In this document: piece by piece, positions 1 to 39,094 of the stretch
How positions within the stretch are numbered: position 1 is the stretch's first letter
How the letters are laid out: every line of letters begins with the position of its first letter
Assembly (NCBI GenBank): GCA_964654175.1
Contig: CAZZGJ010000002.1
Location: 1-39,094, forward strand
Length of the DNA stretch: 39,094 nucleotides
Origin: an uncultured Candidatus Saccharibacteria bacterium
Lineage (GTDB): Bacteria; Patescibacteriota; Minisyncoccia; Phycocordibacterales; UBA5272
Direction of reading: 5' to 3'
Made by a program: the position numbers and the translations under genes
Notes under the pieces: generated by a model
What the model saw: only the letters and a program-made list of their open reading frames with translations
Database searches by the model: none
What the model was told of the DNA's origin: nothing

Positions 1-1
1 A

Positions 2-100
2 GATGGAAACAGTGAGACATTTGATCCGTTCTGGTGTCTAGGAGCAGAGGATATATACGCAGATTTTATCAGGAAATATAAACCCAAAAACATTATATGA
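2..100 (+). CDS. 3' end of an upstream gene (partial at window edge)
   Basis: Frame is open from the window edge (DGNSETFDPFWCLGAEDIYADFIRKYKPKNII*). Its TGA overlaps the next ATG at 97 (ATGA), the coupling pattern used throughout the window. Confidence 0.4.
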   Translation, partial: DGNSETFDPFWCLGAEDIYADFIRKYKPKNII

Positions 101-384
101 AAATTGAAAAAATCATCGAGTACCTAGAAGCTAACGAACAACACCGTCCAATTGCACAAAAGCACAAAATCATCAGACACTACATCACTCAAATCTACCC
201 ACGACTGCTGCATGTAGGAAGTGACGCAACACTTGAAGCCATGATTGCAGACTGCTTGGACATTGACCGCAAAATTAGACGAGCAAAACAACTTCACCCT
301 CATTTGGCTGGGGACAAGGAAGAAGAAAAAGAGGAATTAGAAGCCAAAGCAATGGAAGATCTAGGTTACACAATAACGCCTTAA
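97..384 (+). CDS. hypothetical protein (95 aa)
   Basis: Track ORF in the co-directional, tightly packed + strand array. No motif recognised. Confidence 0.7.
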   Translation: MKIEKIIEYLEANEQHRPIAQKHKIIRHYITQIYPRLLHVGSDATLEAMIADCLDIDRKIRRAKQLHPHLAGDKEEEKEELEAKAMEDLGYTITP

Positions 385-395
385 TTAAAATAAAT

Positions 396-845
396 ATGAA
401 CTATCAAGATAAAATTTCTACGATTGTAGAAGAAGCGCTAACAGAAAAGACTTTTAGCCTTGAAATTATTACAAAGATTAAAGCTCTTAAAGACGATTTT
501 GAAGCTGTAACAAAAGAAAACGTAAACCTTTTTGCCCTTAATACTGATCTAGCAAAGGGAAACGCTGACTTAACACAAAAAAATAATCAACTCTATGTTG
601 AAAACGAAGAATACAGAAAACGGGAAGATGCGTTAGCTAAAAAGGAAAAAGAGGCTGAGAAAAAAGAGTACGAACTTACGTTTCAAACAAAGCGTGGGGA
701 TGAAATAAAAGAACTTTTTGGGATTGTCTTTAAAAATCCAACTGTGCAGTCGAATGTGTTTCGTAATACTCAAAAGCCAGTAGAGAACGGGTCGTACATG
801 TCTAATGTAAACGAAACTGAGGCCGTTACAGAAACCATTGTTTAG
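396..845 (+). CDS. hypothetical coiled-coil protein (149 aa)
   Basis: K/E-rich heptad-like stretches (ALAKKEKEAEKKEYE). Starts 11 nt after the previous stop. Confidence 0.7.
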   Translation: MNYQDKISTIVEEALTEKTFSLEIITKIKALKDDFEAVTKENVNLFALNTDLAKGNADLTQKNNQLYVENEEYRKREDALAKKEKEAEKKEYELTFQTKRGDEIKELFGIVFKNPTVQSNVFRNTQKPVENGSYMSNVNETEAVTETIV

Positions 846-848
846 CTT

Positions 849-1073
849 ATGGAAAAAAACATACTTACAACTACCAACGCACGAGACCGAGCCTTTATCA
901 CCCAATTCTGTGTCGCAGGAGAGTTTTTTGATAAAGACGGTACAAAGACAGCACTACTTTGTAAAACTGTGAACGCAGGCGAAATCCTGGAGTTCATGCA
1001 CCGATGGGACGCTGTGATGTTTACAAATATGAAGAAGAACAAATTGAAGCATGAAAGCATGGAACTTCAATAA
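849..1073 (+). CDS. hypothetical protein (74 aa)
   Basis: Track ORF starting 3 nt after the previous stop. The antisense ORFs overlapping it look like mirror artefacts. Confidence 0.65.
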   Translation: MEKNILTTTNARDRAFITQFCVAGEFFDKDGTKTALLCKTVNAGEILEFMHRWDAVMFTNMKKNKLKHESMELQ

Positions 1074-1099
1074 GTTAGGAGCAATTTTAGACAAACTAT

Positions 1100-1354
1100 A
1101 TGAAAAACCAAAAAGGAAATGCAGGTCTAGCAATCGTACTCATTATGGGTCTGTTTATGATCATGGTAGTAACCATCATTGTGACTGTAAGTTTGAAAGA
1201 AGAAAAAATAGCAGCCGTTCCTAAACAAGAATGGTGCGAAGTCGGAATAAAAAATTCTGACGGTTCTATTACTTACAGTGGGGATCCAGGAGAAACTGAG
1301 CTATTTGCTTTCGCCACTGCAAATGGTCCAAAGTTATTAGCTAAATGTAGGTAA
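1100..1354 (+). CDS. small membrane protein (84 aa)
   Basis: N-terminal hydrophobic helix GLAIVLIMGLFMIMVVTIIVTV followed by a soluble tail. Confidence 0.7.
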   Translation: MKNQKGNAGLAIVLIMGLFMIMVVTIIVTVSLKEEKIAAVPKQEWCEVGIKNSDGSITYSGDPGETELFAFATANGPKLLAKCR

Positions 1355-1355
1355 T

Positions 1356-1700
1356 ATGGGAACTAATTATTACACCAGAGAAAATGAGTGTGACAAGTGC
1401 GGTAGGTACGAGCAAATCCATTTAGGTAAAAGCTCTCACGGTTGGCAATTCACGTTTCAGTATAACGGTGGACTTTATTACAAGGGCGTTACTCAAATGG
1501 AGAATTGGCTAAAAGATAAAAACATTTGGAATGAATACAATGAACCCGTAACTCACGAAGATTTCTGGGGAATGGTAAAAGAAAAGCAAAATTCAAGAAA
1601 CAAGAATCATGCTGAATATGTAAAAACTCATCATCCAGAATCTGCCCGATACGAACACAACATAGACGGTTACTCATTTACAGATAGAGAATTTAGTTAA
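1356..1700 (+). CDS. hypothetical protein with CxxC motif (114 aa)
   Basis: MGTNYYTRENECDKCGR... Starts 1 nt after the previous stop. Confidence 0.7.
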   Translation: MGTNYYTRENECDKCGRYEQIHLGKSSHGWQFTFQYNGGLYYKGVTQMENWLKDKNIWNEYNEPVTHEDFWGMVKEKQNSRNKNHAEYVKTHHPESARYEHNIDGYSFTDREFS

Positions 1701-1702
1701 AT

Positions 1703-2107
1703 ATGGAAAAACAACACGCAACAAAATGTAAGACACATGACCGAGTGATGGTGGGTGGTGGAAACATTATCCCAAGAGAGTGTGACTGTGACGGCTACCA
1801 CACTTTTGATGAACTCTACGACCACCGCATTACGCTTTATATTGCACTCTGTAAGCACAAACACGATCTGTACGCAATCGAAAATCCAGGCAAGCACAAG
1901 ATCTGGCGCTCAAAAGTACACTCAGACGGCAGTATTTGGGATGGCTGTTTCATTCTAGGAATTGGTACCAACAAGGGAGAGCAAATTACCTACCACCTAC
2001 CACTTTCACGATGGGATGAAACAGATTTTGTAGAGGAAATCGAGAAAGCGCCAGAGTGGGACGGACACACACCAGAAGATGTATTAGCAAGAATTAAAAA
2101 ATTATAA
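1703..2107 (+). CDS. hypothetical Cys/His-rich protein (134 aa)
   Basis: CKTH...CDCDGYH near the N-terminus and PEWDGH near the C-terminus. Packed 2 nt after the previous stop. Confidence 0.7.
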   Translation: MEKQHATKCKTHDRVMVGGGNIIPRECDCDGYHTFDELYDHRITLYIALCKHKHDLYAIENPGKHKIWRSKVHSDGSIWDGCFILGIGTNKGEQITYHLPLSRWDETDFVEEIEKAPEWDGHTPEDVLARIKKL

Positions 2108-2108
2108 A

Positions 2109-2420
2109 ATGTCACAAAATAAACCATTAGCTGAAAACTACGTCCACGTTTACGAAGGTATCCGTGTCGCAGTACACATCAACTACATTGAAGGTCTTAT
2201 CACGCTCATTGACGAAAATCCAAAGAACCCTAGCGCAGTCCAAGGCAAGCAGTGGATCTTCCGAAATCGAAGTCTCGACTACATGGGAGGTTGGCTAGAA
2301 ATCATGGACGCAATGAAAAGCGCTGTCTCAGAAGCTGCCGACAAGCTCAAAGCGTACCAAGAACAAGAAGCTGCAGAAAAAGAAGCATTGCTCATAAAGA
2401 TAATTCAAGAAACTGCATGA
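2109..2420 (+). CDS. hypothetical protein (103 aa)
   Basis: Track ORF starting 1 nt after the previous stop. Confidence 0.7.
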   Translation: MSQNKPLAENYVHVYEGIRVAVHINYIEGLITLIDENPKNPSAVQGKQWIFRNRSLDYMGGWLEIMDAMKSAVSEAADKLKAYQEQEAAEKEALLIKIIQETA

Positions 2421-2650
2421 GCAAGCCAATGACCGAAAAAACCTTCATTCTTACCGACATGTGCATGTGGGAAAAGAACCGTCAGGAAGGAGACATGGGA
2501 GACCATGCCATCATCGTCATTGATGAAGAAACGGGACAAATGCACGTTATTGATGGTGGCTCAAAGATCAAGTTCCTAGAGGGTAAGATTTCAGAGCCAA
2601 TGACGCAGACAAGTTACAACGAAATGGAGCATGAGACAAAAATACCATGA
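2417..2650 (+). CDS. hypothetical protein (77 aa)
   Basis: Track ORF 2252..2650 trimmed to the ATG at 2417 (MSKPMTEK...), which makes an ATGA overlap with the stop of 2109..2420. Confidence 0.6.
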   Translation: MSKPMTEKTFILTDMCMWEKNRQEGDMGDHAIIVIDEETGQMHVIDGGSKIKFLEGKISEPMTQTSYNEMEHETKIP

Positions 2651-2757
2651 CAGATTTTCAGTTCTTACTATTTATCTTGATCTGTTTCGTCCTTTTTACA
2701 GGAGAGCCAGACCTTGTAGACGCACTTATTCACATGATAATGAGCATTGATCTATGA
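2647..2757 (+). CDS. 36-aa hydrophobic peptide
   Basis: Below the track size cutoff. MTDFQFLLFILICFVLFTGEPDLVDALIHMIMSIDL, with ATGA overlaps at both ends (2647 and 2754). Confidence 0.4.
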   Translation: MTDFQFLLFILICFVLFTGEPDLVDALIHMIMSIDL

Positions 2758-3014
2758 AATCAAAACTACTTACGATTGCCCAGTGGATTTGGGCAATACT
2801 CATAATTCTGGCAGTTTTAGGTGTCTTATTCAGAATTGCATTCTTTTTCGTTCACACTGACCACAATAACAACACCATTACACCACTTGTAAAGTCATGT
2901 GAAGCAAAAGGTGGAAAAATTGAAATGGTTGAATGGGAGTATGGTTGTGCAAGATTAGAAGAAGGAAAAAAGAGAGAAGTACCCTGCTACGTAATTGAGT
3001 GTATTGGCTTATGA
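2754..3014 (+). CDS. small membrane protein (86 aa)
   Basis: TM segment LLTIAQWIWAILIILAVLGVLFRIAFFFV. Confidence 0.65.
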   Translation: MKSKLLTIAQWIWAILIILAVLGVLFRIAFFFVHTDHNNNTITPLVKSCEAKGGKIEMVEWEYGCARLEEGKKREVPCYVIECIGL

Positions 3015-3202
3015 AAACTTTTGTTTTAAGTCTATTTTGGAAAACTTACAAAGTTACTTACCGAGAAAGTAAGGGAATTCTGTACAATGTAAAATTTTTT
3101 CGTGGCTTTACTTGGGAGGTCGTGAACATGGCTACGAAGTCAGTCAAGGAAGATTTTAAAGATGGAGAGTGGGCAGTGTGGAATATTGAATTAGTGCCAT
3201 GA
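3011..3202 (+). CDS. hypothetical protein (63 aa)
   Basis: Track ORF 2999..3202 trimmed to the ATG at 3011 (MKTFVLS...), giving an ATGA overlap with the previous stop. Confidence 0.55.
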   Translation: MKTFVLSLFWKTYKVTYRESKGILYNVKFFRGFTWEVVNMATKSVKEDFKDGEWAVWNIELVP

Positions 3203-3259
3203 GGAAGATACTTTTTTTAGACATTCTTATACCCATGTAGTAAACATTCCTCTATACCG

Positions 3260-3272
3260 AAGTGATATACTT
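3260..3272 (+). promoter_or_regulatory. extended -10 type promoter motif AAGTGATATACTT
   Basis: TGaTATACT in the 138-nt gap before gene 3341. The same 13-mer occurs at 30987..30999 and a close variant at 9316..9329. Confidence 0.35.
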
Positions 3273-3340
3273 ATAGGGAAGTGCCAATGATTTCTTTATG
3301 AAGTCACAGGGATTTAACAAATAACAAAATAATCAATTTT

Positions 3341-3598
3341 ATGGCAGACGCTAACGAAGTTGTTTCTGGATCAGGAAACACAGTCCGACCACTTACCCAA
3401 GAAGAACTAGAAGCGCTCACCGCAGACCTTCAAGCTGTTCTTGTAAAACATAACGCTGAAATGGGTGTTACTTCTACAATTAACCTCATGAAAGTAGTAA
3501 CATCACCAAATGAACCAGCAACTACACCAGAAGAACCAAAGTCAGAGGAAGAAGGATCCGAAGCGGAACCCGACACCGAGGCAGAGGAAGGCAGCTAA
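3341..3598 (+). CDS. acidic hypothetical protein (85 aa)
   Basis: First gene after an intergenic gap. C-terminal tail EEPKSEEEGSEAEPDTEAEEGS. Confidence 0.65.
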   Translation: MADANEVVSGSGNTVRPLTQEELEALTADLQAVLVKHNAEMGVTSTINLMKVVTSPNEPATTPEEPKSEEEGSEAEPDTEAEEGS

Positions 3599-3992
3599 AG
3601 CCTACATAGATAACTTCCTTTCAGGGAAGCCTGTTTCTACTGCACTGGTGTTGAAAAGTGTTGGATACGGCACAGGACTCCAAAACTCTCCACAGAGAGT
3701 CGTAGAGTCTCCAGGCTTTAAGCAGTCACTAGCAGAATACGGACTTACTGAGGAACTTATCACATCAGCTTTAGTTACTGACATTAGAGGAAAAGTAGGA
3801 AAGCGTCACCAAGAATTGAAGTTAGGAGCTGAGATACTTGGAATGGTTAAGAGAGAAGAAAAACCAAATCCAGAACAAAAAAACACGTACAACTTTATCT
3901 TTAATGCAGATGTGCAGGATAAAGTAAAAGCGATTAACGAAGATATTAAAAGAATGCTAATCAATCCACCTGATGTTCAAGAGATTTCATAG
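3510..3992 (+). CDS. possible small terminase / DNA-binding protein (160 aa)
   Basis: Basic N-terminus, then KAYIDNFLSGKPVSTALVLKSVGYGTGLQNSPQRVVESPGFKQSL, which resembles the HTH region of small terminases. No in-frame start lies downstream of 3598, so it must overlap 3341..3598 by 89 nt. Confidence 0.4.
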   Translation: MNQQLHQKNQSQRKKDPKRNPTPRQRKAAKAYIDNFLSGKPVSTALVLKSVGYGTGLQNSPQRVVESPGFKQSLAEYGLTEELITSALVTDIRGKVGKRHQELKLGAEILGMVKREEKPNPEQKNTYNFIFNADVQDKVKAINEDIKRMLINPPDVQEIS

Positions 3993-4197
3993 AGTGTGGG
4001 AACTAAGTAAAAAAGATCCTGAAATATTGGACCTTTACGAAAAGCTCACTCCAGAAGAAATTGCAGACATTCCTAACGTTTCCAAAGGCGATGGGAAAGC
4101 TGTGTTCTTTGGTAAAGGCACTACAGAGGAATTCATTGAGCTAGAACGAGCTGATAAAGGCTTGAAAGGTTGGTATGACAGGCTTAAAAGTTTATAG
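3973..4197 (+). CDS. hypothetical protein (74 aa)
   Basis: Track ORF. The ATG at 3973 overlaps the previous gene by 20 nt. A GTG at 3994 would remove the overlap. Confidence 0.55.
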   Translation: MFKRFHRVWELSKKDPEILDLYEKLTPEEIADIPNVSKGDGKAVFFGKGTTEEFIELERADKGLKGWYDRLKSL

Positions 4198-4199
4198 AT

Positions 4200-4712
4200 A
4201 TGTCAGAAAATAACACTGTAGTAGAACACGATGTGGAGCTAGGAAAGTTTAAGGTACTTGCTCCAATTGAATTTACTGATGAAACAGGAAAGCGCCTTGG
4301 TGATTTAGAAGTTGGCTCAATTCAAGAAGTTCCTGTTGATTTGGGTAACTCATGGGTAGAACAAGGACTTGCAGAAGTATTTACTCTTGAAGAAGAATCA
4401 GCGCCAGTTCTACCTGTAGAGGAAGAAGGACCAGTACTTGAAAGCAATGAATACGTGCTTAAAGGCTTTAAGGGTAGTGAAGACGTAGTTGTTGAGTTTT
4501 ATGAAATGAATGAAGATGGAACTACAAAAGAAGGAACAAGCGTAGAAGCTTTGATTCAGGTAGCGATTACTCGTTTAACTGAACTTAACAATCGTTTTGC
4601 TAGCGACTTCAGCAAGAACGCAATCTCTCACCTTACCGAAGCACTTGCGCAACTCAATGAGCGCACTCGTGATCGGGTAGCTCGTGGCGTAGAAGGAACC
4701 CATCAAGCGTAG
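4200..4712 (+). CDS. acidic hypothetical protein (170 aa)
   Basis: Track ORF starting 2 nt after the previous stop. Confidence 0.7.
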   Translation: MSENNTVVEHDVELGKFKVLAPIEFTDETGKRLGDLEVGSIQEVPVDLGNSWVEQGLAEVFTLEEESAPVLPVEEEGPVLESNEYVLKGFKGSEDVVVEFYEMNEDGTTKEGTSVEALIQVAITRLTELNNRFASDFSKNAISHLTEALAQLNERTRDRVARGVEGTHQA

Positions 4713-4714
4713 CT

Positions 4715-4888
4715 ATGGCAATGGATAACTTATTCATCACCTACCGTGAACACCGAAGGGACATGAAAGCATTTCCACCAGGTTCACCTGCTTATAACCG
4801 AGCTAAGGACCGATTGAGTGAGTTCCTAGCCTATGTAAAAGAGAAACACGGTCAGTCAGTTGTTGACACACTAAAATCAGACAAATGA
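4715..4888 (+). CDS. hypothetical protein (57 aa)
   Basis: Below the track cutoff. MAMDNLFITYREHRRDMKAF...TLKSDK fills the gap exactly and ends in an ATGA overlap with the ATG at 4885. Confidence 0.5.
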   Translation: MAMDNLFITYREHRRDMKAFPPGSPAYNRAKDRLSEFLAYVKEKHGQSVVDTLKSDK

Positions 4889-5331
4889 AGTACGAACACC
4901 AGCCACGACCAGAAATAGAAAATCATCCTCACATTAGGATGCTTATTGAAAATCAAGAGAAACGGTCAGCAGATAGAGACAGACACCGTAACCGAGAAAA
5001 GGAGCTGGCGGAACGTCAAGAAGAAATAGATCGATACAAACACATTGACGTTATTGAGTTCTTTTGCGCTCACTGCCAAGAAGATTTCGCTCATTATGCT
5101 GTAAAGCAAGTAGAGGTTGACTGGTCCAACAGTCGCCAAAACATTGCATTTTACAAAGGAAAGCATGAGGAATGCGGAAATTGGGCAATCCGTCACATCA
5201 CTGATCGCTTTATGGATCCTTACTGGTTTGAGTCAATTCAAGTGGCAAACGATAGAGGAAGGCACTTTGCAGACCTTCTACAGCCATTTGAGACAGGTTA
5301 CCAATTGTTATACGGACGTAAGAACACTTAA
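4885..5331 (+). CDS. hypothetical Cys/His protein (148 aa)
   Basis: CAHCQ...HEECGNW. Charged N-terminal helix. Confidence 0.7.
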   Translation: MKYEHQPRPEIENHPHIRMLIENQEKRSADRDRHRNREKELAERQEEIDRYKHIDVIEFFCAHCQEDFAHYAVKQVEVDWSNSRQNIAFYKGKHEECGNWAIRHITDRFMDPYWFESIQVANDRGRHFADLLQPFETGYQLLYGRKNT

Positions 5332-5333
5332 TT

Positions 5334-5498
5334 ATGGGAATGTACGCAGTAGGAAGCAAAATGAAAGACCCGTTAGGGAATCTCTGGACCATCACTTCTT
5401 TATGGCAGTTTGAAAACTACTTGTGTATGTCCCTGATGACAGCAGACGGCTCACAGTTAGGAGAACACCGTATCCAACTTTATCAAATGAACTATTAG
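5334..5498 (+). CDS. hypothetical protein (54 aa)
   Basis: Below the track cutoff. MGMYAVGSKMKDPLGNLW... fills the gap between 5331 and 5502. Confidence 0.4.
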   Translation: MGMYAVGSKMKDPLGNLWTITSLWQFENYLCMSLMTADGSQLGEHRIQLYQMNY

Positions 5499-5501
5499 AC
5501 T

Positions 5502-5726
5502 ATGCAAAAGAAGAAACGAAGGATAAGTATATTTGAACGCATCCGTAGAGCCTTTCTTACTCCAGAGGAAAGACAGAGTGAAATTAGCAATACTCGTGGA
5601 CATCAAAGATGGGCGCAGGGATGGAAAAGAAATGCTACGTTCAAAGGTAAGCCTCTTACTCGCTCTATGATACGTAGAGTTGGATCAAGAGAAAAAGCAT
5701 TAAAACTAGGTTTAATAAAAGCATGA
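5502..5726 (+). CDS. small basic protein (74 aa)
   Basis: K/R-rich (MQKKKRRISIFERIRRAF...). ATGA overlap with the GroES-like gene. Confidence 0.6.
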   Translation: MQKKKRRISIFERIRRAFLTPEERQSEISNTRGHQRWAQGWKRNATFKGKPLTRSMIRRVGSREKALKLGLIKA

Positions 5727-6013
5727 TTGTATTAGGAAACAGAATTCTTGTCTCTAAAGTAGAGGAAGAAAAGAAAGAAGGAGGCTTTGCCACTGTAGAA
5801 GTGCAAGATAGCTTCCTATACCAAGGAAAAGTAGAACAGGTTGGTAGCACACCACTATTGCTTGCTGGTTCATCTACATCAGCAGTTGAGCCAATTATCA
5901 AAGAAGGAGCAGTTGTACTCTTTGCTAAGTACTCTCCACACACTCAGTCAGTCAAAATTGAAGGGCAAGATATGAAGATTATCAGAGTAGAAGACGTATT
6001 AGCGGTAATGTAA
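5723..6013 (+). CDS. groES: co-chaperonin GroES-like (Cpn10)
   Basis: 96 aa with Cpn10 layout: NRILVSKVEEEKKEGG (mobile-loop region) ... GKVEQVG ... GAVVLFAKYS ... IEGQDMKII..EDVLAV. Lies directly upstream of GroEL. Confidence 0.8.
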   Translation: MIVLGNRILVSKVEEEKKEGGFATVEVQDSFLYQGKVEQVGSTPLLLAGSSTSAVEPIIKEGAVVLFAKYSPHTQSVKIEGQDMKIIRVEDVLAVM

Positions 6014-6015
6014 CT

Positions 6016-7545
6016 ATGTTCAAAGAGATCACACACGGAAGTGAAGCACGAGCCAAAATCAAAGCTGGAATAGATAAAGCAGCCAATGCTGTAGCGCCAA
6101 CACTTGGAGCTGTAGGAATGAGCGCAATGATTGAGTATCCAGGACTTGATCCTATTCATGCTGATGACGGCGTTACTATTCTTAAAAACATAGAGCTTGA
6201 AGATAAACATGAAAACATGGGTGTCCAGACGCTACGAAAAGCTGCTATTCGTACTTCTGAGGAAGGCGGTGATGGGACAGCAACGACTACCATTCTTACC
6301 CAGGCTCTTGTGGGTGAGGCATTTAAGGAAATCGAAGTCGACTCCTCAAAAATACGAGAGGTTCGTGAAAGACTTGAACAAGGATTGGTTGAAGTATTGG
6401 CAGAACTCGCAGAACTAAAGCGTGACGTTACAGAAGACGATATTGAACGCATTGCTACTATTTCTTCACTTGATCCAGAAGTGGCTAAACTCATTGCAGA
6501 AGTCATTAAGGAAGTAGGAGTTAGCGGTGTAGTGACTGTAGAGCGTGGCGCACAACTTGGATACAAGAAGGAAGTGGTAAAAGGCGCTCGTTTCGATAGT
6601 GGGCTTATTTCGCCATTCTTTATCAACGACCATGAGAACGTCCAGACCGTATTGGAAGATGCGTTTATTGTTCTAGTTGACCGTAAAATCAGCATGAACG
6701 AGCAAATCATCCCACTACTTAATTCAATTGGCACAGGACAAGACATTCTCTTTATCGCTACAGACGTTGAATCAGTCGCATTGGGAACTCTAGCGCATAA
6801 CGCTGCTAACGGTATTGCAGACATTGCATGTGTCCGAAACCCACTAAATGCAAGCGCTGGACGAGATTTTCTCTTTGATATGGCTGCTCTAACAGGCGCT
6901 ACCGTTATCTCTGAGGAAATGGGCATGAAGCTAGATCAAGCTGATGTAAAGCTATGTGGACGGGCTGAGAAGGTTATCGTTACCAAAGACACCACAACTA
7001 TCATTGGTGGAGTAGCTGGAGAAACGCTAGAAGCCCGTGTAAAGGACATTGAGCGCCAAATTAGTGAAACTACCAGTGACTACCAGAAAATGATGCTCAA
7101 AGACCGTTTAGCACAGCTTACGGGGGGTATAGGAGTCATCCGAGTGGGTGCTTACACTGATACTGAGTTCAATGCTAAGAAGTACAAGTTCCAGAATGCT
7201 ATTAACGCTACTCAGGCAGCTTTACAAGAGGGTATTCTTCCAGGTGGAGGCGCTGCACTAATGTCTGTTACCGTCAAAGAAAAGATGTTTAAGAAGGCAA
7301 TCCGAGCGCCATTCTTCCAAATGGCTAAGAATGCAGGCATGGATATAGAGTTTGAAGCAAATCAGACATATGCAGCAGGCTATGGAACCAACTTCAAGAC
7401 TAAGGAAGAAGGCGTAAATATGTTTGAGCAAGGCATTATCGATCCTTTCAAAGTGACTCGATTGGCACTAGAGAGCGCTACAGCCATTGCTATGAGCCTT
7501 GTAGGAACTGAAACTGTTATTACCGTTAAAAAAACAGATGAGTAA
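6016..7545 (+). CDS. groEL: chaperonin GroEL-like (Cpn60), 509 aa
   Basis: Group I chaperonin hallmarks: ARAKIKAGIDKAANAV, GDGTATTTILTQALV (GDGTTT ATP-binding motif), VGAYTDTE, LPGGGAAL, IIDPFKVTRLALESA. It has no C-terminal GGM tail. Confidence 0.92.
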   Translation: MFKEITHGSEARAKIKAGIDKAANAVAPTLGAVGMSAMIEYPGLDPIHADDGVTILKNIELEDKHENMGVQTLRKAAIRTSEEGGDGTATTTILTQALVGEAFKEIEVDSSKIREVRERLEQGLVEVLAELAELKRDVTEDDIERIATISSLDPEVAKLIAEVIKEVGVSGVVTVERGAQLGYKKEVVKGARFDSGLISPFFINDHENVQTVLEDAFIVLVDRKISMNEQIIPLLNSIGTGQDILFIATDVESVALGTLAHNAANGIADIACVRNPLNASAGRDFLFDMAALTGATVISEEMGMKLDQADVKLCGRAEKVIVTKDTTTIIGGVAGETLEARVKDIERQISETTSDYQKMMLKDRLAQLTGGIGVIRVGAYTDTEFNAKKYKFQNAINATQAALQEGILPGGGAALMSVTVKEKMFKKAIRAPFFQMAKNAGMDIEFEANQTYAAGYGTNFKTKEEGVNMFEQGIIDPFKVTRLALESATAIAMSLVGTETVITVKKTDE

Positions 7546-9106
7546 TGATGAAGAAACATATTACTCAATCCTGCAGTGGATAGTCTCTGAGGGGATTGTA
7601 AATGAGAAAGGGGAACGGTTCGACTTCAAGGACCGTCCCTTCCTTATTGATATTCTCACTGATTTTAATCCAGACATTGTTGTAACTGCATGTGCGCAGG
7701 TAGGAAAAAGCGTTACTTTCTCAGTAAAGACGCTTTTTGCGTTAAAATACCTGCATTTCAACATCATTTACACCTTTCCTACTGATGATGACGTCCGTGA
7801 GTTCGTAGCTTCCAAGTTCAATAAGATTTTGCAGGCTAACAGACACCAGTTTCTAGGGATGGATACTGACAGCATTGAGCGAAAAGAAGTAAAAAACCGC
7901 TTTTTGTTCTTCAAAGGTACTATTTCTAAGACTGCTGCTATCTCTACCACGGCTGATCTTCTGGTTCACGATGAGCTATCACGCTCAGACCAAAACACCA
8001 TCAGTACGTACAAGTCACGAACAAAGGCAAGTCGATACAAAGGGCGCTGGTTATTCTCAAACCCTGGCTCAGAACGAGATGAATTGGACCTTGCATGGAT
8101 TAAATCAGACCAAAAAGAGTGGGTTATTCAGTGTGAACACTGCCAACACCGTCAATTCCTCACATTTCCTGAATCTCTAGATTTAGAAGCTAAATGCTAC
8201 GTGTGTAAGGAGTGTAAACAGCCAATTGCAGACGAAACTAGGCGTAATGGAACATGGGAAGCACAGAACGGTAAAAGTAAGATTAGTGGATACCACATTT
8301 CCCACTTGATGTGTCCCTGGATTAGCGCTGAGGAAGTAATTGAAGACAGTGAAGGAGATCCAGAATACTTCCACAACTTTGTGCTAGGACTAGCATACAG
8401 TCCTGGAGACTTATCTGTAACCAAAACCACGATTCTGGACCTTTGGACACCAAAAGAACTCACTACAGGGCATATATTCTTGGGTGTAGACGTAGGAAAC
8501 ATTAAACACTACGTGGTGCGCTCAGAAAAGGGTATTTTGAAGATGGGGCGCTTTACCAAATGGGATGAATTAGATGACATTATTGCTTTCTGGAAGCCAA
8601 CAGCAGGCGTAATTGACGCTATGCCAGACAACACAGCAGCTAAACACTATTGTGAAAAGTACCCGTGGATGCGCATGTCGTTCTTTCAAGAGAACAACAA
8701 CAATCCTCAGACAATTGTGTGGTGGGGTGAAGGAGACAAAAACAACATTGTGTACTCACACCGTGACAGAATCCTGGACCGCATGCTTACAGACATGATT
8801 GAAGCAAAATGGTTGATTGGAGTACAGCCTGACAAGGATTTCCAACTGTTTATTAAGCACTTTGAGACACTCAGACGCACAAAAGTGACCAATAATAAGG
8901 GTATTGAGCGCTATGTATGGGATTCTACTACTGGAGAGGACCACTTAGTATTTGCTTGTCTCTATGCCTACCTTGCCATGTTGAGTGGTGGCTCAGGAGT
9001 GTTCTTTAGTGACGCAGAGTCATCTGAGAAACCATTACTGATTGACGCAGACAATGTGTTCATATCGCAAGCCTTTCAAGAAGCCAACGAAGGATATAAT
9101 CAATAA
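7538..9106 (+). CDS. terL: terminase large subunit
   Basis: Walker A CAQVGKS, Walker B LLVHDE, a Zn-ribbon (CEHCQH...CYVCKECKQ) as in GpA-type terminases, and a C-terminal nuclease-like region. Sits just upstream of the portal gene. Confidence 0.88.
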   Translation: MSNDEETYYSILQWIVSEGIVNEKGERFDFKDRPFLIDILTDFNPDIVVTACAQVGKSVTFSVKTLFALKYLHFNIIYTFPTDDDVREFVASKFNKILQANRHQFLGMDTDSIERKEVKNRFLFFKGTISKTAAISTTADLLVHDELSRSDQNTISTYKSRTKASRYKGRWLFSNPGSERDELDLAWIKSDQKEWVIQCEHCQHRQFLTFPESLDLEAKCYVCKECKQPIADETRRNGTWEAQNGKSKISGYHISHLMCPWISAEEVIEDSEGDPEYFHNFVLGLAYSPGDLSVTKTTILDLWTPKELTTGHIFLGVDVGNIKHYVVRSEKGILKMGRFTKWDELDDIIAFWKPTAGVIDAMPDNTAAKHYCEKYPWMRMSFFQENNNNPQTIVWWGEGDKNNIVYSHRDRILDRMLTDMIEAKWLIGVQPDKDFQLFIKHFETLRRTKVTNNKGIERYVWDSTTGEDHLVFACLYAYLAMLSGGSGVFFSDAESSEKPLLIDADNVFISQAFQEANEGYNQ

Positions 9107-9108
9107 TT

Positions 9109-9315
9109 ATGAGTGAACAAATAGCAATCTATGTCCCTGATGAAGAAGCACGTAAATTCTTGCAGTTTCAAGAACACTACGATGAGTTTTGTCTGTTACT
9201 AGAGAGTGGAGTCTTTGATGTCCGTAACGGAAGTGTGACATTGCACATGGATAAGCAAGGCGCAATAAAAGCTATCAACAGGTCCGATGTCCTTTATTCC
9301 GCACGACATGAGTAA
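9109..9315 (+). CDS. hypothetical protein (68 aa)
   Basis: Track ORF starting 2 nt after the terminase stop. Confidence 0.65.
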   Translation: MSEQIAIYVPDEEARKFLQFQEHYDEFCLLLESGVFDVRNGSVTLHMDKQGAIKAINRSDVLYSARHE

Positions 9316-9329
9316 AAGTGATGTATAAT
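9316..9329 (+). promoter_or_regulatory. promoter-like motif AAGTGATGTATAAT
   Basis: Perfect TATAAT (9324..9329) preceded by AAGTGAT, the prefix shared with the motifs at 3260 and 30987. Confidence 0.35.
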
Positions 9330-9363
9330 ATATAGGACAGTCCCGACAAACCCTTTAACATAA

Positions 9364-9399
9364 GGCGGATGATCTCGAAAGAGATTGTTCGCCGTTTTT
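9364..9399 (+). terminator. rho-independent terminator-like hairpin
   Basis: GGCGGAUGAUCUC-GAAA-GAGAUUGUUCGCC forms a 13-bp stem counting G-U pairs, followed by GUUUUUG. It ends 5 nt before the portal ATG. Confidence 0.5.
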
Positions 9400-9404
9400 G
9401 ATAC

Positions 9405-11306
9405 ATGAAAATAGACATTACAACTCTGAACGATACTCAAAAACACCAACTGGTAACGAACAGATGGGAGTCTTCTAAAACACCATGGGAAATTGTTGAC
9501 CGTGTGTACAAAGCAAACACTGCTATTTACGAAAACAGAGCAGCTTGGATTGATAGCTTACCACACCAGCGTAAGAAGTCAGTCGTACAAGCTAACCGCA
9601 TCTTCACTAACATGGAAGCGGTTATCAACTCGCTCATTGCGCAACAGCCTGGACTCAATATCCTTCCTGCTCGTGAAGGAGAAGAAGCGCAAGATTTTGC
9701 ACGTAAGCTAGAGAGCTTCATGCAGAAGAAGTTTCTTGATTTGAACACTAAAGAAGTAGCTCGTAAGGGTCTAAGAAACCTTTATTTTGGGCGCTTAATT
9801 GTGATTAAAGCGTTCTGGAATCCTGCTATAGATGACTTTGATTATCGTGCAGTAGATCCTCGTAAGGTGCGCTTTGGTAAGTACGCAAGTAAGGAACAAG
9901 ATAGTGAATTTGCGATTGAAGAAATTGATGACAACCTATGCGCAGTTATCGAACGTTTCCCTACTAAAAAAGATGAACTAATGAAAAAGTACGGCATCAC
10001 TGATGATGCTGATCTTTACGTTAAAAATCCTGACATCACTTACAAAGAATCATGGATTCAAAATTACGTTTTGTTCACTTGTGGTGAGATTGTTCTCGGT
10101 TGTATCAAAAATCCATATTGGGATTGGGACGGTGTGCTAGTGACAGAAGAAGAAGAAATGGAACTAAACAAAACTGAAAAGGAAGGTGCGCTTACAACTG
10201 AGCAGCGCCGTGAAAAGTTACAGGCTATCAAGTTGGACCAAGACAATAGAAAGGCTGCCATGCAACCTGCAGAAATGCCTGAAAGTGAAAATAAAGAAGA
10301 TAGAGAAGACGGGGAAGCTGAGGAAGGTAGTGAAGAATACGAGACTGAGGAAATAAATGAGGAACCAAAGTACAAGGCGTACTACTTCAACTACTTTGAT
10401 GAACCACGAAAGCCGTACATCTTTGCAACTATCTTCAACAACGAAAACTCTCCAATTGGACGTACTGACATGATTACACTTTCTGCTTCATTGCAGCAAG
10501 GTATTGATAAGCGAAAGATGGATATTGATGAAAACTGTGAGCTTGCTAACGGAATCATTAAAGTTGATGCCGAAGTAATGGGTAAAGCTGATGCACAACG
10601 CATTAGATTTGAGACTCGTGGCGTTATTTGGGGTAAGGGTGTAGTCGCAGGTGTTCAACGTGAAACAGGCGGTTCACTACCTCAGATGGTATTTGATGAC
10701 ATGATCGATTCTCGGTCTGAAATTGACAATATCATGGCTGCTACATCTGCATTTCGTGGTGAACGTCAAGGACAAGAGACAAAAGCAGGGCGTCTAGCGC
10801 TCATTCAGCAGTCATTCCTACGCTTAAACGAGCTTGTGCAGGTCGTAGACTACGTGTACTACGAGATGTTCTCATGGGCAATGCAGCTCTCAAAGACTCG
10901 ATATACTGAATATCACTACGCTAAATGGATGGGCAAAGAAGGCGCTCGTGAAATGATTGAAATTATCCAAGATGACTTTGAAAATGGCTCAGAGATTAAG
11001 GTAATTGCAGGTAAGACTCTACCAGTAGATGATGAATTCAAGTTTGAACAGGCTCAAAATGACGTTGCAGCAGGGTACATTTCACCAATTGACTACCTAG
11101 AAATTGCTAAATACGACAATGCTCGTGAATTGTCTCAGAACGCTGTCCTTTACCAGCAAAACCCAATGGCTGCAGTAGGACTCGCAGAAGACAAAATGCC
11201 AGTGCCGTTTACTCCAGGACAACTTACTCCAGGACAAGTTTCTGCATCAGAGCCTGGAGCAGAAGTAATACCGCCTGAAATAACGCCACCAACTAACGTT
11301 GCATAA
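9405..11306 (+). CDS. portal protein (633 aa)
   Basis: Size and position (after terminase, before scaffold and capsid). Has an acidic insertion (EDREDGEAEEGSEEYETEE). No family motif verified. Confidence 0.7.
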   Translation: MKIDITTLNDTQKHQLVTNRWESSKTPWEIVDRVYKANTAIYENRAAWIDSLPHQRKKSVVQANRIFTNMEAVINSLIAQQPGLNILPAREGEEAQDFARKLESFMQKKFLDLNTKEVARKGLRNLYFGRLIVIKAFWNPAIDDFDYRAVDPRKVRFGKYASKEQDSEFAIEEIDDNLCAVIERFPTKKDELMKKYGITDDADLYVKNPDITYKESWIQNYVLFTCGEIVLGCIKNPYWDWDGVLVTEEEEMELNKTEKEGALTTEQRREKLQAIKLDQDNRKAAMQPAEMPESENKEDREDGEAEEGSEEYETEEINEEPKYKAYYFNYFDEPRKPYIFATIFNNENSPIGRTDMITLSASLQQGIDKRKMDIDENCELANGIIKVDAEVMGKADAQRIRFETRGVIWGKGVVAGVQRETGGSLPQMVFDDMIDSRSEIDNIMAATSAFRGERQGQETKAGRLALIQQSFLRLNELVQVVDYVYYEMFSWAMQLSKTRYTEYHYAKWMGKEGAREMIEIIQDDFENGSEIKVIAGKTLPVDDEFKFEQAQNDVAAGYISPIDYLEIAKYDNARELSQNAVLYQQNPMAAVGLAEDKMPVPFTPGQLTPGQVSASEPGAEVIPPEITPPTNVA

Positions 11307-11310
11307 GCTT

Positions 11311-11634
11311 ATGTACACAGTCACCATTACAGAAAAAAAGATACTAGAACAGCACGAATATATCTTGCTTACTGTGGTGTTTACGAGTGATCAGCCAATT
11401 GTGTCAGTAGTCGATAAAAACAAAGAGGTAAAGCTCAATAAGAACGGAAAGCCTAAAAAAGTAAAAGCCAAAAAAGACAAATTCCCGACTAAAACCGTTT
11501 ACTTTAAATTCAAAATCGATACTCCATTTGAAGAAATGAAAGCAGAGATCAAGAAGCGTAAAGATGCTATTGAAGCAGCCGAAGCCGACACCATACCACT
11601 TAATGAAGAATTGGTATTTGACGAAATAAAATAA
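11311..11634 (+). CDS. Lys-rich hypothetical protein (107 aa)
   Basis: Track ORF 11299..11634 starts on TTG. Trimmed to the ATG at 11311 (MYTVTITEKK...). Confidence 0.6.
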   Translation: MYTVTITEKKILEQHEYILLTVVFTSDQPIVSVVDKNKEVKLNKNGKPKKVKAKKDKFPTKTVYFKFKIDTPFEEMKAEIKKRKDAIEAAEADTIPLNEELVFDEIK

Positions 11635-11740
11635 ACCACGACCTGAGAAGTCGTTAAACTCATTCATTATCAACATAATACGACCAAGCAATGCGTTTCA
11701 GTCGAAAGACCAAGTTACGTAGGGGCAGTCTTAGAAAATT

Positions 11741-12448
11741 ATGAACGAGCCGATTCCATCAGAATCAATTGAGATTCCTCACAGTGAAGAAGAACAGACT
11801 CCACAAGAGCCTGCAGCGACACCAAGTGAAGAAACTCCTCAACCAGCAGAAACACCAGAAGTTCCACCTACACCTACTCCAGAAGAAGAACTCTTTGAGC
11901 TTCCAGACGGACGTAAGGTAGACGGACAAACTCTTGCAAGAGAGTGGAAAGAGAACTTCTTACCTGATTACACTCGCAAGTCACAAGCACTTGCAGCTAA
12001 GGATCAGCCTTTACCAAACGAGACACCAAAAAATGTCTACGAAGATCCCGATTACGTTCCTACATCTTATGCGGAAATAATCGAAGCAGCCAAAAAAGCT
12101 GCATTGGATGAGTTGGCAGCGAAAGAAACTGAGCGTATCGAAATGCAAACCGCAGCCGAAAACGCAGTAATCGAACAGTTGGAAGCAGTCAAAGCGATTG
12201 ATCCAAATGTAGATGAAAACAAACTTTTCCTTCACGCTAACAAATACGGATTTAGGGACCTATCAACCGCTTACCAGAACATGAAGGATATGAACCTCTT
12301 GGTGAAAACAGTGCAAAAGCAAACCACTGAAAACATCCAAAAGCGCCAAGATCCAGTCTCAGTTCAACCAGGCGGAAACGTAGGGACACCTCCAAATCCA
12401 TCTAACTTTGGATCAGCAGTAGAATTCATGCGAAGTCTCAAAACTTAA
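11741..12448 (+). CDS. scaffolding protein candidate (235 aa)
   Basis: P/E/T-rich N-terminus and a helical acidic body. Lies immediately upstream of the capsid gene. Confidence 0.55.
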   Translation: MNEPIPSESIEIPHSEEEQTPQEPAATPSEETPQPAETPEVPPTPTPEEELFELPDGRKVDGQTLAREWKENFLPDYTRKSQALAAKDQPLPNETPKNVYEDPDYVPTSYAEIIEAAKKAALDELAAKETERIEMQTAAENAVIEQLEAVKAIDPNVDENKLFLHANKYGFRDLSTAYQNMKDMNLLVKTVQKQTTENIQKRQDPVSVQPGGNVGTPPNPSNFGSAVEFMRSLKT

Positions 12449-12460
12449 AAATAAATTATT

Positions 12461-13519
12461 ATGATCTTTAACGCAGCCGTCACAACTACCACTCGTGAGT
12501 TCATTCTCCCGAAGGTATATGACCAAGTAACAACTGGAACTCCAGGTCTTATGACTTTTCTTCAAAAGCCAAAGGAATGGAAGTCTGGAACAACATTTGA
12601 GTTTCCTATCAAGTACCAGGACACCACCAACGGTGGAAACATGGGTATTGCTGATAAGCTTGACTCAGACCGCCAGAATGTACGTGTAAAAGCGTCATTC
12701 AACCTTAAAGCAGCAAACAAGCCTGTAGTTGTGGCTATTGCTGAAACTACCGCCAACATGGGCGATGAGCAAATAGTAGACTTGCTTGAAACTGAGTTTG
12801 ATTCACAAGCACAGTCACTCATGACTCTGATGGCACAAAACCTGTACACAGGTAACGGTAGTGGTAATGAATGGGATTCACTTCTCAATGCAGCCTCTAA
12901 CTCAACATTGTTTGCGACATACGGTGCGCTTTCACGTTCAACTTACACATCATGGAGTGGGTACTACCTTGCTTCAACAGGTGCGTTGACACTTGCAAAG
13001 CTTGCTACAGCAGACGATGCTGTGACCATTGGTGTAGATTCACCAGACCTTGCTCTTACAACTAAGGCTATCTGGTCAACTTACGAGTCTCTCCTTACTC
13101 CATCAGTACGTGCTAACTTCTCAACAAGTGGCTACCCACGTATGAATGCCTTTGGTGGCGTTCCTGCTGGTCCCACACTTGGTGCTGGACAAGGATTTGT
13201 GTACCTCACATTCCGTGGAACACCTATTGCAAAGGACGAACAAGTACCATCAGGTAAGTACCACCTTGTAAACACAAAGAACTTTGGTTTCGTAGGTTTC
13301 AACTACCAAGATGAATCTATCGTTACTGCAAACTTCAAGGGAACTTCTGACGCTGTACCGTCAGGTGTACCTGGAAACGTAAAGTCAACTCGTGGCTTCC
13401 AGTTCCGAAAGATGATGAATCCAGTAGATCAGCTTACTAAAGTAGGTTACTTGATTTACGCTGGTAACTTTGTGGCTACAAACTGTCGCCTCAACGGTAC
13501 TCTCGCAGGAGCATCTTAA
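12461..13519 (+). CDS. major capsid protein candidate (352 aa)
   Basis: Called from position after portal and scaffold, and from size. Followed by a 92-nt gap. Confidence 0.65.
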   Translation: MIFNAAVTTTTREFILPKVYDQVTTGTPGLMTFLQKPKEWKSGTTFEFPIKYQDTTNGGNMGIADKLDSDRQNVRVKASFNLKAANKPVVVAIAETTANMGDEQIVDLLETEFDSQAQSLMTLMAQNLYTGNGSGNEWDSLLNAASNSTLFATYGALSRSTYTSWSGYYLASTGALTLAKLATADDAVTIGVDSPDLALTTKAIWSTYESLLTPSVRANFSTSGYPRMNAFGGVPAGPTLGAGQGFVYLTFRGTPIAKDEQVPSGKYHLVNTKNFGFVGFNYQDESIVTANFKGTSDAVPSGVPGNVKSTRGFQFRKMMNPVDQLTKVGYLIYAGNFVATNCRLNGTLAGAS

Positions 13520-13611
13520 TAGCGTGGTTAGCCTACCCTAAAAGGGCAAATTACTAAGAATTGCTAATTCAAATAGCGGAGGGCTAAGAACCCAAAGCTG
13601 AAAACTAAATT

Positions 13612-14310
13612 ATGAACCCGATTTCATTCCAAAGCGTTTACCAAACCACTACCGCAGCAGGTCAGTTCAAACTCGGTCAACGAGCAATGACACCTGATGG
13701 TCGTGAGTGGCAATACGTAAAAGCTCAGTCAACACTTGCAAACAGTCTCGTAGCAGTACCAGACGCAGTTGCAAGCTCAGACCTTTACTCATCTTCAACT
13801 GACTCACAAGGTCGTATTGTGTACCTCACCCGTGCAGCTAATGCGCTTACTGTTGGTCAGTACGAAGACGGAGTTGGAGTCGTGGATGATGGTACTGGCG
13901 TAGGACAGGTCTTCAAGATCAAGACTAACGATGCTACCACTTTCACTCTCTACCCTGAAACTGCACTTACTACAGCATTGTCTGTAGCAGATTCAGACCT
14001 TACTTACATCAGTATGAGTTACGTAGACCCTGCTGCTATCACTTCTAAGAAGCAGATGGCACAAGGTATTGCGCAAACTGCATTTGCTGCAAACGACTAC
14101 GGTTGGTTGCTTACAAATGGTACTGGTCGTGTAATTGCTGGTGCTGCTCTCGGAGTAGCTGCAGGATTCACAACAGGAGACGATACTGCAGGACAAGTAA
14201 TTGTCGCAGTAACTGCAGAAGGTCCATTCAACGCTCAAAACCTCGGTTACGCCATTGTAGCTAACGCTGCAGCAGACCAAGGTGCGCTTGTAATGGCTAT
14301 CGTTCGATAG
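13612..14310 (+). CDS. virion structural protein (decoration or second capsid protein candidate, 232 aa)
   Basis: A/G/T/V-rich beta-type composition. Flanked by the two largest intergenic gaps of the structural module and followed by stacked hairpins. Confidence 0.5.
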   Translation: MNPISFQSVYQTTTAAGQFKLGQRAMTPDGREWQYVKAQSTLANSLVAVPDAVASSDLYSSSTDSQGRIVYLTRAANALTVGQYEDGVGVVDDGTGVGQVFKIKTNDATTFTLYPETALTTALSVADSDLTYISMSYVDPAAITSKKQMAQGIAQTAFAANDYGWLLTNGTGRVIAGAALGVAAGFTTGDDTAGQVIVAVTAEGPFNAQNLGYAIVANAAADQGALVMAIVR

Positions 14311-14376
14311 TGTATCGCTAGGATTCTTTAGTGCTGTGGTAAGACGCTAAAGAACCTAGTGCGGTACGTTACCGCA
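14305..14376 (+). terminator. three consecutive stem-loops (terminator or RNA-stabiliser candidate)
   Basis: CGATA-gtg-TATCG (14305..14317). CTAGGATTCTTTAG/CTAAAGAACCTAG (14318..14359, one bulge). TGCGGTA-cgt-TACCGCA (14360..14376). No T-tract follows. Confidence 0.4.
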
Positions 14377-14419
14377 AGGGGAATGACAAAGCCTCTATTA
14401 CTAGAATAATTTGAAAATC

Positions 14420-15025
14420 ATGTCAAAAGACAATGTTTCAAATCAAAATGACTACAGAGTCGTCACGTTTACAAACAAGACTGACTTTGCATTCACACCT
14501 GAATTGGGCTGCATGTACGATAGCCGTCCCATCTTTGGAAAGTCAGGTGCATCAGTTGAACCTGGTGAAAGTGTCGTACTGCCCTACCATGTAGGAAACC
14601 TATTAGCAGAAAATCTCGCCAAGGCTGCCTTGAATAAGAATGCAGCAGTAGATGTGGCAGGAATACCAACAGGTGTTCCATTGTGGGATGAAGGTTCGCT
14701 TCAAAAAGCGAAAGATTCATACCTCACTGAGATGTACGCAGAAGTTAAACCTACTGAGATGTCTGAAACAGACAAACTCATGGCTAAGGTAGAAGAATAT
14801 GCAGCAATGGTAGAGAAACTACTTCCTGGAGCTGCAACTGACAATGCGCCAGAAAAAACTCCAGAAAATACTCCACCAGCGCCACCTGCAGGTAATCCAG
14901 ACCCTGCTAACACACCTGTAGAGTACAAAGACAAAGCGGATGTGATCGCAGAACTCCAAAAGCGTCAAATTCCTTTTGATGCCCGAAAGAGCAAAGCTGA
15001 TCTTGAAAAACTACTCGTCAACTAA
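14420..15025 (+). CDS. structural-module protein with C-terminal HeH/SAP-like motif (201 aa)
   Basis: Track ORF 14411..15025 (TTG start) trimmed to the ATG at 14420. The C-terminus KADVIAELQKRQIPFDARKSKADLEKLL resembles a helix-extended-helix motif. Confidence 0.6.
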   Translation: MSKDNVSNQNDYRVVTFTNKTDFAFTPELGCMYDSRPIFGKSGASVEPGESVVLPYHVGNLLAENLAKAALNKNAAVDVAGIPTGVPLWDEGSLQKAKDSYLTEMYAEVKPTEMSETDKLMAKVEEYAAMVEKLLPGAATDNAPEKTPENTPPAPPAGNPDPANTPVEYKDKADVIAELQKRQIPFDARKSKADLEKLLVN

Positions 15026-15086
15026 GGCGAAAGCCTACACGCAAAGACGAGTATGAGTGTGCAAGCCACTCGGTAGGCTAAAGACT

Positions 15087-15611
15087 ATGGAAATACAAGT
15101 CATTGAAAAAGAAAAAATGGAAGCTCTCACGGCGCTGGCAAACGCTAACGTTGAGGTCAGTAAGGTGCGAGAAACCATTGCAAATCTTAAAAAAGAAGAA
15201 GGCGAATACATTGCAGAGCGAGAAAAGAAAACGCTTGCGCAAATAGACGCTATCCTGACTGAAAGTGCTGCAGTTCTAAAAGATGCCTTTGCAAATTATG
15301 AAGAAATCCATGATTTTGCCAAAGCTGCTACTCAATTAGCAGTATTTCTAGGAGAAGCGTTCAAAGAATTTAGCGAATTAAGAGCTACATTTGATGAATA
15401 TACCCAAGCATGGGAAAAAAACCTTAAAAAACAACAGCAAACTCTCCAAGAGACTAAAAATCTTATAAAAATTGACCGTATTCAGGTTGAAAAAGACCGC
15501 GAAGCGGTTAGAAAAGAAGAAAAAAGATTAGGAAATGAGCGCAGAAAGATTAGAGATGATCGAGAAACGCTTAAACGAGCAATTAATCGCTTAAAAGAAG
15601 GGCAAATTTAA
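15087..15611 (+). CDS. coiled-coil protein (174 aa)
   Basis: Track ORF 15057..15611 (GTG start) trimmed to the ATG at 15087. Charged heptads throughout. Confidence 0.6.
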   Translation: MEIQVIEKEKMEALTALANANVEVSKVRETIANLKKEEGEYIAEREKKTLAQIDAILTESAAVLKDAFANYEEIHDFAKAATQLAVFLGEAFKEFSELRATFDEYTQAWEKNLKKQQQTLQETKNLIKIDRIQVEKDREAVRKEEKRLGNERRKIRDDRETLKRAINRLKEGQI

Positions 15612-15612
15612 C

Positions 15613-15894
15613 ATGAATGAATATTTCTACAATCCAGAAGCGCCTACGCTAGAGGAGACATACGATGCAACAGTATCAGCGTCCACTGCTATTACTTTTG
15701 CTACAGGGACAACATACATTGAGGTATCAGCAATAGATAAAGGCATCTTTATGAAATGGGGAGCGACTGCATCTTCTGCTGATTTTGATGAGTTTATTCC
15801 AGCAAATACTTCAAAGAAGTTTCCAATACTAGCAGCATCTGCTCAATTTATTGAGGAATCAGCTACTGCTAAATTAGTTGTAATAGAAAAATAA
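15613..15894 (+). CDS. hypothetical structural-module protein (93 aa)
   Basis: Track ORF starting 1 nt after the previous stop. Confidence 0.65.
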   Translation: MNEYFYNPEAPTLEETYDATVSASTAITFATGTTYIEVSAIDKGIFMKWGATASSADFDEFIPANTSKKFPILAASAQFIEESATAKLVVIEK

Positions 15895-15895
15895 C

Positions 15896-16165
15896 ATGAC
15901 TGATGCAATTAGAGACAATAATCATGTACCTGTATGGCTCGGTGTTTTATGCACTGACGGCGTAACTCTTGTCCCAATTGCAATTGATTCAGCATCAGGA
16001 TATTTCAAAACTGATTCTTCAAGCACAATTTCCTTTACGCCAAACCAGGTAGCAATACGAGATCAAAATTATAAGAATGTACTTATGGGAGTAGACTCTA
16101 CTGATAACACAAAGTTATGCCCAATTTACGTCAATGCAAGTGGCGCAGTTTTAGTAGGTAGTTAG
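15896..16165 (+). CDS. fibre-N-terminus-like protein (89 aa)
   Basis: Contains two copies of the AIRDxN..V..GV...D...L.P motif that also opens the 562-aa fibre gene. Confidence 0.65.
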   Translation: MTDAIRDNNHVPVWLGVLCTDGVTLVPIAIDSASGYFKTDSSSTISFTPNQVAIRDQNYKNVLMGVDSTDNTKLCPIYVNASGAVLVGS

Positions 16166-16177
16166 TAAAATAATAGT

Positions 16178-17866
16178 ATGGCAGAAGCAATAAGAGATCA
16201 GAATCACGTAACAGTAGCACTTGGAGTGTCAAGTGCTGATGCGACTGTTACACTCCCTTTCAAAATTGATCCAGTTACTGGACGTCTTTTGACAGACGCT
16301 GCAGCAGGTGGATATACTAATCTCACACAGTTTGTGGACCAAACTCCCTGGAGATTGTTCTACTCTAACGGCGCAGGAGATGTCATTGAATTAGCTCTAG
16401 GTGCAGCAGGAACTGTTTTGAGTTCAAACGGTGCTGCTCTAGCGCCTTCATTTACAAGTGCAGGCGCAGGAGATATGGTTCTTGCATCAGTACAGACAAA
16501 CTCAGGAGCAAAAACATTCTTAAACAGCACGCTGTTACTACGAAATCCTGCTAACACATTTAGCTACACCCTTAACGCAGCAGCCATTGCAGCCGACAGA
16601 ACCCTTAACCTACCTCTTATAACAGGGACAGATACACTTGCTGTTCTTGGTTTGTCACAAACTTTCTCTGGTACTCAGACGTTTGGAACGCTTGTGACCA
16701 CTACCATTAATGGAAACACGTTTACAACTGGCACAGGAACGCTAACTATTGCTGCAGGTAAGACACTGACTCAAAACGCTACTCAGACTTTTGCTGGTGT
16801 AGACGGTAAGACAATTACCTTCAACAACACTATTACTTTTGCAGGAACTGACGGAACTACAATGACGTTCCCGACTACAACCGCTACAATTGCTCGTACA
16901 GACGCTGCTCAGACCTTTACAGGAGTGCAGTCAATGACTTCTCCAGCTATTACAACAGGAATTACTGCTGTAGGTGCGACATTTGCCTTAATTAACACAG
17001 TTTCTACTACCGTAAACTTTGCAGGAGCAGCTACTACTCTTAACATGGGAGCAGCTACTGGAACCGCTACAATTGCTAATGCGACTGTAACATTCTCTAA
17101 CGCTACTGTGCTTAACATCAACGGCGCATCTCCTAGCATTGTGACTTCAAGTACTGGTACAGCATCAGTATTTAATACCAATGCTTTAGTTGGAAACCTT
17201 TTTGGAGCAGCAACTACAATTACAATTGGTGGAACACCAACAAGTGCGGTTACTCATAACTACTCTACAAACGCTACTGCAGCAGCCACTACAAAGACAG
17301 TAAACATTGGTACAGGTGGAGCAGCATCTTCTACAACAAACATAAACCTTGGATCAGCTAACGGAGGTACATTTACCGTAAACTCTCTAGTAATTTCACT
17401 AGGAGGAACAACAGGAGTAACTTCAACAGGTTCAATTGAACTTGGACATGGTTCTGACACTACAATTTCACGATTAGGAGCAGGACAAATTGGAGTAGAA
17501 GGTGTAGCAGTTCCTACCATTTCTTCAACAAATACCTTTACAAATAAGCGTATTACAAAACGAACAGGAACTACTACATCAAGTGCAACTCCAACAATTA
17601 ACACTGATAACGTAGATTTCTATTCAATTACTGAACAAACCGTAGACATAACTTCATTCACCACAAACCTCTCAGGTTCACCAACTGAGGGACAAACATT
17701 GTGGATTGCCATTACAGGTACTGGTGCAAGAGCCATTACCTGGGGGGCTTCATTTGAAGCATCTACCGTTGCCCTACCAACTACCACAGTGACCACAGCT
17801 CGGCTTGATGTCGGGTTCGTATGGAACGCAGCGACAAGTAAATGGCGATGTGTAGCAAGCGCTTAA
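16178..17866 (+). CDS. tail fibre / receptor-binding protein candidate (562 aa)
   Basis: T/A/G/N-rich short beta-repeats (TFAGVDGKTITFNNTITFAGTDGTTMTF...). The N-terminus is paralogous to 15896..16165. Confidence 0.7.
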   Translation: MAEAIRDQNHVTVALGVSSADATVTLPFKIDPVTGRLLTDAAAGGYTNLTQFVDQTPWRLFYSNGAGDVIELALGAAGTVLSSNGAALAPSFTSAGAGDMVLASVQTNSGAKTFLNSTLLLRNPANTFSYTLNAAAIAADRTLNLPLITGTDTLAVLGLSQTFSGTQTFGTLVTTTINGNTFTTGTGTLTIAAGKTLTQNATQTFAGVDGKTITFNNTITFAGTDGTTMTFPTTTATIARTDAAQTFTGVQSMTSPAITTGITAVGATFALINTVSTTVNFAGAATTLNMGAATGTATIANATVTFSNATVLNINGASPSIVTSSTGTASVFNTNALVGNLFGAATTITIGGTPTSAVTHNYSTNATAAATTKTVNIGTGGAASSTTNINLGSANGGTFTVNSLVISLGGTTGVTSTGSIELGHGSDTTISRLGAGQIGVEGVAVPTISSTNTFTNKRITKRTGTTTSSATPTINTDNVDFYSITEQTVDITSFTTNLSGSPTEGQTLWIAITGTGARAITWGASFEASTVALPTTTVTTARLDVGFVWNAATSKWRCVASA

Positions 17867-17876
17867 TAAAATCTAT

Positions 17877-18038
17877 ATGGCAAAAGAACTTTCAACACAA
17901 ACAAAAACTAAATTCGACAAAATCTTAGTTGACGGCATCAGCACTGCCGACTGGAGTAAAAAAGCAGAGTTTGTTGAACTAAAGGCTTACGCTCTTAAAA
18001 AAGCAGTAAAACTCAATCACCGATATGTTAGAAATTGA
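17877..18038 (+). CDS. hypothetical protein (53 aa)
   Basis: Below the track cutoff. MAKELSTQTKTKFDKILVDG... fills the gap and overlaps the next gene by 14 nt. Confidence 0.4.
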   Translation: MAKELSTQTKTKFDKILVDGISTADWSKKAEFVELKAYALKKAVKLNHRYVRN

Positions 18039-18972
18039 AATCATTGAAAATAACATCATTGACGGCGGTAGCGAAGTCTTTGTTCGTGCATGGAAAGATG
18101 GTACTCCTGTTGGATTTGGAAGTGATGGAACTATTGAAATCGAACGTATTTTACTTCGTTACGAAAATACTCATAGTTATCTCTATGTCCCTGACGAGAA
18201 GGGAGATTTTGTAATAGAAATCTTAAATGAAGATGGGGCGGTAGACACCTATAAATACAGAGAAGATCCAGAGGAAGCTCTACTTCGTAGATTGGAACAC
18301 ATCATTAACGACATTGGAAAGACAGATGAAAATATTGTCTTTGGCAAAAGAGGAAGCACAGTGACTGTAATCGACCAAACCACCACAACAGGAGATCAGC
18401 TTCTCAGTGACGCTATGCTCACCTATGCTTTAGCTCGTGATGCAGCGACTGGTACGGTAAGTAATATGTCAGCCGCAGGAGCGCAAAACTGGCTTCACAA
18501 CTCTTTAATAACCACCTACTACGTTCGTCGAGTACAGATTGGTTTCGACACCTCTAGCATTCCCGACTCGGATGTGATTTCTGCTGCAACTATGACTGTA
18601 TACAGTAACGCTACTGGTGGAGCAGACACAGACGGGTACGATGTTGTTCTTTTAAACAACACTGCTGCTGGAACGAGCAGTCCGTTAGTTGCAGGTGACT
18701 TCGATGGATTTCCTTCCACATCCATTGGATCACTAGACTTAACTAACCTCACCAACATAAACGCAAACGTAGCGATCACACTAACTGATTTTGCCGTAAT
18801 CAATAAAACAGGAACAACACTCATTGGTGTGCGATTGAGTGGCGACATCAACAACAGCACTCCAACGGGATCCAACGTGCTTCGTATTGGACAAGCTTCT
18901 GACTATCCGTTCTTAACCGTAACTCATGCAGCAGCAGGTGGCAGTAATTCCAACTTCCTAAGATTCATGTAA
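18025..18972 (+). CDS. virion structural protein (315 aa)
   Basis: Track ORF in the tail/fibre block. Confidence 0.65.
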   Translation: MLEIEIIENNIIDGGSEVFVRAWKDGTPVGFGSDGTIEIERILLRYENTHSYLYVPDEKGDFVIEILNEDGAVDTYKYREDPEEALLRRLEHIINDIGKTDENIVFGKRGSTVTVIDQTTTTGDQLLSDAMLTYALARDAATGTVSNMSAAGAQNWLHNSLITTYYVRRVQIGFDTSSIPDSDVISAATMTVYSNATGGADTDGYDVVLLNNTAAGTSSPLVAGDFDGFPSTSIGSLDLTNLTNINANVAITLTDFAVINKTGTTLIGVRLSGDINNSTPTGSNVLRIGQASDYPFLTVTHAAAGGSNSNFLRFM

Positions 18973-18983
18973 CTACTAATAAT

Positions 18984-19331
18984 ATGGAACAAGCACAAAC
19001 ATTACTACACATAGCAACAGAACTAGGGCTAACACCACTTAATTTGGTGCTGGTGGTAATGTTGTACTTTATGGGCGCTCAACACGGTATGTTTCCAAAA
19101 TTTTGGAAAGGAGAACCATCTCCAGACCGTGTACCAGCAACAAAAGCTCAAATGGACAGGTTATCTAGCCACTACAATCACGACACCACAGAGCTACTCA
19201 CTTCTATTGACGGGGGTATAAAAGACGTCCGAAAAGCTGTTGAAAAGCTAGAGGACGTAGTATCAGAGCTTAAAAACAATCACCAAGAATGGGAGAAATT
19301 TGGTATTCCAGTACGTAATAAACAACCATGA
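18984..19331 (+). CDS. membrane-associated protein (115 aa)
   Basis: Hydrophobic segment LGLTPLNLVLVVMLYFMGA, then a charged helix. Confidence 0.6.
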   Translation: MEQAQTLLHIATELGLTPLNLVLVVMLYFMGAQHGMFPKFWKGEPSPDRVPATKAQMDRLSSHYNHDTTELLTSIDGGIKDVRKAVEKLEDVVSELKNNHQEWEKFGIPVRNKQP

Positions 19332-19654
19332 CACAAGAAGCTTTTAACAACCTTAGTGAACAAGTAAAACTTCTCGAAAAGGAGGTTAAAGAGCTATTAG
19401 CCTGGAAAACTATGAAAGAAAAGCGTCAACTGACTTTTCCTCTTGATAGTCAAAGCATTAAAGTATTAAACCAGACAATGAGACTGGAAAAGTTTGACCG
19501 CTTAAACGTCCGAGACATTTACTTTACTGCTACCAATACCAGTCCAACCGTGGCAGGACAGATGCGTTTCTATAATGATGGAGCCACACAAAACATGCGG
19601 ATTAATACCACATACACAGTGTTTACAGGAACAGTTGATTTAACGGCAGTATAA
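19328..19654 (+). CDS. hypothetical structural-module protein (108 aa)
   Basis: ATGA overlap with the previous gene. Confidence 0.65.
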   Translation: MTQEAFNNLSEQVKLLEKEVKELLAWKTMKEKRQLTFPLDSQSIKVLNQTMRLEKFDRLNVRDIYFTATNTSPTVAGQMRFYNDGATQNMRINTTYTVFTGTVDLTAV

Positions 19655-19664
19655 TAATAAGAGT

Positions 19665-21707
19665 ATGATCAGAGTACCAACATTAGACGCCAAAGCATGG
19701 CAACAAACAAATACCTCTGACTTGACAGGTAATGTTTTCGTGACAAAAAACATTAGTTTTGATTCCGAAGGGTACCTAACGCTGTCTAATGCCACTCCTG
19801 GAATGTACAGTCAGGCTAATGACGCTGATTTTGATGAAGTAGCAGCCTTTTGTCGCTGTGATGGCTACGGATACTTTGCGGGTACTCACGATGCGCCATA
19901 TCAAATTGACGAAGCTAGACCTTACGGAGAAGTGCCTACTAAAATTCTTACTGCTGGAGCTGTGGGATGTGATATTGAAGGGGACGCTCAATTTTTTGGA
20001 GATTCAATGGTTGTTTCACAAGATACTGATGTTGATTACTATACCCCATCTACCAACACATGGACTGACACCAATATTTCATTATCTGGAACAAGCCAAA
20101 GTCAACACTCGCTTACTCACTTTTTGAGTCTTAATGCGCTAGCAGTTGCTAACGTAAACACTGTAGCGCTGTATGAGTTCCCAATTACTGCAACACCAAC
20201 ACCGTTTGACTCAGGTGGCGTAAACTCAGTAATGACAGTCCCTTCAAACTTTTACATTACGGGTACTACGTACTTTAATGACAATCTTTTTAGCGGAACA
20301 ATGAACCGTCAGGGAGGGAAAGCTGCATTGTACGTGTGGGACGGAACAGGAACAGCAGCACAATCAGTATATGAAGTAGACTCTGTAATTATCTGGGACG
20401 TTACAACTTACCAAGACTCAGTAGTAAACATTACGGGAGCAGGAGAGCTTTTGCGCTTCAATGGTAGTGGATTTACTCAACTAGCAGCACTTCCAATTTA
20501 CTACACAGACCGAAAAATGGCTGATGAGACAAACATTGCAATGTACAAAAATACATTGAAACCTAACGGTGAATTGCTCTACACTAACTGGTCAAGTACT
20601 GCATATGATCTTAAATTAAACGATCAGCCAGATGGTGTGTGGTGTTATGACGAAAAAGTAGGAATGTACCACCGTTACGCACTTTCAGGAGCAGTTGCTG
20701 TATATGACACCATTAGTGTAGGTGACGTAAATACAACTACTAATGTTATTACTGTAACTGCAGCGCCAATTACAGGGACAGAATGTCTATACAACAACAG
20801 TAACAGCACAACAATGGGAGGTCTTACTCATGGTCAAAAGTACTATGTTATTAAGCTTACCTCTACAACTATTCAACTTGCTTCTACACTTGCCAACGCA
20901 AACGATGGAATAGCAATTGATCTTACAGGAACAGGAAATTCAGGACAGGTACTGACTTTCTTCCCAAAAACAGACTACGGACAAAAATATGTCGGACGCA
21001 GTAGCGCATTGCTACCATTTGAACGAATTATGGAAGAACCACAGTTTGGTACAGACATTCTTTGGAGTGGAACTGTTGCGAGCAGAACAACTGCTGGTAC
21101 AGGAATTATGGGCAGTACTTCATCAATCATATCTAATCGTGGATACTTTATTACACCGAAGATTTTTTCTACTGAGGTAACAGATAACTTTAATAAAGTT
21201 GTATTAAAGTTTTCTCCCTTTACTGATGAAGCTGATCAAATCCTTATTAAATACCGCACCGTAGATGACATGAATATTGAACAGGTAAATTCAGCTACGC
21301 AGTGGGGCGCTACTTGGACATCTACAACTACATTTACTACTACCGAAGTGGGTATGGCTGCATACGGTAATGGTTCAGACAACTATGAAGTTGAATTTAC
21401 CAAAGGAGCAGGATCTGGATACATAGCGCATATTACTTCTATAACTGAAAACGCTGGAACATACACCGTCACACTTGATGAAGAATATCCATACTACGAA
21501 GCAGGAGATGAAGCTTGGTTCACTGTTCGCAATTGGAAACGCTGGAAAACAATTTCTTACGGTGATTCCAATGCAGAGCAGCATTATATTAGTGATCAGC
21601 TTGGAGAAGAAGGAAAATTCTTGCAACTAAAAATTGAGTTGCGAGGGGTACAAGTACGAATTGAAGAATTATTAGTCAACAACGTAACGCAATTACCAGC
21701 CAAATAA
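19665..21707 (+). CDS. large tail protein (680 aa)
   Basis: Size and position. Beta-rich T/G/S/N composition. Confidence 0.6.
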   Translation: MIRVPTLDAKAWQQTNTSDLTGNVFVTKNISFDSEGYLTLSNATPGMYSQANDADFDEVAAFCRCDGYGYFAGTHDAPYQIDEARPYGEVPTKILTAGAVGCDIEGDAQFFGDSMVVSQDTDVDYYTPSTNTWTDTNISLSGTSQSQHSLTHFLSLNALAVANVNTVALYEFPITATPTPFDSGGVNSVMTVPSNFYITGTTYFNDNLFSGTMNRQGGKAALYVWDGTGTAAQSVYEVDSVIIWDVTTYQDSVVNITGAGELLRFNGSGFTQLAALPIYYTDRKMADETNIAMYKNTLKPNGELLYTNWSSTAYDLKLNDQPDGVWCYDEKVGMYHRYALSGAVAVYDTISVGDVNTTTNVITVTAAPITGTECLYNNSNSTTMGGLTHGQKYYVIKLTSTTIQLASTLANANDGIAIDLTGTGNSGQVLTFFPKTDYGQKYVGRSSALLPFERIMEEPQFGTDILWSGTVASRTTAGTGIMGSTSSIISNRGYFITPKIFSTEVTDNFNKVVLKFSPFTDEADQILIKYRTVDDMNIEQVNSATQWGATWTSTTTFTTTEVGMAAYGNGSDNYEVEFTKGAGSGYIAHITSITENAGTYTVTLDEEYPYYEAGDEAWFTVRNWKRWKTISYGDSNAEQHYISDQLGEEGKFLQLKIELRGVQVRIEELLVNNVTQLPAK

Positions 21708-21717
21708 GCCAATTATT

Positions 21718-22698
21718 ATGCTTACTTACACCACAGCACTATCTACCTACCAAAACTGGACAGATAATTCTAGTGCAAATCAAACAAACGGCGCACAGTT
21801 TCTCAATGATTCAGTGCGTACAATCTGTAACTTGCAAGGCGGAAAACTACGCTTTTTGGAAGCTACTAAAGACATGGAAACTGTAGCAGGACAAGAAGCC
21901 TACCAAATACCTGCAAAGTTCCGAAAACTAATAGATTTATACATCTACAGTGGCGCAGGGACGGACTCAGACACCATTTACTCTCCTGAAATGGTCTTTG
22001 ATCCTACTAAGTGGAAGTACATTAAGCAGGCACGATATGGCTCATCTTCAACACCGTACTTCACATACGTAGAAAACCAAAAGTTCTACATCAATCCAGT
22101 TCCTTCTGTATCTGGAAACAAAATCACATTACGTGGTCGTATCAATGTGCCTGATCTTGGCATTGCCGATTACACTACAGGAACAATTGTTTCAATTGCT
22201 AATGGTGGTACTGCTTTGGTAGGTTCTGGTACTACATGGACTGCAGACATGGTGGGTCGTTACATCAATATCCCACGAACTACTGCTGCAGGTGGTGGCG
22301 ATGGTTTGTGGTACGAAATTGGAGGCTACACCAGCGCCACTGCACTGACACTTCTAAAACCATACGAAGGAACCAGCATTGCTGCTGGCACTGCTACATA
22401 CACTATTGGACAAGTGCCACCGATACCAGAAGCGTATCAGATGGCAATGGTTTACCGAGCGTGTGCTTTGTATTGGGAAGATAAAAGTGAAGGAGAAAAA
22501 GCAAAACGCTTCTGGTTACGTTACGATGGAGGTAACGAAGCAGGTTATAATAATGACTATGGCGGTCTGATAAGTCAAATGCTCGCAAATGAAGGGGAAA
22601 CGGAAGAAGGAGCATACATTCCACCATTTGGAAGCACATTAAATACACCGCAAGCACCGTATTACTTCCCTTATGAGCAAGCTAGTGGATTAACATAA
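21718..22698 (+). CDS. virion structural protein (326 aa)
   Basis: Track ORF in the structural block. Confidence 0.6.
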   Translation: MLTYTTALSTYQNWTDNSSANQTNGAQFLNDSVRTICNLQGGKLRFLEATKDMETVAGQEAYQIPAKFRKLIDLYIYSGAGTDSDTIYSPEMVFDPTKWKYIKQARYGSSSTPYFTYVENQKFYINPVPSVSGNKITLRGRINVPDLGIADYTTGTIVSIANGGTALVGSGTTWTADMVGRYINIPRTTAAGGGDGLWYEIGGYTSATALTLLKPYEGTSIAAGTATYTIGQVPPIPEAYQMAMVYRACALYWEDKSEGEKAKRFWLRYDGGNEAGYNNDYGGLISQMLANEGETEEGAYIPPFGSTLNTPQAPYYFPYEQASGLT

Positions 22699-22703
22699 TT
22701 ATC

Positions 22704-24107
22704 ATGAAACCTACACCTAAACAAACATACATCAGCAATGTAGCAACATCACCAGGACTCACTAACCTGAGAAATTCTGCACAGAAAAAGCCAGTTGTAT
22801 TTGGATTGCCTACTTCTGGTAAAGTTCCCGCACCTACATTGCCAACAGGTACTGCAAACTCTACTAGCGCTTATCCAAAAGGAGTAAATTCACCGAATCC
22901 AACGGCTGGAAACATTACCCCATCCTCTCCTGGAGCTACAGGAACCATGCAGGGACCAATTAAGCCTGCTACTGCTACTACCAATCGAACAGGGACCACA
23001 AGCAGTAGTCTGCCACCTGCAGGACAGGAATTTGCTAGTAAACTAGCTGGAATTAAGACAGGTCTTACTGATGTGCAAGATCGTCTAAATACATACACTA
23101 AAGAAAATACTGGAGCGCCTGAAAAGAAAGAATCAGAGTATTTGAAGTACTTGCGTACAATGTTTAATCCAGAAGAAGCAAAACGAGCGCAGGAGAACGT
23201 AAATAACCTCAATAAAATGACTGCTGATGAAATTAAGCGTAACCGTGATGAACAAGACCGTATTCAGAAAAACGAAGCTGGCATGGTAGAACGTGGTCAA
23301 ACCTTCCTATCTGCTAGTTCTGGCAGAGCATCAGCAAAAGCATTGGCTGATCTTGCTATTGCTAAAGGTTACTCAACTGACATTCTTACTCAATTCACTG
23401 ATGCTGGTAAATCGATTTACGAAGCAGAAGAAGCTATGCGTAAAGAAGCAGAATCACCGCTTACACTGGAAGAAGCAACAAAGCTTGGACTTCCATTTGG
23501 AACCACGATGGCTGAGGCTCGTAAGGCAGGTAAGATTCCTAGTAGTGGCGGAGAGACCAATGAAGCTACTGTATTTGCATACGCTGATTTGGTGAACAGT
23601 GGCGGTATGAGTATGGAAAACGTACCAGAGGAATACCGTGGACAGGTAGCGCAAGCAGTTGCTCTCGGAGGCGGAAAGAAGCCTGTTATCTCAGACTACC
23701 AACAGGAGCGCATCACTCGTAACCTCAACAGTATCAGTGACCTTGAAACACAGGTAAATAAGTGGACTACGGGTCCAGGAAGCCTGCTCAGTATGATCCC
23801 TGGCACTGCTGCACGAGACTTCAAAGCAGACGTTGATACACTTGCAGCTAACATTGCTTTTGGAGAACTCACCGCTATGCGTGAGGCTTCTAAGACAGGT
23901 GGCGCACTTGGAGCAGTATCTGAAAAAGAACTTCAATTGCTTGAATCTGCTCTTGGTTCACTAGATCGAGCGCAAAGTCCAACTCAGTTCAAAGAAAGTC
24001 TTGCAGAAATCAAAGCAAGTATTAACCGATGGCAAGATGCCGTTGCACAATACGGAGGTGGAACTATGGGAGGAGACACAGAAGGAGACTCATTATTCAA
24101 CTGGTAA
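22704..24107 (+). CDS. internal virion / ejection protein candidate (467 aa)
   Basis: Disordered P/T/S/G-rich N-terminus followed by a long helical region. Lies directly upstream of the transglycosylase-bearing protein. Confidence 0.5.
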   Translation: MKPTPKQTYISNVATSPGLTNLRNSAQKKPVVFGLPTSGKVPAPTLPTGTANSTSAYPKGVNSPNPTAGNITPSSPGATGTMQGPIKPATATTNRTGTTSSSLPPAGQEFASKLAGIKTGLTDVQDRLNTYTKENTGAPEKKESEYLKYLRTMFNPEEAKRAQENVNNLNKMTADEIKRNRDEQDRIQKNEAGMVERGQTFLSASSGRASAKALADLAIAKGYSTDILTQFTDAGKSIYEAEEAMRKEAESPLTLEEATKLGLPFGTTMAEARKAGKIPSSGGETNEATVFAYADLVNSGGMSMENVPEEYRGQVAQAVALGGGKKPVISDYQQERITRNLNSISDLETQVNKWTTGPGSLLSMIPGTAARDFKADVDTLAANIAFGELTAMREASKTGGALGAVSEKELQLLESALGSLDRAQSPTQFKESLAEIKASINRWQDAVAQYGGGTMGGDTEGDSLFNW

Positions 24108-24119
24108 CTAAAAAACAGT

Positions 24120-26990
24120 ATGCCACCAACAGAAAACTCATTGGATCCACAAGTAGTGGCTATGGCTAAAGCCATACGGCAAGCAGAAAGCGGTAATCGT
24201 GCTGTTTTACCGCAAGAGGGCGCAGGTGTTGGTGGAGCATCTCGTTACCAATACACTCATGACACATGGAAAGGTGTCGCACAAAAGTATCTTGGAAATC
24301 CTAATGCTGAGTTAAATTTAGAAAATGAAAACAAGGCTTCTTATTTGAGAATTAAAGAATGGAAAGATAAAGGCTTCAACGTAGGACAGATTGCTTCCAT
24401 GTGGAACGCTGGCGAAGGCAGACCAAATGCGTACCGTGAAAACTGGAGAGGGGTAAATAAGCATGGTGTTGTATATGACACACCAGCTTATGCAGCTAAA
24501 GTTGCTCGTGCCTACCAACAATTCAAGAGTGAAGCCATGCCAACCGTACAGGCAGCTACCGAAACACCAGCGCCAGTTGAGGAACAAAAGCCTTTTTCAT
24601 TGACACAAGTAGCTAAAGAAGTAGTTTCTCCAGTAACAACCATGCTGGCACGACCATTTCAAGCAATTCAATCTGCTGCACAGCTATTTAGATCTAACCG
24701 TGAAAATCCAGACTTGGAAGCTAACGCTAAAAAATACAGTGACGAAGCTTACAAGCTATCGTTACAGCTACGTGATCCACAGCTAACACCAGAACAAAGA
24801 ATTAGTCTGACAGGAGAAATCCAAAGGAATCAACAATTAGCTGAATACTACGGTAACAGACTATCAAGTAATGCTAATTACAAGCCTTTTTCTACTGAAA
24901 CACTGGTAAAACCAGCGCCAGAAAACATGGCAGACGTTAAAAAAGATGTAGGACGGGGAATTCAGACCGTTGCTTTTGGTCTTGGTCCAGTTTCTGGAGG
25001 CGCAGCCTTTGGAACAGGTATGTCACTAGAAGATGGCAATGATTTACTTAGCTGGGATACCGCAGCCTACACTGCAGGTGGTTTAGTGCTAGGTAAGGCA
25101 GCCGATATAGTCGGAAAACCGCTTCTAAATGCTGCTGGTAAGGTAGTAGGAGTTATTACTCCACAAATGCTTAAAAACGTAGCTGCAGGAGGCGCAAAAG
25201 CCATGCAGACATTCATGGAGACTAACAAACTGCTTCCAAATTCTATAAGCAGACCACTCAATAAGGGGGCTGCTGCTCTTGAAGTTGGCGCTAATGCACC
25301 ATTTAAGGCTGCTGCTGCACCTTTCAGGCAAGTAGATGAAAAAGTTATTGCTAGACGAGAACAGGCATTGAAGGAATTGGAAGAAAAATACGCTCAATTA
25401 CGTGATAATGCAGCACGAAATCCAGAAGCTACTGCAGGCACACGGGGACGAGTAGCACGAAGTAATGTTCTTACAGAAGATAACATGGTCAATGAAGACG
25501 GAGTTATCATTGGCGCTAAAGAAGCAGCTAAAACCTACCGAAAAGAAACAATTGGAGAGGGCGAAAGCTTAGTTCGACAGTTGCTTACAAAAGAAGGTGT
25601 TGGAGTAGATATTGGTGTTGTAGAAAAAGAACTTCAAAAAGTATTGAAAGAATCATTTAGTGGTCGTGAACTCATTTCTGCACTAAATGCTATGAAGCGA
25701 GAAATTGCAGGATTGCGTCTCAAAAATCCAAACGGACGCATCATGCTTACTGATTTGCATGATGCTAAAGTTCAGCGTCAACCAGGCAGCAAAGCCTACG
25801 ATAACTCAGAAACTAAAGCTGTAGACAAGCAAATTGCACGAGCGCACAAGCAAGTCATTGAAAACAACAGTGGCGAAAAGGTACGTGAAATTAACGCTGA
25901 AATTGGCAAATTCTTGGGTGACGCAGAATACATTGAAAGCTTGCAAGGAAAGCGTATTGGAAACGGCAAATTAGGACGTACAGTGTCGCAAGTAGCTGGC
26001 GCTGTGGCAGGAGCTGCAGCAGGTGGAGCGCTTGGAGGGCTTCCAGGAGTGGCTGTTGGATCATATGTGGGTGGATCTGTTTCACGTAAGCTCTCAGGGC
26101 GTGGATTGCGCAATGCGCTTGGTAAACCAACCAAGGTAGCACAGACTAAGAGTGCTGTATTTGAAGCTGGCAGGGAGCGCTTAAACCGTAAAGACTTGGC
26201 ACTACCGCCTGGACCAGCTAAAGGAACTGCTAAGAACCCAATTGTTACTCCAATTAAGGACAAAGGCACTGGTCCTGTTAGCGTTAAAGCTTTGAAGGGT
26301 GAGCCTGTACGAAATAAAAAAACAGGTCGCTTTGAACGTACCTATCTCAGTAGTACAAATGACAAAGAAACCAATTTAGCACTGGAAAAAATCAAAGTTG
26401 CAAAAGCAATTGATACAAAGCTATTAAAAGCAGACAAAGCCAAAGAATATATTGATGAAGCTGCTGATAAAATTGCTAAGAAGTATGGCGATAGCGTAGT
26501 AGTAGCAAAGGCACCAATTAAAAGTCGGGAGCGAGCGATTGAGAAAACTATCAAAGAAAACGGTGGAAATGCTGACAAAATTAAAGATTTGGCACGAAAC
26601 ACCATCATGCCAAAGGATAAAAAAGTGTACCAAAAAGTACTTGATGACATGGACGCTAGAAAAGACCTTGTTACACGTAAAGACCAACATCCAGAGGATT
26701 ACATGGGGTATGAAGGCATTATCTACCATGTAGAAACACCAGGTGGGCTTATTTCAGAAACACAAGTGGTCACTCCTAAAATGATTTACGGCAAGATGCC
26801 AGTAAATGAAGCAAAGACTTTATTGGGTGAAGACCTTTTCAACCAAATTAAAAAGGAATCAGGAGTAGAACCAGAGCTTGGACACAAGTACTACGAACAA
26901 TTCCGAAAGCTCACTATTAAAGAAAAGGAAGGAAAAGTAGGACAAGATCTCACTGAAAAATCCATTGAGTATTACAACAAACTACGTTAA
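24120..26990 (+). CDS. virion protein (956 aa): N-terminal lytic transglycosylase, Gly-zipper membrane segments, C-terminal RelA/SpoT-type synthetase-like domain
   Basis: N-terminus: AIRQAESGN...YQYTHDTW...MWNAGEG (SLT-like). Middle: GAVAGAAAGGALGGLPGVAVGSYVGGSV. C-terminus (about 26511 onward): APIKSRERAIEK, IKDLARNTIM, GYEGIIYHV, ISETQVVTPKM, HKYYEQFR, which match the RSH synthetase motif series. Confidence 0.8.
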   Translation: MPPTENSLDPQVVAMAKAIRQAESGNRAVLPQEGAGVGGASRYQYTHDTWKGVAQKYLGNPNAELNLENENKASYLRIKEWKDKGFNVGQIASMWNAGEGRPNAYRENWRGVNKHGVVYDTPAYAAKVARAYQQFKSEAMPTVQAATETPAPVEEQKPFSLTQVAKEVVSPVTTMLARPFQAIQSAAQLFRSNRENPDLEANAKKYSDEAYKLSLQLRDPQLTPEQRISLTGEIQRNQQLAEYYGNRLSSNANYKPFSTETLVKPAPENMADVKKDVGRGIQTVAFGLGPVSGGAAFGTGMSLEDGNDLLSWDTAAYTAGGLVLGKAADIVGKPLLNAAGKVVGVITPQMLKNVAAGGAKAMQTFMETNKLLPNSISRPLNKGAAALEVGANAPFKAAAAPFRQVDEKVIARREQALKELEEKYAQLRDNAARNPEATAGTRGRVARSNVLTEDNMVNEDGVIIGAKEAAKTYRKETIGEGESLVRQLLTKEGVGVDIGVVEKELQKVLKESFSGRELISALNAMKREIAGLRLKNPNGRIMLTDLHDAKVQRQPGSKAYDNSETKAVDKQIARAHKQVIENNSGEKVREINAEIGKFLGDAEYIESLQGKRIGNGKLGRTVSQVAGAVAGAAAGGALGGLPGVAVGSYVGGSVSRKLSGRGLRNALGKPTKVAQTKSAVFEAGRERLNRKDLALPPGPAKGTAKNPIVTPIKDKGTGPVSVKALKGEPVRNKKTGRFERTYLSSTNDKETNLALEKIKVAKAIDTKLLKADKAKEYIDEAADKIAKKYGDSVVVAKAPIKSRERAIEKTIKENGGNADKIKDLARNTIMPKDKKVYQKVLDDMDARKDLVTRKDQHPEDYMGYEGIIYHVETPGGLISETQVVTPKMIYGKMPVNEAKTLLGEDLFNQIKKESGVEPELGHKYYEQFRKLTIKEKEGKVGQDLTEKSIEYYNKLR

Positions 26991-26999
26991 TATCCGTAT

Positions 27000-27173
27000 A
27001 TGAAATACTATGAATCCACACTCCATGAAGTAAAAGTCAGAACAGACGCTGACGCTAACGAAGCGTTTATCAAAGCTGATAAAAAAGAAAGAAAAGTACC
27101 TGTTACTAACAAAGTGGTAAACGATGCAATTTTAGAGGGGAACACGATCTCAGAAGCTGAATACGCTAAGTAG
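27000..27173 (+). CDS. hypothetical protein (57 aa)
   Basis: Below the track cutoff. MKYYESTLHEVKVRTDADANEAF...AEYAK. Preferred over the antisense track ORF 27008..27190. Its stop abuts the -35 box at 27174. Confidence 0.45.
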   Translation: MKYYESTLHEVKVRTDADANEAFIKADKKERKVPVTNKVVNDAILEGNTISEAEYAK

Positions 27174-27202
27174 TTGACAGTATGTACCAATAGGTATATA
27201 CT
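27174..27202 (+). promoter_or_regulatory. sigma70-type promoter with a palindrome in the spacer
   Basis: TTGACA-17 nt-TATACT. The spacer contains GTACC-aata-GGTAT. The -10 box ends 6 nt before the ATG at 27209, giving leaderless geometry. Confidence 0.6.
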
Positions 27203-27208
27203 GGCACT

Positions 27209-27781
27209 ATGTTAAGTAACGTTGTACACAAAGCAATCATTTTTGCTACCAAAGCTCACGAAGGACAGTTTCGCAAAGGAACTGATGTTCCCTATATCGT
27301 GCATCCTATGGCAGTAAGTTTGCTGGCGTACTCGTATACCAAAGATACAGATCTCGCAGTCGCTGGCTTACTCCACGACACAGCAGAAGATACTGCCGTC
27401 ACTATTCCCGAGATTCACGCTCTTTTTGGCGAAAGGGTGGCTATGTTAGTTGATGCTGTTACTGAGGAAGATCCAGCAGACACCTGGAAGGAACGTAAAA
27501 AGAAAGCGCTGGCTCGTGTAGATCGCTACAGCTCAGATGAATTAATCCTTAAAGGCTCAGATGTCATGGCAAACTGTCGAGACATTCTCAAAGATTACAA
27601 AGAGCATGGGGAAAACCTGTGGACACGTTTTAATCAGTCGGGCAGGGGAAATCTAGTCGATCACTACGTCATTATGCTCAAAACCCTTAAAAATAAGGCT
27701 ATTTACAGCACTGCACCATTCGTATTTATCCGTGATTTAGACGAAACTTTAGCTGAAATGCAGGACGTTTTTGATGTGTAA
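27209..27781 (+). CDS. HD-domain (p)ppGpp hydrolase, small alarmone hydrolase (SpoT/Mesh1-like), 190 aa
   Basis: AIIFATKAHEGQFRKGTDVPYIVHPMAV...AGLLHDTAEDT...FGERVAMLVDAVTE is the canonical RSH hydrolase HD-motif series. Confidence 0.85.
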   Translation: MLSNVVHKAIIFATKAHEGQFRKGTDVPYIVHPMAVSLLAYSYTKDTDLAVAGLLHDTAEDTAVTIPEIHALFGERVAMLVDAVTEEDPADTWKERKKKALARVDRYSSDELILKGSDVMANCRDILKDYKEHGENLWTRFNQSGRGNLVDHYVIMLKTLKNKAIYSTAPFVFIRDLDETLAEMQDVFDV

Positions 27782-27786
27782 AAAGC

Positions 27787-27815
27787 TTGACATTATATAC
27801 CGATAGGTATATACT
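27787..27815 (+). promoter_or_regulatory. sigma70-type promoter with a palindrome in the spacer
   Basis: TTGACA-17 nt-TATACT, with a perfect ATATACC-gata-GGTATAT at 27795..27812. Confidence 0.6.
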
Positions 27816-27819
27816 AAGT

Positions 27820-28425
27820 ATGAAGTTAGCAGATAACCAAATACTCACTATGTCACACACATCAACAATCACCACACAGCGCATGCTCCGTATTCCATCG
27901 GACATGACTCAACTATTCAATGAGGATGCTATCGAGGTCTACACCAAAACAGTAGACGGCAAGATGGTCGCTATGGGCTTCGCAGGGAAGCGAACCAAGC
28001 CAGACTTTTACTACCGTTTCTCCACTGTCGAGCGCATGTACGAATACATCAACAACTGGCGCACCAACATTGAGTCCCACAACACCTATGTAAAAGAGCA
28101 GAAAGAAAAGCGTCTCCAAGACACCACTCTCAAAGTAAACGACATCCTAGAGGGTACATGGGGATACGAACAAACAAACGTCACGTTCTATCAAGTATTA
28201 AAAGTGGTCGGCAAGCGCATGGTAGAGATCCAAGAAATCGGAGCTTCACTCGACTGGAACGGCGGTCCGAGTGCTTACTCAACTCCAGTCCCTAACTCAT
28301 TCAAGGGCAAGCCAGAACGCAAGATGGTTTCAAACGGTCACTACATCAGTATCAACAGTTATCTCTCAGTCACACCGTGGAATGGAAAGCCTGTCAGTAT
28401 TACTGGTCCAGGATGGGGACATTAA
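27820..28425 (+). CDS. hypothetical protein (about 201 aa)
   Basis: Track ORF 27787..28425 begins on the TTG of the -35 box. Trimmed to the ATG at 27820; the ATG at 27850 is an alternative. Confidence 0.65.
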   Translation: MKLADNQILTMSHTSTITTQRMLRIPSDMTQLFNEDAIEVYTKTVDGKMVAMGFAGKRTKPDFYYRFSTVERMYEYINNWRTNIESHNTYVKEQKEKRLQDTTLKVNDILEGTWGYEQTNVTFYQVLKVVGKRMVEIQEIGASLDWNGGPSAYSTPVPNSFKGKPERKMVSNGHYISINSYLSVTPWNGKPVSITGPGWGH

Positions 28426-28826
28426 AAACCTTTTCTCCATCCAACCAAATTGCACTTATTAGAGCAGTATTTGGACTTTGGAGCCTTGATAGAAACACCA
28501 CAATTAGCACAGACTCTATCCATGACTGTGCTTTTTTGATTTAGTTCGTTCTCAATATCTCGATGGTGTTTAGAACAAACCCATGTAACATCGAGGGGTT
28601 TTAAGTAGTCTCCATGGTGAGCTTCTATCCTACCTTTACAATCAGATCCATAATTTTTACAAGCTGACGGTACTAATTTACCTTGCTTAACAGCATACGC
28701 CACCAAATTTCTAGCAGTTACTTTTTGTTTATCCCGATTTCGTTTATAGATTTTAAAATATTCATTTCTATTACGGGAGCGCTTCTTAGCTTTGTCTCCC
28801 CATGTATCAGCGTATGGCATATACAA
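28422..28826 (-). CDS. HNH endonuclease
   Basis: CKNYGSDCKGRIEAHHGDYLKPLDVTWVCSKHHRDIE (HNH core) plus CANCG...CSNKC. The track start is TTG at 28826. The ATG at 28820 lies 6 nt after a TATAAT box (28832..28827). Confidence 0.75.
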   Translation of the reverse strand: MYMPYADTWGDKAKKRSRNRNEYFKIYKRNRDKQKVTARNLVAYAVKQGKLVPSACKNYGSDCKGRIEAHHGDYLKPLDVTWVCSKHHRDIENELNQKSTVMDRVCANCGVSIKAPKSKYCSNKCNLVGWRKGF

Positions 28827-28831
28827 ATTAT

Positions 28832-28865
28832 AAAGGAGGTGACGCTTTTATGCTACACCTCCTTT
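28832..28865. terminator. 10-bp perfect inverted repeat AAAGGAGGTG-N14-CACCTCCTTT
   Basis: Read directly. Lies between the minus-strand small ORF and the HNH gene, so it is a likely terminator or insulator for minus-strand transcription. Confidence 0.45.
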
Positions 28866-28912
28866 CTTCCTGTGGTTCTAGCGCCACATTCGAGATATGG
28901 ACTTACCTCCCT

Positions 28913-29002
28913 TCAAATGTAAATATGCTGCTCATCAAGCCAGAGGACACCGATGACAGTCAGTGTGACACCGACTGCGAAGCCTACGAGGTACTTCATC
29001 AT
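28913..29002 (-). CDS. 29-aa hydrophobic peptide
   Basis: MMKYLVGFAVGVTLTVIGVLWLDEQHIYI, preceded by AAGGAG (29012..29007) 4 nt upstream. Followed by the hairpin at 28865..28832. Confidence 0.35.
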   Translation of the reverse strand: MMKYLVGFAVGVTLTVIGVLWLDEQHIYI

Positions 29003-29174
29003 CGCTCTCCTTAGCGTGGATTGCATTGTGGGCAGTAGCAGAAGACTCGATGCTGTGCGCCTTGCATCTTCTTAAACGGAAGTTCAAGCTGATCTTCACC
29101 TTGTGAGGGCTTCGCCTCCTGTGTTTCCTGGCTAGGTACGTTACCGCTTTGCGGTTTGCCTGGATAGGTATCAT

Positions 29175-29387
29175 TCATTTTTCCTTCCTCTCTGTCAGAT
29201 TGAAATAGTAGAAGTGTTTGCCATCACAGGGCGGTAAATTGGCACAGATCACGAGCAACTGACGCTCGTACTCCCGATGTTCCTCACAACAGAAATACTT
29301 GCGTGACGGATCGAGCGTGGGACGCAGATCCAGGATCTTGTCGCACCACTCGCAGGTGGCTTTGTGCGACTTGGGTTCTTTACTCAT
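29175..29387 (-). CDS. Zn-ribbon protein (70 aa)
   Basis: CEWCD...CCEEH. Canonical SD AAGGAGG (29399..29393) lies 5 nt upstream of the ATG, unlike the rest of the window. Confidence 0.65.
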   Translation of the reverse strand: MSKEPKSHKATCEWCDKILDLRPTLDPSRKYFCCEEHREYERQLLVICANLPPCDGKHFYYFNLTERKEK

Positions 29388-29477
29388 CGCAGCCTCCTTA
29401 TTTGTAGAACTGTTCTGTACTTAACTCTACTCCTGTATTGACGGATTTATACACAGGTTGTACACAGCTCAAAGTAG

Positions 29478-29506
29478 TTGACTTTATATACCTATGGGTA
29501 TATAAT
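29478..29506 (+). promoter_or_regulatory. sigma70-type promoter with a palindrome in the spacer
   Basis: TTGACT-17 nt-TATAAT, with TATACC-tatg-GGTATA at 29487..29502. Confidence 0.6.
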
Positions 29507-29510
29507 AAGT

Positions 29511-29711
29511 ATGTTACTGGTTAAGTCACAAAAACATTCTATGCAAACACAATCAATCACCAAGCGCACCGTCTACTTCAAGTCTCGCTCAGGCAATGAG
29601 ACTTACAAGACAGAGCGCCATCGAAACGGGCATGTCACCTGTTTCTGTCCAGGATTTGTCTACCGAGGCACCTGCTGGCACACATTACGAGCTTCTAACT
29701 ACAAAAAATAA
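29511..29711 (+). CDS. SWIM-type zinc-finger miniprotein (66 aa)
   Basis: CFCPGFVYRGTCWH fits the CxCxnCxH pattern. Track ORF 29478..29711 starts on the TTG of the -35 box, so it is trimmed to the ATG at 29511; 29541 is an alternative. Confidence 0.6.
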   Translation: MLLVKSQKHSMQTQSITKRTVYFKSRSGNETYKTERHRNGHVTCFCPGFVYRGTCWHTLRASNYKK

Positions 29712-29712
29712 T

Positions 29713-29898
29713 ATGAGTATCATGATATGCGAAAAGCACGATAGACACTACGACTCCGACTTCACTGACTGTCCAGAATGCGAAGATGAATGTGAGTATT
29801 GTGGTGGCACTGGAGAAACTGCTACTGACGAAACCGACAGTGACGGAAACATTATGAGAGGCGTAGGCACTCAAAAGTGCATCTGCCAGTATGAGTAA
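29713..29898 (+). CDS. DnaJ-type CxxCxGxG zinc-finger miniprotein (61 aa)
   Basis: MSIMICEKH...CPECEDECEYCGGTGE...KCIC. Track ORF 29596..29898 trimmed to the ATG at 29713, 1 nt after the previous stop. Confidence 0.6.
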   Translation: MSIMICEKHDRHYDSDFTDCPECEDECEYCGGTGETATDETDSDGNIMRGVGTQKCICQYE

Positions 29899-30061
29899 AA
29901 ATCTACCGAAAGCCTGGAACCATATTCCGCATAGAATAGTCACACTCAATGGCACTCGATACTACGAAGTCTACTGGCAAAAAGAAGCCAGTGACATCAC
30001 TGAGGACTGGCGTGAACTTGAACACATCAAGAAAAAGTTTTATCAACAATTAACGAAATAA
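29891..30061 (+). CDS. hypothetical protein (56 aa)
   Basis: Below the track cutoff. MSKNLPKAWNHIPHRIVTLNG... fills the gap and overlaps the previous gene by 8 nt. Confidence 0.45.
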   Translation: MSKNLPKAWNHIPHRIVTLNGTRYYEVYWQKEASDITEDWRELEHIKKKFYQQLTK

Positions 30062-30063
30062 CT

Positions 30064-30348
30064 ATGTTAGACAATCTCTACTACAAACCACCAACCGATG
30101 AAATCTTTAACGAGATCAAGGAAGCTGCAACGCAGATCTGGTCAGGCTACGAAGATCCGTACAAAACCGAGAAGCTTAACCGCATAAAGGACATCGGCAA
30201 CGTCTCAGACAATGCCATGTATCTGGTCGCAATGTTTGATCTATCGAACCAAAGGAAAATGGCAGATCTACTCTCAATGGACGCTTGCGCAGCGATCCGT
30301 GAGCGCATGGAAGCAGGAGGCGCAGAACCATTCTTTATCGTATTCTAA
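30064..30348 (+). CDS. hypothetical protein (94 aa)
   Basis: Track ORF starting 2 nt after the previous stop. Confidence 0.65.
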   Translation: MLDNLYYKPPTDEIFNEIKEAATQIWSGYEDPYKTEKLNRIKDIGNVSDNAMYLVAMFDLSNQRKMADLLSMDACAAIRERMEAGGAEPFFIVF

Positions 30349-30360
30349 TCAATAAAAACT

Positions 30361-30879
30361 ATGTATAACAAACTAAATCTAGCAGTGGGAAAAGTAGCAA
30401 GTAAGACCTCAATTAAACCAGAACTTGGATCAATTGCATTCTTTGGTAATCGAACAGTAGCAACTGACTCATTCCGTTTACTTGAAGTAAGCGCTCCAGG
30501 CGCAGCGCTACCAGAACCCGTACTTCTAAACGCTAAACACTTAAAAGGTAATCTAAAAATTACACCTGATCGAGAGATTGACATAGAAGAAATAATGCTA
30601 CGTTCAGGAGCAGAACCAATTGAAGCCACATACCCAAATTTTGACAAGATTGTAGATGAAGCATTTGCAAGAACTGACGATATTAAAATTAGTATCAATG
30701 CTAAATATTTGTCTGAAATGTTAGCAATTCTTGCTACTATGAATTCATTTAACTCTGTTGAACTTTCTATTCCGCTTCTTCCTGGTAAAGCAATTGTCAT
30801 GACAGCAAAGACCTCTCAAAAAACAGATGGTCCCGAACCACAGGTTGCAAGAGGACTCGTTATGCCACACAATAAATAA
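30361..30879 (+). CDS. half-size DnaN (beta sliding clamp)-like protein (172 aa)
   Basis: RTVATDSFRLLEV (compare TVATDGHRLAV in E. coli DnaN), YPNFDKIV (FPDYRRVLP), ISINAKYLSEML (IGFNVSYVLDVL), C-terminal GLVMPHNK (YVVMPMRL). Confidence 0.55.
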   Translation: MYNKLNLAVGKVASKTSIKPELGSIAFFGNRTVATDSFRLLEVSAPGAALPEPVLLNAKHLKGNLKITPDREIDIEEIMLRSGAEPIEATYPNFDKIVDEAFARTDDIKISINAKYLSEMLAILATMNSFNSVELSIPLLPGKAIVMTAKTSQKTDGPEPQVARGLVMPHNK

Positions 30880-30986
30880 ATCCGTTGGACTCGGTGTTCT
30901 TTCTCAGAGTGAATAAACTCCGAATAAATAATGAAGCTAACATATAGCAAAAGTCGTCCACTATGGGCGATTTTTGTTTGACATGC

Positions 30987-30999
30987 AAGTGATATACTT
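30987..30999 (+). promoter_or_regulatory. extended -10 type promoter motif AAGTGATATACTT
   Basis: TGaTATACT (TATACT at 30993..30998) lies 8 nt before the ATG at 31007. A variant palindrome TATACT-tta-GGTATA overlaps it. Confidence 0.4.
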
Positions 31000-31006
31000 T
31001 AGGTAT

Positions 31007-31876
31007 ATGAATGAAAACACTATGTATGGAACAGGCGCTGAACCATCAGTAATTGATGAGCGAGATTTTATTTACATCCCTGATAAAGCTAATAAAAAAG
31101 GTGGGGAACGTTACAAAGCACAAGATATTGAAGACCAACACAGAGTTGGAATCTGTACTGCTATTTCACTTACTCAAAATGCGAGAAAAGCAACTGGCGT
31201 AGCATTTTCTGCAGACTTTCAATACTTGATGCAAAAAAAGTTCTATGACAAGAACTGGAACGAAGGATCAAGCGATCGTAGCGCACTTCACACTGCCAAA
31301 ACTTACGGTTTTCTGCCTCAAAACGAGTGGACACACACTGATATGTCAGATCGTAAAGGTTCATACGCTAAATACGTTGCAAAACTCCAGAAGGTATCAG
31401 ACGCTGAAATAGAACGTCTAATTGCTATAGCAGCCAAATACAAGCTTCTAGCAGGCTATGCTAGCGTCCCTGTTGACCGTGATTTGATTGCTAATGCTAT
31501 TGATGAAAGTAAAGCAGGACTCATTACACGTTTTGTAGTTGGTCGTGAGTGGTATACAGCACCTGTAGAGCCACTCAGAAAGGCTGTCGCGCCAATTAGC
31601 GGTCATTTAATTACTATGTGTAACTATGGCGGTAACTCATACCGTGTAGCTAATACCTGGGGTAGTGATTGGGCTGATAGCGGTACTGCTTACAGTAGCT
31701 TTCTCACATACACTCCTACAGAAGCCTGGATCCCGTATTACAACGTGCTTCCAGCGCCAATTCAAGAGCAAAAGAAGAAGCTTACTGAGAAGCAAGAAAA
31801 GGAATTAAAGTCATTAATGGGAAAACTATTGACACTAAAGAAAAAAATTAGCGCAATACTAAATTTAACTAAATAA
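31007..31876 (+). CDS. papain-like (C1 family) cysteine peptidase, lysis-enzyme candidate
   Basis: DQHRVGICTAIS (Gln and Cys), SGHLITMCNY (His), ANTWGSDWADSGTAY (Asn/Trp). Amphipathic K-rich C-terminal helix. Track ORF 30974 (TTG start) trimmed to the ATG at 31007. Confidence 0.7.
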   Translation: MNENTMYGTGAEPSVIDERDFIYIPDKANKKGGERYKAQDIEDQHRVGICTAISLTQNARKATGVAFSADFQYLMQKKFYDKNWNEGSSDRSALHTAKTYGFLPQNEWTHTDMSDRKGSYAKYVAKLQKVSDAEIERLIAIAAKYKLLAGYASVPVDRDLIANAIDESKAGLITRFVVGREWYTAPVEPLRKAVAPISGHLITMCNYGGNSYRVANTWGSDWADSGTAYSSFLTYTPTEAWIPYYNVLPAPIQEQKKKLTEKQEKELKSLMGKLLTLKKKISAILNLTK

Positions 31877-31886
31877 TATCCACACC

Positions 31887-32096
31887 ATGAAAGCAGACTA
31901 TTCATTCAAAAAATCAGCAGGAAAAGGACTTCTGTTTATCCTCCAAGGCGCAGCAGCCGTTTTGGTCGTTACAGGCTTTGCTGAAATCAGCATTTGGGAT
32001 CTGATTGTTCAATACGTAAAACCAATTGTAGGAACTCTTACTATTGGTGGCGCAATTGCACTTGCTACGAACTACGTAAAGTACAACTGGAGCTAA
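31887..32096 (+). CDS. holin-like two-TM protein (69 aa)
   Basis: Two hydrophobic segments: GLLFILQGAAAVLVVTGFA and IVGTLTIGGAIALA. Adjacent to the peptidase gene. Confidence 0.5.
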   Translation: MKADYSFKKSAGKGLLFILQGAAAVLVVTGFAEISIWDLIVQYVKPIVGTLTIGGAIALATNYVKYNWS

Positions 32097-32399
32097 GATA
32101 AAATTAAAGAGTAGAACGAACACCATAAATGCAACCAGCATCCATTCTTAGTCGGTTTGGACAGTCTGTGAGAATTGACCGCATTCCTATAAAAACAAAC
32201 CATTTTACGCTTTATAACATTTACAATATTTTGTCTGACTCTCCCACTGATCGTCATAGCAGAACCTTCTAAAGAAGGAGACGTTTCTGTATATCCTGAA
32301 ATAGTCGAGACAGTAGAACCAAAAGTAGCGACCAGTTCAAAACCGCTTGTTTCTGAACACGTTGAAGCAACAGGTTCACCAGATGAACTACCCTATTAT

Positions 32400-32654
32400 G
32401 TGCGTTCAAACTGTTATGCGTATGTAAAATACACGTATCCTGAGACACCAGACACTGCTACCATTCTTGCTAACTTATCTGATAGTGGTGAGATTGCCGT
32501 TTTTTATTATCCTGAAAGTGGTCTGTACCACTATGCAGTAGTGGAAAGCCTGGAACCGTTTATTGTTTCTGATACCAACTACGGCTCAGATACAAAAAAG
32601 ACCCGTCAAGAGACAGGTCTTCACCTCATTGGTTTTTACGATCTGGACAGATAA
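32400..32654 (+). CDS. Cys/His cell-wall amidase/peptidase-like domain (CHAP or NlpC/P60 type)
   Basis: SNCYAYVKYTY (Cys) ... HYAVVES (His). The GTG at 32400 is the only canonical start, but the frame is open from 32193 and encodes a signal-peptide-like ILRFITFTIFCLTLPLIVIAEPS. Confidence 0.5.
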   Translation: MRSNCYAYVKYTYPETPDTATILANLSDSGEIAVFYYPESGLYHYAVVESLEPFIVSDTNYGSDTKKTRQETGLHLIGFYDLDR

Positions 32655-32977
32655 GCGAGAGCTTTTTTGGCATACGCACCAGAGTCATATTCGACTCCAT
32701 GCTTATTTGTGCCTTTCACCTCAACTGGCCGTCCTGAGTTCCACATGAGGAAGATCTCTTTCTCTGTGTATCCCTGCACTAACCATTTTTGTACCATCAT
32801 GGTAGCGATGTACATTTCGTTGGTCTTGCTAATGGGAGCTACGTAGCCAATAGTCTCTTTGGACCACATTGCATACGTAGCAGGAAGGAACTGGAGACAG
32901 CTCTTTAGTTCACCACTGCCACCTTGCAAGTGACAAACAAACTCACCATTGGTTTCTGCTCCCCATATAGCCTGCAC
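32636..32977 (-). CDS. lytic transglycosylase (SLT-like) domain protein
   Basis: AETNG...LQFLPATYAMW...MWNSGRP...GTNKHGVEYDSGAYAKKALAY is paralogous to the N-terminus of 24120..26990. GTG start; the catalytic Glu is only 8 residues in. Confidence 0.7.
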   Translation of the reverse strand: MQAIWGAETNGEFVCHLQGGSGELKSCLQFLPATYAMWSKETIGYVAPISKTNEMYIATMMVQKWLVQGYTEKEIFLMWNSGRPVEVKGTNKHGVEYDSGAYAKKALAYLSRS

Positions 32978-33270
32978 TATTCTACTGGCGTGGGAGCTTG
33001 CGAAAAAGACAGGCGAACTTGTCTAATTTCTTCTAATCGAGCTTCACTTTTCTTGATGTCTTCTTTAATAGTTGTTTCCTCAGCATCGAGGATCTTCTTT
33101 GCTTCATCCAATTGCTTTTGGGCTTCTGATACGTTGTCAGTCGGCTGTACTTCTACAACGTCTGGTGTGGGTTGTGACACGTACTCAGTAGTAGAGCTAA
33201 TAGTAGAGAGGTAATAGATACCTGCTACGGCTATCACTATAGCAATGATTGTATAGAATGTTTTATTCAT
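32977..33270 (-). CDS. N-terminal membrane anchor plus coiled-coil protein (97 aa)
   Basis: FYTIIAIVIAVAGIYYL TM segment, then a charged helix. Its TAG overlaps the GTG of the SLT ORF by 1 nt. Confidence 0.65.
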   Translation of the reverse strand: MNKTFYTIIAIVIAVAGIYYLSTISSTTEYVSQPTPDVVEVQPTDNVSEAQKQLDEAKKILDAEETTIKEDIKKSEARLEEIRQVRLSFSQAPTPVE

Positions 33271-33321
33271 GGTTTTATTGGCTTAATTAACAAAAGGAGA
33301 AGTCGCCCTCTCCTACCTATA

Positions 33322-33349
33322 AGTATATACCACATAGTATATATTGCAA
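33322..33349 (-). promoter_or_regulatory. minus-strand sigma70-type promoter with a palindrome in the spacer
   Basis: On the minus strand: TTGCAA-16 nt-TATACT. The spacer carries TATACC-acat-AGTATA (33326..33341 in + coordinates). Confidence 0.5.
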
Positions 33350-33374
33350 TCCCCACCTGTGTATAACTCTGTAG

Positions 33375-33407
33375 TTGACTATATACCGATAGGTATGTTA
33401 GTATAAG
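33375..33407 (+). promoter_or_regulatory. promoter/operator copy (displaced -10)
   Basis: GTAGTTGACT, then TATACC-gata-GGTAT (33382..33396). The -10 candidates are TAGTAT and TATAAG. Confidence 0.45.
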
Positions 33408-33432
33408 TACATTATCAGCAATAACGACAGCT

Positions 33433-33588
33433 ATGAAAAAACTTAATTGTAAGCGATGTCTACATGAATGGTATCCACGATCACCAAACAAACCGCAGGT
33501 GTGTCCGAATCCAAAATGTAAGAGTCCTTACTGGGATAAGCCAAGACAAAATGAACAAACAAAAACAGCCTCCCGTAAAGCGAAATAA
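33433..33588 (+). CDS. Zn-ribbon miniprotein (51 aa)
   Basis: Below the track cutoff. MKKLNCKRCLHEWYPRSPNKPQVCPNPKCKSPYW has two CxxC-type pairs. Confidence 0.55.
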   Translation: MKKLNCKRCLHEWYPRSPNKPQVCPNPKCKSPYWDKPRQNEQTKTASRKAK

Positions 33589-33703
33589 GTTTGAAATGGC
33601 AGCGCATGATCTTGAAGTCACGTTTAAAAAACGAAACTCAGGACCAACTCATCCGCACACCATAGATACTTACGCTAATGCGTTCAAGAGGAAAATTATA
33701 TAA
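33551..33703 (+). CDS. hypothetical protein (50 aa)
   Basis: Track ORF 33464..33703 trimmed to MNKQKQPP... It overlaps the Zn-ribbon ORF by 38 nt in another frame. Confidence 0.35.
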   Translation: MNKQKQPPVKRNKFEMAAHDLEVTFKKRNSGPTHPHTIDTYANAFKRKII

Positions 33704-33728
33704 ACATTAATAGCGATAACAAAACATT

Positions 33729-34685
33729 ATGAAGAAAGTATTTACAATCGTAGACGAAAAGCGAGGACTGATGCAGGTAACGACTGATGACGAACGTTTC
33801 TACATTAAAGAAAGCAAAGACCCTGAGACTGGATTACCGTGTCACATCTACTTACCATCAGCCACCTGGATCACGAAGTACGTTCCAAAAGGCTACGGCT
33901 TTGAGAAATGGCTCGGAGACAAGGGATGGGATGTAGCACAAGAGATCAAGATGGATCGTGGCAAGTACGGTACACGAGTTCACGCTGCCATTGATATGCT
34001 CGTGAATGGTGAAGATGTAGAGATCAGTGGACTGTTCAAAGATCCGTACGGAGAACGTGCTGAAATGGAACCTCTCACTTTTGAGGAATACCATGCTGTC
34101 TGGACATTCCAGGAGTGGTGGAAGGAATATACACAGGAGCATGAAGTAGAAGTGATTGAGACTGAGTTTTCACTCTGGTCACACAAGCTAGGCTTTGCAG
34201 GTACTGTGGACCTTTTGGCTAAAGTTGATGGTGTCTACACCATCTTTGACTGGAAAACCTCTAAGAGCGTCTATTTGGGACACAAGGCGCAGATCTCAGC
34301 CTACCGTAAGGAAATGTTGGCTCAACTCAAAACTGAGGAAATAAACATGGCAATTCTGCAGATCGGTTACGACAAGAACAAGAAAGGATTTAAGCTTACT
34401 GAAATTGAGGACTGTTGGATCGAGTTTGAAGCTGCTCACACTTTCTGGAGAAAGGAAAATGATGGATCAAAGCCATTCCAAAAAGACTACCCATTGAAGC
34501 TTTCTCTCATCGGGACAGGTGTAAAGAAGAACATGAGCAAGCAAACAAAGATGGAGAAGCAAGAAGAAGCACCAAAGAAGAAGGTCGCAAGGAAGGTTAT
34601 TAACACTAATGAAATTGAACATGAAAATCAGCAAGGAACTGATGGAGACAGCAGGGATCAAGCCGAAGTTGAAGCTGGGAGTTAA
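33729..34685 (+). CDS. PD-(D/E)XK (RecB/Cas4-like) exonuclease
   Basis: GTRVHAAID...GFAGTVDLLAKVDGVYTIFDWKTSKSVYLGHKAQISAYRKE matches the D...D/ExK...QxxxY motif series. Confidence 0.75.
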   Translation: MKKVFTIVDEKRGLMQVTTDDERFYIKESKDPETGLPCHIYLPSATWITKYVPKGYGFEKWLGDKGWDVAQEIKMDRGKYGTRVHAAIDMLVNGEDVEISGLFKDPYGERAEMEPLTFEEYHAVWTFQEWWKEYTQEHEVEVIETEFSLWSHKLGFAGTVDLLAKVDGVYTIFDWKTSKSVYLGHKAQISAYRKEMLAQLKTEEINMAILQIGYDKNKKGFKLTEIEDCWIEFEAAHTFWRKENDGSKPFQKDYPLKLSLIGTGVKKNMSKQTKMEKQEEAPKKKVARKVINTNEIEHENQQGTDGDSRDQAEVEAGS

Positions 34686-35076
34686 AACAGATCGTGGTGT
34701 CCAGTCCACAGGACCGCACACCGTGACAATGATCAGCGATAAGATTGTAAATGGTCTTGATCGTGAGTCTGGAAAAGTAATTCAATACGTGAAATACGTA
34801 GTTGAAGAAGACGGGATCCAAAAGGAATACCGCACTCGCTTGAAGCACAAAGAAACTGGTGAACTCCAGTACCTAGTGCAAAACCTCTCTCAGATTGAGG
34901 AAGGTCAAGAAGTGATCCTGGAAATGAAAAAGATGGGACCAAAAAACTACGTGGAAGTTCGTCATGTTGACGGCTCCAAGATAACTGACGAAGAACAAGA
35001 CGATGTAGATCCAACAGAGGAAGATATACCTGACGATGAAGTAGACGCAGCAATGGAAAGTATTAATGTAGACTAA
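34609..35076 (+). CDS. SSB-like protein candidate with acidic C-terminal tail
   Basis: Beta-rich core, then DEEQDDVDPTEEDIPDDEVD. Adjacent to the exonuclease. The start is ambiguous (34609, 34621, 34642 or 34729); the first three overlap the previous gene. Confidence 0.4.
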   Translation: MKLNMKISKELMETAGIKPKLKLGVKTDRGVQSTGPHTVTMISDKIVNGLDRESGKVIQYVKYVVEEDGIQKEYRTRLKHKETGELQYLVQNLSQIEEGQEVILEMKKMGPKNYVEVRHVDGSKITDEEQDDVDPTEEDIPDDEVDAAMESINVD

Positions 35077-35077
35077 T

Positions 35078-35269
35078 ATGCCAACACTACTCGCAATCGT
35101 CCTTGTCGTTGTTGTATTTGCAAACATTGGCCGTGTTCCTGAAACTGTATGGGCTAGTATTGGAGTAGTGGTTGTCATAGCTGCTCTAGGCGTAGCTCTC
35201 TGGTATGTCCTGTGGCGTATCCTCAATGCTGTAATTATGTTTATTGTATTGAAATCTAAAAAATGGTAG
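35078..35269 (+). CDS. small membrane protein (63 aa)
   Basis: Two hydrophobic segments: LLAIVLVVVVFANIG and IGVVVVIAALGVALWYVLW. Confidence 0.6.
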   Translation: MPTLLAIVLVVVVFANIGRVPETVWASIGVVVVIAALGVALWYVLWRILNAVIMFIVLKSKKW

Positions 35270-35317
35270 AGTAATCACGTTATCGCAAATGAGAGTTTGT
35301 ATATAATGTTTTCGCCG

Positions 35318-35354
35318 AAATCCACTTCTAAACAAGGTGGATTTTTGCGTTTTT
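35318..35354 (+). terminator. rho-independent terminator
   Basis: AAATCCAC-11 nt loop-GTGGATTT, followed by TTGCGTTTTT. Confidence 0.65.
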
Positions 35355-35447
35355 GGTATACTGGTAGGTATGACCAAAACAATTAATCGAGTTAGTACCT
35401 CAAACATGACAGCGTAGTAACGGCGCTAATGCCGTTGCACGCTAGTT

Positions 35448-35630
35448 ATGCAACACAAGGGAGGAAAACGTGGTCGTAAGACCCTCAGATCAATCAAAAG
35501 AGACCGATACAATAAATCATTTGAAAGACGGTACGGTATGAGTCGTAAAGTATGGGTAGAGTGGAAGCGAGAACATCCACAAGAAGTCCACGCTAAAAGA
35601 TGCGAAGCGTACGCTCGTCTGGTAAAATAA
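35448..35630 (+). CDS. small basic protein (60 aa)
   Basis: MQHKGGKRGRKTLRSIKRDRYNKSFERRYG... is K/R-rich, so it is a possible nucleic-acid binder. Confidence 0.6.
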   Translation: MQHKGGKRGRKTLRSIKRDRYNKSFERRYGMSRKVWVEWKREHPQEVHAKRCEAYARLVK

Positions 35631-35670
35631 GAGAACTACCGAAAGGTAGTAGCTCTACGTTGTACGATAG

Positions 35671-35700
35671 AGTCCTCTGTTAATTCAGGGGATTTTATTG
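35671..35700 (+). terminator. terminator-like hairpin
   Basis: AGUCCUCUG-uuaauu-CAGGGGAUU (with G-U pairs) running into a U-rich tract (AUUUUAUUG). Confidence 0.45.
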
Positions 35701-35774
35701 TTATACACAGAATATCCACACTATCCCCATGTGAACAAAAAGTGAAGAAGCTGATAAGATGTTAGTATCCGTTC

Positions 35775-35830
35775 AACACAAAAGCCTGACTCTCTTTGAA
35801 CGGAGGAGCAGGCTTTTGTGTTTTAATTTT
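35775..35830 (+). terminator. strong hairpin plus T-tract
   Basis: AACACAAAAGCCTG...CAGGCTTTTGTGTT forms a 14-bp stem, followed by TTAATTTT. Lies 14 nt upstream of the replication-organiser-like gene. Confidence 0.6.
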
Positions 35831-35843
35831 AAAAACATTATTT

Positions 35844-36545
35844 ATGAGTAAAAATACATTCTTTAACACACGCTTTTGGCAGGACAGCTACATAGCTGAT
35901 CTTGATCCAAGCGAAAAACTATTATTCAACTACTGTCTTACGAGTCCCTTTCTCTCTATGAGTGGGATTTATGAAGTTCCTTTAAAATATATCGCCATAG
36001 AAACAGGAATTGACAAGGACATGGTTTCCAAAATATTGGCACGTTTTGAACAGGACAACAAAATCGTCTACTACGATGGCTGGTTGTGTATTTTGAAGTA
36101 TCCAAAATACCAAAGTTATAACTTACCAAACGTAAAAAAGGGTTTAGATAGCGAGTTAAAATCTATACCTGCTGAAATAATGGACCACTTCATTAATAGT
36201 GGATATGCTATGGAAGATATTACCAAGACATTGGCAAGGGATTGGCAAGGGATTGACACCATGGTTATGGATAAGGAACAAGGAAAAGATAATGGTAATG
36301 GAAAAGAAAAATATGGAGAGAGTGGTGCAGTCCTCATGACACCAGAAGAATACCTGACCTTAGTGGAACTGATCGGAGAACCGATGACAAAATCGCTGAT
36401 TGAGGAACTCGATGATTACATGGGCGCATCAGGAAAAAAATACAAATCTCACTACAAAGCTTTACGCAACTGGGCAAGACGCAAAATCCAAGACCACGCA
36501 AAAACAGTCAAAAATAACAACACTACTAAGCGAATCATCATATGA
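35844..36545 (+). CDS. replisome-organiser / replication-initiator-like protein (233 aa)
   Basis: The N-terminus FFNTRFWQDSYIADLDPSEKLLFNYCLTSPFLSMSGIYEVPLKYIAIETGIDKDMVSKIL has a winged-helix replication-protein-like layout. Track ORF 35796 (TTG inside the hairpin) trimmed to the ATG at 35844. Confidence 0.55.
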   Translation: MSKNTFFNTRFWQDSYIADLDPSEKLLFNYCLTSPFLSMSGIYEVPLKYIAIETGIDKDMVSKILARFEQDNKIVYYDGWLCILKYPKYQSYNLPNVKKGLDSELKSIPAEIMDHFINSGYAMEDITKTLARDWQGIDTMVMDKEQGKDNGNGKEKYGESGAVLMTPEEYLTLVELIGEPMTKSLIEELDDYMGASGKKYKSHYKALRNWARRKIQDHAKTVKNNNTTKRIII

Positions 36546-36922
36546 AAACCTACTATTTCAAAGTAAAACATGGCTTCAAAGCAAGCGACTTTGTAGTCGT
36601 GAAAGACGGACCAGAGTTGGAAAAAGCTCTCTATGCTTGGATGACAGGCAACATTGCTTCAGTGGGGGGTAAGATGATTAACGGAAATAACATTGTCTCC
36701 ATTGAACCTGATTACCACAGCTACACTGGCTGGTATCGCTCGTATGAGCCAACCACAGGAGATGACTGGAAACAGATTGAACGTGACGTTCCTACTGAGA
36801 TTAACCACGTTTTGCCAGAGTACCGAAATCGAGTTCAACAACTTTTAGCATCAGGACAAGAACAGCAGATCGGACGGGGTGAGCCGATTAAGATACTAGA
36901 AGCACCAAAGACCAGTGAATAA
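36542..36922 (+). CDS. hypothetical protein (126 aa)
   Basis: ATGA overlap with the previous gene. Confidence 0.65.
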   Translation: MKTYYFKVKHGFKASDFVVVKDGPELEKALYAWMTGNIASVGGKMINGNNIVSIEPDYHSYTGWYRSYEPTTGDDWKQIERDVPTEINHVLPEYRNRVQQLLASGQEQQIGRGEPIKILEAPKTSE

Positions 36923-36927
36923 CTCAT

Positions 36928-36955
36928 TTGCAGTATATACCGAACAGTATATAAT
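36928..36955 (+). promoter_or_regulatory. sigma70-type promoter with a palindrome in the spacer
   Basis: TTGCAG-16 nt-TATAAT, with TATACC-gaac-AGTATA at 36936..36951. Confidence 0.55.
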
Positions 36956-36986
36956 ATAAGAAGGTCGATCAGTTAATAAAAACATT

Positions 36987-37562
36987 ATGAAAGAGATAAC
37001 AGCGAGAGCTAACGAAACCAGAAACGGTTTCACATTTCCGAGCGAGTATTCAAAAGCTCTACTCCTGGAGTGGATGAAGAAATACTCAAAGTTCAAAATC
37101 ATTCCCATAGACACTGAAACAGTCAAAGGGAGGCGCTACCTGGAAGGCGCAATCATTCCAGAATATTGTTCCTTCCAGTACGACATTAATCCATGCGAAC
37201 TGACAAAGGATGAAGCAAGGCGATGGCTCTTTAAGAGAGACTTCAACTACGACATCATCCAAGATCGTGAAGGCAATCCTGTACGCATTCCTGAGTCATC
37301 AAAAGGCAAAGCCAATGACTTGATTCAGAAGTGGACAGAGTGGGCAACAGAAAACGGCTGCAAGATTCCAAATCCAGAGTTATACAAACTTTGGCGTGAT
37401 AAATGGAAAATCGATGGTCGCTTTCCAACATTTCACGAGTTCCTGAAATTCTTGAAACTTGACTGTGACGCAATGCCCACAGCGCAAACACTTGCAGTGT
37501 TGGAAGTGAAGAAGGAGAAGAAAGTAGATTATCCAATTTATCCAGGCGCACCAACAATTTAG
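36987..37562 (+). CDS. hypothetical protein (191 aa)
   Basis: Track ORF and first gene after the promoter at 36928. Confidence 0.65.
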   Translation: MKEITARANETRNGFTFPSEYSKALLLEWMKKYSKFKIIPIDTETVKGRRYLEGAIIPEYCSFQYDINPCELTKDEARRWLFKRDFNYDIIQDREGNPVRIPESSKGKANDLIQKWTEWATENGCKIPNPELYKLWRDKWKIDGRFPTFHEFLKFLKLDCDAMPTAQTLAVLEVKKEKKVDYPIYPGAPTI

Positions 37563-37563
37563 T

Positions 37564-37872
37564 ATGGGAATTATTACAAACGGAAAAGTACACATCTTAG
37601 GCAACTTTGCTGAGTATGCCGATAAAAAACCAGATAGTTTTGAAGAAGACTATAAAATGATGGTTCGCTACGATGAAGCCCTAAAAGGTATTGAACGTCC
37701 GACTCTAGGCAAGGTGGTATGCGACTGTGTAATGGTTAAGGAGCATTACATGCCGTACTACGGCTGGGATTGGTATCACAGTGATGAGTGCGCAGTTATG
37801 AAACACTACAACAAGTACCCACAAATGGCAAACTTTGGAGTTGATCCCACTTGTATAGCTTCAACAGGATAG
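37564..37872 (+). CDS. hypothetical protein (102 aa)
   Basis: Track ORF starting 1 nt after the previous stop. Confidence 0.65.
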   Translation: MGIITNGKVHILGNFAEYADKKPDSFEEDYKMMVRYDEALKGIERPTLGKVVCDCVMVKEHYMPYYGWDWYHSDECAVMKHYNKYPQMANFGVDPTCIASTG

Positions 37873-37873
37873 T

Positions 37874-38380
37874 ATGCTACGTAAAACACCCATGTCACGA
37901 GGGACCAGCCAGCTCAGGCGCTCAGGATTCAAGCAAAAGGAGACTGTGCCACTCCAGCGCACAAAACTAGCTAAGAAGGGCAAATCTGACGTTGCACTAT
38001 GCAAAGACCGCATTCAAGCACTCTTGCGCAAGCTGGTAATCGAACGGGACGGAGGCTGTGTCTTACGACACTATCCAGAAGCTGGAGAATGTGGAGGATA
38101 CCGCAATGATGGAGAGCTGGTACTGCAAGCAGAACACCTCATAACACGCTCCAACTCCATTTCTTACGGAGATCCACGAAATATCGTTTGTCTCTGTAAA
38201 CACCATCACGGACACTGGAAGCCACAGCACTCACGGCAGTATTGGGTAATCATCCATCAGCATGTCGGACCAGAAACATCAGCATGGCTGGATCGAGTCG
38301 AAGCAGACAAACGCACTTATCGGTACACGCTCTACGATTGGGAAAAAGTGGAGTATGAATTAAGACAACAATTATCATGA
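37874..38380 (+). CDS. NinG/HNH-like nuclease-domain protein (168 aa)
   Basis: LVIERDGGCVLR...CGG...QAEHLITRS...DPRNIVCLCKHHH resembles the NinG (Rap)-type Cys/His layout. Confidence 0.5.
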   Translation: MLRKTPMSRGTSQLRRSGFKQKETVPLQRTKLAKKGKSDVALCKDRIQALLRKLVIERDGGCVLRHYPEAGECGGYRNDGELVLQAEHLITRSNSISYGDPRNIVCLCKHHHGHWKPQHSRQYWVIIHQHVGPETSAWLDRVEADKRTYRYTLYDWEKVEYELRQQLS

Positions 38381-38820
38381 TCGAAGCAACAGAAAATATA
38401 AAAGCAGTCGCTGAATTAATGCGAACACAGGACAATCGTTCTACTAGCTATCCACTTTTTATCGTGGTAGAGAGTAAGAAGATCTATTGTGACTGTGGGG
38501 AAGACGGCAGAGAGCGAAAAGACTCAGACAGCTACATTAATGAGGATTTATGCGATGACTGCCAAGCGTTGGTGGCAGCAGATGAAGAACTGCCTGATGA
38601 GTGTGAAAACTGGCAATGTTCCGACACTTTCATCAAATATCGTATAGAAAAGCAAGTGCCAAATTTGAGAGCAGGCTTCTTTTTTACCGCAGCATCCTGT
38701 GACGAACATATCCGTATGCAACGTCATCACTACAATGAAACGGCTCAAAGTTACGCAATTTCAGCTTGTTACAATTGGGAACTGAAAGAGGTAATGGATT
38801 GGTTAAAGGAAATTGAATAG
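38377..38820 (+). CDS. Cys-rich hypothetical protein (147 aa)
   Basis: ATGA overlap with the previous gene. Several Cys pairs: CDCG, CDDC, CENWQC. Confidence 0.65.
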   Translation: MIEATENIKAVAELMRTQDNRSTSYPLFIVVESKKIYCDCGEDGRERKDSDSYINEDLCDDCQALVAADEELPDECENWQCSDTFIKYRIEKQVPNLRAGFFFTAASCDEHIRMQRHHYNETAQSYAISACYNWELKEVMDWLKEIE

Positions 38821-38821
38821 T

Positions 38822-39094
38822 ATGAACACTTTTACTCTAAAACTACCGAAAGACTATTCCGAAGCTCTTTCACGCCGTCACCACGGAAGGGACCTGTCAC
38901 CTGAGAGGGTAGCTGATCTGACAGAACGAATGGAAATGTTTTACGCCGATTGGAAGAAAGCTGTAGCGAAACTAGATAAATTGGATGAATTTTGGGACAG
39001 AGAAAATGTAGAGGCTCATTTCAAACGTCCAAAGTGGTACAACGCCCATGCTCGATTGAAAAAGTACGAGAAAGAGAGGAAGGATGCGCACCGA
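38822..39094 (+). CDS. hypothetical protein, 5' part (runs off the window end)
   Basis: ATG at 38822, 1 nt after the previous stop. The frame stays open for 91 codons to the last base. Confidence 0.55.
   Translation, partial: MNTFTLKLPKDYSEALSRRHHGRDLSPERVADLTERMEMFYADWKKAVAKLDKLDEFWDRENVEAHFKRPKWYNAHARLKKYEKERKDAHR

Follow-up and report, generated by a model that had tools for sequence, protein, structure and literature searches.

A putative phage virion protein with a transglycosylase-family carrier and a Tas1/Apk-type toxin domain in an exchangeable C-terminal slot

The window, meaning the whole stretch of 39,094 nucleotides that was analysed, comes from the genome (about 39 kb) of an uncultured phage. 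The gene that ends its structural operon encodes a protein whose C-terminus, from about aa 749 to 956, is clearly homologous to the toxin domain, a (p)ppApp synthetase, of Tas1/Apk1. The best explanation of the gene product is a phage virion protein built from modules: a wall-cutting transglycosylase at the head, a body that is helical and rich in Gly, and a C-terminal slot for exchangeable cargo; this explanation taken whole, with carrier, Tas1/Apk cargo, three-part cassette and delivery, is considered probable.

24120..26990, + strand: carrier-toxin fusion gene, 956 aa, ATG start, end of the structural operon
24135..24542, + strand: predicted N-terminal lysozyme-like (SLT/Rpf-type) lytic transglycosylase domain, aa 6-141 (model, family profile)
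24873..25322, + strand: first Gly/Ala-rich, weakly hydrophobic region, aa 252-401 (composition, conserved glycines)
25323..25964, + strand: central all-helical carrier domain, aa 402-615 (model)
25965..26099, + strand: Gly-zipper segment, candidate membrane-inserting hairpin, aa 616-660 (composition, conserved glycines)
26100..26363, + strand: basic, Pro-containing, largely disordered linker, aa 661-748, end of the shared carrier (composition, model)
26364..26987, + strand: Tas1/Apk-family RSH pyrophosphokinase toxin domain, aa 749-956 (sequence match, model, conservation)

The open reading frame was confirmed as given in a preliminary description of this DNA, and all nine motifs listed there were found in their places: AIRQAESGN (aa 18-26), YQYTHDTW (aa 43-50) and MWNAGEG (aa 94-100) in the head, the Gly-zipper string (aa 627-654) in the body and, in the C-terminus, APIKSRERAIEK (aa 798-809, nt 26511), IKDLARNTIM (aa 821-830), YMGYEGIIYHV (aa 861-871), ISETQVVTPKM (aa 878-888) and HKYYEQFR (aa 922-929). 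Since four full-length homologues (P0002-P0005, 69-80% identity) come from independent samples, the fusion architecture is no assembly artefact. The fusion gene is under purifying selection over its entire length.

Toxin domain, immunity genes and cargo slot

By phmmer, the toxin domain matched Tas1 (6OX6_A) with E=4.4e-29 and 38-39% identity. Its AlphaFold model (pLDDT 89.2) retrieved Tas1 at rank 1 in Foldseek (TM 0.82, E=4e-14), with RelQ, RelP, Rel and CapRel next (TM 0.45-0.58). All catalytic columns that are invariant across 163 family members are retained, and K801, K809, D823, R826, G863-Y864, E880, Q882 and H922-x-Y-E stand in invariant or nearly invariant columns. Among the retained columns are those of R330, E382 and Q384 in the active site of Apk1, as well as the one of the Asp that matches SaEAS D121 (PMC12691689). 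Selection on the domain is strong (pN 0.09 vs pS 0.79). The Tas1 match, the Foldseek result and the kept catalytic columns bear out the earlier proposal of an RSH-fold synthetase of the toxic kind. The predicted fold is clearly RSH-like, and the suggested Pfam check (RelA_SpoT, PF04607) returned no match. The motif series does begin at aa 798, but the fold itself begins at about aa 749-770.

Changes were found at two ATP-site positions: Tas1 K353 and N370 correspond to Leu and Ile here. The K355 column, mostly basic in the family, holds Thr. The K353 and N370 columns are variable across the 163 members, and Ile at the N370 position defines a subclass of 37 of them.

Directly 3' of the fusion gene lie immunity and non-structural genes, with the following features:

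27000..27173, + strand: gene for a 57-aa Tis1/IapK-like immunity protein (Pfam PF24154, orthologues, selection)
27174..27202, + strand: sigma-70-like promoter TTGACA-17-TATACT with embedded palindrome TATGTACC-N4-GGTATATA (consensus, conservation)
27209..27781, + strand: gene for a 190-aa small alarmone hydrolase (SpoT-type HD domain), candidate enzymatic immunity (Pfam HD_4, TIGR00691)
27787..27815, + strand: second promoter/operator copy, directly 3' of the hydrolase gene, 26 of 29 bases the same as in the first

The Tis1-like gene begins 9 nt past the stop codon of the toxin gene. Its product matched Tis1_ImmP (PF24154) with E=8e-6 and 26.3 bits, just below the cut-off of 27 bits, and the orthologues of loci L005 and L006 scored above it (27.4 and 28.1 bits). 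L007 and L008 have weaker matches after their Tas1 cargo, and none was found downstream of ParB or Zeta cargo. The hydrolase, with its HD motif at aa 56-57, matched HD_4 (E=2.7e-15) and TIGR00691 (E=1.4e-22). Both genes are under purifying selection, with pN 0.09 vs pS 0.70 for the Tis1-like gene and pN far below pS for the hydrolase. Toxin, Tis1-like protein and hydrolase form a cassette of the type proven experimentally for MuF-Apk2 (PMC10083569, PMC12226406), and in the same arrangement of Apk2, BcTis1 and Aph1 cumulative protection has been demonstrated (PMC10083569; PMC12226406).

The hydrolase gene has a separate, conserved promoter/operator, which matches the consensus at 11 of 12 positions, stops 7 nt before the hydrolase ATG and recurs at the corresponding position of L005 and L006. 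Its palindrome occurs five times in the genome, against 0.01 copies expected by chance, and all five copies lie within the non-structural half.

The slot itself varies. Carrier homologues with other cargo (58-70% identity) cease to be similar within the first helix of the toxin part (aa 777-797, nt 26448-26510), and their tails beyond this point are Zeta_toxin, ParB_N or ART-PolyVal. Tis1-like and HD genes are missing from the syntenic loci L001, with ParB cargo, and L003, with Zeta cargo; in L005 and L006, with Tas1 cargo, both are present, and the hydrolase gene follows Tas1 cargo in these two loci only. On such sequence comparison, the C-terminus is a polymorphic cargo slot whose immunity genes co-vary with the cargo type. 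Elsewhere among phages, a Mu-type portal and XkdF-type prohead proteases, which are capsid-interior proteins, carry fused Tas1-like domains, in favour of virion association here. The preliminary description had flagged the HD gene as a candidate antidote, which the HD_4, TIGR00691 and SAH structure matches uphold, but it overlooked the 57-aa ORF, the separate promoter/operator of the hydrolase gene and the polymorphic nature of the slot.

The toxin more likely makes (p)ppApp than (p)ppGpp, although the linked hydrolase is nearer to general SAHs (7QOC, E=7e-23; 7QOE, E=9e-21) than to the (p)ppApp-specific Aph1 (7SMG, 8e-7 only). An alarmone synthetase that makes (p)ppGpp or a mixture, and so mimics the stringent response instead of being a pure (p)ppApp/ATP-depletion toxin, is unlikely. 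Besides the hydrolase, it could draw on the Ile at the N370 position and on the Apk1-like family, in which (p)ppGpp is the sole product of VpEAS and AaEAS, and SaEAS yields both products (PMC12691689). Against this stand Tas1 as the nearest characterised relative in both sequence and fold, the Tis1-type immunity partner and the phage Apk2 domains, all those assayed giving (p)ppApp only (PMC12226406).

The carrier and its place in the structural operon

The transglycosylase domain was modelled with pLDDT of about 85-95 and carries the putative catalytic Glu E23 at nt 24186-24188; E23, Q44 and W95-N96 are invariant across the carrier family. PF06737 was matched by 8 of the 14 family members and PF01464 by 7 of the 14, and the family profile matched Rpf structures with E=1.7e-4. 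The assignment is made at family level only, because the window protein by itself has no Pfam match to SLT or Transglycosylas; the SLT-type N-terminus proposed earlier is thus supported by its motifs and its family, but not by a Pfam SLT match of its own.

Behind the head, the first Gly/Ala-rich region contains 19% Gly, is modelled with low confidence and has nearly invariant glycines at G278, G287, G289, G294, G306, G340 and G344. The central domain (pLDDT 75-90, helices only) is common to carrier homologues with other cargo. The Gly-zipper segment has 28% Gly, zero acidic residues and ten glycines that hardly vary, the first being G616 and the last G651, and the Pfam Gly-zipper match to the fusion protein is not significant (E=1.2). 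Its description as membrane-like is plausible, but its hydrophobicity is moderate (Kyte-Doolittle maximum 1.5) and its two predicted helices are of low confidence; any membrane-spanning segments, and their number, are tentative. The linker contains 24% K+R, with pLDDT below 50 for aa 694-748.

Two genes precede the fusion gene in the operon:

21718..22698, + strand: 326-aa gene, orthologues with the Pfam SU10_adaptor family (podovirus adaptor; PF24175 on orthologues)
22704..24107, + strand: 467-aa gene, candidate companion ejection/internal virion protein (PHROG, synteny)

The PF24175 annotation comes from orthologues of the 326-aa gene with 86-90% identity, and its own protein has weak PHROG tail-protein matches. 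The 467-aa gene is syntenic in all relatives, and one of the PHROG families that its product matches is phrog_2534, with the annotation 'released from the phage upon host infection' (E=1.8e-9). The carrier had no PHROG match, and the TerL of this phage is only about 25% identical to that of any cultured phage. The position at the operon end, the transglycosylase family and the adaptor and 'ejected' PHROG neighbours agree with the view that, in gene position and in design, this is a protein like those virion proteins that open the wall.

It is improbable that the carrier is the tape-measure protein of a long-tailed phage and no podovirus internal or ejection protein, in which case the cargo would still enter at infection by another route. 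Tape-measure proteins often have Rpf/SLT motifs and Gly-rich hydrophobic stretches, the carrier profile does match Rpf, tape-measure proteins appear among the BFVD matches (weak, E of at least 0.1) and most structural genes of the phage are without a recognisable family. On the other hand, the better BFVD matches are to an 'internal (core) protein' and to polyvalent proteins, the podovirus SU10_adaptor family is found on orthologues of the gene two positions upstream, and nothing recognisable as a tail tube, sheath, chaperone or baseplate gene was seen. The downstream neighbours are not distal-tail genes, and a genome of this size also argues against a tape measure.

Delivery and relation to known systems

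From gene position and analogy only, we infer that the fusion protein is packaged in the virion and injected with the DNA. In the preferred explanation, the cargo would have come as a three-part unit of toxin domain, Tis1/IapK-type protein and small alarmone hydrolase. With ATP as the donor, the toxin domain would add pyrophosphate to the 3'-OH of adenine nucleotides or, with lower probability, of guanine nucleotides, making (p)ppApp and draining ATP; the Tis1/IapK-type protein would block its active site and the hydrolase would destroy its product. Late in infection, the fusion protein would be made alongside the co-transcribed Tis1-like inhibitor, so that the producing cell would not be poisoned, and would be packaged in a capsid without ATP. 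At the next infection it would be expelled with the DNA, like podovirus ejection proteins such as T7 gp16; the transglycosylase would work in the wall, the C-terminal toxin would reach the cytoplasm, and a burst of ATP consumption together with the alarmone could arrest host metabolism and ATP-dependent defences. The hydrolase gene may be part of an operator-controlled non-structural promoter set, and fresh Tis1-like protein and hydrolase would end or limit the toxin pulse as a putatively timed antidote.

About as improbable as the tape measure is a toxin that is not delivered into new hosts but serves late host shut-off or lysis timing in the producing cell, is released at lysis, or takes part in warfare of lysogens against competitors, as proposed for MuF toxins. 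Toxin-adjacent immunity genes would be required under any model, and even MuF toxin delivery remains hypothetical (PMC10083569; PMC5576092). However, an extracellular toxin would have neither ATP nor a route into cells, the toxin is fused to the C-terminus of a wall-cutting structural-operon protein, the interchangeable cargo (Zeta kinase, ParB-like nuclease, ART) acts in the cytoplasm, and a lysogen role is unsupported here, no integrase being recognised among ORFs of 300 aa or more.

As a cassette, this has precedents in MuF proteins of phages. Fusions of a phage virion protein to a Tas1-like (p)ppApp synthetase, with a Tis1-like protein and a hydrolase for immunity, are published and have been tested experimentally for MuF-Apk2 (PMC10083569, PMC12226406), and a study of 2017 had predicted that injected phage 'polyvalent proteins' contain RelA/SpoT and lysozyme domains (PMC5512222). 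The earlier remark that a fusion to a virion wall-degrading protein is undescribed goes too far; it is just the particular carrier that was absent from the literature searched. With the MuF-Apk2, IapK (BcTis1) and Aph1 system (temperate phages; Bacteroides caccae, Streptococcus pneumoniae, Mannheimia, Pasteurella; PMC10083569, PMC12226406, Bartoli 2023), the present protein shares a Tas1-like pyrophosphokinase domain at the C-terminus of a virion protein, a small Tis1-type inhibitor gene followed by an HD-domain alarmone hydrolase gene, a polymorphic cargo position and injection with the DNA as the working hypothesis. It differs in its carrier, which is no MuF protein but one of about 750 aa that starts with a transglycosylase, has Gly-rich segments and is encoded at the structural operon end, and in a hydrolase closer to general SAHs than to Aph1. 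No integrase was recognised here, whereas descriptions of MuF toxins confine them to temperate phages. The hydrolase overlaps the immunity gene in 525-aa Apk2-type loci, whereas here it has its own operator-bearing promoter.

Tas1/Apk1-Tis1 of Pseudomonas aeruginosa PA14 (6OX6), to which the toxin domain is closest both in sequence and among solved structures, has the same catalytic residues and a Tis1-type immunity protein, yet Tas1 is delivered via a PAAR domain and T6SS (type VI secretion), the pair has no hydrolase partner, and positions 353/370 are Lys/Asn and not Leu/Ile. Polyvalent proteins (Iyer et al. 2017, PMC5512222) are likewise late-gene multidomain proteins with wall-degrading and cytoplasm-acting effector domains. 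They are predicted to be injected with the DNA, and their effectors include RelA/SpoT, DdrB-type ParB, ART-PolyVal and Zeta kinase; a lysozyme-ParB fusion in late phage genes is explicitly described, and RelA/SpoT domains are reported from MuF fusions and from the polyvalent proteins that spirochaete and epsilonproteobacterial (pro)phages encode (PMC5512222). The BFVD matches obtained here include proteins with the labels polyvalent, ART-PolyVal and DdrB-like. No mention of the transglycosylase-carrier-Tas1 architecture or of its Tis1-like and SAH immunity was found in that paper, and unlike proteins with 2-15 domains, the present one bears a single effector cargo, more like a polymorphic toxin.

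T7 gp16, with its transglycosylase in the periplasm and its C-terminus in the cytoplasm (PMC8954989), is also a large protein that ends an internal-protein gene block and has putative membrane segments. Its N-terminal lytic transglycosylase has the E-S/T, Q and N-x-G-E-G-R motifs in register with those found here, E23 standing opposite the catalytic E37 in an alignment of weak score (E~0.01). Beyond these motifs there is no detectable homology, the central carrier domain giving no match to gp16; gp16-C binds DNA and is without a toxin, and gp14- and gp15-like companion genes were not identifiable in this phage.

The preliminary description had proposed an alarmone synthetase or a CapRel/FaRel2-type tRNA pyrophosphokinase. 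A Tas1/Apk-type nucleotide pyrophosphokinase is favoured because of the TM of 0.82 vs 0.49 for CapRel and the Tis1-type immunity gene 9 nt downstream. A CapRel/FaRel2/PhRel-type enzyme that acts on the tRNA 3'-CCA and blocks translation would share the RSH fold, and CapRel is among the structural matches. Kurata and others are said to have found in 2021 that SAH-type antidotes counter toxins of this kind. Even so, such an enzyme is very improbable, given that CapRel comes at rank 48 (E about 9e-4), that the identity lies with Tas1 and that no Pfam or PADLOC-style toxSAS architecture was seen. Least probable of all is a decayed, inactive remnant retained as a structural C-terminus, which would fit the missing RelA_SpoT match and the substitutions at Tas1 K353, K355 and N370 but not the full set of family-invariant catalytic residues, the strong purifying selection on the domain or the retention of two immunity genes that are themselves under purifying selection.

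The C-terminal toxin domain

The fusion gene is an ORF of 956 aa on the plus strand (24120..26990), and all the motifs listed in the preliminary description were recovered at the residues and nucleotides it had assigned to them. Four full-length homologues, with 69–80% identity, were found on ~39-kb contigs from independent metagenomes, and thus the fusion is real and not an assembly artefact.

When the C-terminal part (aa 761-956) was compared with solved structures by phmmer, the single match was Tas1 (6OX6_A; E=4.4e-29), the type VI toxin by which P. aeruginosa makes (p)ppApp, aligned over aa 769-956 and so across the whole toxin domain. An AlphaFold model of the domain, built from a seven-sequence alignment (pLDDT 89.2, pTM 0.81), adopted the alpha/beta fold of RSH synthetases and again placed Tas1 first in Foldseek (TM 0.82, E=4e-14), with RelQ/SAS1, RelP, RelA/Rel and CapRel behind it at TM 0.45–0.58. 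The RSH domain also dominated the matches in a fold search with the full-length model. On sequence and predicted structure, the RSH-type C-terminus proposed in the preliminary description was confirmed and sharpened to a Tas1/Apk-type nucleotide pyrophosphokinase; the alarmone-synthetase side of that proposal stood in this form, and the alternative of a CapRel/FaRel2-type tRNA kinase was abandoned. Membership of the toxSAS group (CapRel, FaRel2, PhRel) was likewise rejected, with CapRel at TM 0.49 against 0.82 for Tas1 and the domain fused to a structural protein rather than standing free in a toxin–antitoxin pair.

Neither the full protein nor aa 761-956 matched Pfam RelA_SpoT (PF04607) at E<=1, and Pfam/NCBIfam scans that covered the full protein, its C-terminal 196 aa and three sub-regions returned no RelA_SpoT, SLT or MuF match. 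The Pfam match anticipated in the preliminary description was thus missing, which taken alone resembled what that description had named as grounds for giving up the RSH reading; that conclusion was reversed by the sequence search of the PDB and by the fold search. On RelA_SpoT, a Tas1-like relative whose carrier is a portal scores 26.8 against a cut-off of 27, which places the Tas1-like clade at the edge of this model.

An exhaustive profile search delimited a domain family of 2,737 representative clusters, and conservation was read from an alignment of 163 members. Invariant columns hold the two lysines of motif 1 (K801 and K809 in the window protein), Asp and Arg within IKDLARN (D823 and R826), Gly in G-Y, and Glu in E-x-Q (E880); the conservation of catalytic residues expected at the outset was found. 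The Tyr, Gln and H-x-Y-E columns are nearly invariant (155–162/163; Y864 160/163, Q882 162/163), and the window protein keeps the set K801, K809, D823, R826, G863-Y864, E880, Q882 and H922. In Apk1, the active site comprises R330, E382 and Q384, and the Asp column is equivalent to SaEAS D121 (PMC12691689). Equivalents of the Apk1 ATP-binding and catalytic residues D327, R330, Y366, E382 and Q384, together with the two motif-1 lysines, are all kept. Tas1/Apk1 K353 and N370 are replaced by Leu and Ile, respectively, in two columns that are variable (Ile in 37/163), and the K355 column, mostly basic across the family, holds Thr. The domain is under strong purifying selection, with pN 0.09 against pS 0.79 relative to L005, a syntenic locus with the same cargo. 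Relatives within the Apk1-like family make (p)ppGpp (PMC12691689), and the product here may be either (p)ppApp, with depletion of ATP, or (p)ppGpp.

The transglycosylase-like carrier and its exchangeable cargo

The SLT-type N-terminus of the preliminary description was supported at the level of the family and not for the window sequence by itself. The window head alone matched no transglycosylase model, and the loop that follows its E-S-G motif is divergent. Its identity is nonetheless 46–68% with family members that do match such models: PF06737 (Transglycosylas) is matched by 8/14 members and PF01464 (SLT) by 7/14. Homologues score 31–34 bits against a cut-off of 27. The family profile matched Rpf structures with E=1.7e-4, and residues E23, Q44 and W95-N96 are invariant in the family. 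By hhalign, the head aligned weakly with the N-terminal part of T7 gp16 (E~0.01), with three motifs in register and E23 opposite E37, the catalytic residue of gp16 (PMC8954989). For the family of the carrier, the ~750-aa part upstream of the cargo, hhalign against full-length T7 gp16 aligned the N-terminal 53 columns only (E=0.36), with nothing beyond the transglycosylase motifs, and the carrier was not accepted as a gp16 homologue. No MuF/SPP1-gp7 N-terminal domain was found among the Pfam matches for the whole protein or its parts, and the N-terminus is transglycosylase-like.

In the full-length model, a confident helical head (aa 6-141) is joined to two Gly-rich stretches, modelled with low confidence and holding many near-invariant glycines, a confident helical domain (aa 402-615), a basic, disordered linker (aa 694-748) and the toxin domain (aa 749-956). 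Uncultured-phage proteins of ~1,000–1,100 aa in BFVD align along the whole model and are automatically labelled RelA/SpoT, DdrB-like, ART-PolyVal-like or polyvalent; PHROGs holds no family for the carrier. The head is itself mosaic: between the window (24120-24542) and the syntenic locus L006 (5001-5420), identity is 45% in the head and 76% in the central carrier, and two head variants occur, ESGN-RAVLPQEG...RYQY and ESGGxFxAxGxSGExGAYQ. A related gene stands apart from the carrier:

32636-32977, minus strand: free-standing transglycosylase-like gene, 113 aa, 42% identical to head aa 76-132, with GAETNG and W-N-S-G motifs

This ORF is possibly an endolysin, and related minus-strand copies are present in L001 and L005.

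A full-length search returned 290 relatives, many of which match the first ~777–797 residues at 58–70% identity and diverge beyond, with tails assigned to Zeta_toxin, ParB_N, ART-PolyVal or none. In the syntenic loci, the upstream genes are 63–95% identical, and the Tis1-like and HD genes that follow the toxin in the window are present only with Tas1-like cargo (L005, L006), being absent where the cargo is ParB-like (L001) or Zeta-like (L003). Since the immunity genes track the Tas1-like cargo despite conserved upstream genes, the toxin domain and its antidotes move as a unit. Judged from these loci, the exchange of cargo together with matching antidotes is characteristic of polymorphic toxin systems.

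The candidate immunity genes and the promoter of the hydrolase

An ORF of 57 aa, which was not mentioned in the preliminary description, occupies 27000..27173 and starts 9 nt after the stop codon of the toxin. Its product scores 26.3 bits on Pfam Tis1_ImmP (PF24154; E=8e-6), just below the cut-off of 27, which the orthologues in L005 and L006 exceed with 27.4 and 28.1 bits, respectively. Small ORFs downstream of the more distant Tas1-cargo genes in L007 and L008 gave weak Tis1_ImmP matches, and those downstream of ParB or Zeta cargo gave none. The next gene (27209..27781, 190 aa) encodes a SpoT-type HD hydrolase (HD_4 2.7e-15, TIGR00691 1.4e-22). Among solved structures it is nearest to small alarmone hydrolases (E=7e-23), with Aph1, which is specific for (p)ppApp, at 8e-7. 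The order toxin / Tis1(IapK)-like / hydrolase is that of Apk2-type MuF loci, with a hydrolase that is SAH-like rather than Aph1-like. The toxin domain, the Tis1-like protein and the hydrolase make up the “bicistronic immunity” cassette that experiments have established for MuF-Apk2/BcTis1/Aph1, where a single antidote gives partial protection and both give full protection (PMC10083569; also PMC12226406).

A sigma-70-like promoter close to consensus (TTGACA-17-TATACT) ends 7 nt upstream of the hydrolase ATG and contains the inverted repeat TATATACC-N4-GGTATATA; L005 and L006 have it conserved at the corresponding position. With this promoter directly before the hydrolase, the Tis1-like gene belongs to the structural transcript of the toxin, and a unit under separate control begins with the hydrolase. 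Embedded in sigma-70-like promoters, the palindrome is present in five copies in the window, against 0.01 expected by chance, each copy with a -35-like hexamer:

27181-27200, 27794-27813, 29485-29504, 33380-33399 and 36934-36953: copies of the 20-bp palindrome, confined to the non-structural right-hand part

The set looks like the operators of a candidate phage repressor. This split regulation, with the inhibitor co-transcribed with the toxin and the hydrolase on its own operator-bearing promoter, suggests a temporal programme, which has not been described for MuF systems. Two genes lie just beyond the cassette:

27787-28425, plus strand: ORF of 212 aa, with a match to phrog_37844 and a start inside the second promoter
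28422-28826, minus strand: HNH-type endonuclease gene (PHROG E=1e-17)

For the 212-aa ORF, translation probably begins further downstream, at the ATG at 27820 or 27850, and the ORF is kept downstream of the cargo region in L003 and L005, regardless of cargo type.

Genome setting, proposed delivery and relation to known systems

The fusion gene closes a structural operon that also contains TerL, the major head protein, a gene with orthologues carrying SU10_adaptor, and a 467-aa protein marked as “ejected” in PHROG annotation. In long-tailed phages, a tape-measure gene is expected between the tail chaperones and the distal-tail or baseplate genes; here, the SU10-type adaptor and 467-aa protein lie upstream and the immunity and non-structural genes downstream, in a divergent, thinly annotated module, and a tape-measure protein is accordingly unlikely. 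The adaptor and a 680-aa protein had no match in the PDB, and ten other structural ORFs had none in Pfam, so the tail type is read mainly from the SU10_adaptor match of the orthologues. Among GenBank phages, tblastn gave a single weak match, to the toxin domain only, and likewise a single weak match for the adaptor; TerL reaches ~25% identity at most, and there is therefore no cultured relative for virion proteomics. Because the phage is so far from anything cultured, both tail type and virion location are what we infer. A check for a temperate lifestyle recognised no integrase among ORFs of 300 aa or more and found the operator-like palindromes; the window holds no tRNA genes and no terminal repeat. 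One gene was informative on the clade:

6016-7545, plus strand: full-length GroEL gene (PHROG E=4e-113)

Among the top 120 relatives of this gene (68–90% identity), almost all come from phage-sized sources, many of them contigs of ~35–42 kb. A large clade of uncultured phages, ~40 kb in size and encoding GroEL, is indicated, and no cellular neighbour hints at a host.

The domain assignments, the catalytic competence read from sequence, the co-variation of the cassette, the purifying selection and the separate promoters are established here, and a course of infection can be proposed. Late in infection, the inhibitor would shield the producing cell during toxin synthesis, and the fusion protein would be packaged into the particle. 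In the next infection, the protein would leave with the DNA, its transglycosylase working on the wall and its C-terminal domain entering the cytoplasm, in the manner of T7 gp16, whose transglycosylase acts at the wall and whose C-terminal part reaches the cytoplasm (PMC8954989). Once there, the toxin domain would turn ATP into (p)ppApp, in a pulse ended by the hydrolase and newly made inhibitor. The likeness to T7 gp16 is limited to the transglycosylase motifs, and a gp16-type role in the virion core and in ejection is proposed by analogy.

The most far-reaching version of this scheme is possible yet doubtful. In it, a probably short-tailed phage without a recognisable integrase would carry an active (p)ppApp synthetase on the cytoplasmic end of its ejection machinery, and a seconds-scale ATP crash would open every infection, disabling host metabolism and ATP-dependent defences. 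Rescue would come from the hydrolase, a timed antidote made from a dedicated, operator-controlled promoter. The slot, exchangeable for a Zeta kinase, a ParB-type nuclease or an ADP-ribosyltransferase, would define a second family of phage polymorphic-toxin delivery beside MuF.

Virion delivery is further supported by Tas1-like domains on capsid-interior carriers of other phages, namely a Mu-type portal and XkdF-type prohead proteases, among 73 IMG/VR loci. One of these loci holds the domain in tandem with an ADP-ribosyltransferase exotoxin domain:

L020, 745-3540: Tas1-like fusion to a Mu-type portal, 931 aa
L012, 5296-6570, and L067, 2124-3422: Tas1-like fusions to XkdF-type prohead serine proteases, 424–432 aa
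L043, 4123-6570: Tas1-like domain in tandem with ADP-ribosyltransferase, 815 aa

In the literature searched, no discussion of these portal, prohead-protease or ART-tandem carriers was found. None of the 73 loci has a transglycosylase head, and among the best 150 of the 2,737 domain-family representatives it was seen in P0237 and in the window's own cluster only.

The preliminary description had not recognised the fusion as an architecture already described. Neither the cassette nor the concept of Tas1-like toxins carried by virions is new: MuF toxins (PMC5576092, PMC10083569, PMC12226406) and injected polyvalent proteins with RelA/SpoT and lysozyme domains (PMC5512222) are on record. The transglycosylase carrier, a cargo polymorphism of four types with immunity genes gained or lost in step, and the separately regulated hydrolase were not found in the literature searched. 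For Apk1 homologues, the N-termini given in a 2025 census are Sec, XopAD, MuF, DUF4157 and Rhs/PAAR, with no mention of transglycosylase or lysozyme. MuF Apk2 systems share the three-gene cassette, whereas the window carrier has no MuF domain and its hydrolase is SAH-like rather than Aph1-like. The MuF-Apk2 papers state as open whether phage-borne polymorphic toxins are actually injected and how the phage benefits. Here, the physical rationale is clearer than for MuF, with a wall-cutting end and a cytoplasm-acting toxin end encoded at the position of a podovirus ejection protein. The natural swaps, with one carrier, four cargo types and immunity genes gained or lost alongside, make the toxin–immunity logic directly testable, and the range of Tas1-type toxins is extended to the large clade of uncultured phages of ~40 kb that encode GroEL.

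The fusion protein is a late-gene multidomain product that combines wall attack with a cytoplasmic effector and has domains shuffled among its orthologues, the features by which polyvalent proteins were defined by Iyer and others (Iyer et al., 2017; PMC5512222). Two relatives of the carrier, P0026 (1180 aa) and P0096 (950 aa), have the Tas1-like domain in an internal position with another 220–340 aa after it, which suggests two-cargo versions nearer to true polyvalent proteins.

Follow-up and report, generated by a model that had tools for sequence, protein, structure and literature searches.

The closest described precedent for the locus analysed here is a prophage module published under the name "bicistronic immunity", in which an Apk2 toxin fused to MuF is followed by a Tis1-like/IapK protein and then by the hydrolase Aph1 (PMC10083569, PMC12226406). 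Both immunity proteins of that module protect experimentally, and the type of hydrolase is interchangeable between toxins (PMC10083569, PMC12226406). In the module of B. caccae, BcTis1 protects only in part, and protection becomes complete only with Aph1 (PMC10083569). MuF toxins have been described as temperate-phage-specific and serve as an example of polymorphic toxins (PMC12226406). Whether phage (p)ppApp toxins travel in the particle and are injected, and what purpose they serve for the phage, was left open in the discussion of PMC10083569.

The DNA examined here (the window, i.e. the whole stretch of 39,094 nucleotides) is an uncultivated phage of ~39 kb. Its large terminase subunit was 25% or less identical to that of any cultured phage, the region from the toxin to the next gene had no match in a DNA search of 50,697 phage records, and a PHROGs scan of 30 window ORFs revealed no integrase. 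Three adjoining genes at the end of its virion gene block are of interest (Table 1). The best explanation for the last of them, a small alarmone hydrolase (SAH) gene of the HD family, probably lies in a movable toxin/blocker/hydrolase cassette of which it forms the third part, with the delivery and timing proposed below.

Table 1. Positions in the window of the cassette, its promoter-like elements and the neighbouring virion genes.
Feature	Coordinates	Strand	Basis or remark
SU10-type adaptor gene	21718..22698		PF24175, E 1e-15; just before the 467-aa gene
467-aa virion-module protein	22704..24107	+	Directly 5' of the toxin fusion; phrog_2534 match
956-aa fusion, ~750-aa conserved carrier plus C-terminal toxin domain	24120..26990	+	
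Lytic-transglycosylase-like N-terminal domain, residues about 1-140 of the fusion	24120..24540	+	Homologue matches
Predicted Tas1/Apk-like (p)ppApp-synthetase toxin domain, residues 757-956 of the fusion	26388..26987	+	6ox6_A match
57-aa Tis1/IapK-like immunity protein, predicted toxin active-site blocker	27000..27173	+	PF24154, profile, context
Sigma-70-type promoter-like element TTGACA-17-TATACT (putative)	27174..27202	+	Directly 5' of the HD gene
Predicted 190-aa RelH-type small alarmone hydrolase (SAH)	27209..27781	+	ATG start; HD_4 and RelH matches, model
Second, near-perfect promoter/operator copy (putative)	27787..27815	+	Precedes gene 27820..28425

The HD gene is predicted to encode a stand-alone RSH-type SAH with a full set of catalytic residues, in agreement with the sequence-only reading of this DNA, which had recognised the canonical hydrolase motifs and seen neither synthetase nor regulatory domain. 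The motif strings HEGQFRKGTDVPYIVHPMAV, LLHDTAEDT and FGERVAMLVDAVTE were all found in the ORF. The protein matched PF13328 (HD_4) with 56.9 bits against a cut-off of 27.2 (Pfam; E 2.7e-15) and had no Pfam domain besides HD_4/HD, synthetase and TGS/ACT being absent, and TIGR00691 (NCBIfam) matched its N-terminal part only. Residues H32, D57, E60, D61, D118 and N122 were invariant across an alignment of 36 hydrolase sequences, and R22, K23 and H56 nearly so; the metal, catalytic and ribose-contact positions (H32, H56-D57, E60-D61, D118, N122) were all present and aligned with the RelH motifs. The PDB sequence matches (phmmer) were RelH of C. glutamicum (7qoc, E 7e-23), RelH of L. levettii (7qoe, E 9e-21), Lmo0812 (E 3e-18) and, at only 8e-7 and over the N-terminal 80 residues only, Aph1 (7smg). 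The AlphaFold2 (AF2) model (pLDDT 92.3) had ten helices in one all-helical domain, with Foldseek TM scores of 0.86 to RelH of C. glutamicum, 0.80 to RelH of L. levettii, 0.74 to MESH1, 0.73 to PaSAH and 0.57 to Aph1. The fold match to 7qoc_A was full-length (TM 0.86/0.85 over 194 columns) and included extra C-terminal helices that are missing from Aph1.

Identity of the HD protein with Aph1 was ruled out by signature residues and by fold. The signature of Aph1, which acts on (p)ppApp at about 480 per min, consists of D24, R96, D116, R119, K133 and Y134 (PMC10083569). Three of these residues, D24, D116 and R119, were placed on the hydrolase with the conserved GQxxK and D...N motifs as anchors. 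They corresponded to its R22, R124 and L127, and it thus departs from the (p)ppApp-specificity signature and retains the Arg of (p)ppGpp hydrolases. Hydrolases of this lineage had GQ(F/V)RKGT, as against GQIDK in the Aph1-type neighbours of other phage toxins, and the compact eight-helix Aph1 protomer of about 150 aa was not matched by the 190 aa and ten helices found here.

The upstream gene had been called synthetase-bearing, and this was borne out: residues about 757-956 of its product matched Tas1 residues 242-434 (6ox6_A, E 1.1e-29, phmmer), the sole PDB match at E<=10, with Pfam silent on the region. The blocks KAPIKSRERA, KIKDLARNTI, GYxG, ExQV..P.MIY.K and GHKYYE were kept between the domain and Tas1, and the motifs were likewise kept in six phage homologues, among which 41 columns were invariant. 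The C-terminus is thus, as judged from these matches, specifically Tas1-like, and the tested members of that family make (p)ppApp. A tRNA-pyrophosphorylating toxSAS was ruled out because the only match was Tas1, and the tRNA modification entertained in the sequence-only reading therefore found no support. The residues of syn3 and syn4 differed from those of both Tas1 and Apk2 (GII vs GVN; ETQVV vs EIQVN), so that the product of the toxin is not readable from its sequence.

The 57-aa ORF, whose ATG lies 9 nt after the toxin stop codon, is the only one between the toxin gene and the HD gene. The sequence-only reading had counted it correctly and had missed its role; likewise, the spacing it gave for the two larger genes (219 nt) was right in being close and inexact as a figure, the 956-aa gene ending at 26990 and the HD gene starting 218 nt on. 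Against PF24154 (Tis1_ImmP) the 57-aa protein scored 26.3 bits (E 8.2e-6), 0.7 below the cut-off of 27, and five of six homologues matched the same family. A profile of the homologues had Tis1 (6ox6_B) as its top PDB match (E 0.0018), a C-terminal motif N..nDA..G..I..eeYe was common to the 57-aa family and Tis1, and phmmer with the single sequence returned nothing from the PDB at E<=10. A Tis1-like gene was found 3' of every Tas1-like domain in this lineage and also of that in L011. With a borderline score and a consistent context, the ORF probably encodes the cognate Tis1/IapK-like immunity protein of the toxin, and the HD hydrolase would then be a second antidote, not the only one.

Phage particle proteins of the polymorphic or 'polyvalent' kind have exchangeable C-terminal effector domains, and internal virion proteins such as T7 gp16 have an N-terminal lytic transglycosylase. 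The 956-aa protein belongs, as its homologues show, to a polymorphic family in which C-termini are swapped between related phages. A total of 290 carrier homologues was found; their N-terminal ~750 aa were 60-80% identical in close relatives, and their C-termini were Tas1-like (P0002-5), ParB_N (P0007-9), Zeta toxin (P0016-22), ART-PolyVal (P0051 and others) or absent (P0006). The small genes 3' of the carrier differed with each C-terminal variant. The window protein itself had no Pfam match at E<=0.01 and no PHROG match, and NCBIfam added nothing for the carrier, the toxin domain or the 57-aa protein. At the N-terminus, homologues at 56-80% identity matched only PF06737 (Transglycosylase-like) and PF01464 (SLT); neither MuF nor PAAR was detected (Pfam, PHROGs), and Glu23 of AESGN was nearly invariant in the carrier alignment. 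The AF2 model of the whole protein was poor (pLDDT 60.4, pTM 0.34) and had no Foldseek match in the PDB at E<=0.001, the transglycosylase-like region being its best-predicted part (block pLDDT 74-89). The 750-aa carrier had no tblastn match in the 50,697 phage records.

The adjacent 467-aa protein matched with its C-terminal part phrog_2534, annotated 'released from the phage upon host infection' (E 1.8e-9), and also matched related PHROGs with no assigned function; it was syntenic in all relatives. From this neighbour, from its place as the last large gene of the structural block, from its transglycosylase N-terminus and from a Gly/Ala-rich hydrophobic stretch at about residues 625-650, the carrier is a probable ejected virion protein.

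A survey of relatives for co-occurrence, suggested together with the sequence-only reading, supported a tie between the genes. Tas1-like domain, Tis1-like gene and HD gene occurred together in six contigs (the window, L001, L002/L003, L004, L093 and the P0003/P0122 pair, the last linked by the equal length of their longest contigs, 20,694 bases). All three were absent from six syntenic relatives (L005-L010), which share the carrier (60-72% identical), the upstream virion genes and, where traced (L007, L010), also the downstream gene, and in which the C-termini were Zeta, ParB_N or none. A search of 5.8 billion proteins returned only five close relatives of the hydrolase (60-91% identity); the contigs to which four of them were traced also bear the fusion and a Tis1-like gene, whereas P0122, the fifth, was tied to fusion P0003 only by the equal size of their longest contigs. 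Within this phage lineage the HD gene was never found without a Tas1-like domain. The converse did not hold, as L011/L013 had the Tas1-like domain and the Tis1-like gene and no HD gene, so the hydrolase is dispensable for the toxin. A homologue of gene 27820..28425 directly followed the Tis1-like gene in L011 and the carrier gene region in L007 and L010, this gene being the first after the toxin module in relatives without the cassette.

L004, which bears the cassette, grouped with cassette-less genomes in rough NJ trees of both carrier and adaptor, placing the cassette on at least two backbone branches; the cassette does not, therefore, simply follow backbone ancestry. All parts were under purifying selection, with dN/dS of 0.10-0.18 for the hydrolase, 0.05-0.12 for the Tis1-like gene, about 0.045 for the toxin domain and 0.09-0.14 for the N-terminal part of the carrier. 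In IMG/VR, a scan with the single toxin sequence gave one locus and an alignment-based scan gave 80, about 60 of which are one redundant human-gut phage group. The co-variation was strong and ties the HD gene genetically to the upstream synthetase domain; because the three parts are contiguous, their joint presence and absence partly reflects linkage rather than function. Of the toxSAS/SAH arrangement that had been proposed for the locus, the tie between hydrolase and synthetase thus stood; the closest precedent was instead the prophage module described above.

It is doubtful, in the light of this co-variation, that the hydrolase is an independent host-takeover or counter-defence enzyme that clears host (p)ppGpp, averts the stringent response and could undo toxSAS (CapRel, FaRel), its adjacency to the toxin being accidental at a late/non-structural boundary that gathers accessory genes. 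Such a role would suit an enzyme that is of RelH type, shows the Arg-Lys pair usual in (p)ppGpp hydrolases in place of the Aph1 signature, and has a promoter separate from the toxin and Tis1-like gene. Speaking against the cassette reading itself, RelH of C. glutamicum, the closest characterised relative of the hydrolase, was assayed on pGpp, ppGpp and pppGpp only (PMC9293644, PMC5954133), and the bacterial homologue nearest to the hydrolase, at 44% identity, is a chromosomal orphan SAH that has no synthetase in its vicinity. The phage SAHs of PVP-SE1 (PbcSpo) and SSU5 (PaSpo) neutralise every toxSAS tested (PMC7229694), stand-alone SAH homologues were present in 311 cultured-phage records and a Tas1-like domain in one, and one relative retains toxin and Tis1-like gene without the HD gene. 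Against accidental adjacency stand the absence of the HD gene from six of six syntenic genomes with other C-termini and from all settings without a Tas1-like domain in the lineage, the company of toxin fusion and Tis1-like gene in four of five close HD relatives (the fifth linked by contig-size match), and the presence of the cassette on at least two backbone branches. Counter-defence and antidote roles are, moreover, not mutually exclusive.

The hydrolase gene has a putative promoter of its own. As the sequence-only reading had reported, TTGACA (27174-27179) and TATACT (27197-27202) are 17 nt apart, with six bases (GGCACT) between the -10 box and the ATG. The pattern with up to one mismatch occurred twice in the window against 0.32 expected, and three of 100 shuffles also reached two, so that the window count taken alone is weak evidence for a promoter. 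The element was kept directly before the HD start in five of five related contigs inspected (L001, L002/L003, L004, L093), in the form TTGACA-17-TATA(C/A)T with a palindrome. In the window, an imperfect operator-like palindrome lies inside the element (27183..27198, TGTACCAATAGGTATA), and the palindrome TATACC-N4-GGTATA occurred nine times against 0.73 expected, a count that none of 100 shuffles reached. Further copies of the element were found at 27787, 29478 and 36927 (+) and at 33331 (-), only among non-structural genes and never in the structural genes of the window; the copy at 27787..27815 is a putative promoter that would drive gene 27820..28425. No element of this type accompanies the toxin and Tis1-like genes at the end of the structural block. 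The HD gene is the first in order to follow one, and no other cassette gene does. Leaderless mRNAs as a general claim (an ATG 4-6 nt past every promoter copy) were rejected, because AAGTATGAAGTT is part of the conserved element: in L011 the ATG after a promoter copy meets a stop codon at once, and in L004 that ATG is out of frame with the gene. In the HD copies of the element, the downstream ATG is the only possible start codon.

The same region bears on whether the hydrolase is a late back-up immunity in the producer cell, mopping up (p)ppApp leaked during assembly as proposed for Aph1 with BcTis1, with no role in newly infected cells and with a toxin that might remain inactive or be of use only when phages or bacteria compete. 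No + strand terminator separated the HD gene from the late genes, and read-through could therefore express the hydrolase late too and blur the proposed early/late split. The Tis1-like gene ends within the -35 box or beside it, its TGA stop falling within the hexamer in L001, L002/3, L004 and L093, and the genes are packed as in an operon. The partial protection by BcTis1 and the need for Aph1 (PMC10083569) also fit a back-up. A conserved promoter/operator at the HD start, of the type of non-structural genes, would be needless for a purely co-transcribed gene, and a role confined to the producer cell is unlikely; it is in effect a sub-case of the preferred cassette reading, with the same biochemistry and a different timing. 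A non-alarmone substrate (as for a MESH1-like NADPH phosphatase, or removal of tRNA 3'-pyrophosphate) with an indirect link to the Tas1-like domain is very improbable, since the best sequence and fold matches are bacterial RelH alarmone hydrolases and the adjoining synthetase is of the nucleotide-making Tas1 type, set against MESH1 structures with NADPH and PAPS among the structural matches (TM 0.74) and a passage of PMC9765508 that describes SAHs as metabolically promiscuous.

Under the preferred reading, in which toxin, blocker and hydrolase act as one cassette, the hydrolase would be a Mn2+/Mg2+-dependent 3'-pyrophosphohydrolase of the RelH branch of SAHs, and the toxin a Tas1/Apk-like domain grafted on the C-terminus of a ~750-aa transglycosylase carrier at the end of the virion gene block. 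The 57-aa Tis1/IapK-like protein would block the toxin active site stoichiometrically; the hydrolase would remove the toxin product and return ATP/ADP, which would make it a product-level, type-IV-like antidote. Late in infection, fusion and Tis1-like protein would be made together, so that the producer cell would be protected while the fusion is packaged. In the next infection, the fusion would be ejected with the DNA and its C-terminal domain would make (p)ppApp from the ATP/ADP of the newly infected cell. With its gene transcribed from the entering phage DNA, the hydrolase would limit or reverse this nucleotide drain and could also clear (p)ppGpp. The gene architecture is compatible with toxin delivery in the particle and early HD expression, and the "timed pulse" proposed in the sequence-only reading is consistent with the gene layout.

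A more specific account is offered as a tentative possibility: a (p)ppApp-synthetase warhead on an ejected, wall-cutting virion protein might drain ATP, and a first-transcribed RelH-type hydrolase might end the drain and give the nucleotides back, a programmed, self-limiting 'stun' of the host in which the blocker would act late in the producer and the enzyme early in the recipient. The phage would be one without a detectable lysogeny module, and in its relatives the carriers of this family would bring in other warheads (Zeta kinase, ParB-like nuclease, ADP-ribosyltransferase). If this timing were true, the phage would offer a clear example of an enzyme brought in by a virus to collapse the nucleotide pools of its host, with the virus itself then undoing the collapse. 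The question of injected phage toxins would be more approachable here in that the toxin is part of a protein that looks like an ejected virion component able to cut peptidoglycan, the carrier stays the same in related phages as its warhead changes, and one antidote of two is under a separate promoter common to the non-structural genes. The lineage also suggests that immunity to a toxin can be recruited from an ordinary (p)ppGpp-type hydrolase scaffold instead of the dedicated Aph1 family, which bears on predicting the specificity of alarmone hydrolases from sequence.

Compared with FaRel - ATfaRel, in which a SAH is the type IV antitoxin (PMC7229694), the cassette is alike in that a hydrolase would destroy the product of an RSH synthetase, and the neutralisation of every tested toxSAS by SAHs (PMC7229694) is a precedent for such an antidote. 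The toxins of FaRel - ATfaRel are free-standing, cytoplasmic and of other SAS subfamilies, and their SAHs are of other subfamilies than the hydrolase found here, whereas the toxin of this phage forms one domain of a virion-module protein and is matched by an extra, protein-type inhibitor. RelH of C. glutamicum and L. levettii (7QOC/7QOD, 7QOE; PMC9293644, PMC5954133) have the same catalytic residues and extra C-terminal helices at only 29-31% identity; they are chromosomal (pp)pGpp enzymes, whereas the present hydrolase is encoded by a phage and linked to a toxin of the (p)ppApp type. Polymorphic toxins have, as here, a constant delivery part and swapped C-termini (here Tas1-like, Zeta, ParB_N, ART-PolyVal); the carrier family differs in having no match in PHROGs or among cultured phages, and its members are putative particle proteins.

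Tas1 (Apk1)-Tis1, the T6SS pair of P. aeruginosa PA14 (PDB 6ox6), is the sole solved structure matched by the toxin (E 1e-29), and its Tis1 was the top match of the 57-aa family profile. In both systems a protein belonging to a contractile or ejection machine bears the toxin and delivers it into another cell (predicted here), with PAAR as the delivery domain in Tas1 and a phage protein in the window; the tas1-tis1 pair has no hydrolase gene as drawn (PMC10083569 Fig. 1A), whereas one is present here. The Apk2 module shares with the present locus, as judged from the genes, the order of Tas1-like domain on the C-terminus of a phage particle protein, Tis1-like blocker and HD hydrolase, and in both the blocker is always present and the hydrolase variable (L011 is without it). 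It differs in that the present carrier is a transglycosylase-bearing protein of ~750 aa at the end of the tail/ejection genes, with no MuF or PAAR detected, that no integrase was among the 30 ORFs scanned here whereas MuF toxins are described as confined to temperate phages, that the hydrolase is RelH-type and departs from the Aph1 signature, and that it has its own conserved promoter/operator. The pairing of a toxin with two antidotes is thus already known; the carrier, the RelH-type hydrolase and the separate promoter/operator set this cassette apart.

The HD gene, predicted to encode a small alarmone hydrolase (SAH), was a genuine 190-aa ORF with the motifs quoted in the sequence-only reading, and its product matched the RSH-type hydrolase domain HD_4 (56.9 bits vs. 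a Pfam cut-off of 27.2) with no other domain assigned. In a PDB sequence search, RelH of C. glutamicum (7qoc; E 7e-23) and RelH of L. levettii (7qoe; E 9e-21) ranked first and second, followed by Lmo0812, long Rel enzymes and MESH1; the (p)ppApp-specific Aph1 (7smg) matched at E 8e-7 only, and within the first 80 residues. The AlphaFold2 model was confident (pLDDT 92.3; ten helices) and superposed best on C. glutamicum RelH (TM 0.86), then on L. levettii RelH (0.80), MESH1 (0.74), PaSAH (0.73) and Aph1 (0.57). Residues H32, D57, E60, D61, D118 and N122 were invariant in a 36-sequence alignment, and R22, K23 and H56 nearly so. The gene was under purifying selection (dN/dS 0.10-0.18). The nearest bacterial homologue of its product (44% identical) was a chromosomal orphan SAH surrounded by housekeeping genes.

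The specificity signature of Aph1 consists of D24, R96, D116, R119, K133 and Y134 (PMC10083569). With D24, D116 and R119 mapped by using the conserved motifs GQxxK and D...N as anchors, the HD protein had R22, R124 and L127, respectively, in their place. Among 80 loci encoding Tas1-like domains that were surveyed in IMG/VR, every HD gene next to such a domain outside the window's lineage had Asp at the D24 position, in the motif GQIDK (GQYDR in one locus, L030), and the RelH-type GQ(F/V)RKGT was restricted to the window's phage lineage. About 60 near-identical loci (L012 and L033-L092; mostly human-gut contigs of 22-222 kb) carried a free-standing Tas1-like synthetase (~204-243 aa; no carrier fused), a Tis1-like gene (~88 aa) and an Aph1-type hydrolase (~126-157 aa; GQIDK).

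The gene upstream was synthetase-bearing, as the sequence-only reading had it: the 956-aa product had no Pfam match, and its last 200 residues resembled Tas1, a type VI (p)ppApp-synthetase toxin (E 1.1e-29; sole match in the entire PDB). The 57-aa ORF lying alone between the two genes matched the Pfam family "Tis1 immunity protein" at 26.3 bits, under the cut-off of 27; 5 of its 6 homologues matched the same family, and a profile of the homologues found Tis1 itself as best PDB match (6ox6_B; E 0.0018). Both the toxin domain (dN/dS ~0.045) and the 57-aa gene (dN/dS 0.05-0.12) were under purifying selection. The 57-aa gene, which started 9 nt past the toxin gene with no promoter of its own, is predicted to be the cognate, primary immunity gene of the toxin and not the mere intervening ORF for which it had been taken.

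Features of the window and their coordinates
Feature	Coordinates	Strand	Length or basis
GroEL-like chaperonin gene	6016..7545	+	509 aa; phrog_5725, E 4e-113
Toxin fusion gene	24120..26990	+	956 aa
Gly/Ala-rich hydrophobic stretch	25992..26069		residues ~625-650 of the fusion
Tis1-like gene	27000..27173	+	57 aa
TTGACA-17-TATACT before HD gene	27174..27202	+	sequence match
HD gene	27209..27781	+	190 aa
Further element copy	27787	+	sequence match
HNH-type endonuclease-like gene	28422..28826	-	134 aa; phrog_2340, E 1e-17
Further element copy	29478	+	sequence match
Presumed SLT-like counterpart	~32977..33270	-	97 aa; position and size
Further element copy	33331	-	sequence match
Further element copy	36927	+	sequence match

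The 290 homologues of the 956-aa protein shared the N-terminal ~750 residues (the carrier), including a lytic-transglycosylase domain (PF06737/PF01464), and diverged at their C-termini, which were Tas1-like (P0002-P0005), ParB_N (P0007-9), Zeta toxin (P0016-22; weak in P0010), ART-PolyVal (P0051 and others) or absent (P0006). The full-length carrier model was poor, and a structure search with it returned nothing. The Gly/Ala-rich stretch in the table, VAGAVAGAAAGGALGGLPGVAVGSYVGG, was the lone segment of the 956-aa protein with a Kyte-Doolittle mean >1.2; another Gly-rich stretch lay at residues ~285-300, and as parts of an ejection protein both could insert into membranes. In relatives (L001, at 13777..14106; L002, L006, L008 and L009), the minus strand carried a further, small SLT-like gene that was ~33% identical to residues 14-132, the transglycosylase domain of the carrier, and may be an endolysin or a copy of the carrier's N-terminus; the 97-aa ORF in the table is its presumed counterpart in the window.

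Across eleven contigs of the window's lineage, the parts of the cassette were present or absent together. L001, L002/L003, L004 and L093 had all three in the window's order: the Tas1-like domain, a Tis1-like gene of 57/58 aa and an HD gene of 189-193 aa. In L005-L010, carrier (60-72% identical), adaptor and upstream ejection-type gene were all retained and none of the three parts was present, with a homologue of the gene downstream of the HD gene directly adjoining the carrier region in L007 and L010. A further HD homologue (P0122) and a fusion (P0003) are probably on one contig, because the longest contig of each was 20,694 bases. Cassette-bearing L004 clustered with cassette-less genomes in neighbour-joining trees of carrier and adaptor (rough, without bootstrap), and the cassette was therefore not simply inherited along with the backbone. 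In a more distant phage (L011/L013), the Tas1-like domain (49% identical) was on a different 820-aa protein, with a Tis1-like gene and no HD gene. Downstream of the carrier gene, L005-L010 had different small ORFs (50-80 aa) or a 456-aa gene for each alternative C-terminus (ParB_N, Zeta-like, none or unknown), a turnover that resembles the swapping of toxin/immunity cassettes in polymorphic toxin systems.

The promoter-like element proposed for the HD gene, six bases before its ATG, preceded that gene in every related contig inspected. The bare pattern was only mildly unexpected (2 matches in the window vs. 0.32 expected); more weight was given to conservation and to the strong excess of its internal, operator-like palindrome TATACC-N4-GGTATA (9 sites vs. 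0.73 expected). The ~45-nt element consisted of TTGAC(A/T), the palindrome TATATACC-N3-GGTATATA, whose right arm overlaps a -10 box, and a conserved block AAGTATGAAGTT; it recurred in all relatives (L001-L010), confined to non-structural genes and absent inside structural genes. Its conservation among phages with proteins just 60-70% identical suggests a common repressor or regulator. The TGA that ends the Tis1-like gene lay inside the -35 hexamer in four relatives. A general leaderless-mRNA reading of the copies was withdrawn: the ATG after most copies belongs to the AAGTATGAAGTT block, and it runs into an immediate stop codon in L011 and does not share the gene's reading frame in L004. No recognisable Shine-Dalgarno sequence was found at any of 43 inspected plus-strand gene starts (e.g., 12461, 19665, 24120, 27000), whose upstream regions were A/T-rich; despite this, the promoter-like elements followed the sigma-70 consensus and not the Bacteroidota type.

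The window is probably a complete or near-complete phage genome, as its 39,094 bases match the longest contig recorded for the 956-aa protein. Its products included a GroEL-like protein, the large subunit of the terminase, a major head protein and an adaptor of SU10 type, followed by a protein matching the PHROG "released from the phage upon host infection" and then by the toxin fusion; a nuclease, a replisome-organiser and further non-structural genes lay downstream of the HD gene. No integrase was found among 30 window ORFs compared with PHROGs. In 50,697 cultured-phage records nothing resembled the toxin region or carrier, and the terminase was ≤25% identical to any record. The chaperonin gene, aligned to its PHROG over nearly its full length, was directly 5' of the large terminase gene and is unusual for a genome of ~39 kb. 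The HNH-type gene lay amid non-structural genes; together with NUMOD4/HNH_3 genes at other positions in relatives, it is probably a mobile homing endonuclease.

The HD protein is predicted, with somewhat better than even confidence, to be a product-level antidote to the Tas1-like toxin, complementing the stoichiometric Tis1-like blocker. The main rival, an independent counter-defence or anti-stringent-response function, is considered less likely: it is favoured by the (p)ppGpp-type active-site residues and by SAH homologues occurring without toxin in 311 cultured-phage records, and disfavoured by the strict co-occurrence of the HD gene with the toxin in the window's phage lineage. Both roles could coexist. 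For the antidote role, the arrangement of promoters suggests that the two antidotes are produced at different times: the blocker would accompany the toxin late in infection, and the hydrolase would be expressed early, from the incoming genome. This would be a sharper form of the pulse and reversal proposed earlier, and is put conditionally because assays of RelH-type enzymes have been confined to guanosine alarmones and because late read-through is possible, as no terminator separates the HD gene from the late genes.

The observation of the sequence-only reading was confirmed and its interpretation partly supported; the pairing of synthetase and hydrolase belongs to a documented kind of system. 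An identical gene order was described in a Bacteroides caccae prophage, with the MuF-fused (p)ppApp synthetase Apk2 followed by a Tis1-like protein and the hydrolase Aph1, each of which protects against Apk2 (Ahmad et al., 2023; PMC10083569). The module was extended to three further prophages, with hydrolases interchangeable across toxins and protein blockers partner-specific (Paulet et al., 2025; PMC12226406). A SAH can serve as type IV antitoxin against toxSAS, and stand-alone phage SAHs neutralise every toxSAS tested (Jimmy et al., 2020; PMC7229694). The window's module offers a concrete, testable case of whether, and why, phage (p)ppApp toxins are injected. What is new relative to the known module is the putative delivery carrier, the hydrolase family and the predicted separate regulation of the hydrolase: known carriers are MuF or PAAR, whereas the window's is neither, belonging to a polymorphic, transglycosylase-bearing family encoded where the virion gene block ends; Apk modules elsewhere pair the toxin with an Aph1-type hydrolase, whereas the window's is of the RelH-type family; and the HD gene has its own consensus promoter-like element, whereas the Tis1-like gene closely follows the toxin gene and has none.
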